Assembly (NCBI GenBank): GCA_976226885.1
Contig: OZ320314.1
Span: 49,228,001 to 49,292,000 of the forward strand
Length of the DNA stretch: 64,000 nt
Direction of reading: 5' to 3'
Origin: Iphione sp. A-MEVVRFRX5
Lineage: Eukaryota
Below, piece by piece: positions 1 to 64,000 of the stretch; the first letter of the stretch is position 1; the number at the start of each line of letters is the position of its first letter. The position numbers and the translations under genes were made by a program. Below the pieces are notes generated by a model that saw only the letters and a program-made list of their open reading frames with translations, was not told where the DNA came from and searched no databases.

Positions 1-1144
1 TCTCATTTTTATTGTTAACCCTTTGTACTCACAGTGTGAGAAAAAGGCGCTAAACAACGGTTCTTCTCTTCGCCTGTGGCACTCCGGTTGTTCTAAGTGA
101 CAGCGCAATGCCGTCCTGGCTACTTGCCACGATTACCTACGCTTTACCGCAGTAATTGATGTTTCCTTCGGTACAATGAAGACTTTCCTACTGTGTGACA
201 AAACACCAACGACAAGGTGATAGCTCAAAGAGCAAGCCCTCTCCTCTGACCTTGAAACAACAATTGCTGGAAGGCCGCCAGTCGTCCCCAAGCTCTTGTG
301 AGAAAAGGTTAAACTACGTCGTTTAAACACATTTCATCCCTCATTTAACATAATTTAATACCGAATATCGAATGTACATTTTTGTGGAGAAACGCTTACG
401 GTAAAAAGAGAATCTTTCTTATGAATAACTGTTGAAAGGGGCGAGGAAAATGGCGTCGAGTGGGTCTTGTTGTGGGGCGCGGCGGTAAAATCCGAAGAGT
501 GAATGAAAACAAATCACATCAAGCAACCATGGCAACGAGCAGCTGCCTTCACATCAACACCGCCTATAATATCCTGATATTGTCCACGAATGTGACCGGA
601 TTTGTTGCAGGAAGGAAGCTTTAACATAAATCTTCCCCGGCGAACGGCGTAGTTTTGGTAGCTCAGACATGCACAGGTGGACAGGTGGAAATAGAATTAA
701 AGGAAAATCAGAAAGTGAAATAAATATTTCAGAGCAGACAGCGTACATCTTGACCAATATGTAAGATGGATAACCTATAAGGAATGTTATGGAGAAAAGA
801 GCCTTAGGCTGAATTTTTATATGCGTGTGTTACCTTGGTGCATGTAGGCATGTTTGTACCATGATTTTTGGGAACAATGTTATCAGCAGAAGTGCATACG
901 CCATGTCGCATGTAATGTGTCCATGTGTCATGTGTTTTCAAAAAAGGAAATATTCCATTTTTCACGGTGGTCTTGTTTACTGTGTTTCATATATTAAAAA
1001 ATGTATTTCTGCACACTACCGCACATATACTCATGTATTTTGCTGTTTTTAGGCCATGTTTCTTTCCTGGGCGGAAGGACAGCTGACCCTGGACTCGTAT
1101 GCCTGGGCGGATTGCATGAGGGTGGTACTCTCCCAGGAACAGGA

Positions 1145-2590
1145 TTGAGAGAGCTAGTGTTGGCATTCGCCAGCTACAGGCTGAGCCAGGCAGAAAGAAA
1201 TTACTGCATAACTTGCAAGGACCTGTTGGCAGTGATGTTTGATATATGGAATTTTAAGTCCTACTTAAGCCCGAAGAGGATTGTCATTTGCACTGACCAA
1301 AGCTCCTTCTCCCTATGCTGGCTGTGCCAGTTCCAGGAACTTGAGGGGCAGCTGGCCCACTGGCTAGAGGAAGTGTACTGCTATGACTTGGACATCATGC
1401 ACCAGCCCAGCAAGCAGCATGGGAATGTGGATGGGCTCTCAGGACAGAACCGCCAGCAGTGCAGCTAAAACCCTGCAGACAAAAAAGAAGAGCCAGCATT
1501 GGGAAGGGTAGCCATGGTAAGTGTGAAGCCAGCAATTAGAGCGACCCTCTAGCAGGCCCAGGAAGAGGGCGAGTTGGTTGCTAGCCAGCAGAGTCAACTG
1601 CTGAGTTGGGCAGAAGCCCCAGGGCTGGCTCCGGAGGATGACTGGGTAGCATGGCCGTTAAATAGTGAGTGGCCCTGGCTGCAAGTGGTCGACCCCCCCT
1701 CCCTGCATCAGAAGATATGGGCGGACGCCTTGGGAGGTTGTGGCAGTAGATGTGTGGGGTCCTTTCCCCATTACATCTTGTTGGAACCACTACATCATCG
1801 TCATCGCTGACCACTTCATGAAATAGACTGAGGCCTTCCCCATACGGGTGGTAGAATCTGAATCAACAGCCCTTGTGTTGGTGAAGAAAGTGGTATGCTA
1901 ATTTGGACCAACCTGGGCCCTCCACTCTGACCAAGGGAGGAACTTTGAGGTGGGTGTGATGAAAGGGCTACTCCAACTGCTGGAGATACAGAAGACGTGG
2001 ACCACCCCTTATCATCCTCAAAGCAACGGCATGGTCGAAAGGTTCAACTACATCCTCCTGAGAATGCTGCCGAAGGTAGTGAAGGAAGACTAGTCCGATT
2101 GGGATGGGGGTGTCCCTTTCATGATGGCTGCCTACTGGGCAACTCCACATCGAACCACAGGATATTCCCTGAACTGGCTAGTGCTGCAGAGGGAGACCAA
2201 GCTACCTATTGCGCTGATGATGGGAGCAGCCCCAGGGGAGACGGTTTCTGTAGCAGACTATGTCAAACAAGTGCAGCAGGGATTCATGCAAGCTCACATG
2301 AAAGTGTGGCATCAACTACTATGGGCGGGTGAGTTTCAGAAGGAGTGTTACTATTGAAATGTGCGTCCCCAGGATTACAAACAGGGTGATGCCAAGTGGG
2401 GTTTCTGTCCAATCGAGAAAAAGGGGTGCTTGCTCAAACTACAGTGTCATTGGCAAGGGCTATGGACTGTACACGCCAAGTTGAACAGCATGGTGCACGC
2501 TGATCTACTAAAGTGAGCCCATCTACCCAGCAAACCTGAAGATTTCGTCGGGGAGGGCCGGGTGAACATTATCCAGTGCCCTTACACAGA
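1145..2590 (+). mobile_element. Degenerate Ty3/Gypsy LTR-retrotransposon pol fragment (RNase H + integrase), with many stops and frameshifts
   Basis: ORF 1001-1468 ends in a Gypsy RNase H-like block (AERNY...DLLAVMF...TDQSS...EGQLAHWLEE...HQPSKQHGNVDGLS). Downstream frames give rve integrase motifs: GSFP...YIIVIADHF, LHSDQGRNFE, PYHPQSNGMVERFN, TPHRTTGYS. No LTRs were identified. Confidence 0.9.
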
Positions 2591-3204
2591 GGGGGGGGGG
2601 GGCACCCAAGTTGCCAGGGCCCCCCTCGATGGTACAGGTGGCCTAAGAAGGGGGCCCTCCAGCACATGTCGCCAGGAGCTGCCCATATTAGGCACACAGA
2701 GGGTCATTCGCAGAGGATCCCGGGCATTCCCTGATGCTGGGTGAAAATGCTACAGCTAGAGTTGGTTGGCCTGGCCTAGCAGACACATGGCATGCTAGAC
2801 CTGTGGCACTGGGATGACTTAAAGGGTCAATTTATCAATTTGTAGTGAGAGTTAAAGCACCCGAGAGGATGATATAGAGACCCAATAAATGTATCAAAAG
2901 TAAATTCTTAATACACCGATGATTGGATAATTGTTGTCAGTCATACCTAATGTCTGTTTGAAAAAAAAGTTTTCTAACAGAGTGAAAGTTATTCCGTTCG
3001 TGGGAGTAATACAGAAAATGGTCGATGACAGAAATCACTTGGTGAGAAAACCGTTGGGTTTATCAGTACCTCCTCTGACCTTCTTCCAGGTGTATGACTT
3101 GTAATTCCGACTTTACATAATGTCCTTTCAATCCTCCCTTTATTGAAAATTTGAAGTTCTCAATATATACATATTGTAGTTTGACCCTTGCCTCTTTAAA
3201 ATGT

Positions 3205-3402
3205 CCCTGATGGTCCCCTCTCTGAGACTTTGGTACCTTTTTACAGGTGGTCCAAGGCAGGGTGGTCCCATTTAGGAGGTGGTCCCCATACTGAGACTTT
3301 ATGAAACATAAAATAGAGGAAAATAGTTTGGTTCTTTGAAAATCTGGTCCTATTTAGGAGGTGGTCCCTGTTTTGAGGTGGTCCCTGACAGGGGTTCTAC
3401 TG
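3205..3402. mobile_element. One end of a Tc1/mariner-like MITE (partial)
   Basis: Five copies of a GGTGGTCC motif are followed by ...GGGGTTCTACTG|TA. A similar end (GGATTCTACTG|TA) occurs near 7740-7752. No matching left TIR was found. Confidence 0.5.
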
Positions 3403-4005
3403 TACCTGTTTTTGGAGTCTTTACTTAAAGAGGGTGCGAATTTGAATTAATAATTCAAACAAATTGGTATCTACAGCAGCTCAATAATGCAAATATAATA
3501 TTACAGTTCTCTAGATAAACAAAAATTAACCAAATAATATTTGAAATAACCAAATTGGATTTATCAATAAAATTTGCTGAAAATAGCTTATGTCACTATA
3601 CACTCGGAATGAAGATGTCTACACATTTTTAATTGGTTATTGTAACTTATATGATTTGTTGTTTCACTAACCAATTTAAACCAATTATATTTAGGTACAA
3701 CACCTTTTGAACCTGTTTGACCAATGAATTTAAGTTGATTGTAATAACAAAGGAAATTGATATCTCTAATGAGGCAACACAAATTTGGTCTTGAATTAAC
3801 CAATTTTGGCTCAAACAATAAAATCAGTTGAAAATTCATATCTTGCTTAAGCGTAAATTCTAGTGAAGAGACAAAGGGCTACTGGCTAGTTTGAACTCTT
3901 ATCACTTCAGATAGATCGTTACTTTTGTGTAACACTGATATAGATCACTATAGCTTCTTTTAGTCATTTCATTTTGTCTTACATAGCAAACTGAAGCACA
4001 CATTA

Positions 4006-4318
4006 GGTGTAAAAAAATCTCTTTCCAGTAACATGCTGAAGCAATAAAGGATCGGTCAGTAGGTGCTATCTTTTGTATTTTTCTTTTTTTCCAATGTCAA
4101 TTCATGATGAAAGGCAGAAATGTGTATGGGTATATCACTTCTGCTGCTTCAATTTTAATGAAATTTGTATCAAATGAAAGCTAGTAACCTAAAGAATAAA
4201 ATGCTATTTAGTATAAATTTCTGAAGTTATTCAAAAATTAAGAAAAAATAAAGTCACAATTGGCTCTAATATAGAGTCAGTCGAGTTACTGGAAACACAA
4301 TTATTTCTTGTTTAGGCC
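4006..4318. mobile_element. PIF/Harbinger-like MITE, family 1 (GGCC...GTTTCYRGTAAC TIR), copy A
   Basis: Imperfect TIRs (…TTTCCAGTAAC / GTTACTGGAAAC…AGGCC) with TTA flanking both ends (4003-4005, 4319-4321). The interior is the reverse complement of the copy at about 26855-27178. Confidence 0.75.
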
Positions 4319-5393
4319 TTACTGTATAGGTTGTTAAGCAATAATTTGATACTAAGAATATAACACATTCCATTGAAAGAAAGCATTCATCACTAAAGGA
4401 TCTCCGTAAAGAATATACAATGTTGATGCTCCTCCCTGCCAAGTCTTACAAAGTTTCCACATGGGTCCCATCCCTTCTGAAGCGTACATCAACATCAAAC
4501 ACCTTCTTGTGTGCCTAAAAACATGTCGCCATTGGGCCCCTAGGAGCTTTATTATAATAATATGACATTGAAAGGGAGAGTTGCTACAATCGCAGGATAC
4601 ACTGGGCAGACAATATGGATGGGTGTGCTTGAGTGAATGTCAAACATGGGTATCATATTTACTGACAACATTCTGTTCCGTGATGAAACTGTAGACGCAA
4701 CAGCACAGCGACCAGACATGACCGTGAGAGCTCTTGCGGAAGTGAGCCTGGGAGGGAGCGTGGGACGGTGAGGTGGTACGGAGCGGAAATTAAAATAAAC
4801 TGGTACTGCTATGGAGTTCTTATGATTAGCTATCATGCTTCCGAGTGATTGTTTTCGTCATATTTTTGGGGCTTTTTATGTGGCATTGGTTGTTGCATGT
4901 TCGAATACATTTGAAGTTCATTAAATGACTACATGTACATGTATTTAATATTCACTGATACATATTCTGAACATTTTTGCACTGATTCGTTACAAGGCCG
5001 CTTTAATAATGAGAACATTATAAGATGACCACCTGAATTGCTGGTGATTTGTTAACTTCTCTATTATGCAGAAAGGTAAATGTCATATGATGACTGGTCG
5101 GAAAATGCGAATGGAACTACATGTATCTGTAAAACATGTGAAGATAAATAATGTGGCAACAGTTACTCGTCAATCCCATCTGGGTTGGTCTTTGCAAATA
5201 ATTCTAAGCAGCGTTCCTGTCGATGAGGCTCAAAATTACAGTTCCCATTTCTTTGACTAAGTGTGGACGAATTCTAGTTGACGAGTTGATTGCATCATGG
5301 ACTTCTATAGCAAGATTCCATGATGTATAAGCATGAAATCTCATATTTCAACCTGGTTCGATTGCCTTGTTCAGTGGCTGCATTTCTATGGAT

Positions 5394-5554
5394 CAGGGCT
5401 GGGCGCGCAAAGAGAACTTGTCGCATTTTTAACATCTGTGGCACAAAAAACTTAATTTCAGCATTAAATCAGTGCATAGAGAATGAATGTTGTTGCATTT
5501 TTTAATGCCTGTGTCGCAGGATTTTTGCGAAATGCTACAGGTTGCCCAGGCCTG
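5394..5554. mobile_element. Small hAT-like MITE
   Basis: Terminal inverted repeat CAGGGCTGGGC / GCCCAGGCCTG. No 8-bp TSD is recognisable. Confidence 0.45.
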
Positions 5555-8500
5555 TGAATATTTCCCCTTCGCGATGTCGATTGGCTGAATTTAAATATAA
5601 CTTAAATCAGACTTACTCGAAGATTCACAGTTTCTATTAGTTTCACATCCCCTTTATGCCTAAACATTTTAGATTTGTAGACTATCAGATTTACAGGGTG
5701 GAAAATGGATAAAATAGCCGTGGTTGATCCCAAAACCCCATTAATTGGTTACCATATAATATTGAAATTGCATCCATTCCTCATGGGATTAAGTTGTTGA
5801 GGTTGTGGATCTAGTTGAATTTCACGAAGTTCCAGATAATTATTCCGGATGAAAATTCAATAGTTGACTGGTTTGACACCATTCTCACTAAAATCATTTA
5901 AAGCGCCACCGCTCTCAACCACAAACATTTCGTCCTATAAGGTCCCACGTGGTAAGACTTCATATGAGAACTCGTGCATGTTAAAAACATCGTTTTCTTA
6001 ATTCAAAAGTCAACTGTGAACACATTGGCCAGTATAACAACTGTGTAGTGACTAACATGGTGTACAATTCCTGGTGACATGATCCCCAGGGCGTTTCACA
6101 GACAGTTCGGATACCGCACACCCACCCTGGCTGCTTTCATCCTAGTATTGCCATCCATCAACTAGAAAATTGCCTGGTCCCGACTTTGCGGGATAGGGGC
6201 GCACAACACATCTTCCAGGGCAGCGCATTGGCTGTTGGTGAACTGTTTCTTGCACGAGATAACTCTTGGTGACATAGGCGTTTTGCTTCTCTCTTATTCT
6301 TCGTTCAACTGTATTTGCGTATTCATTTTAACGTCCTTTGGTGGCTATGTGTTCTTTTTAAGTATGTACAGCCAATAAAAAGGTTGAGAGCGACTGCTCA
6401 GTGTCTACTGGTACATGCACTGAATGGTCTGGAATGACACTGAACGAGATAGTTCTCGGAGGTGGAGTGTATGTCTAACCTGTTGGAAAATAAAGAATTA
6501 GTAATTATGAGGTCTGAAGTGGAACTTCACGACGCTGTTGTGTGTTAAAAAGGATAAACTGCAAAACTGGAAGTTCAAGAAATGGATCGTTATTGACGGA
6601 ATTGATTGTCCCCCCTTGTCTCCATTTACGTCATCAACATCGCCACTGACGTCATCGCCACAAGGGGGAACACCCTGGCGCATTTTGTTGAGCTTTGTCA
6701 AACTTGACACTTTGTTTTATTTTGCGTTTCTTGCGTTTGCCTTGTGGCACCTCAGGTAGTTGATGGTGTGACAGGTCAGCAGTGACAGCCAAACGCTTTT
6801 TTTCCCATATTGCCAACAGCTGTGACGAGGCGTGGATCATTCCGAACCCCTACGAAACACCAACTAGTGACTCCATAAAAAGATCACGGACGGGGTGGAC
6901 GAAGGCTTTCACTTCGTTGGTTGGGTGAGGGGGGGTGGAAATTATGTGATCGTGGTGGTGGCAAAAGAGGGAGAATAAAGGCAAGGGGTGACAAGGAACG
7001 TAAGGGAAGGACGACTGTAGCGTTTCCCTCATATCCGTCTCCCCGTATTCCCCTATGTTGGTATGTTCACAACGACCCTTCCTGAATGCCTGGCAAAGGA
7101 ATCTTTAGTGCGGAGACCTATAGAGGAAGTTGTTTCTTCATAGGAGTTGACGAACTTTCTTTAGTCTGGTAATGGCTATACATCAGAAGTCGTATTTGTA
7201 ACCAGCATGTTCCACCTCAAAATTACAACTGTACAAGCTGTAAAATAGAAGCAAAATAGTAGATGATATCAGGAAAATGGAGAATAAGATAAACAGGCGT
7301 AGTGGGAAGGTTGTCAATGTGTGAACATAAAAATTAGAGGCCACAACTTGTCATTCATCTTTTGATTAACACAAATTAGGACAGGGTATCCATGCTTGCG
7401 CTGAGGTGTGTTCACCTGCGTTTCTCATCCGTGTGCGTTTACATGTATTTTACATAGGTTTTGCTATCACACACGTAAACACACAGGGATATCTGTTGAT
7501 GGGCGTTGTCAACAGTGTGTGTATGTGCGTGAATGATGATAAAAAAGACAAATATGATGCTAAAGCTTGAAAAACAGCCAGAACGACCGAAAAATGACGA
7601 AACTGGACAGAAATGGTGCTAACAGCCGCGAAAATCTGCAAAAACCAAAAGGTGGAGAGACTTTTCACGTATTTCCCTAATGCAACCAAATTGTGGAAGA
7701 GACCGGAATTATCCAGTGCATGGCTGGGTCCCCTCTACAGGATTCTACTGTATTATATATAACGTTGACATTTTCTCTGATATTTTTGTTCCTCTCAGTT
7801 TATGTTTGAAAATATGGCATTAACGTTGATTATATTTATGGTAGTTCATTCCAAACTGTGATGTGGTCATATCTGATTGAGGTTCTTTAAATATTCTCGT
7901 TAATCTGGACAGCTCAGTGTTTGCATTGTTGCAAGGTATCTTTTCTCTATCACAGATGGCCAGAATGCTGCACTGTTGTGCACCCATACATGCTAAGTGA
8001 CAGTCTAGTCGTGAGGCCTGGTTTCATAAAGTTGTTTGGCTGGTACCATTAGATAATGGCTCGATCCGTAACAGCATTCATTAAGTAGAACTGATAATTG
8101 ATGATAGTCTCAATGTCTCCTGTTCTCCAGGAGCACGTCTCCATAATTAACTGTCTGTGTGGGAGAAATGTTTATGAACCCAATGGTAGCAACAGTGCCT
8201 ATTCACTGCCCGGTTTCAATAAATGTATCTAGTCCAGTTTATTGTGTTCCACTCCTATACAATAGTGTGTTGCATTTGCACAAAATGTGGACAGTGTAAA
8301 CATGGCGAGAGTAAACATTTAAGCAGAAGGAATGTGTATCTCTCTGTATCTGTAAGCAGTTCGTCTAGCCATATTCCTTTTACCTCTATTTTATGTTATC
8401 TAACATGTAGGTGGCTCATACATAGGTAAGGGTAATTTATTCCAGTATTGTAATCATTAACTCATAAAACACACGATTGAAAACCTTATTTCAATTAAAT

Positions 8501-8801
8501 GTACTGGAGATATAGGCTTCCAATTTTCCTGTGGATAATGATCATGAAAATGTATTTTTTTCCTCGTGTGACAGCAGTCCTGGTACCACTATGCTTCTTT
8601 AAAAACCACGTTGGTATTTGGTAAGAAGCTATTTTTCTCCGGGTATTCGTGAAGCACTCAGTTATATATTACTCGGCGGGATAGGTATGATTCTAATGGG
8701 AGTGGTAGTTGTTTGGAGTGTTGGATCTCAACCACTTTTTTCACTAATCTGGGATAGTCTTAATCCTTCTGGAATAGTTGATGAAGTGGCATGATTAAGC
8801 A

Positions 8802-8990
8802 GTAAGTATTAACATTATTTCATTACATCCTTCCGAATCAAAAAGTCTGAACAACCTGAACCGGCTTCATCTCTTTCAATCACATTAGTAAAGAATGTAA
8901 GTACTAACATTCATTAGATCCTTCTGAATCAAAACCGAATCCAAATAACCTGAATCTTTTTCATATCTTTTAACCGTATTAGTAAATAAT
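8802..8990. repeat. Two diverged tandem copies of a unit of about 95 bp
   Basis: Units start at 8802 and 8897. Shared blocks are GTAAGTA.TAACATT, ATCCTTC.GAATCAAAA, AACCTGAA and ATTAGTAAA.AAT. Confidence 0.7.
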
Positions 8991-10379
8991 GCGATGGTAG
9001 GTAATTACCTAAAGATTGAATCCGAGGCGGCTTTTGTATCAGGATTATATTTTGGCAGTTCTTTGTTTGAATGAAGCCAGGATTAATCCAGTCCCTATTC
9101 AACTTGATATTTATTAATGACGTTTGCTTAATGTTTGTTCTGGAATATTACCGCTCTTGATGTTCTCAAGATTTTACTGGATGAATTACTTTGGGTTCCC
9201 ATCCAGAATTCGTCTAGACCCAGCTTAGGTTTGTTGGATAGCTGACTCTAGACGCATTAATGATACAATGTATTATTACACACATGCAGAATTCCTGTTT
9301 TGTCATAAAATTTAACGTAAATGGATCTCTACATTTCTGTTTGAATGTTTTTTTTTAATTACGCCACTGCCTATATTTTCTGGTTGTTTATTATCATTAT
9401 AGATTCCCACTGATCGCCCAGGAATAAACATGTCCATACACGTTTTTTTTCAATCTATGTTACAAGGTTTATTGGTAACAAGCAGATGTGGTTAATAGGT
9501 AACATTGTGCAATCTTTGATAGGAATTCATATATGGTGTAACTCACCTAATAAATGCAATGTTTTATTAGGTCATATTGTATTATGTTAGTATTACTGGT
9601 GGCAAGATAGTCTGCTACGCGTTTCACGTTGTGCTCAATAAAAATGATTTGATTTGATTCATTATTTTAGTATTGCATGACGTGCATTTAGAACCATCAT
9701 TGACAGTTCTTCGTATATCACAGGTTATTTCCATTGTGGCGAACGAAAACATTGTACAGTTGAGTGGCACATTGTGGACAAACATTGAGACTCACTAAGT
9801 GTCCTCCGTATCCCAGGCGATGTGCGCATGGCGAGTGCAAATGATATTAATTTCATTTCATTTCATTGTATCTTTAACCAGGAACTAGATATTCTCCATC
9901 ACATGACAGAGCTCTTCCATATCCTCCTGGGGTATTCATGTTATATGCAGGCAGACACTGTCCGTACATCAGGCCAAGTCCACAGATTGTATATGGCTAA
10001 AAGGCAATGGGGAAGAGACATCTGGTACACATATGCAAGCAATGGTATATACACTACAGCAGGAGCTATGTCTCCGGACGGGTAGATGGCTTTCTTTGTC
10101 CATGTATGTGAACACCACCTTATGTCACATACCGCCCCTTTGGGTTAAAGGCTCAGACTAAACCCCCAAAAAGTATACATGTCCAACTAATAGAATATGC
10201 AGTGGCATGCTGCAAAATGGAGGTCAGAAGCAAAACATAGGCTACCCTGGACATATATGCATGCATAAATGCATGCAGCCACATGGCAGCAACCTATTGA
10301 ACCTCGATTATTCCTACTAAGCCTGGATGTCAGCTCAGGAACATAACAGCACTCACAAACTATTGTTGCTTTGAGTATG

Positions 10380-10472
10380 AATAAACACTGACAAATATAA
10401 AAATATATCCCCGACCTACCGACCTTCTATTTTTTCACCTTGTTACCAGAAGCACACAATTTTTTAAAGGCC
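10380..10472. mobile_element. Family 1 MITE right end (partial), copy B
   Basis: CCGACCTACCGACC…GTTACCAGAAGCACAC…AGGCC|TAA matches the family 1 terminus. The left boundary is approximate. Confidence 0.55.
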
Positions 10473-11315
10473 TAATCAAGAAAATAACATTTAATTCCAA
10501 TCCTGGTACAGGGTGCAGGATGCTGATAAACACGGACACAAACATACATGGACATACTGCATAAGAGGCATTCCATGAACCATACTAATAGATTAACCAA
10601 TTACACATTGAAATACGTTTGAGTGCCTGCAATGCCCAATGACACTCTCTTCATAGCAAACTTTGAAGATGTGTCATCATTACCATAGCTTTGGTAATAT
10701 CCTGTTTACTTAAAACCTAATATTGACAGAATCTTGATAACGATTCCTTCAAATACCAGATAACTCTGTTAAGTTAAAGTAGGATTATACTCGTTTATTT
10801 GACCGAAGCGTGTCCCACTGCTGACGAAAGTTGCCAATGACACGAGTTAACCATGGTGCCACTTGGTTCTGGTATGAATTGCCCTTGGTCAAGTGGTTAA
10901 AACCCATTTACCACACGAATTTTTGTAAATGTTACAGCTAAGTTGGTAAATGATGCATTTTAATTGACACACGGTGTATTGTGATCATTATTCATCCCTC
11001 TTAATGAATCGAGCGTTGCTCATTGAAGTAATTCTCTGACTCCCACTTGAAGCTGAAGAAAACTACTCTGGCTAACCTCCCACAGACAAAAAATTCAACA
11101 ACAACGCCATTTACCTCCATAATTCAAGACTAATCATGAATAATATACAATCACTTTCTCAGTCAGGTCCTTCAATTCTACTTGTTTAAAACTGTTTGCT
11201 TGGGTATTTTTATAATTATCTTGGGGCCAGGGGAGGGGGGGGGTTCCAGTCTCCTGCTTTGTCTCTACCTCGCCCAGGCTAGCTGTCTTTGCTGGCTGCA
11301 CAGAATCTGCTCCTG

Positions 11316-11317
<2 letters not shown>

Positions 11318-11362
<45 letters not shown>

Positions 11363-11443
11363 TTCTCTCTCATACTTTATCTGTATCACAATTGTAAGAG
11401 TATACGCCCAGCTTTATATCTGTCCATATGAAATTTCGTTCTC

Positions 11444-11498
<55 letters not shown>
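11318..11498. repeat. Two (CT)n microsatellites (11318-11360 and 11447-11498)
   Basis: Directly visible. They explain the spurious SL/ER-repeat ORFs here. Confidence 0.95.
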
Positions 11499-11502
<4 letters not shown>

Positions 11503-12062
11503 ATTCATTCTACACATCTCTGTTTCTTTCTCCCCGTGTCTGTCTCCTATCCCTCTGTGACTGTGTCCCATCTCTCTCAGCATATATGTGTTCATTGTCT
11601 GCCTGAACTTTAAAATGGGTCCTCACTAGAGAATTGAGTGCACGTTCAATCTTCAATGTCAACAAACACTCAGACATGTGGTCCACTAGGGCTGTTGCTG
11701 AATGTGAAGTAGAGTATACATTCAAGGCGCGCATTACGTCCTTAAACTTGGGAATTCGTGATTTTTCATCCGTCTGTGGAGGACTGTGTAAGGTTTGAGT
11801 CTCGCGGATGTCGATAATTCTGTCAGAAAGGGACGAGTGATTTTGACAGGCAGACGCAGTCATTTCTTGGAGGAAGCGTGAGGCACGGAAGGCGCAGAGG
11901 GAGAACTTGGAGGAGAGATGGCGTGAGGGGCGGGGACCGAGTGCCCGGCACCTGCTCCAGTGTGATGTACATGTACTAGTGACCCTTATATCCTCGCGCC
12001 CTGGAGAACCTTAGCCTCTCCAGACCCATCCATCCCACCCGCCAACCCATACATACCAGCCA

Positions 12063-12090
12063 ACCGACCGACCGACCGACCGAACCGACC
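12063..12090. repeat. (ACCG)n tetranucleotide repeat
   Basis: accgaccgaccgaccgaccgaaccgacc. Confidence 0.75.
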
Positions 12091-13712
12091 ACTCCGACAA
12101 CCTAAGCAGTGTACACGTATATGTATCTACCGCCACCACGTCACTTTGGGATCTCACAAAACTCAAGGCAGGAAGGTGGAGGAGGACTAACTACTCACTA
12201 CTGGGGACTACGGGACTGACAGCGACCTCTCGCTCTCTACACAGACACCAAACACCCATGTATCCGCAAATGTCAACCATAGCGGCATGAGGAAGCTGGG
12301 TTTAACTGTATTATCCAGACTACTACCACCAACAACCGAGGCCAACCACGAATGGGTGGCAGCTAAAATCGCGAGCAGTGAACCAATTATCTAAAGGAGG
12401 AACAGGCCTGCCGTAGTTGTGGGCTCAACGTTGTCCATGAGAACTCGGGGGAAAGGTGGCCGCTGAGACCTTCGTTGGCCCTTGTGGTATTTACCCGAAT
12501 ACCGCACGCTACCTCGGTTGATGCGACGAGGGACGCTGTACGGGCGATCTCGGCCTCCTCTTTACTCTCCGCCGCCACCATAACACTAGGTCAGTGGGCG
12601 GTGGTGTGGCAGTCGGAGTAGCAGGAAGGCTTGCCCCTCTCCCTCTACCGATGTCTCTCTCTCTCTCTATCTCTCTCGGTTTCTTCTGAGATCACCTTCA
12701 ACCAACACAGCCGATCAGACCGAGGGTAAGGACTACGCCGCTATTTATAATGTGGTTTACACGGGTAAAGGACCACTGACAGGATAGTACACAGACTACA
12801 AAAACTCCGGGCGTCACAGTCTGAGTGGCGAGGTCTAGCTTCACAGCCGCTTCCTCTGTCGTGGTAACCTGGCCGTGAAGATTTGCCTGAAGACTGCCTA
12901 CCCAGCAACTTAGCTCTCTGCAGTGTCCCTGTTTCTGTCGTAATATATCGGTTTTGTTGTCACTGACTTGTGAAGGAAACCTCACGACGATAGAGGGATT
13001 TGACCGTCTCTTCCCTTCTCCTGCCACGGTGAACCGCCCGTGGAGAATCGTGAGTGCACTCCTATGAATCGTGCGAGTTGATGTCCCCTATCTGGCTGTG
13101 GTAGCGCGACTAGGGAGGATCGTCAGGACACTCTCTGTTGAGACGGTGTCCCTCTTGTCCGCGGATCAAATTTTACTGTTTTCCAGAGAGCCCTCGCTGG
13201 CGGTCCTGATCCTAGCTGCCTACTCCCTGGATGGCTATTCCGCCCTGGCGGGATGGGATTTGGCAGCGGAGAATCTGGAGGTGGTGGAGGTGCGGCCGAA
13301 GATCGTGACGGACTTCCCTGCCGCGTCTCACCTTGCGTCTCCGGCGCGTCCTGGTGAGGAGGAATTACTGAGGCGTAATCAGCAGAAGGAGGAGGAGTTT
13401 CCCTCCTCCCCCTCCTCCCTCGACACATGTGACCTGCAGGGGGTAAGGACACCACCCACAGATGGCAGGGTTGGACGAGTATGGCACGCGCCCGTTTGCT
13501 CTCGAGGAGCAGGAGGAGGAGGAAGAACTGCTAGCTTGTGCTGCCGCCAACAGGGCACGGAGTGGGTTCACTGGAGCTTGGCGGCTGCGAGCAAAGCGCA
13601 GCCAGAGCCACTGTCACCACCAGTACTGCAACCACTGCTACACTATTATAGCACTGTGCTGTCACTACTGCTACCAATATCTAGCAGCCAACCGCCTCTA
13701 ACCGCCATTCCA

Positions 13713-13887
13713 ATGGACCTCAGGGGGTTTCGATCCTCTCTGGAGCCGTGTAAGGCCAGCACAACTACCGCCACGCCGGGCTCCCCTCGTCGCCTACAGC
13801 TCGTCCCGTCTGCTGGGCCAGCCTCCCTCTACCTGGCCGCTCTCCTAGCCCTAGCCTTCGTCCAGCAGGTGGCAACTGTAAACCTGG
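13713..13887 (+). CDS. Putative first coding exon of an unidentified secreted or cell-surface host protein (signal-peptide-like end, phase-1 intron)
   Basis: ATG at 13713 gives MDLRG...SLYLAALLALAFVQQVATVNL, with a hydrophobic core then an AxT-like cleavage region. It ends at a consensus donor G|GTGAGT (13888) in phase 1 and lies at the end of a GC/CpG-rich 5'-UTR-like region (about 11900-13700). No downstream exon was identified. Confidence 0.5.
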
Positions 13888-16158
13888 GTGAGTAGTATAC
13901 TTATGTACAGAGTGTTCGTGGTACTTGTGTCTAGCAAGGCTACATATACCAAGCATACCATCCAAGTGTATATGTAACATTGCGGCTCATGTGTAGGCTT
14001 CTGCTATTTTCTTCCCGTTCCTCGTGAACATTAGTTACATGTATTATTCTTTGGCTATTCTTCGGCTCTTTCAGTCTTCATCTCTTTCATCATCGTCCTC
14101 TACTTTTTCTTCTCCTTCTTCTTCGCCTCTACCTTATCTCATTGATTTGTTCTTACCTCTTTTGATGTTTCCTTCTCCTTTTTGTTTCCCTTAATTCTTG
14201 AGACGAGCTCTTAACCTATCATCTAGACTGTCGCCCGACACACGTGGTTTCAATGTGTGATGCCTTGTGCTAGGCTGACCTTTCCAGGAAAGCGGAAAGT
14301 GGGGTCAATTTCTGCCATAAAGTATAACCGTAGACATATCCGCATGTTTATGCCACAAACCACACACACGTGACGTAACAAGCAAGTGCAACACAATAGA
14401 TCAAATAACAGGACGCACTCCTTAAATATAATTAATCGTCCGCGAGAGACTTAGCCGCATTAAGGGCGTCTATTTAGATGCATATAAATGACTGCTAAAG
14501 ACCCTACATATGTCTGTTTGGTATTTGTTACTCGTTGGTGTCTATGGCCCGTGGGGGCGTGAGGTCTGAACAGATATACACATTGGGTTTCGGGCAGGCT
14601 GGGCGGGGGATAAAAAAAGGGCCGATGTTAGCGACTGTCTTGTCCCTCTCTTCTCACTCCACTTAACACAGAGGACGGTGATCGCACCTGTCCTCACAAC
14701 TCTCTCCATGTCCCATCCGCCAACACATGCAAACACACACACAAACACACACACAGTGACGACGTAGTGGCTATGAAATCAGCACTAGTTCAACCACTTG
14801 CCGAAGGATGGTGAACCGTTGGCGAAGGATGGCTCCTTGGCAACTCCCACTTTTTAGTAGATCCGCTCCTTAGATTGCCAACAAAACATTGGCTCACTCC
14901 AGGCCCAACCCAACGACAGCCCTCCTCCCGAGGGTGTGGACATTTCGGGGTAGAATGTAAAGAGTTTGCTTATTTGTTATATTTAAGGGTATTGCATTAA
15001 AGGTGATGATAGGATACACTGCAGGGTGACCGAGAGCAAACTATACGTGTAATTATCTAACACACCCTTTTTCTCTGTGCGTCTGTCGCTGATTATGTCC
15101 ATCTTTCTGTTGAAAGCTTGATCTTCCTTATCTTCGTTCTCCACGCAACACCGGGGGCTGTCTTTTATGGTTTTCGGCAGCGCTTTCCAGACTTGTTCCT
15201 GTCTGTAACCTTTCTCTGGTTGATATCATTTCTTATTTCATCTAGAACTTTCCCCTTTCATCCCTCTGTCCATTTTCAGATGCCTCCTATTGTTATTTTT
15301 TTTCTTGCCTTTTCTTTCTTCCTGTCCTACCTCTAGCTATCTGCGTCTCCTCTATCTCTCACCATGCACTCTCTCCCTCCTTCTTCCTTTTCTCTCGTCT
15401 CCCCCGCCCCCTTCTCTTTCTCCAACTAAGATCCTCTTATGATTGACTTCTTTCATTCTTACGTCAGCACCGTATTTCCCTGTCTTTAATAAATGTGACC
15501 CTGTATGTGCTCCCCCAGCCACCTTTCTACATCGTTATAGTTGTAGTGCCTGCCACGGCCAGTCACTGACACCAACCGCAAGTGCTCGCCCCGTTCACCT
15601 CATTCCACTACAGATCCCAGTGGTGACCAGTGTACCGTGGCAGGGGCTGTTGGCTTGACGGCGGCCTCCTCCTCCTCCTCCTCCTCTTCCTGTTCGTCCT
15701 CTTCCTCTTTCTTGCCACGGCCAACCTAGTTTCATGAACTATCTACCACTTAAGGCAACTACTTCTAGATGCAAGACACACAGGTGATGGTAATTCATTC
15801 ATTAACTAGCTGCAGGGACGTCGTTACTCTGCAGATTCTCTCAACTAACGCTAACCATCCACCTACCACTATAAACACTTGCACGGACATCAGTGTCAAA
15901 CATCGACCACCATCACCAGCAATGTGACCTTCTACTACAACCACCCTAGTCACCACCCATCACCACTCTTTCTCTATTACCACTTACCCCTGCGGGGCAC
16001 CACCACCTAGCACCTAACTTATCAAACAACCAACAGTTTCATTAACTGTTCACCAAACACCAGAAATATTGCCACTGGATCACATATAACTAACCAAACA
16101 TAAACACACAATATATTATCCATCCTCAATTTAAAAAAGAAGTGTATGATAATATGTA

Positions 16159-16172
16159 ATAACAGCTATAAC

Positions 16173-16175
<3 letters not shown>
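16159..16175 (+). repeat. Left target-site duplication of the PLE
   Basis: ATAACAGCTATAACCTA is repeated exactly at 21305-21321. The first 3 nt (ATA) are ambiguous with the element end, so the TSD is 14-17 bp. Confidence 0.92.

Positions 16176-16208
<33 letters not shown>
16175..16208 (+). repeat. A34 tract at the 5' junction of the PLE
   Basis: 34 consecutive A between the TSD and the pLTR. The same position in the 3' pLTR has only A7 (21031-21037). Confidence 0.95.
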
Positions 16209-16210
<2 letters not shown>

Positions 16211-16478
16211 CTTGACAAAAGGAATCAACAATAAGCATTCATAAAGGAAAAACACTATCATAGAATAAGGTGCCTGATGAGACATAAGTCGAAACCGTGT
16301 TATAGAAGTGCATAACTAAATAACCAGACCAATAAGATATCATAGTGAGACCTCACCACAACAGCACCCATGGCAACAGACAAACAGAATATCAGTTAAA
16401 TAAGGGGCACACAGGGCTGGTTAACCACTTGACTCGGTAGCACCAACAGAGCAAAGGCCTAGCCACGTCTAACATATA
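16202..16478 (+). repeat. 5' pseudo-LTR (direct repeat, 277 bp including A7)
   Basis: Identical to 21031-21307 (offset 4829). Confidence 0.97.
16269..16444 (+). ncRNA. Type I hammerhead ribozyme with long stem III insertion (5' copy); predicted cleavage after 16439
   Basis: GGTGC(16269-73)-CTGATGA-GAC/ATAA/GTC-GAAA-CCG…CGG(16435-37)-TA-GCACC(16440-44). All core nucleotides and stems I, II and III can form. Confidence 0.85.
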
Positions 16479-16879
16479 CCAACCAACAACGCCCGCGCTC
16501 ACCCGAATCGAGTTCACGACCAGCCCGCGTGCCCTGACGATTACGTAAGCAACGGTCTACCACCATTTGACCACACACGATAAAAGCTTATACAGACACA
16601 AAAACGACACTATCCCCAACCGATGAATAAAAGATACCAAGGCGCCCTAGGCACCTTAATAACATCTAAGAGAGAAAAAGAAATAATACATACCAAAAAG
16701 ACACTCACCAACAGGGAGTTTCTTTCAACTGAACAACAGATAGACTAACCGCCACGTAGACGACAGTAAAACCGACCTGGTATTACTAAAAATAGCGACA
16801 CCAGAGAGGTCGCTGCGCGACAAAAAGAAAGAGAACCAACAAAACACCTTTTTCGTGATACAGTACCCATACATAAGGA

Positions 16880-18205
16880 ATGAAGAACAAACGAATACAA
16901 ACAGGAGACGGTTTGAAAAGGTCGATACAATCGACCTCAAACACAGAGAGTGGTACAACCGCACCTACCGAAAACAAGAATCAGATCACAGACCAAGACG
17001 TGGTACAACCGCGCTCAGAGAAACCAGAAAAACTGATAATGTCCAGACAGAGACGAGTGTCCCATACCCTCACTGACCTCTGCATCTTGGGTGGAGATCA
17101 GGACCAGGAAGAGGAATACGAGGAGGAGATGGACAACAATATGGACGTTGGGAGCAAACCCATCGAAACTCCCGAGGGAAGCTATAGATACAGACTAGAC
17201 GAAATCGTCACTAAGACACAACCCAGTACCTCAGACCAACAACCCTCCACCGACAAAGAGGAGGTAAGTTTCACATTAGACATCAAGAAGATAGAACAAT
17301 ATAAAAAAAGCATCCTCAACACAATTAGCGAATTACATAACCACATTACACATGACTCATTCACTAAGTCACGTTTAAAATCAAGCAACAGAGCGAGAGA
17401 CACCCCCAATGCAATGATCCGACCAAGTACGAAACGAAAAGACTGTAATGAAAACGACCAACTCTTCAAAAAGAGAAAACTCACAGAGACAACACACCAT
17501 CTGACTAATACCAATGTTTCTGCTCCTTTACAGATGCAGCCCTGGTTGAAGAACCTAAGCGAAAGCTACACAAACAGCTGGAACAGCGCCATGAGGAAAA
17601 TCGCCACCTCGGCCCGTAGTCAGGTGAGGGCGGAGTTCATAGAACAATGCCTAGAACACGGCCTAATCCTAAAGAACAACATCCATACGGTGCCTTTGGC
17701 CGGCTTCTATAGAGGAGATGACGAACTCCAAGCGGATATGTCAGAACTAAGGCAGAGGCATGCAAGAGAACAAATGCAAAGATGTGAGGTGTCACTCCGT
17801 AGGACATCAAGAATAACGAAAGATGAAGCACACTCTGAGATAGGAAGAGTAGAGACACAGCTGCCCCCGAAAGACATTGCAGCAAGCAGAGCGTACGTGA
17901 AACAACTGGGAGAACGAGTGATGAGGGAAACAAGAGCAGACATTGAACAAAAGAAGACTACACTCGTTATGACCAATCTAACGACCAACGTGGTAGCCCC
18001 CTTTCACTCCGCATCCCAGAACTATGCTCCATCATCGAGACCGCCTTTTCACAGGCTGGGTCTGAGGGGCATCACCTCCAGACGAGGAAGAAGCAGTCAG
18101 ACAAAAAGAGTTGCCTCAGACCCAGTAGAAAGCAGCAACAAACGTACAACCATGAGCCTCACAGAGGAAGAGCTACAAATACTGTCCCTCTTCAGGAAAC
18201 AGTAA
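16880..18205 (+). CDS. PLE ORF1, 441 aa: disordered/acidic N-terminus, bipartite NLS, helical/coiled-coil C-terminal half, Arg/Ser-rich tail
   Basis: Uninterrupted 441-codon ORF inside the element with the same A-rich codon style as ORF2. It contains KR-x10-KKRK and an FIEQCLEHGLI motif. Function is not assignable from sequence. Confidence 0.8.
   Translation: MKNKRIQTGDGLKRSIQSTSNTESGTTAPTENKNQITDQDVVQPRSEKPEKLIMSRQRRVSHTLTDLCILGGDQDQEEEYEEEMDNNMDVGSKPIETPEGSYRYRLDEIVTKTQPSTSDQQPSTDKEEVSFTLDIKKIEQYKKSILNTISELHNHITHDSFTKSRLKSSNRARDTPNAMIRPSTKRKDCNENDQLFKKRKLTETTHHLTNTNVSAPLQMQPWLKNLSESYTNSWNSAMRKIATSARSQVRAEFIEQCLEHGLILKNNIHTVPLAGFYRGDDELQADMSELRQRHAREQMQRCEVSLRRTSRITKDEAHSEIGRVETQLPPKDIAASRAYVKQLGERVMRETRADIEQKKTTLVMTNLTTNVVAPFHSASQNYAPSSRPPFHRLGLRGITSRRGRSSQTKRVASDPVESSNKRTTMSLTEEELQILSLFRKQ
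17264..17533 (+). other. Candidate in-frame (phase 0, 270 nt) intron within ORF1
   Basis: Donor GAG|GTAAGT, branch-like CTGACTAAT (17501-17509), and pyrimidine tract TTTCTGCTCCTTTACAG|ATG, which is rare on an A-rich strand. Confidence 0.6.
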
Positions 18206-18207
18206 AG

Positions 18208-18431
18208 GTAAGTACCTTTGAAATATCAACAAGCAATCGCTACGAGATACTAACAGAGACATACCCCAACCCAGACATGTCAAAAGAACAAGGTGAAACT
18301 CGCCCTAAAAAGAGTTGTATCACACCAAGCAATAACAAAACAAATGAGTCCGTTGAAATCTCCAAGAATAGACTATCCCCGTTACAGACAGGGAGCAGAT
18401 TTCCACGCAATGATATACGATTCTTTTTCAG
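18208..18431 (+). other. Candidate intron joining ORF1 to ORF2 in frame (alternative weak donor at 18202)
   Basis: Donor AAG|GTAAGT lies 2 nt after the ORF1 stop and the acceptor is TTCTTTTTCAG|A. Both junctions are phase 2, so removing 224 nt (or 230 nt) aligns the two frames. Confidence 0.7.
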
Positions 18432-21012
18432 AAACCTGAACAAGAGTGAAGAACAGACCAATCCGGCCCATACGGATGGAGGGGAGCAGACAATGGCCGT
18501 GGAAAAACGACCTCCAACCAGGGTAGATGGAGAAGAGCAACTGCCGTCCAGAGAGAAGCAACTATCACAAGAAAGTAGTAACAATACTGAAAAAGATAAG
18601 CAAGAGAGAGACAACTCGTTTGTGAACAATAAAAACAACCAAAACCAGAACACTTGCATAATAAAGATGTTTAATAAAACTGAAGTTTGTCAAGATTCGT
18701 TCTGTCTAAATGAATTAGAAACAATGCTCGACACTATACCTATGAATTATAAAACGAAAGTAGTGAATATATCAGACCACATTCTGAACAAAAATGAACT
18801 CACTCTATTAGAAAAGGGCCTAAGTTTCTGTCCAACACCGGGAGAATTAGACTTAGGTAAGAAAAAGAACGACTTAGACAATTTTCATAATAAATTACGA
18901 TTCAGATCATACTTCAGAGATAAACCAGTCCATACTTGTAATGAACACAATTACAAACTCAAGAAGATAGACAAACGAGACCTGGTAAAAAGAGGCCCAT
19001 CAGGACCCCCTTGGCTTGAAACGATGATACACATCAATGAAATGAAACTTGACACAATACACACAAGGGAACCAAGACATAAAAATTTAACACAAGAAGA
19101 AAAGAACGCCATTAGGAGTCTTAAAGCAGACAGAGAGGTAATTATTAAAAAGGCCGACAAAGGAGGAGCAGTCGTGTTAATGAACCGATCTGACTATAAA
19201 CAAGAAGGATACAGACAACTGCAGAATCAGAAATTTTACAAGGAATGCGACAAAAACACGACGAAGATATTCCAAAGCGAACTGACAACAATTGTAGAGA
19301 GATTGATTTACCAAGAGGAGATAAGCCCATCAACAGGCCAACTGCTGCTGGCGAACAACCCAAGAACACCAGAACTATACTTACTGCCGAAAATACATAA
19401 GAAACAGTCACCCGTACCAGGAAGACCTGTTATATCAGCAAACGGTTGCACGACTGAGAAAATATCAGCATACGTAGACGATTTTCTACGCCCAATCGCA
19501 ATGGAACAACGTTCCTTCATTAAAGATACTACAGACTTTCTTAACAAACTATCCAACACCCATATTAACGCCACAGATATCCTAGTGACTATGGATGTGA
19601 CATCACTCTACACGAATATACCCAACGAAGCTGGCCTTGAAGCCACACGAAAGAAACTAGTGGAACACAGGAAAACATCACAGAAACCCACAAACGAAAC
19701 AATATTATACCTGCTAGAACAAGTTTTAACGAAAAACAACTTCAGATTCAATGGCAGGGATTACCTGCAAATAGGAGGCACAGCAATGGGCACGAGAGTA
19801 GCCCCCTCCTACGCCAACATCTTCATGAGCTACTTTGAGGACGAATATATTTACACACACCCACTCCAGCCAAGCCTATATGTAAGATTCATCGACGATA
19901 TCTTCTTCGTATGGCCACATGGACAAAAACGATTAGATGAGTTCCTAAGAAAGATACAAGGAGCTTCACCACATATATCCTTCACCACAGAAATCTCTGG
20001 AAAAGAAGTGAACTTCCTTGACACGACAATTCGTAAGGAAGAGGACGGAGGTATTGAAACAGACTTGTACATCAAAGATACTGACGTCAACAGCACCCTC
20101 TTATACACTTCAGCCCATCCAATTAGAATGAAGAACAATATCCCGTATGGACAGTTCTTAAGAATACGAAGGATCTGCAGTAGGGATGAGGATTTCATCT
20201 CTAACTGCTTAAACAAATCCGCTAACTTCTTAGAAAGAGGTTACCCAAAAAAGGTAATATCACGAGCACTCCATGAGGCCTCGAAAAAAGACAGGAACAG
20301 CCTCCTAAGAGCAGGGACTAACCACACTAAAGACCAAAATCCAGAGAAGAAGAACATCCTAGTTACCACGTATCAACCCGGTAACAAGGAAATAGAAGAC
20401 ATAGTGAGAAAAAACTGGAAAATACTCCATAAATCTAAGACTACCAGAGAAATTGCAGAGAATGGGATCATGGTTGCCTACAGAAGACCTAAAAATTTGA
20501 GAGATCACCTAGTCAGAGCTAGGCTTCTGAGCTATGAAGGCACAAGCAACAATAAAAACCAACTGAAGACTAATATATGCAATAAGCAAGACTGCAGGTA
20601 TTGCCCAACTATCAACACGATTGACAGGATAATGAATAAACACACCAAGAGATCGTATGAAATCAAACGTAAAGCAAACTGCAACAGCAGTAACCTGATA
20701 TATGCCATAACTTGCAAGAAGTGCAAGATCCACTACGTAGGACAAACAAAACTAAGAATAAAAGACAGATTCAGACATCACTTTTATGACATTAAGAAAT
20801 CCAACAACAAAAACCTGGTTATGGAACATTTCAACAAAAAAGACCATAACCCACAATCAGACCTAATAATAAGAGTCCTGGATTTCATCCACCTGTCGCC
20901 AAAAGAAGACAGTTCAAAAATATTGAGGAATAAACTGGAACAAAGATGGATCCACAGATTACGTACACTGAGCCCATATGGACTGAACATCCTAGATGGT
21001 GAATTCCAATGA
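18277..21012 (+). CDS. PLE ORF2, 911 aa: reverse transcriptase + Cys-rich linker + GIY-YIG endonuclease
   Basis: KGLSFCPTP, KADKGGAVV, LYLLPKIHK, PGRPVIS, TMDVTSLYTNIP, QIGGTAMGTRVAPSYANIFM, RFIDDIFF, VNFLD and HP…IPYGQFLRIRRICS. Linker CNKQDCRYC; endonuclease LIYAITCKKC-x3-YVGQT…R…H…H…E…GLN. No stops or frameshifts. The true N-terminus is uncertain because the first 52 codons lie in the candidate intron. Confidence 0.97.
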   Translation: MSKEQGETRPKKSCITPSNNKTNESVEISKNRLSPLQTGSRFPRNDIRFFFRNLNKSEEQTNPAHTDGGEQTMAVEKRPPTRVDGEEQLPSREKQLSQESSNNTEKDKQERDNSFVNNKNNQNQNTCIIKMFNKTEVCQDSFCLNELETMLDTIPMNYKTKVVNISDHILNKNELTLLEKGLSFCPTPGELDLGKKKNDLDNFHNKLRFRSYFRDKPVHTCNEHNYKLKKIDKRDLVKRGPSGPPWLETMIHINEMKLDTIHTREPRHKNLTQEEKNAIRSLKADREVIIKKADKGGAVVLMNRSDYKQEGYRQLQNQKFYKECDKNTTKIFQSELTTIVERLIYQEEISPSTGQLLLANNPRTPELYLLPKIHKKQSPVPGRPVISANGCTTEKISAYVDDFLRPIAMEQRSFIKDTTDFLNKLSNTHINATDILVTMDVTSLYTNIPNEAGLEATRKKLVEHRKTSQKPTNETILYLLEQVLTKNNFRFNGRDYLQIGGTAMGTRVAPSYANIFMSYFEDEYIYTHPLQPSLYVRFIDDIFFVWPHGQKRLDEFLRKIQGASPHISFTTEISGKEVNFLDTTIRKEEDGGIETDLYIKDTDVNSTLLYTSAHPIRMKNNIPYGQFLRIRRICSRDEDFISNCLNKSANFLERGYPKKVISRALHEASKKDRNSLLRAGTNHTKDQNPEKKNILVTTYQPGNKEIEDIVRKNWKILHKSKTTREIAENGIMVAYRRPKNLRDHLVRARLLSYEGTSNNKNQLKTNICNKQDCRYCPTINTIDRIMNKHTKRSYEIKRKANCNSSNLIYAITCKKCKIHYVGQTKLRIKDRFRHHFYDIKKSNNKNLVMEHFNKKDHNPQSDLIIRVLDFIHLSPKEDSSKILRNKLEQRWIHRLRTLSPYGLNILDGEFQ

Positions 21013-21030
21013 ATGCACTAGCCTCGTCAT

Positions 21031-21307
21031 AAAAAAACCCTTGACAAAAGGAATCAACAATAAGCATTCATAAAGGAAAAACACTATCATAGAATAAGGT
21101 GCCTGATGAGACATAAGTCGAAACCGTGTTATAGAAGTGCATAACTAAATAACCAGACCAATAAGATATCATAGTGAGACCTCACCACAACAGCACCCAT
21201 GGCAACAGACAAACAGAATATCAGTTAAATAAGGGGCACACAGGGCTGGTTAACCACTTGACTCGGTAGCACCAACAGAGCAAAGGCCTAGCCACGTCTA
21301 ACATATA
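21031..21307 (+). repeat. 3' pseudo-LTR (direct repeat)
   Basis: Starts 18 nt after the ORF2 stop and is identical to the 5' copy. Confidence 0.97.
21098..21273 (+). ncRNA. Type I hammerhead ribozyme with long stem III insertion (3' copy); predicted cleavage after 21268
   Basis: Identical to the 5' copy: CTGATGA at 21103, GAAA at 21120, CGG-TA-GCACC at 21264-21273. Confidence 0.85.
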
Positions 21308-21321
21308 ACAGCTATAACCTA
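21305..21321 (+). repeat. Right target-site duplication of the PLE
   Basis: ATAACAGCTATAACCTA, identical to 16159-16175. Confidence 0.92.
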
Positions 21322-24300
21322 TTAACACAAGTTCCACCGACAACCACCACACTAGTCTCATCAGCTTCATCAACCACCACCAAACACCACCACTTAAGAT
21401 CTCGAACACCACCGCCTGCCCACAACCTCCGCCAGCCTCAAGACACCTGCACCTTCTCTCTGATCATCCTTATATCCCTCACCGTTACCTACCTGTCAAC
21501 AAAATTAATAGACCTGCACTCCCACTCACCGAACCAACGGAGACCGAATAGAACGATACCGGTGGCGAGGACAAACTTTCCCACAGTCGAGAGGTACCTA
21601 CTTATACATAACTGCCTGTATGTAATCACGGGACTTTCAATCAATAGCTGGAGCTGGAGCAAAGTCAGCTGAACGGTGGTTTATCACTTTCGATCAGTAT
21701 CTATAGATACATAAGGCGTTATTGACCATTATCTATGTACACTGAGGGGCATTGCTAGTTGGAATGCGGATATTCAGTGGCAATTCTGGTCGATATAGTT
21801 ATGTATGAACATTACACACCTTCCTTTTTGGTATCAGTAGAAAAGTAGTAGATGAGGATCTATGGAAATGTAGAACATCTCTATAGATCTGTGGGACATT
21901 AGGGCAGTATCTATGAATTACCGGAACTTTTTCTGGTTTTCAAGATTACTTTGAAAATAGTTCAAAAATATGTCATTCAACGATTTTTTCTATCCGCTAG
22001 GGAGACACTGGTCAGCTTTAATACATCATAGTTTCGCGTTAATATGTTTAGTGTGCTAAACATCCAGCTGGCTACCCGCGCGGACTACTTTTCCAATTCT
22101 CTTCTCAAACTCACTTTCCTGACCAACGGCACTGACCTGTGCCATTTCCAGAGATTCTATTGCATTGTGTTGCAGCATATTCTTATTCATGCAGTTAATA
22201 ATTTGCTACCTTCATCATATTGCCACATACTGCCACTAATGATGGCTTGGGATGGTTAAAGTCGGTGGGTTTGCCAGAGGGACGGTCGATATGGGAGTAC
22301 TAGGCAGACCGTCTATACCACATATCATGGTTCTACACATATAACTGTTGTCCTATCCATCGCTCCATGATTCTTACAAATGTCATTTCCTTCACCTCAT
22401 GATTCCTATCAATCTTACTGTTCTCCTATCCATCAACCTGGAATCTATAACCTAATAACAACTTTCCTATCCATCCCTCCTCGATGTGATGCCTATCTAC
22501 TGCAACTCTCCTGTCTATCATTCCATAATACCACTAAATCACATCTATCTGTCTGTCTGTCTCTCTAAGTGGTATATATGCAAATACAAGTCGTGTATAC
22601 GTAGGTAAGCTTAACCGGTGTCTTTTTTTACACTGTAGCTGTTGGGAGAAGTGGAACTAGTGTATGTACAGGTATATGTAACTGGTGTGAGGAGATCAAT
22701 GTATACCAGTGATTTAGAGAGATAAAAATTACAGACGTTAAGTCTTTTAGTGAGACTTAACTAAGGATTGACAGAGTCATATATGGTACTGCCTGGACTT
22801 TGACGGGATGTCATATGGTCAGGATGAGGCGGGGCCATGCCACAGTTTGATGAACAGGCATGTTTCTTATGCCACATCATAATGATAGTAGGAACTAGAG
22901 AATGCTCAACCTAAAGATGACAGTTGGTCGTACAACTTTTCTGAAAACCTTATTTGTAGCACATCATAATGATGCTCGCAATGGATTATATAGCCTCCCA
23001 TCCATATTGGGATGGTTTGGGACGGGTATGGGATGACGGGCTTCTCCTGCAGGAAACGGGAGGTTTTTATTCTATTGGCTTTTCTCGTTCTTCAGAAGCT
23101 ACTTGAAGTTCGTTTATAAAAATATAACTTGCTTGTGTATACGTTTGTCTGTCTGTTTAGATGTTGCAAATACCACTGACCTGACATTTAAAAAATATAC
23201 AAAGGCCAGCTGATTAATGTGAAGTTTCCTAAATACAGCTTTTCACTTCATGCACACTGCAGCAGGAGTCAGACCGGTAAATCGTGGGAGTGATAGATGT
23301 CTCTATTTGATTTTGTTCAGGGAATCAATCACGTGATCTCCAGCCAAAGGAATAAACGTAGGTCAGGTCTGACAGCAGGCAAAGCCATATGGAAATTAGC
23401 TCTCATTCTAATAGTACCATTCGAAATGAAGATGTATATTTTATCAGTATGTAAGATGTGGTTTGCATCACGAATAGATAATTACATCCGGCTATGTTCA
23501 TAACTTATATCAACCTATCTAAGCTTTCTCTTGAGGATATTTTTTTATATTTTCCTTTGCCATATATATCATTTGGTGAATTAAACCAGTTCACGGAAGA
23601 CGTACTAGGTAATCGAAGAGGTCCACAATTTTTGAACGGGTTGGTTTCTAAAATTCCAACTTAAAGTAATAAATTGAAGTTATTAGTCTTTTCTCCAAAG
23701 AAATACCCGAAAGTTAGGAATAATGTCCGTAAGTAAGCATGTGGTATGATGCCAGACACTAAAGGTAATAAGATGATATAGACAGTTACACCTCGTGCTT
23801 TCAACTCCTTACTCTTCGAGTTCCCTCACAACTCCAACCAACGTTTGAAACTGCCCATGGTTTGAATAGCAAGGTTTTGACTGTAATTACATTGTGTAAT
23901 ATCATATTAAAGAACTATATTCTATCTACCCTGACGTCGCTCTTCAAATACCTAGTGAACATTTGAATTTGCAACATTGAATGAGGAAATTACAAGTTAA
24001 GATTGATTCATGTGTAGCAAGCCAGTATTGCATTTCCTCTTTACAGATAAGTGCCCTGCAGATCAGAGTGAAAAAATCAGGTTAAATACATACATACAGG
24101 TACCTCGTTTTGCTTTATATCTTGGCTGTTGTTTGCTGTCCTTCCGTGATGTTTCAGGTTTAGTTCATGCACACGGTCTTGATTTAAAACTCAACACTTG
24201 TTGAGTGCTATTACGATGTCCACTTAGCATGATTTGTGGGGGGAATAGAGTATTGTATCTCTTGGTATCAGCTAAAGAATGAATAGCAAACAGTCTGTGA

Positions 24301-24647
24301 CTCAGTGGAATGAGCTTGACTAGGCGCAGCTCACAGGTCTCACAGAATGATGTATTGAGGATCGCGAGTAGTGGGTTTCTGGCATTATAAATTGAGGAAA
24401 TAATGAATAGAGTGCTCTGTATGATTTATTTAAAGGGTCATGAATGGTGGCTCTCTACTATAGCCTTTAAAGAAATTTACCAATAATAATAATTAGTAAC
24501 TCCTTAAGGACCATGCAAAAAGAAGTGTTTTGAATTGTAAATTGTGCTTGAATAGATTGTTTCCTCTGCTACTCATTATTTTAAGAAAATCAGTATCATA
24601 TGATATGGAAAAAGAAAGCGTAGGAATATGAGCCTACTCACCTCTTG

Positions 24648-24661
24648 GTTGCCATGGCAAC
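24648..24661. promoter_or_regulatory. Perfect palindromic RFX X-box
   Basis: GTTGCCATGGCAAC matches the canonical RFX consensus. Function is untested. Confidence 0.5.
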
Positions 24662-25539
24662 AGGATAGGGATAGGCTAGGGACAGCAGTATCTTTATAGA
24701 AATTACACACAATTTTCATTATTTTATCAATTTAGTCATTATAACATGATAAATATTGGGTTTAGAGAAAAGCCCCATTTCCGAAAATGTAAAGGAAGTG
24801 ATTTGCAATCCATTGGTACCATATTTATTATGATATAATGAAAGCTATCACATTCCATGCGTCTGGGTTGTTACATATCCTTTGCCCAAAGTGAGCATTG
24901 ATCAGTAACATCATTGATGCAGCAATAGCAACTTTACAGAGATCACAACGGTGATTAAAATAGAACTTACTAAATAATTTTTCGTCAATACACATGGCAG
25001 TTCAACAGAATGATGTTTTCACATACCTTTTTGCTAGAAAGAATCATATAAGAAAAATGTATGGACTACACCGTATATGTACCTATTAGTTAGAATGACA
25101 TCATCTTTGTGCATATGCATTTTCCCAGGAATAATGATAAAACACTACATTGTGTAATCAATTCCACCAACAGTAAGATCAAAATAAAAACTTGAAAGAG
25201 ACTAAATTTGAGGAAATTATACATGAAATGCTTCAAGCTTAGGGCAACAATGAAATGAATCAGGTAATGGATCGCTTAGGATGATTAACTTTGGACCCGT
25301 CAATAATGGCTCCCTCAGTGTGGTTTATGAAGGGTATCTAACTTAAAGCACGTCTCTACATACACAGCCACACACACAGATACACACGAAAACAAGAGGG
25401 CCCTATAGAGCGCCAGCCACGCACGAGATTATGCATCTAACTTAAAACTTGGCTCCACACACAAACACAGAAAAGAAAGAAGAGGGCCCTGCCTTGACCA
25501 TCTGACTAGGGGGGGGGCGAGAGAGAGAGACAGAGAGAT

Positions 25540-25640
25540 CACAACAGGTAACAGACACCTCTACAGAAGGTTACAGAAGACACACAATGGGTAACAGACA
25601 TCTCTACATAGGGTTACAGTAGGCACACAACAGGTAACAG
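25540..25640. repeat. Tandem repeat, about 43 bp x 2.3
   Basis: CACAACAGGTAACAGACACCTCTACAG… units at 25540, 25583 and 25626. Confidence 0.75.
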
Positions 25641-26854
25641 CGCCGACACCCATGTAGGTGATGTGGATTCGATTCCCCCAAATTAGACATTGATTTGATC
25701 ACTACCACCCTTAATTGGCCAATTCACTCATCACCAATTCACCAATTCACTTCCATCAATGACCGTGCTGTTTGCCACACTAGCTCAAATAGGCTCAAAG
25801 AGAGTTAAAGTTGGAGGCCGTGCCCTAAAGGCGGAATAATGAATAGCGCCCCCAAATATAGCAAATATTGAGTACATAATATAAAGTATACATGTATATA
25901 TTGGTTTACCAGTTCCCTTTGTAACTTCTGCACGTATTAATCGTAAAAACCTCTGTCATATAAATAGACAGTATTGATAAAAATATAATATCAAATCAGT
26001 TTGATTTATAGAGAAAAAGATATGTCCTATTACTCATCAGTTGTAAGTCAACATGTCCTGGTTCATGCTGGTCCTATATACATTTACTTTTTGCCTTGAA
26101 TATATATATATTATATATATCCGAGTCGTATTGTTTACACAGAAAAGAATCATAACTGCGCCCTTTACTAGAGACATATTATGCCAAGATTTCCCATCTT
26201 TAAGCGACAAGATAGGGCCAGGCCAGTCAGATATTGAGCCGGATAACAATGTTAGGCATTTCAAAAAAAGTCGTATTTCTCCATCCATTCTTACCAGGGT
26301 ACACATGTCGAGGTAGTCGCCATGCTCCCAGCCTGCTGAGAGGGGACTCTACCAACCAGCAGTCGAGTTATTGCCAGTGTTAGAACAGAGACAGGGTATA
26401 CAGACTAAACGATCACGTGCTCACAACATTGAACGATACCACACCACCGTCCTTGAAGCCATGTTTTATGATAATAAAAACGCCCAATATTGGATGCTTT
26501 TTTTTATTTCTTTGCTTTCAGCAGAATGATATAGTTTAGGGGTATACGCGTTATGAATGAATTCTTTAGTCTCCACACCTCTGCAGCATGTATATGTATA
26601 GTTATACAGTACTGAGTGTGTCTGGATCAGTAGGAACTGTAATCTGCCTTTGTACAAAACATACGTATAACAATTATTTGATAGATCTCCCAAGAAGATC
26701 TGTACATGTTAGAGAGGGAAACGAATATTGAGAGGTTAAGGCAGACAGAGTTTTATTCCGGAGATTTGTAATTATTTACAAACTCCCCTTGTTAGAGAAT
26801 ATGAGGAAAGGGTCTAAGGTGTATAGGCTCTTTAATATAAGGTTCAGAGGATTA

Positions 26855-27178
26855 GGAGGAATTTTGACAGAGCGAGTTTTCCGGTAACCTGACCGACCCT
26901 ATATTATAGCCAATTGTGACTTTTTATTTTTTTTTTCGTTTTTGAATATCTTTAGAATGAGTAACGATAGAGACATGTTTTATACATCAAATTACTCCTT
27001 AGGTTACTAGCTCTCATGTGTTATAAGTTTTATTAAAATCTAAGTAGTAATAAAAGTGATATAACCATACACATTTCGTCCTGACAGCCTGAATTAAAAA
27101 AAAGAAAAATAAAAAAATAGCACCTACCGACGGACCCTGTCGGCTTGTTACTGGAAACAGAACTCTTTTTATTAGGCC
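26855..27178. mobile_element. Family 1 Harbinger-like MITE, copy C
   Basis: Right TIR GTTACTGGAAACAG…TTAGGCC|TAA. The interior (CCGGTAAC…AGCCAATTGTGACTTT…GTTACTAGC) is homologous to copy A in the opposite orientation. The left TIR is decayed. Confidence 0.7.
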
Positions 27179-30100
27179 TAATGAGAGGAGTGCTAGGAAA
27201 GATGACTGATGTATGCAGCATATGAAACATGGAAACACTAAATGCACGATAGCATATAGAATGACAGAAATGACAGGGCGACCCAAGCAAAGAATAATTC
27301 CGCAGGTACTGTTATTGATCGAACTATTACATTATTGTTTTTTAAAGTATCACGTTAAACAAGGTACGTTTTAAGGGGAGGCACATTTCACAGAAATAAG
27401 CTACTTGAACTGATTTTGATCCCTAACGATAAATCTTCTTCGCAGAAAAACTGTGACAGGAATCTACGTCCTGTTGTGTCTGAGGCGGCCGAACCACTCG
27501 GTAGAAAGCGTTTTTGTCTTGTGTACGTGCATCACACCACTTTGTTCCCTAATGTCGCTGTACTCCCAGACTCTGCTCGTATTACTCTGACCTTTGCTCG
27601 TCTATAATTAAAAGGGCCGTCGATTTCGAGGTTAGGGCGGACTGAAGGAAAGCAGGTCGAACAAGTTAACCATGTATACATATCGCTTGCTTAACGTAAG
27701 CTAAGTCAAATGGACTGATCCTGCTATACTCTGATTGCAGGGCTTTCGCTTCACCCTTATACACCAAAGGGATGGCCAATGACCCTATTGTTCTAACATT
27801 ACAGTCCATCTTTCCCGGAATGGAACTCGTATTTTTACTCATGTCCACGTTCTTCACACACCTTTCTCTCTGGGATGACCCAGACAGTGGATATTTGCTC
27901 TCTCTGGATGAATAAGATAGAAACAGTCTTTATTTCGGGTAGCAACCTCCAGCTCAAACACAGTGCTAGCAATATGCTAAACGGTTGATAAACCTCTGAG
28001 AAACCTGCTATATATTCATATGTGTTCATTCTCTATCTGAAGAGACCAGACTGTACCCGCTTCATTGAAGGTCAGGATGGGGAGTGGGAGGATACAGTGC
28101 ACAGGGGTGATGGCTGTGGACTGATTGGTGACCTACTCCTATGTACACGGACATGAATGTAAGCCATCTGGTACCACAACCAACAAGCCCGCCATTCCAT
28201 CTCATGTGGTCTGCTAACGCAGAGCCTAGGGCCAAATGTACATGTGCATGAAATTCGTATATCGTAGGATGAATTCAAAATGAGAAAACTTGAGGACATA
28301 AAAACACATGTGATGATGACGAATGACAAATCAGATATTTAAAGTAGAAAGCCTCTAAACGGGACGCCTTTGGTTCTTTTTGAAGCAGTCCGTAATTCAG
28401 ACGTGTCCCTAATGCCGACATTCAATTTAGGAAAAGTAGTCTGTTGTCTCTAAAGGTGTCCCTATTATAGGAATGTCCTATTAGAGATTGTCCTTAAGCT
28501 GCCCGCCGTCTGCACCTTGTCCAACATGTGAACTTCATACACTGGAGTACCGGCAACCAACAGAAAAGTACTATTGGCTGCGTTGTGGCCAAGGACAAAA
28601 ACCTGCTCATGGCTGCTGCTCACTGGCCACATTTGTTGCCTAATACTGGTCCTATATTCAGCCACTGCCTACGCTTAAAGGGTGCTATGCCCCCCTCCTC
28701 TTCCTCTTGACCACAACGCCAAAATCCAACTCGTGATCACTGAAATTGACTACAAGCTCATATTAAAATGTACACATGTAATTTAGGAAAGTCCATTTGC
28801 TCCTGTAGCATTAACCAACAATTAAACTTTTACCTTCTGAGAATATCCCGTTCCCGAGAATATTTAACCGCCTATAACCCCATTATTATAACATTCTCTA
28901 TGCATACATGATGTGGTTATGAAAATGTGTTTCTGTACCCAAACAACGAATATTTTCAAATTCTGGGTAAATCAGAAACTAAGGCATGCTTCTACAGCCA
29001 TGATTCTACAGCCATGGCCGATATTTTCACTGTGGGAATTGCGAACTATGATTATGTACTAAACTGTTGCCATGCACACACGTGGCATGCTCCATGTAGC
29101 ATGTCCAGCTGTAGCACGGTTTTGGAATAGGAAACTTCCCAATATTCACAGCTTCACAGCATGATTCAATTGGAAGTATGGTCATCTACTTGATTGAGGC
29201 AAGGCTCCAAGTTTGTTCCCTTACTATTCGATCAAATTTTGAAGTGAACATGATGTAAGCCTTTCACAGTGATCCATGGTAGCCAAACACACTACGTGTG
29301 AACATGTGGGCATGGAAATGAATCCTTAATCTTCCAGTAACAAAGATCCTGCAAAGTAAGAGGAACTATTATACACTCTCTTATTTGTTTGATAAGAGTA
29401 TATCTTTTAAATGTTTGATAGTGATGTCTTGACTGTTAAATGGATATATCCACTCCAATTACAACGTATCGTACTTTAAATAGATGTGTTAAGGCTTAAA
29501 CAGTGTTCTTGTTACAATATCTGGCAATCGTAATGACGTGATTAACATGATAGGCTCCCAACACATTTTACCTCATTTAGTGGTATTTACAAGATGATTA
29601 AGGGTTTTGATGTCTACAAGTGTATGTTTGTGAAGATACTGCAATTACAACCAGCTGATTGAAAATGTCAGTAATGTAACATTTGTATTCGCTGCCAATA
29701 TATGAATGTATTCATACCAAAACTTGTTTACATTGGAGATCTATAGACAAATTTCCGGTGATTGCCTTCATCTTAGGACATGACTCCGTACCATGTATTG
29801 CAAGGTTCAAATCAATGTGTAGGTATATGCCTAGAGAAAGAGTGAGAGAGATAGATATTTGCACTACTTTCGTTATAGTGTTTCAAAGGATAAACGGGCT
29901 AAAATATGATTATGATAAAAATGTTGAATTCATTAGACTTTCTTTGTATGCACACGTAATTTAGCTTCAGGTCTTAATGTGCGAAAATGGAATTTTTTGT
30001 GACATTGTGAAGTTGTGTGGTGAATATATATTAATATCTAGAGTACATTGTATTATAAAAAAAATGAACAAGAATCAAAACACCAGTAGGAACCATTTCC

Positions 30101-30535
30101 TCAGTGAATGATATCGACCATGGTCCTGCCCAGAAAGTGTATTTGTAAAAGGAAAAGAAGGGCCATGTATCAAATAACATCATAACTCGCTCGATCCAAG
30201 ACCCTCTATTGCCCATTTCGAGGCGGACTGTCTTTTTTAATTAAGTTTTCAATCTTCTAAATAGTGTACCTTTCATGCGGTTCACATACCTGCTTTTGGT
30301 TGTAAACGGAGTCGAATTGGAGTCATGACACCAATATAGGCAATTCTACGCCTTATTTTCATGTCAACATCTTTTTATATGCCCTCTGTGGGATTGTCGG
30401 CGAGGTACAATCTTAGCAAGACAAGCCTGTGGTGAAAAAAGATCTATCTATAAGGCATCTCAAAGAGTAACATCTCAGCATGTCACATTCCCGCCATTCC
30501 CACCAGGAGTCGTATACGTGTTCTGCCCTTGGTCT

Positions 30536-30549
30536 GTGACCATGGCAAC
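30536..30549. promoter_or_regulatory. RFX X-box-like motif
   Basis: GTGACCATGGCAAC, a near-consensus X-box. Confidence 0.35.
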
Positions 30550-32559
30550 AGATAAGACAACTACAGTGTCTACACCCCCTCCTAACGCAGGGGGGAATGA
30601 CATATAGATGGGCGACAGGGGGTAAACTCTCCCACCAAAGACAGAAAGAAATATGGACTCCCACATGCTGTGGGCTTTTCAGAAGAATTACAAAATGGCT
30701 TTCATGGTTTAGAGAGAGACATGTCGGGCTTCCTGGAAGAATAGGTTAGTCTCGGAAACTTTGCTTTCATCAGCTGAGATCAACATTGGCCTATCCACAC
30801 GGTCAACTTTATCTCTTGACCTAATCTTATCCATCTGAATAAAAGGTTAATCCATGATGACATTGGAGGTTTTTTGGTGGTCGGCTTACTGACTCTGCAA
30901 GGATAACTGGATCGTCTTGAAATGAATTCTAAGTGGTTCCTAAGAAGACATCATGTAGGTCGTTACAGTCACGGGATATATTATCTTCCTCTTTTCAAGT
31001 ACATTTGCAGGGTTATGCAATAGCTTCATCTAGGATAGATGAATATTTCAGCTGGTCAGCATGAATATGCCAATGATGTACGCACTTAGGCGGGAACTTT
31101 ATATATATAGATATATATATACAATGTAGATATATATGCGAAGAGTACAACGTTTCATTAGTAAATAGAAGAATGTACATACACGTATCTATATGCACAG
31201 CATCTACTCTGACCGGAAATGACTAAATCAATTGGCATATCCTCCATTCCGGTGGCTTAATTCATTCGTGTATAGAACAGATGAAACGAGTGTCCTTAAG
31301 GCTGCGGTTCGTCTGCGTGCCTCACGGAGCTTGATTTCCCCATATCACCCGGATGTTACCATGGTACACAAACAGAAATGTAACTGTAGTAGCAGTAAAA
31401 GAATTCCGTCACCAAAACTACGATCAATGTCTGAGAGGTATGGCAAGGATCAGATGTTAAATATGACACTTTAGTGTAAATCCGTCCCTTATGTGTGAGA
31501 ACGTAGAATGTAAATGTAGAAAGGGTCATGTTATGGAAGGAGAATGTACAATTATCAGTCTGCAACTGCAGAGCGGGGCTGAAGGACACAGCAGAAGTGG
31601 CAGATGGTTTTGCATGTTAAAGTGCCTGGCTGATAGTAACCTTCCCCCGATTGACAGCTGTCAATCAAAGTTGCTTTCACTCAGAAACTTCCCACAACTT
31701 CAAAAGGCGTTTGTTTGCAATTGTGCTAGACGCACACCACGAAAGTGGTATCGATGGTGCAGAACTGACAACTTTCTACTGATCACAAGAAGCCTTCAGG
31801 TTTCATTTCGCTGAAATGTTTGTTTAGAGTCACGTGGAGAGGGCAGTGCAACAATAGTCCTGGGATGAAAGACTCGCATCTTAAAAGACAGTCGGATCCT
31901 TTTATCTGTTGTCATGAGGGCAAATTATTGAATCGTTATAGTTCATTCAATATTTCATACACCAGATCGTCCCGATGTCAACATTTTGTCGCTTAAAAGA
32001 AAGCAATGCAATGGCATTTGTGTCCTGTAAAAATACATGTTCTCTAGTGGATTTAGCTATTGCTACTTACTATGCAGTACATGACATATGGGATGATTTA
32101 CTGATGTTTTTATCCTTAGAGTGTTATGTTCCTTGGGTTAGGACATTTAAATTCCCCTATGCACCACGCACAGACATAGTGGTAAGTGGGATAAAAACTT
32201 TGTACCTGCTAGTATGCTGTGAATTATCATGGCTTCTGATAATTTTTATTTATTCACGTTTTTAATTGCATTATATAGTTATCACCCAGCGTGATCATAG
32301 TTCTGTCCCCGTGGTTTCAATCCAGAAAATGATGCATTGCAAGTAGCTGGTTTTTCAGTATACCTAACAGCTGAAGCTGAAAAAAACAGTTGTTTTTGAG
32401 CATTCTAGAAACCCATACTTGGTGATTATTTATCTAGCTGTCAGGGGCCTTCTGGATTCCTTATCGGCATGAAATCAGCATTATACGCCATCTGCTGGCG
32501 AGGATTCCCAATGATTTGCCCCCCTGACCGAGGTTATTCCCTCCCCCTTTTACCCTCGG

Positions 32560-32670
32560 TTTCTCTCGCTGGCGCCATGTCAACCATTCTAACCGTGCGA
32601 GGAATGCGCCTGCGCGGCCGGATGCAGAGGGAATGCTAGTTACGGGCATCCGTCATCGGCCGCCATTGTG
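32560..32670. promoter_or_regulatory. CpG-rich promoter-like island
   Basis: NRF1-like TGCGCCTGCGC (32605-32615) and YY1-like GCCGCCATT (32659-32667) in a local CpG peak. Confidence 0.3.
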
Positions 32671-33612
32671 TTAAGGGTCGTTCGGTTAGTACACACATCG
32701 AAAGCGACGACCAGAAATGAGTAGCCTATACACTCAAACACTCTTCTAGGCCCCTGAACCCGAACAGCCGGTGGGCACTATGTATGAAGCAATAGGCACA
32801 TCTTTAAGTCGAGGCGTTCTACACCAAGCCATAAATACGAATAAAATCAGCGGGGGATAACACGAGGATTATAAGGAGTATTTATTTGAAGGGAACTGGG
32901 CTGCTCAAATATTTATGCATATATATACATCACTACAAATTGATGGGCACCACCTCACCCTCCAGAAGGAGGTGGTTCATTGTAGACCCCCTGACGTCAC
33001 AGATGTTGGGCTTTTATATATGTTTTTTATTTACATTTATATGTACATGTATGTGTGTGCGAACGTGTAGCCCCTAGGTATAGGGATAGGTGCATTTTCA
33101 GGCTCAACCCAACCCACCAGCCGAAGAAGGGCACTGAGGTACATTGACGACCGGTACACTAGTGCTGGGTGATGCGTAGCTGATGGTTGGGGTGGTGACT
33201 CCCCTTTCGGTTGCTTTTGGCTCTCGTCCCACCTCACTTCACCATAGGGTCACCAGGTTAGACTTCACCAACCGTAAGATATACCCTCACCTTGTGCCAC
33301 CCACATTCTACCCGTATGCAATATACCAGCTCCTCCTAACAAGGTACACGGACGCTTGCTGTATCCTGGCTTTTGAGGAACCCTTCACCCATACCACGTC
33401 ATGATCTCTTTAAATACTATTTTGACTGGCTCGGGTATACCATCTTAAAGAAGTAGCACTCACACTTTTAATGTGGCCATCTTTTCCACTGCAGCTGCTG
33501 GGCTCGTAGTAAGTCAAAGCAACTGGTACTCATTAATAATGATTCCTACTTCAACAAACATTTTTATCCTCAGTGACAGAAAATCAACTCATCCTGCAAG
33601 CAATTCAGCTAA

Positions 33613-33908
33613 GGCGCCATTCGGATGTATCCATAGAAAAATTCTATCCGTGAATGTATATACCCCTTGAGATATCAATTAATCCCTCTGATATGTATGC
33701 CAGATGTATATTCAACATTGTTTCCTATTGAAAACAGATCCGTATCCGTAGAACATCCATCGCCAACAGATCCTGAGTATGGATACATGTCCATATCCAT
33801 TTTGAAATGGATATATGTGAACGATTAGTATGACCGCTATGGTTAGATTAAAAATGTCTCCTGGGCTGCCTCTGTTTTCAGAAAATATGGATGCATCTGA
33901 ATACGGCC
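33613..33908. mobile_element. PIF/Harbinger (Tourist-like) MITE, family 2, copy A
   Basis: TIR GGCGCCATTCGGATGTATCCAT / ATGGATGCATCTGAATACGGCC with a TAA TSD on both sides. Homologous to 49301-49612. Confidence 0.8.
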
Positions 33909-48268: not shown

Positions 48269-49300
48269 CTCCTGCTCCTCTTATAACCTGTCATTATCTG
48301 GTCTTCCTTCCCTTCTCCTGTCCACCCCTGCTTTTCTTTCTCTCTTCTTCCCTCTCTTCTCTTCTGCTTCCATCTCCTCCCAAATATTCCCTCGTCTATC
48401 TATGGAAACTTTACAGTATGCTGGCGGATGAATGGGTTAGGGGTCTTAGTTATGGGTGACTGCAACATATCGGAGGCCTCAAAGAGACCTCTAACACAAT
48501 GCGGGTCGATATCTTTGCTTCTTCAACAGATGCAACAATGCCCAAATAGTGATCTACAAGTCATACTTTACACATCTTTGACCTGCATGAGCAAAATGCA
48601 TATTAACATTTGCTAAATGAATGGAAATGAGCTTTAATGCCAAGTAGGAAGGATATCAAGACGCTTTCACTTACCATGCCAACCTATGCGCTTCTCGGAA
48701 ATAAGGGGTTAAGGTAAACTATATACTGTTTTTCATTCAAGAAAGAATAAGCATTGTATAGGTAGTCTCGTGGGCTTTATAAATGCCGCATTCAACTGCT
48801 ACGAAAACTGGTGGGCAAATTGACTAAACAGCAGCTGGTCCGCATGAGATACAGATGATGTGACAACTGGTCAATACGGCAAGTAAAACGTATAACAAAT
48901 GATTGGAACGTAATCACCGGGGAATATAAAAACTGTGCCCCAAAAGTGTTGAAATAACTGGCCAAGTAACAGATTGACACAACTGGCTGGGATGGAAAAG
49001 ATACAAGACAAGTAAACTCATATGGCAATTGCCTGGGACAAGAATTGGATACAAATACGAAAACATGACTGTGCAACTAACCTAGAGTTGGTCATCATTA
49101 GACAACAACCCACTGGATGAGATGACAACTGGCTGAGACAAGAGCTCACCATAATTTTACAACGACTAACTTGCTGAACTAAAGTGGTGAGAACACTTGT
49201 AATCAGAACTGGCGGACAGCTTAAATAACTGGACAATTACATCAGTGACGGTGAAAGTCATGTGTAGAGACATTATCTACCACACAGCAAGGACTGCTAA

Positions 49301-49612
49301 GACCGTGTTCAAATGTATCCATAGAAAAATAACGTCTACGGATCCAGAGCCATGAAATACCTCCTGCATGCAGTGTTTGTTCAAGTCCCTCCCATATGTA
49401 ATACCAGATGTCTGTGCACCATTGAAGACTATGGAATATGGACCCTGGTCCATAAAAATCCATCTTGACTGGGTTGTGAATACGGATTCGGGTCCATATC
49501 CATTTTGAAACAGATGCATGTGGACACCTCAGACGAATGCCAATTGACAGGGAAAAAACATCTACGGATCCATACATGCTTTGAAGAAATACAGATACAT
49601 GTGAACACCACC
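49301..49612. mobile_element. PIF/Harbinger (Tourist-like) MITE, family 2, copy B
   Basis: TIR GACCGTGTTCAAATGTATCC / GATACATGTGAACACCACC with a TAA TSD on both sides. Shares ATGTATCCATAGAAAAA and GTCCATATCCATTTTGAAA with copy A. Confidence 0.8.
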
Positions 49613-51183
49613 TAAAGCAACCAACATGAAAGGGCAACATGTAGCTGATAGGCACAGTCAGTGGCAGGCAACCAGTTAAAATTAAAATAGCTAAAATTAC
49701 TACTAATAAGCTATGTATCGGCGACACGAAAATGCGTTCAAATGGACATCGGCCGATTCGATTTGTCACGGTACGACAATTCATCTTCATAACATGCTAC
49801 TAGGAATTTGTATGGCAGATACGGTTAGGATAAGGCTCTGGTTATGCAGAGTGGTTGAGATCGCGATAGAGGAGTAGCGATGAAGCGATGATAGGCCGGA
49901 TATGGAATTTGGTGTAGGGGTAATGTTTACTCTGGGATTCAAATTGTGGTACGAGTTTATTAAGGGTAAGAGTAAGGACTGGTTGCTCATGTATCTATCT
50001 TTCTATGTGAATGTCAGTTGTTCTATACCTTCTTCTAACAATTCACGCTCTATTTGGAACAGACCATCAGGAGCCAGGGCACACATCTGTCTATGGTCTA
50101 TCCGCCACTACGCAGCCAAATCTACGACCTAGGTACCGTGGTCTGACGCCTGCCTGTGGTTTGAGACGTCCTGAGTTCAAACCTTACCATGACCCATCAC
50201 ATTCCTCAGCCATGACAACCGTTCCATGACCTGGTTGCTGTATCTCACACCAGATGGACTATAGCAGTGCATATCTTGAAGGTGCATGTGTATAAAGGGA
50301 GGTGGCGCAGCGTCCATAATGAATCAGCGATTCCCATGGGCGCCCCCTCCCATCCGTCGTTCCCACCACTCTTGGGCCACCTATCCCTATCTCCTACTAC
50401 ACCTACAGTCATATGCCCCTTCCCACGCGTGCCCTTTCAGCTTCCATCATGTTTGACGAGGTGTAAGCCTCCCTCACCTTCTTCACCATCCCCTCCCGTC
50501 ATACTCGTATTAATCGCTTCTTCTCTCTATGTATCTCTCTCCCGCTTTTCTCTAATTTCGTTTGCTTCTTCCCCCTATTTTCATAATATTTATCTCTTCT
50601 ATCCTGACTGCTCGTCTCCCTTACCAAACCTTACCTCTATCCTCTTTCCTATCCATCTTGTCCACTCCCTCTTTAGCCCTTTCATTTCCGCCTCCATACC
50701 CCCCCCCGTTCGCCTTTCTATATCTTTTCAAGTCTCCCCCCTTCTCCATCCACCACGCCGCTGCCCTTTCAGCCTTCGCTATGTTTGACAAGGTCTTAGC
50801 CGCGCGGTGTCGTCAACGCTGTGTCAATATGGCGTGTTTAAATAGCCGTCGAAGGCTTCATGTCTCTCCACCGGATGTCAGCATACTGTAGGCAAACCAC
50901 CGATACCCCTGCCCAGCTCTCACCCTCCTCTCTACCAGTCTTTTACAGACCCCTCCCCCCTCCCTGTCCTTACTCATCCTTATAGCTATGGCGACCTAAG
51001 GCACCAGTCCTGCCAATATTTGTTCTTCTATTACATAAATCCATCAATTTGATTACGCTAGAAAAAGCTCTCACCTACACCGTAATTGCCTTTCGTCTCA
51101 ACTTCTCTTCTACAGGAATTGCTCATGTTGTTAGACCCTCGGCACTTTCCGTTGGGGGTTCTGCTGGTCTTTGCTACGTTCAT

Positions 51184-51261
51184 CACGTGGCTTCCGCTTG
51201 TAAATTTAGGGTCCTAATCACGAAGTTCGTCGAGGGGTCTCTGACAAAGTAAGATGGCGGC
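51184..51261. promoter_or_regulatory. Promoter-like motif cluster (E-box, ETS, YY1)
   Basis: CACGTG at 51184, CTTCCG at 51191 and consensus YY1 AAGATGGCGGC at 51251-51261. Confidence 0.35.
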
Positions 51262-54200
51262 TTGCCTGCATACTATTTCTGCAACCCGATCACTGGCCGA
51301 TCTTATTAGATGGGACCCGGTTATTCGTAACGGGCCAGGGCCAGCACGAAATAGTTTGAGTAAATATGGCTCGCTGGCAGCCACTGAGACCCTTCTTCAG
51401 ACTTTTTTTGGTTGACGCGGCCCATGTCATGTAGGTGGACAATGCCTAACGCCATGGTTCTTGCTCAAATTGTACAAGTCACATGGCTCCCATTATGAGA
51501 ATTCTCCTCCTGTTACCCAAATGGCAAATAGAAACGAGCATCTCTTTGTCAGAAGGTCAATCGGTATGACTGATAAAAACTGTTTACCATTCTTCACCAA
51601 TATATCAGCAATATCTGTGATGTATGCCTTAAGCCTACCTTACCATTATTTCTTGCTCTGCTCCAAACCTAGATTTCTTCACCCGTTTGGCTCATGTTAC
51701 TTGCGGCCGTCTAGCACCATCATTTAAACCTAGATGCAGGGATTTGGCAATGTTTTGCTTGATTCTAAATCTCCTTGGATGTATACTATCTAGAATCGCG
51801 GAATATTTTATTCTTTCACACCCATGGATATAACTGTGAGAGGAAGGGCCCATCTACTACAACAGGAGCCGAGCTGTGGAGCGTGCCAAGAGGAGCTGTT
51901 GTTGTACGATATTTAACGATGGAAACTTAGCCTTGTTACATGACAAGCAAGATTATTTCTCTTGATCTGGGTGCCCTATGACAGACACTCCCAATAGGGA
52001 AAATCCGGCCTGAAGAATTTTGTCCTCGTCTTTGACTAGAAATTGCTATTGGCATGGCTCGAGGTTAATTTGTGTGCTATCTTTTAAGTACCACCACTGT
52101 CTCCTTATAAAGACGGCCTTTCCAATAGATGGGGCAGCCTGAAATAGGAGCAGTGATTCACATTCGTATTTACCCAGCCTAAAATGACTTTAGAACCCTT
52201 CCCATAGATTGAATACATTTCGTCAGCCCTCATCTAGACCCCCTCAGAGACCATGTGGTGGTTAACCTTTAAAGGCACTGACCCAGTCGGAGGAACCAAG
52301 ATGATTAAGTGATGGAAGGTGTTGATGCTACATTTTCTATACCCCACGCTCACCAACTTGGTTTGTGACTGTGACCTCCAGCGGCTCCTAAATTTGTTCG
52401 CTTTGACTTTTTCTGTTGGACACTTGTTTCTGACGGGATTGTTCGGTAATAGTGGGTTTCCTAAAACCAGAGGCGAGTTGGCAGTGAATGCGGCTCCCTT
52501 CTGAGAGAGGCGCCATGTATAGTGTGGTTTGTTTGGAGCAGGCGTTCTTGGATCACAGTCATGACCAAAGAAAGAATTGCCTTTCAGCGGGTTCAGTCAT
52601 ATAAGGTCGAGCATCTTCGTCAAAATCTGTATTATTGTTGGCCTATGGTTTCTTACTGAATGTTACATCCCTTTCTGAGTAATACAAATTTTTAAAATAG
52701 AATGAAATACTTGTTCTTACCAAGAACTATTCACACGAATAAAAGCATCCAGGCAATGATGATTTATTTACGTGTATATTTTGAATCATTCAGTTACAGG
52801 GAATTGCTTTTCTTGATTAAAAAGCATAAATTGTTACAATACACCTGTTGTACATGAAGAGTACAACATAGTTAAGAACAACTGAGAATGTGATACTGAA
52901 TGCTACTGAATGCTATCCTATTAGAGATAATTGGTAATGTAATTAAGCATGACCCAATTAAAAGCAACTAATTCCCCTGATTATCAAGCATCCATGTAAA
53001 ACTAAAATAAATGCAACAGTATTTTTAAGTGTATATAAAGAGTACACAAACTGTAATCAATAATTAGAACCAACTAATAATGGAGATTAACCCTTGAAAA
53101 CGACCAAGATCGTCAATAACCAAACATCTGCATATGTGTTTACATAACGCATGTATTGAATGGCTCTCATAAAGCCAAGTCAACGACGAAACCAGGCTCG
53201 CTCTGCTTTGAGAGTTTATTCTCTATTTGTAAAAAAAAGCTATAACGTCACTCCATTCAAAAGCAGCTACTAGAAATATGGCAGAACGGAGCCAATGATT
53301 TCATATCTGTCAATATTATGCTCTTACACAAAGATCCATATATCCAAAATGAACTGTTTTGTCGTAAAGCCTTGATAAAATGGCAATTCGGATCGAACTA
53401 CCTGTGAGGTCGCTGGAAGGGCAACCATTCCGTAACCACAGTGGGAGCGAGGGATAATTGTAGGTGACTAAATGCGTAACGTAACGTTGGTAAGAACGCC
53501 TATATTGACGTCAACACAGGTAAGAGGACGTACCTGTGTCATCACCTGTAGTTAACATTAACAACTTGTTTAGGTGTCGATCATTGGTAGTAAGTCAACC
53601 CCCGCTGTTTTCTCACTGCAATCTGAGTACCTTATTGAGTGAATTATGATATCCTGTTATTGTTTCCAGCTCGTGAATGGAAGGTGGGGCCTCGTCGGGC
53701 AATTACCTCCACTCCTTGTTTCCTCTCAAGCCAGGGCTATGAGAATATGTTCCCAATTAGGTGCGCCATTTCTTCCCGAAAAAAAAATTCGCCGTTCTTA
53801 AGAGTGATGTTTTATTTACGATCATGACACTTGTAATCAAGGGGTGCATGTGCTGTGTGTTTTGCTGGGTCTTTTTCGATAGGTAGTTTGACAGAAGGCT
53901 TTTTCAGATGGTTACTGGTTGTGACAGGTTAGAATTGACCAAGTATTCCAGACATTGAGGAGAAGGAGATAAATGATGAAGGATAATGACACATAACGAA
54001 AGGCCACATTTGTGTTTGTTTAAATGTATCGTCGAGTCATAAGGTCTACCAATAGGCGATAACAAGACCTTATGGTGAAAGATACAACATATACAAGCAA
54101 AGAATATAGTGCAGTTATTTCTCACTTAGTTTTCAGTGTTTGATCAGTTTAAAACGTGCGTATACGGACAAAATATGTACAAATGGATAGTAAACCTTGT

Positions 54201-57200
54201 CAAAATTTATACAGAAGATTTGCGTTTTTTGAATGTTTCATCAGCTTGATTAGAAAGGCAGGACTCTATAATATGCAGGGTATCGAAACAGAAATTGCGT
54301 ATCACTAAAATATATGAACCACATTTGAATGATATTGACAGTGGCACGTATTTACTTTAAGGATTCTCTCTCATTTCAATTGTCATTGTTATTACTCTAA
54401 ATTACAAAACAAAATATATCACAATACAATATATCAAAATGACCTTAATGAAAGGAACACACCAACAGAACACAGGTGGTAATGTTTTAGACGGCTTGTG
54501 TCAAGATTCCCAACGTTTCAGGGTGACATTGCCTTCTTCAATATATAGGTTTTTTTACTTTTTGACTTTTGTCTTGAGCTATCTGTTCAACACCTCCCCT
54601 CACCAACTCCAAAACATGGACTTGTCATTAATACAAAAACACGGCCATAATCTTTCATTTTGAAAGATTGCGGTATTTCCACTGCCAGGCGACATCTGGA
54701 AATGCTAGAGTGTTTCGGAATACATGTTCAATGATACTTTCAAATGGTCTTGAATCGTTCTACATTTATTCAACCTCAATCTTGGGTCTCTTTGTAATGG
54801 TGGCTTGCTTGGTCTTCATTATTTACCCTTGTTGATATCAATTTCACCATCCCTTTTTACCTTAACAGCATACAAAGTGGTATACCTTAGCTACCCTTGC
54901 TCGTACATTTGAGTGAACAGTATTTTTCATACTGAAACACTTTTAGTGACACCCTAGCTACTCCTGAACACACTTACGTCTACACTTTGTACATCTACCG
55001 AACTGCGCAATACATTGACACTTCCTTGTAGATGAATGTCGACTCCAATGTTTACATCATCATTTCATATGTACCTAGCTGAGGCTTTGTAATTCATCTT
55101 TCCTTCTCTTGTAAACCGTAAGAGCTCCTCTCCTTATCCACAGCCCTCCATTACTTTGATGTGCTGTCCCTGTTCTCTATGGAGGCAGAATGGTTTTATG
55201 TCCCTGCCCTATTGCTTCCTGCTCTCTGCGTTCTATTTGTATTTATCTACTTCTCGCTTTAACTTCGTCTTCTATTTCTCCCTTTCCTAAATTCCTTTTA
55301 CGCTTTCATTTTTCATATACAGTTGAAAACTGCATAGCAGACCAAGTTTGGGAGGGGCTAATTTTGGTCTCTCCCACGGTTTGGTCGCATTAGGCAATAT
55401 CTGTACATCATAAAATGGATAATTGGGTCTGAGAAATCTTGGTCTCTCCCCAAGTTTGGCCTCTCCGTCTTTAACCGGGTCTCTTCTGTACTGCTTTTGC
55501 TCTATTCATGTGCTTTAGTTCGACCTGGTCTTTTTAGCTCCTGACCAGTGTCCTCTCGGTTGCCCTCACACCTTCTTTCTCGTAATACGTTCTTTCCTCA
55601 GCTGCACCTTTCCTTCACTTTACCTGTTCCTTCCCCGTTGCTGACTGTTGTATTTTCGTTCATCGTGTTGCTATTTTCCTTGTCTGATTGGCGCAGTTCC
55701 TTACTTTATTCATTCTCCGTTGCCAGTTCTTCGTCTCCTCTCTGTTGGTGTTAAACATTTACCTTCCCTGCCATTTCTTCACCATCTTAATTCTCTCCCC
55801 CTTTTTTTAAATGACTGGCGTAGCTGGGTTTTCTGCCTCCTCTAAAGTTCATGTTATTCTCATGGAGAGGGCTGTAACGATGTACAACCATATACATGTA
55901 ATATATTCACTCATTAAGGTTTATCACTTTTTTTAATGCCGTCTTAATGATATACCGGTATATGTGGCCACCGCACGTATGACCGTAGCTTGGTGACTGG
56001 GATACATTCTAGTTAAACCTGTCCTGACATAGACACTCATACACACAAGTACACTTTACACTGATCTCCAGATATCATAAAAAGGAGTAAGCTCTTTGGC
56101 AAAGCATGACGATCTCTCAAGCTGCCCGATTCGCAGTGATAAAGAATTATACATTCTACTTCACTCTACCAAAATCACACACAAAAGATATGTCCTTAGC
56201 TCTGTGGAAACTTCTAAGATACAAAACGAAATGTTTCGATAAATGACCGTGTTAACCCTTTTAGAACTTTATGAATTGCTTTGCATAATACATCGACTAG
56301 ACATACGTGGTCGGCAATGATCGGTGTAGGTGATATATATCCCAACGCCGTTTGACATACAAGAAGAGATAATTGCAATACAAATTTGTATCACATGCAG
56401 CAACATTGCTAATGAAACACCCATCGAAATACGTAATCTTGCATAGTTAACTGGTTGAGCGAAACAGACGATCGCTAGCTAATTATACCTAATGAGTATC
56501 AATTTGGTTGCAGAAGACATTGCAACAGTTTCAAATCTTTTGACAGCATGGTCGGGATAGAAAGGTAGAGAGACAAGGCACGTCTGGTAATTCATGACCT
56601 TCCCTTTGGTTTTGTGGGAAAGACCATGCCTCCACCTCCCTTGACCCCACCTCTTCTCTCCTACGCCCCTGGGTCTTCGACTGGCATGATCGTAACTTTT
56701 GCAATCGTGTGAGAAAACCTCCTAACAGACCACCCAAGCCGATTTCCCAGCTGGGGAGGCAGGTTAGGGTGGACGTCTATAATAGCCCCTGACGTCTGCT
56801 TGCTAACACATTGATAAAGATATAGGTGGAGAGTGCTACCCTTGACTGGGGCCCAACATCCAGGGGCTAAAGTTTCAGCTATACATGTTTACCTTATATA
56901 TGAGGAACAACATTCGTTGACCAGGCAAGTTGGGGACAGTTTTTATGAAGTTGTCTATCAACTGCGATTTGATGAGAGGAGACATCTTGGAAATATGATA
57001 TCACACCCTCCCCACCCTCACCGAGACTCAAACCATCAAAGGCAAATAGCTAAGGGACTCCATCGAGACTTGGGTGTCCCTTCCATGTGCCCAGGTTGTG
57101 TGTACATTTTTCGTACAAATTCAACAGCAGGGCCTAGACGGCCCTCTCTATTCACACGTCTGGATGTCCATGCGTATGGGTTCTACATTTTCGTAGCGGA

Positions 57201-58269
57201 TTTATTATCAGCAGAACTCATTTTAGTGGCCTGATGCCTGTCTCGATGGAAGTGGTGAGAGCAACATACCAGACCCGGTACGAAATGTTACCGGCCATGG
57301 GAAAAGGGGTTTCCAATTCATTAAGTCAAAATGTAAAATAACCATATTAGAGGCCTAAAAATGAAGGAAATGGAAACTTAGTCATAACGTACTGTATTTG
57401 CTCATTTTTCATGTAAAATCGGTGTTAGAATGAGAATTCAAGATTATATTATTAACTAATTATTAACTTTGAATTGAGATATCTCAGGATTAAAAAGAGT
57501 ATTTTCACAATCTTTGCACCAAATATTGCCCCAAAATGTTTTTTTCCTGGCTGGTCACAAATACATATCACCATTTTCAGCCGATTTTGTTCGGATTTCG
57601 GACAATTCCGCCACTTCTCAACATATTCTTCATAGTCTGAGGTGTGATCAGAGGTGTGACTGCAATGTTTCACACCTTTGGGTGTGTTGTCACTACACAT
57701 TTAGCCCCAAATCAGCAAAATCGAGGCAAATTCATCTGAAAATCGGCAAAACTCAGCCAAATTCGTCCAAAAATCACTAAAATTCAGGCAAATTCGTCCA
57801 AAACTCGGCAAAATTTTGCCGAAAATCGTTTGGATTTCGGATATAAACGTTTGGTTATATGAGTACTTTTACAGTGAAATACAGTTCATCCCAGTCAACT
57901 TCGGTTGGATTTGGGAAAATTCGCTTTTGGAGTGTTTGGTTTTTGAGTATTGACTTTAATTTATATAGGCCACCCCGAGTCAACCGTACAATATCCAGCC
58001 AGATTCCCCGTTCATTTAGACGAAGTTGTGTGAAATAATAGGGGTTTCCTTCCTCTATTTCAGGTTATATTTATCCAAACGCCACAGTTTATTGATTTTT
58101 TGTGAAGCTGAGGCTGTTGGGATAAGTGGGGTTGACGGTATATTTAGTTGAATCATTTCTCAGAAGTCCCAGTTGAATAATCACTGCTTTTTCCACGTAC
58201 ATCAAAAGATTTTTCATGTAGGAAGCAACGTACAATAATGTTAAAAAGTAATTCATGATACAACTGAAA

Positions 58270-58562
58270 CTCACTAAAATATATTTGTGTTTCTGGTAAC
58301 ATGACTGAACCTGTTTCCGATCCTAACGATAATTTACATTTTTGTGAATATTTTCAGCATAAATAAAGATAGAGATTTATGCAATGCAACATTTTCTTCT
58401 TTATGAATTACAATCTAACCAGCATAAGTTATAGCACCAGGTTTGAGAAGAGCATCTAAATTTAACTCTGAAGTGTGTGTAAAAAAAGAAACCACCGACT
58501 GACCGACTCTACATTTTTTCAACATGTTACCAGAAACAGATATTTTTTTAGGGGGGGGGGCC
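58270..58562. mobile_element. Family 1-related MITE, copy G
   Basis: TGTGTTTCTGGTAAC … GTTACCAGAAACAG…GGCC|TTA, with an internal CCGACTGACCGAC motif. Confidence 0.65.
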
Positions 58563-58989
58563 TTATCACATACAAATCTAGAGTGAACTCTCTCCAGTTG
58601 CTATTATACTGAGTTACACCATAAGGTTTTTGTGTTATAAGACCAACCTTCGTTCTTTTCAAAACAGGTATATGTTCTTCAATGTCACTTCCTCAGTGGA
58701 AACTTTTTGGTCAGGCATATCTTTCTAGCATGAATTCTTATGGATTTTGGATTTATATTTCAAAATCATATAATTTGTTTCTAAAGAAGTACATGTTTGC
58801 ACTTCACAGAGGCACGCCTGTACTGTTGCTATCTCAGGCATGGCCTTATTTAGAAGAACTGTGTACATAGAGAAAAGGTATTTTGCTACTTTTCAACTTG
58901 CGTATTAATAGGAGTGTGACATTATTTGAGGTTGGTATTTACGTGAGAGTGAACTGTGTAACTTACTTCTAGCACACATCTCAATATAT

Positions 58990-59520
58990 TAGTAAATCTT
59001 TGTCAAGTCATTTAAAGATAATTTCTTGAATCTCAATGTAAGCAACACTAAAGAATTGATCATTGATTTCAGAACAAGTGACTTTGAACACACAGGGTTA
59101 CTAATTGATGTGAAAAGGTTAAAAGCTTACACTAGTATAAATATCTAGGTACCATCTTTGATGACAAACTTAACTTCTCTGCAAATGTAAGAATGTGTGC
59201 CAAAGAACTAACACCAGACTGTTCTTTCCAAGAAATGCAACTGGCCAAAAATAAAGTTTGAAATTATAACACTGAATCATGAAACAAACTCACGAAAATT
59301 GTCAATGTAAGTAAGAAGCTTAGCCTAACAGTCATCAAATCAATCATGGAAATGTATGAACTTAGTATAATCAACAGAGCAAATGTTGTCAGGTCAGATG
59401 TTTCTCACCCACTGCATGTAATATATGTGCTCCTGAGATCAGGCAAGAAACTATGAGTGGAATATGCTAAACTACATGGTATAGAAGATCTGTTATACCT
59501 GCTAGAATTCAAATTCTTAA
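58990..59520 (+). mobile_element. Decayed 3' fragment of an L2/Rex-Babar-like non-LTR retrotransposon RT
   Basis: Translations DNFLNLNVSNTKELIIDFR, YKYLGTIFDDKLNF and SDVSHPLH…LLRSGKK match the LNVSKTKE…DFR, YKYLG and HPL…LPSGRR motifs of this group. Frameshifted. Confidence 0.75.
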
Positions 59521-59898
59521 AACTAACAAAAAAGCTGTGTGTGCTTCATGTGTGTATTGTAGTATCAACTACATAAAGTTATATGTAAAGTTGAACATCC
59601 CGGTTGCAGACACCCTCTGTTCAGCTTCAAATCATCCACATTTCCGACGTGGCCATATTGGAGATTGTTAGTAGAATATGACAAGTACAGGTCCTATAAG
59701 TGCTGAATTTGATGACTAAAAGTCCAAAAAGTACCGAATTTGAAAATATAGAGTCATGAAAGTGGTTGTACACAGGAATTATTGATATCTACCTTTGAAA
59801 ATTACGTCTGAGGCCCCTCTGAAGCCTCACATTCGTGCTAAAACATGTTGTCTGTAGGGGGATACCAAGGGAAATGTGTGAAACTGACTTCTAAGGCC

Positions 59899-60350
59899 TC
59901 CCTCGAGCCCCAAATTCATGTGACAACAGTGTCCATAAGGGGACACTTTATAAAACTGGCTGTCCTTATTGTTGACATCTGTTTATAATGCTTAAGTATA
60001 GGAAACATTTCAGTTCTTCTCCAAATTGTCACCATTGGGGGATGCGTCTGCATCCCAGATGTGTCCGCATGCAAGGGGATGTCCCACTGTATAATGTAAA
60101 CATGTCTGTATGTTTGCCATATGAATGTTCTCCCTGGAGCCCAAATTCATGTGACAACAGTGTCCATAAGGGGACGCTCTGTAAAATTGGCTGTCCTTAT
60201 TGTCGACATCTGTGTATAATGCTTAAGTATAGGAAACATTTCAGTTCTTCTCCAAATTGTCACCATTGGGGATGCGTCTGCATCCCAGATGTGTCTGCAA
60301 GGGGATGTCCCACTGTATGATATGGACATGTCTGTATGTCTGAATGTATG
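59899..60350. repeat. Recent tandem duplication, about 232 bp x 2
   Basis: Units start near 59899 and 60131 with long identical blocks (CCCAAATTCATGTGACAACAGTGTCCATAAGGGGAC; ATAATGCTTAAGTATAGGAAACATTTCAGTTCTTCTCCAAATTGTCACCATTGGGG). Confidence 0.9.
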
Positions 60351-61730
60351 AATGTGAGATGTTACATACAAGAAAGGTTTCACTGTAAAATGATTAAAAA
60401 ATTGATCTCTAATCTTATCTTATCTTATCTATAAATGTGTGTTCTGCATGTGATCTATACTGTTCTAATAGAATGTAATTTAGCTACTTTCACAGGGCAC
60501 CGAAGGACGGGAATAAAAACAAATGGGTGGGACTGGTTACCATATATCTGATGTAGACATATATCTACACGCCTGAAAAAAGTGAAAAAATATGCATAAT
60601 TTTTATACATATAAAGACACGCAGCCACACTCTACAAAGCTCGATAGCACTTGGGATACCTACTATCAATAAAGCAGGACATCAAAGAACAAAAACACTG
60701 CGAATTGAGGGAGAGGAGACGGACAGATCCCGCAGGGAAATGTACAGAGAACCAAGTGGGGGCGGATATAACAGAAACAAAGACAGAGGGAGGAAGATTG
60801 AAAAATGGATGAAGCATTTTCTTCAATTCCCTCTGTATACAATCATTACATTTTGTTTATGAGCTTAGGTGCAATCTCTCGCTTATGCAGACTGTTCTAA
60901 TGCACATCAAATATATATATATCCAAATATTTACGTGTATTACTGCATGTATTAAACGTTATATTTATTATATAAAATCGAAGAGAATTATCTCATAAAA
61001 AAGAAAGGTCTCTATATCTGACAAGGTATCTATAAACAAACTAATAACCGTCTATTTACTGTAATTATCTTTATATCTAGTCTACAATCATTATTCATTA
61101 TCGTCTTCTTTAGCAGCAAAACAAACCGGTAATCATAATAATTAATGATCATGAACGATCACTTCAAAGAAAATATGCATCAAGATTGTGGTACACACCC
61201 AGAAGATAAAATACCTGTACATGTATTCACTTAGGGACTAAGTGGAGCAACATGTCACAAAACAGTTGCTTGACAGAGAAAACTATGGCTCTAAGTCACT
61301 GTCTCTTTGGCAGTAGAAACAGATTAAATGTCTGTCCTCAACACCATGTAGCACCCCATTCAGTCCTGTTTTCTTCAAATGCCATGATACTATCAGTTGC
61401 AGCCCGGGTACGGTAAAAAAGTCTTTTTTTCATATTTTGTTTACTTGATTTTTGTACTTAGTGGCTGCAATGTATGTTATCACACAGAATACACTTAGCT
61501 ATTTTTCATAGCAGAATTCTCTTTTATATTTATGATGCTTTACGTTGCCCATCAAGGAGAAGAACCTGGCTAAAGGTGCCTCTGTAGTGATTACAGTTGC
61601 TAGCATCATGTAAGAGCAATGGTCTGTATCCCCAGCTGCTAGTCAATGAGTGAACACCACTCTGCACAATAGTAGTAGTTGTATCAATCAAATATCACTG
61701 TGCTTGAATTTGTTTTTTTTTTTCATTATA

Positions 61731-62330
61731 CAGAGGGTATTCCAAGTCCGAACACTCGAAATACGAATTTCCCCAAAACCGAACGATATTTCCAGGAACG
61801 AATCATTTTCATGTAAATAGACACTCATATATCCGAAATAGTCAATTTCCGAATCCGAACGATGGTATTTCCTTAAAATTAGTTAAAATTGTACTCGAAA
61901 ACCAAATGGAGACGACTGCGTTCTGGGCCGACACCTTCCAGAGACCCTCTGTCGCGGTTCCTTTGACGACTGCGAGCTCGGTTCCTCTCCATTCAACACC
62001 ACGGCGAGCTGAATGTGAGCTGGGCCGACACCTTGCAGACACTCTGTCGCAGTTCCTTTGACAATTGCGAGTTTGGTTCCTTTCTGGTTGATACCATGGC
62101 GAGCTGACTGCGAGCGCAGCTGACACCTTGCAGAGGCTCTGTCGCGGTTCCTTTGATGACTGCGAGCTCGGTTCCTCTCCAGTCGACACCTTACAGAAGC
62201 CCTGGTCGCTCTCCCCCCCTAAATATGTGAAATTGAAAGTGGCTTTAGGCCACAATTCCAAATACGAATTATCCCAAGTCCGAACGATTTTGGTGGAAAT
62301 GGCGATCATTCAGTTTTGGAATTCTCTCTG
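61731..62330. mobile_element. Tc1/mariner-like MITE with internal tandem repeats
   Basis: TA|CAGAGGGTATTCCAA … TTGGAATTCTCTCTG|TA, with subterminal (T)CCGAA motifs. Confidence 0.7.
61927..62200. repeat. GC-rich tandem repeat, about 96 bp x 3
   Basis: GC.GACACCTT.CAGA…CTCTGTCGCGGTTCCTTTGA.GACTGCGAGCTCGGTTCC units at 61927, 62024 and 62119. Confidence 0.85.
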
Positions 62331-63439
62331 TACTTGATCACATAGACAGTGTGCAGACTCCCACTTGAAAATGGTTCAGTGGTCATGTGACCTCATAAAA
62401 ACGTAATAATAGCAGATGAGACACATCATGAAAGAGAGAACATCGGGTCAGCCTCTCTAGTGAAGAGGAAAGGTGATTCAGAAGCTAACCTAGACAAGGC
62501 AGAGCAGACTGCCAGAGACAAAACTCCTGTGGCTGCAAAGACAAGGGCCCTTGAGCCCCCAGCAGTCATAATGGATGTGGTCCTTTGACAGGAGAGGCCA
62601 ACACCCAGCCATCTGAACTAAAGGGGAAACCCTTCTAGCCAAAGGTTAGAGGTTGACCTTCTGACCTTATTTACTTAACAAACACCTTAAATTCAGACCA
62701 TGACAGGCTTCAGGGACAATATGGCAGGGCTTTAGTTGGACCCTCAGCGTGAGCTTTGAGGCTTTAAGGCAGAATTCACGCCCCTGGCAGATACAATTAA
62801 TTCTGGGTCCTAAGGCTTATACCAGGAGGATGATAGCTCCTCCAGTACTATTCCAGCCAGTCAAGTCAACCTGGATGAAGATTCCAAGGATGAAATGGCA
62901 CCAGCGGATTCCTCTAGACTACAACTGACAAAGGTCAATGACCTAGTCTGGTCTACTTTATCTAAATCTGTCAAGCAGAGAGAGAAAAACCTTTAACGGG
63001 TCCAGGTTATGATGCACTTTGGGTTAGCTGTGTTGGTCACAGACACCACAGTACTAATAAAAGCGGCACAAAAAGACCTCTTGCTTCAACCAGTGTGCTG
63101 AACACTTTATTTGACACACCCAGCATCTATGGTGCTGCTAATTATGAACTGATAAGGGCTTCATTTTGAAGGATGAAAACATGAGACTTCACAGGCAAGA
63201 TTTCTAACAAGTTAACCCAGGAGGTGCATTGCAACAAAGCCAGCAAGACAATCAAAGGCAAGATTAGCCATGGAGGTGGTTATAGGCGTAGTTGCAGCAG
63301 GTACAATCTGTATCGGCCTTACTCTGCCAAAGTTCATCACCCATACCAGAGAGGTGCCTCTTCTCAATCCTCCACCTCTTTTTCTAATCAACATCAAGAT
63401 TTAGGGTGAGGCCTCCAAAGAAGTAAGGTCAAGAAGCTT

Positions 63440-64000
63440 TGTAGCTGCCATATTAGAACATAAGATTTGTATTTGGGAACATCTTTCATTGGACCCTGCA
63501 GTTGTAAACACTGTTCATGGTATTACATTGGAGTTCCACTGCCAGCCTCTGTCCAGATTTCTTAAGCTGTTACAGTTTGTTGAAGTTGAGTTTGACAGAG
63601 TTATTCAAGCAGTGGAAGACCCCCTGCAACACAAAGTCAATTGCTCTAGATTTTCCTGCCTTTCCATTCTAGTCGTGGATTTTTCCACGAGCAAAACTAG
63701 ATGGCTCTCTATGCACTATCTTGGACTTGTCAAAACAGAACAAGTTCATGCCCTTTATCCATTCCAAAATGGATACTTTCCAGTCAGTTACTCAAACTCT
63801 CTGCAAAAATTATTCGATGGCCTTGGTGGACTTCAAGAGTGCTGACATCAGACATACCTTGTGTTCTCTTGAAATGGATGATATTTCCGAAATGTGGTTA
63901 TGCCTTTCAGCCTTATATCAGCACCCAGACTATTCACTCAGCTGCTAAAGCCACCTCTAGCAACATTGCATGAACAAGGTCATGATGTCCTGGCTTGCTT
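63440..64000 (+). mobile_element. Decayed DIRS-type (tyrosine-recombinase retrotransposon) RT fragment, runs off the window end
   Basis: WEHLSLDPAVVNTVHGITLEF, LDLSKQNKFM…KMDTFQSV…MALVDFKSA and MPFSLISAPRLFTQLLKP resemble DIRS RT motifs (W…SDP…G…LEF, FKMET, SIDLKDAY, LPFGLSSAPRIFTK). Frameshifted. A gag-like remnant may lie at 62400-63400. Confidence 0.8.

Follow-up and report, generated by a model that had tools for sequence, protein, structure and literature searches.

In the accessible portions of the literature, the pLTRs of Penelope-like elements (PLEs) are described as carrying hammerhead ribozymes (PMC4209133, PMC6765202), which in animals are minimal motifs with helix III absent or reduced to 1-2 bp, acting as dimers (PMC4209133, PMC6155905, PMC6765202, PMC7761336, PMC7229834). 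Reviews state that animal PLEs carry only minimal hammerheads without helix III, which barely cleave and need two copies, and the role of PLE hammerheads has been called a mystery (PMC7761336). Using relaxed descriptors, Craig et al. reported 'half cores' just 35-50 nt apart (PMC8557442). The sole discontinuous hammerhead described, as far as the accessible text of the sources goes, is that of Clec2, which belongs to type III and carries its insert in helix I (PMC6155905, PMC2920678). In our search of the literature on split, bipartite or long-helix-III hammerheads, the coverage of which was incomplete, the layout reported here was not found described.

We analysed a stretch of 64,000 nucleotides (the window) which, in our judgement, is likely to contain a young, full-length, two-ORF Penelope-like retrotransposon, each pLTR of which encodes a discontinuous type I hammerhead. 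The host element comprises the following features:

16162-16174 and 21308-21320: target-site duplication ACAGCTATAACCT, read from the sequence
16202-16478, + strand: 5' pLTR, identical to 21031-21307 over 277 nt at a spacing of 4829 nt, bounds set by mismatch walk
16880-18205, + strand: ORF1, 441 aa, no Pfam match
[quoted passage not shown]
21031-21307, + strand: 3' pLTR, direct repeat, bounds set by mismatch walk

The architecture is that of a PLE, with pseudo-LTRs arising from a partial tandem and a hammerhead inside the pLTR. ORF2 has 1482 homologues, which carry RT domains (RVT_1) and the best of which are at 40-50% identity, and its GIY-YIG domain corresponds to residues 807-897. Upstream of this domain, three cysteines (C768, C773 and C776, spaced C-x4-C-x2-C) are invariant in the ORF2 alignment A1; a CX2-5CxxC motif has been assigned to the Neptune and Nematis PLE clades by Craig et al. 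(PMC8557442). Judging by this CX2-5CxxC linker, the element is an endonuclease-bearing PLE of the Neptune/Nematis type, belonging to one or the other of these clades. On the element's 5' side ACAGCTATAACCT is followed by A34 (16175-16208), and the flanked element resembles one recent insertion.

Both pLTR copies contain, on the + strand, the sequence GGUGC-CUGAUGA-GAC(AUAA)GUC-GAA-ACCG, followed after a gap of 137 nt by CGGU-A|GCACC. The strands are ordered as helix I 5' strand, core, helix II hairpin, GAA, helix III, U16.1, H17 and helix I 3' strand, and the topology is that of a type I hammerhead, with helix I open and helices II and III closed, the latter by the insert. Within the window sequence, the residues of the hammerhead consensus (C3 U4 G5 A6 N7 G8 A9, G12 A13 A14, the A15.1-U16.1 pair, an H17 that is not G, and the G10.1-C11.1 pair) are located at 16274-16294 and 16438-16439. 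The core, helix II and GAA of the first copy were read directly, and the 3' strands of helices III and I were placed both by reading and by a covariance model of relatives (R1), as listed below:

16269-16273, + strand: helix I 5' strand GGUGC (GGTGC in the DNA), pairing with 16440-16444; helix I covaries in relatives
16274-16280, + strand: catalytic core C3-A9, CUGAUGA
16281-16290, + strand: helix II hairpin GAC(AUAA)GUC with the G10.1-C11.1 pair; pair probability ~0.8
16291-16293, + strand: core G12 A13 A14 (GAA)
16294-16302, + strand: helix III 5' strand, ACCG, a mismatched U and GUUA; A15.1 is 16294
16303-16429, + strand: insert closing helix III, 127 nt (137 nt when helix III is counted as 4 bp)
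16430-16438, + strand: helix III 3' strand, UGAC, U and CGGU; U16.1 is 16438
16439, + strand: A17; cleavage is predicted between 16439 and 16440 from the hammerhead consensus position
16440-16444, + strand: helix I 3' strand GCACC
21098-21273, + strand: second copy of the split hammerhead, 4829 nt downstream of the first, with a predicted cut after 21268

In the first part of helix III, ACCG (16294-16297) pairs with CGGT (16435-16438), and beyond a U.U mismatch GUUA (16299-16302) pairs with UGAC (16430-16433), the 5' strand being aligned by model R1 to the 7-bp helix III of the family. The 22-nt core was found at only these two sites within the window, against 0 expected. On re-reading of the sequence, every coordinate was correct in the first-pass annotation, which had proposed a type I hammerhead with helix III interrupted by a long insert in both pLTRs.

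By itself the window copy is suggestive, and it is the comparative evidence that makes the case solid. The chance of about 6e-4 previously given for an exact 10-mer within 200 nt is arithmetically right; when the partner was allowed within 700 nt and G-U pairs were accepted, the 9 contiguous pairs seen in the window were reached by 5.6% of shuffles. Unconstrained ViennaRNA predictions gave the hammerhead junction for both the isolated 176-nt motif and the whole 280-nt pLTR, with fold energies that are ordinary relative to shuffles (z of -0.39 for the motif and +0.35 for the pLTR). This frequency among shuffles and this ordinary stability are what speaks for reading the distal CGGUAGCACC as a chance complement of a decayed half-hammerhead, a reading against which the relatives described below weigh heavily. 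The Rfam scan gave no hammerhead match at the gathering threshold or at E up to 10, in line with the earlier expectation that standard models would miss a split motif; such a miss is to be expected because Rfam models allow no helix III insert of more than 100 nt, and it concerns detection rather than the fold.

Related loci were taken from an ENA assembly (L001-L003 and L005-L007), from the nemertean Lineus longissimus (L004) and from 80 metagenome contigs, the latter picked by protein profile and blind to any ribozyme. These were scanned for the core plus helix II and then for any downstream U-H site pairing with the bases flanking the core; the scan required most catalytic letters and disallowed G at H17, and partners were chosen by pairing. 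The split layout was detected on the + strand after ORF2 in nearly all loci of sufficient reach, among them L001-L007 and most of the 80 metagenome loci, while the same scan of the opposite strand gave almost no split layouts. Loci lacking the full motif mostly stop short of the expected partner, or have a helix I of 2-3 bp beside a helix III of 6-9 bp. Among cores with at least 250 nt of downstream sequence, 57 out of 63 scored at least 9 contiguous pairs, the mean control scores being 4.75 for shuffled downstream sequence and 3.2 for transplanted ORF sequence.

In this way, 54 distinct split hammerheads were identified among the relatives, with inserts of 127-553 nt and A15.1-to-H17 distances of 138-564 nt (median 209, n=54). 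Their core reads CUGAUGA in 48 cases, CUGACGA in four and CUGAAGA in two, and H17 is A in 25, C in 22 and U in seven, G being excluded by the scan. Exact-pattern scans of viral and genome contig collections gave 0 matches to the window-type core, and the protein homology search returned no relative above ~50% identity to the window element. The split layout is, judging from these sequences, the norm for a whole clade of PLEs.

Compensatory changes in relatives, which the first-pass annotation had named as a check on its proposal, were found in helices I, II and III. Pairing was observed in 48-54 of the 54 relatives at positions 1-4 of helix I, in 54/54 at positions 1-3 of helix II, and in 50-54/54 at positions 1-6 and 39/54 at position 7 of helix III, dropping to random levels beyond these positions in helices I and III. 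Variable helix positions show several Watson-Crick types each, and the 3-bp helix II of the relatives covaries. To sidestep our own selection of partners, whole regions were aligned with MAFFT and folded by RNAalifold without any forcing. For 12 sequences of one subfamily, this analysis returned the three hammerhead helices together with hairpins within the insert, and for 24 diverse sequences it returned hammerhead helices I, II and III alone, with double changes in 11 of the 14 pairs.

The covariance model R1, which allows the long helix III insert, was trained on 12 metagenome elements with the window excluded. Both window copies were recovered end to end, at 16267-16446 and 21096-21275 (38.6 bits, E ~9e-12), and nothing else in the 64 kb was significant. 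In an alignment of 45 matches, which is fitted to the R1 structure and thus favours it, 93.7% of cells pair against 75.8% in shuffles (0/500 as high), both sides change in 12/14 pairs, and sliding the partners by 1-3 columns brings pairing down to 21-46%; the unforced RNAalifold runs give the same helices, and together with the shuffle nulls they answer the selection-bias objection in part. Compensatory substitutions across more than 50 relatives show that selection, and not chance, maintains the split layout. The interpretation of CGGUAGCACC as a chance complement, which would have to accommodate a layout conserved and covarying in 54 relatives and a window-free model that finds both copies at E ~1e-11, is refuted by the comparative data within the limits of sequence analysis, and we regard it as very improbable. 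The split type I hammerhead first proposed for both pLTRs is thus upheld by the 54 relatives, by covariation and by an independent covariance model, and the comparative evidence likewise supports the placement of the predicted cut, GUA|, after 16439 and 21268.

The insert itself had been described as structured, which holds for its local helices. The inner pairs AAGUG (16306-16310) with CACUU (16426-16430) and UAACCAG (16321-16327) with CUGGUUA (16417-16423) are present as claimed, and the nested helices have pair probabilities of 0.5-0.9 in the isolated pLTR, but the window insert is no more stable than dinucleotide shuffles (z +0.09, -20 kcal/mol for 137 nt), and RNAalifold on 24 sequences gave no insert structure common to the clade. 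The inserts of the relatives have a mean z of -3.0 against dinucleotide shuffles, 41/54 being below -2, and in one subfamily two hairpins with compensatory changes lie just within helix III. The GGUCGCAG found ~50 nt after the core in one subfamily was considered as a nearer partner of the core and rejected, as it belongs to a covarying hairpin of the insert.

An 8-nt palindrome, TGACGTCA, is present in 34/54 inserts (0.24 expected), at a density of 3.08 per kb in inserts against 0.027 per kb elsewhere in the loci and at a median distance of 98 nt before the cut, and a second shared insert motif, GTAGYYAWTGACGAC, lies downstream of it. Variants of TGACGTCA break the palindrome instead of compensating, a pattern more in keeping with a site bound by protein than with an RNA helix; TGACGTCA is the cAMP-response element, to which ATF/CREB factors bind. 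A counterpart is present in the window, which falls within the GUGA-GACC-UCAC hairpin of its insert:

16346-16355, + strand: palindrome-like TGAGACCTCA, 93 nt before the cut, corresponding in place to the TGACGTCA of relatives

Since PLE promoters reside in the pLTR (PMC2377424, PMC6765202) and the insert makes up about half of the window pLTR, the long helix III 'loop' probably holds regulatory DNA and doubles as the pLTR regulatory region.

The same palindrome bears on the question of whether the two halves act between molecules or copies, in the manner of dimeric minimal PLE hammerheads, instead of folding within one RNA over the insert. Published animal PLE hammerheads act as dimers (PMC4209133, PMC6765202), the two identical pLTR copies make cross-pairing possible, and the TGACGTCA palindrome carried by many inserts could join two RNAs. 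However, the partner is in every case found within the same pLTR and on the same strand, 127-553 nt further downstream, helix III is not made from a palindromic loop, the inserts of the relatives fold stably on their own, bringing the ends together, and the variants of TGACGTCA disrupt the palindrome with no compensation. We consider action between molecules improbable, and folding in cis remains our preferred interpretation.

Another way of bringing the halves together would be splicing, if the insert were a spliceosomal intron whose removal leaves a compact hammerhead. In Penelope of D. virilis an intron extends up to helix I of the hammerhead (PMC4209133), and GU is frequent at helix III positions 4-5. 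On the 3' side, however, there is no conserved AG (the 3'-strand base of III.8 is A in at most 23/54 relatives and that of III.7 is G in 25/54), the window lacks a 3' AG altogether (TGACTCGGT), and with such an intron most of the covarying 7-bp helix III would be lost. We rejected the intron reading for lack of a conserved AG on the 3' side, and consider it the most improbable of the alternatives weighed here.

For folding in cis, we propose that the enzyme half (16269-16302) would be transcribed first and the substrate half (16430-16444) after the 127-nt insert, which would self-fold (through nested helices in the window and several hairpins in the relatives) and bring the substrate half to the core. 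The junction would then be closed in cis by helix III (4 + 4 bp in the window, 7 bp in the family) and helix I (5 bp in the window, 4 bp in the family), and the RNA would cut itself after H17, that is, A16439 or A21268. A stable helix III lets the ribozyme fold as a monomer, with no need for the dimer of minimal PLE hammerheads. No loop-loop tertiary contact was seen in the window motif, and with helices I (4-5 bp) and II (3 bp) being short, activity at physiological Mg2+ may be low, as was measured for other PLE hammerheads (PMC4209133). A look-up of sequencing runs with the whole element listed none. Cleavage would presumably occur in vivo, and by analogy its most likely role would be the trimming of longer-than-unit transcripts to unit ends (5'-OH and 2',3'-cyclic phosphate). 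Circularization of such ends by ligation has been proposed for PLEs and retrozymes (PMC4209133, PMC7229834) and could follow here.

The motif has a fixed position: it follows ORF2 and precedes the 3' end of the element by about 36-60 nt. In four two-pLTR elements with clear boundaries, the end of the repeat and the end of the inserted copy coincide at a fixed 36-40 nt past the cut, and the upstream part of the repeat is of variable length (23-209 nt):

16440-16478, + strand: tail from the cut to the 3'-end point, 39 nt, containing CCACGT
Cut-to-end distance in the window: 39 nt
Cut-to-end distance in L003: 40 nt
Cut-to-end distance in L004: 39 nt
Cut-to-end distance in L005: 36 nt

Of three Logan contigs, one contains the motif and ends 37 nt past the cut, and two stop before the motif. 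Other relatives have a YCGT motif followed by ~10-14 nt to the end, and several enter (TA)n up to ~60 nt past the cut; (TA)n is the preferred target of related PLE clades (Craig et al., PMC8557442). Copies whose start always lies 5' of the ribozyme and whose end falls at a constant distance past the cut would be in keeping with a trimming role.

In the Poseidon element PAc, an AC-rich stem-loop just 3' of the hammerhead serves as an internal start site for reverse transcription (Frangieh et al. 2024, PMC11167929). By analogy, the arrangement in the window agrees with such an internal start. Given this likeness, the template RNA must retain sequence 3' of the cut, and because the inserted copy has sequence on both sides of both cut sites, the template is not a linear cleaved monomer.

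Alternatively, the conserved three-helix junction could be a structural scaffold, for example a fold recognized by the RT close to its start site, in which cleavage has been lost or is marginal. With the cut 36-40 nt before the 3' end, an RNA cleaved in its 3' pLTR would lose the site where the RT starts; both helix I and helix II are short, and the PAc hammerhead required protein to cleave, was dispensable for insertion in vitro and left no reads ending at the cut site (PMC11167929). In contrast, the catalytic nucleotides (CUGANGA, GAAA and G10.1-C11.1) occur in one register in every example, albeit after a scan in which these letters were a precondition, and variation is seen at position 7, where the hammerhead consensus accepts any base. 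Model R1 aligned the catalytic residues without the letter requirement used in the scan. It is the covariation of the helices, and not the constancy of the catalytic letters required by the scan, that points to selection on the fold. A purely structural role seems to us rather unlikely, if less so than the other alternatives considered above, and a self-cleaving ribozyme remains the reading that we favour.

When ~100 nt past the pLTR were included, the predicted fold changed, 16404-16458 now pairing with 16491-16535 over ~33 bp:

16404-16458, + strand: left arm of an alternative long hairpin, overlapping the end of the insert, the substrate half, the cut site and the start of the tail
16491-16535, + strand: right arm of the same hairpin, lying past the pLTR within the 5' UTR

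In this prediction, the AC-rich stretch at the 3'-end point (16478) forms the apical loop. The duplex energy is -52.3 kcal/mol, against -29.9 (sd 4.1) for shuffled partners and -21.7 (sd 6.6) for other windows of the element as partners (0/300 as good in each case), and the best structure retaining the hammerhead is 14.5 kcal/mol worse than the alternative hairpin. In a mock transcription series, hammerhead pair probabilities stayed at ~0.5-0.8 until the 3' end reached ~16500 and were 0.00 from 16530 on. Likewise, the 3' hammerhead copy was out-competed in silico once ORF2 sequence was added. Among the relatives, L005 has at this place a 12-bp perfect inverted repeat, which beats shuffles (1/300) but not the other windows of its own element, and in L003 and L004 the duplex energy of the competitor was not significant; these three were the relatives with two pLTRs available for the comparison. 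Duplex energies were used throughout in place of a count of base pairs spanning the 3'-end point, which gave no discrimination.

The alternative hairpin is thus predicted to exclude the ribozyme fold, with the reservation that weak hammerhead stems are easily out-competed in silico. The first-pass annotation had suggested that the long domain delays folding and could act as an RT-binding platform or a regulatory switch, and the modelled competitor for the 3' half would give the last of these ideas a concrete form, with the competitor sitting outside the insert. We tentatively raise the possibility, which we hold to be less probable than not, of an RNA with two states, one of them the split ribozyme, whose long 'loop' would serve as promoter of the element. 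Pairing of the substrate half with the enzyme half would leave the RNA poised for cleavage; pairing with the 5' UTR beyond the pLTR would instead hide the cut site and present the RT start point in the AC-rich tip of a long hairpin. If this were true, one RNA would be either trimmed or copied, TGACGTCA would put transcription signals between the ribozyme halves, and transcripts begun at TGACGTCA would have the substrate half at their 5' end and the complete ribozyme at their 3' end.

More broadly, a marine-invertebrate clade with more than 50 distinct elements appears from sequence comparison to possess a hammerhead able to fold as a monomer, with its halves 127-553 nt apart, a form that escapes both standard descriptors and Rfam. 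For some PLE clades, in which surveys gave 'HHR_core' alone or 'no canonical hammerhead' (PMC8557442), the search may have to be repeated with long inserts allowed. The layout joins a ribozyme, a promoter-like site and an RT-start 3' end in one short stretch of RNA, and makes the long-open question of PLE hammerhead function testable by mutation.

As described in the accessible parts of the literature, the minimal type I hammerheads of animal PLEs (Cervera & de la Pena 2014, PMC4209133; PMC6765202, PMC6155905) resemble the window motif in host class, pLTR location, catalytic core, an open helix I of 4-5 bp and the absence of obvious loop-loop contacts. They differ in that helix III is absent or 1-2 bp long with a palindromic loop, helix II is 6-8 bp long and the motifs are thought to be dimeric, whereas the split motif has a covarying 7-bp helix III closed by 127-553 nt and a 3-bp helix II, and may fold in cis. 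With its 7-bp helix III, insert and short helix II, it falls outside the minimal dimeric (min-HHR) class. The 'large helix III' type I motifs from the endonuclease-lacking PLEs of fungi and protists (PMC4209133) also have a stable helix III and cleave singly, but they are compact and bacterial-like, with no insert of at least 100 nt mentioned in the accessible text of that paper, and their hosts lack an endonuclease and are found at telomeres.

The animal non-LTR retrozymes (PMC7229834; bioRxiv 10.64898/2026.07.22.740005) contain type I hammerheads linked to PLE pLTRs, and their units of 170-400 nt are close in size to the insert of the split motif. They differ in being non-coding tandem repeats with compact hammerheads, in which the remainder of the unit closes helix I. 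In PAc (PMC11167929) the AC-rich stem-loop in which the RT starts is 3' of the hammerhead, and in the window the 3'-end point lies in a predicted AC-rich apical loop, 39 nt past the cut; the PAc hammerhead, in contrast, is compact and overlaps the start of the ORF, and the competition between ribozyme and initiation hairpin predicted in the window is undescribed there.

Finally, the discontinuous hammerhead of the Clec2 3' UTR (Martick et al. 2008, per the accessible parts of PMC6155905 and PMC2920678) likewise has its strands hundreds of nucleotides apart in one transcript. The Clec2 motif is mammalian and of type III; its substrate strand is placed upstream, and its helix I contains an insert of 150-1500 nt. 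In the PLE motif, which is of type I and has a retrotransposon as host, helix III contains the insert and it is the enzyme half that is placed upstream. With helix I open and the insert in helix III, the split type I motif does not belong to the Clec2 class and would represent a second natural type of discontinuous hammerhead, after Clec2.

Within the helix III inserts that separate the enzyme and substrate halves of these split hammerheads, the 8-nt palindrome TGACGTCA, a cAMP-response-element sequence, was present in 34 of 54 distinct inserts (L009-L083, alignment A3 of relatives), about 98 nt upstream of the cut and at a density roughly 110 times that in the rest of the loci. Downstream of it there is a second insert motif, GTAGYYAWTGACGAC. 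The window has a corresponding site:

16346-16355: TGAGACCTCA, at the place of the relatives' TGACGTCA

These motifs suggest that the promoter of the pLTR lies between both ribozyme halves.

In one subfamily (L018, L020, L031-L033, L042, L043, L045, L049 and L070), two hairpins with compensatory changes lie immediately inside helix III (alignment A2, columns 41-124), and a portion of the insert is a conserved RNA structure in this lineage. Their stems are:

CCUCCUG/CAGGAGG: first hairpin
GGUCGCA/UGCGAUC: second hairpin

The distance from the cut to the 3' end of the inserted copy was 36-40 nt in four independent elements:

window 16440-16478: cut-to-end stretch
L003 1433-1472: cut-to-end stretch
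L004 (Lineus longissimus) 2717-2755: cut-to-end stretch
L005 717-752: cut-to-end stretch

A CCACGT or YCGT motif is found about 10-14 nt upstream of the 3' end, which (TA)n adjoins in many metagenome relatives. In the nemertean element L004, several tandem-repeat families (700-2460, units of about 100-211 nt) lie immediately 5' of the 5' pLTR. The window element is flanked by a 13-bp target-site duplication:

16162-16174 and 21308-21320: ACAGCTATAACCT

and its 5' junction carries A34 (16175-16208), versus A7 in the internal copy (21031-21037). Its ORF1 (441 aa) is much shorter than the long ORFs (609-895 aa) immediately upstream of the RT ORF in L088, L089, L090, L005 and L006.

An imperfect hairpin of about 33 bp was also predicted between 16404-16458 and 16491-16535 of the window, with a duplex energy of -52 kcal/mol that was equalled by 0 of 300 shuffles. 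The substrate half of the hammerhead is masked within it and the 3'-end point, 16478, falls in its AC-rich apical loop; as modelled, this hairpin and the ribozyme fold would be mutually exclusive.
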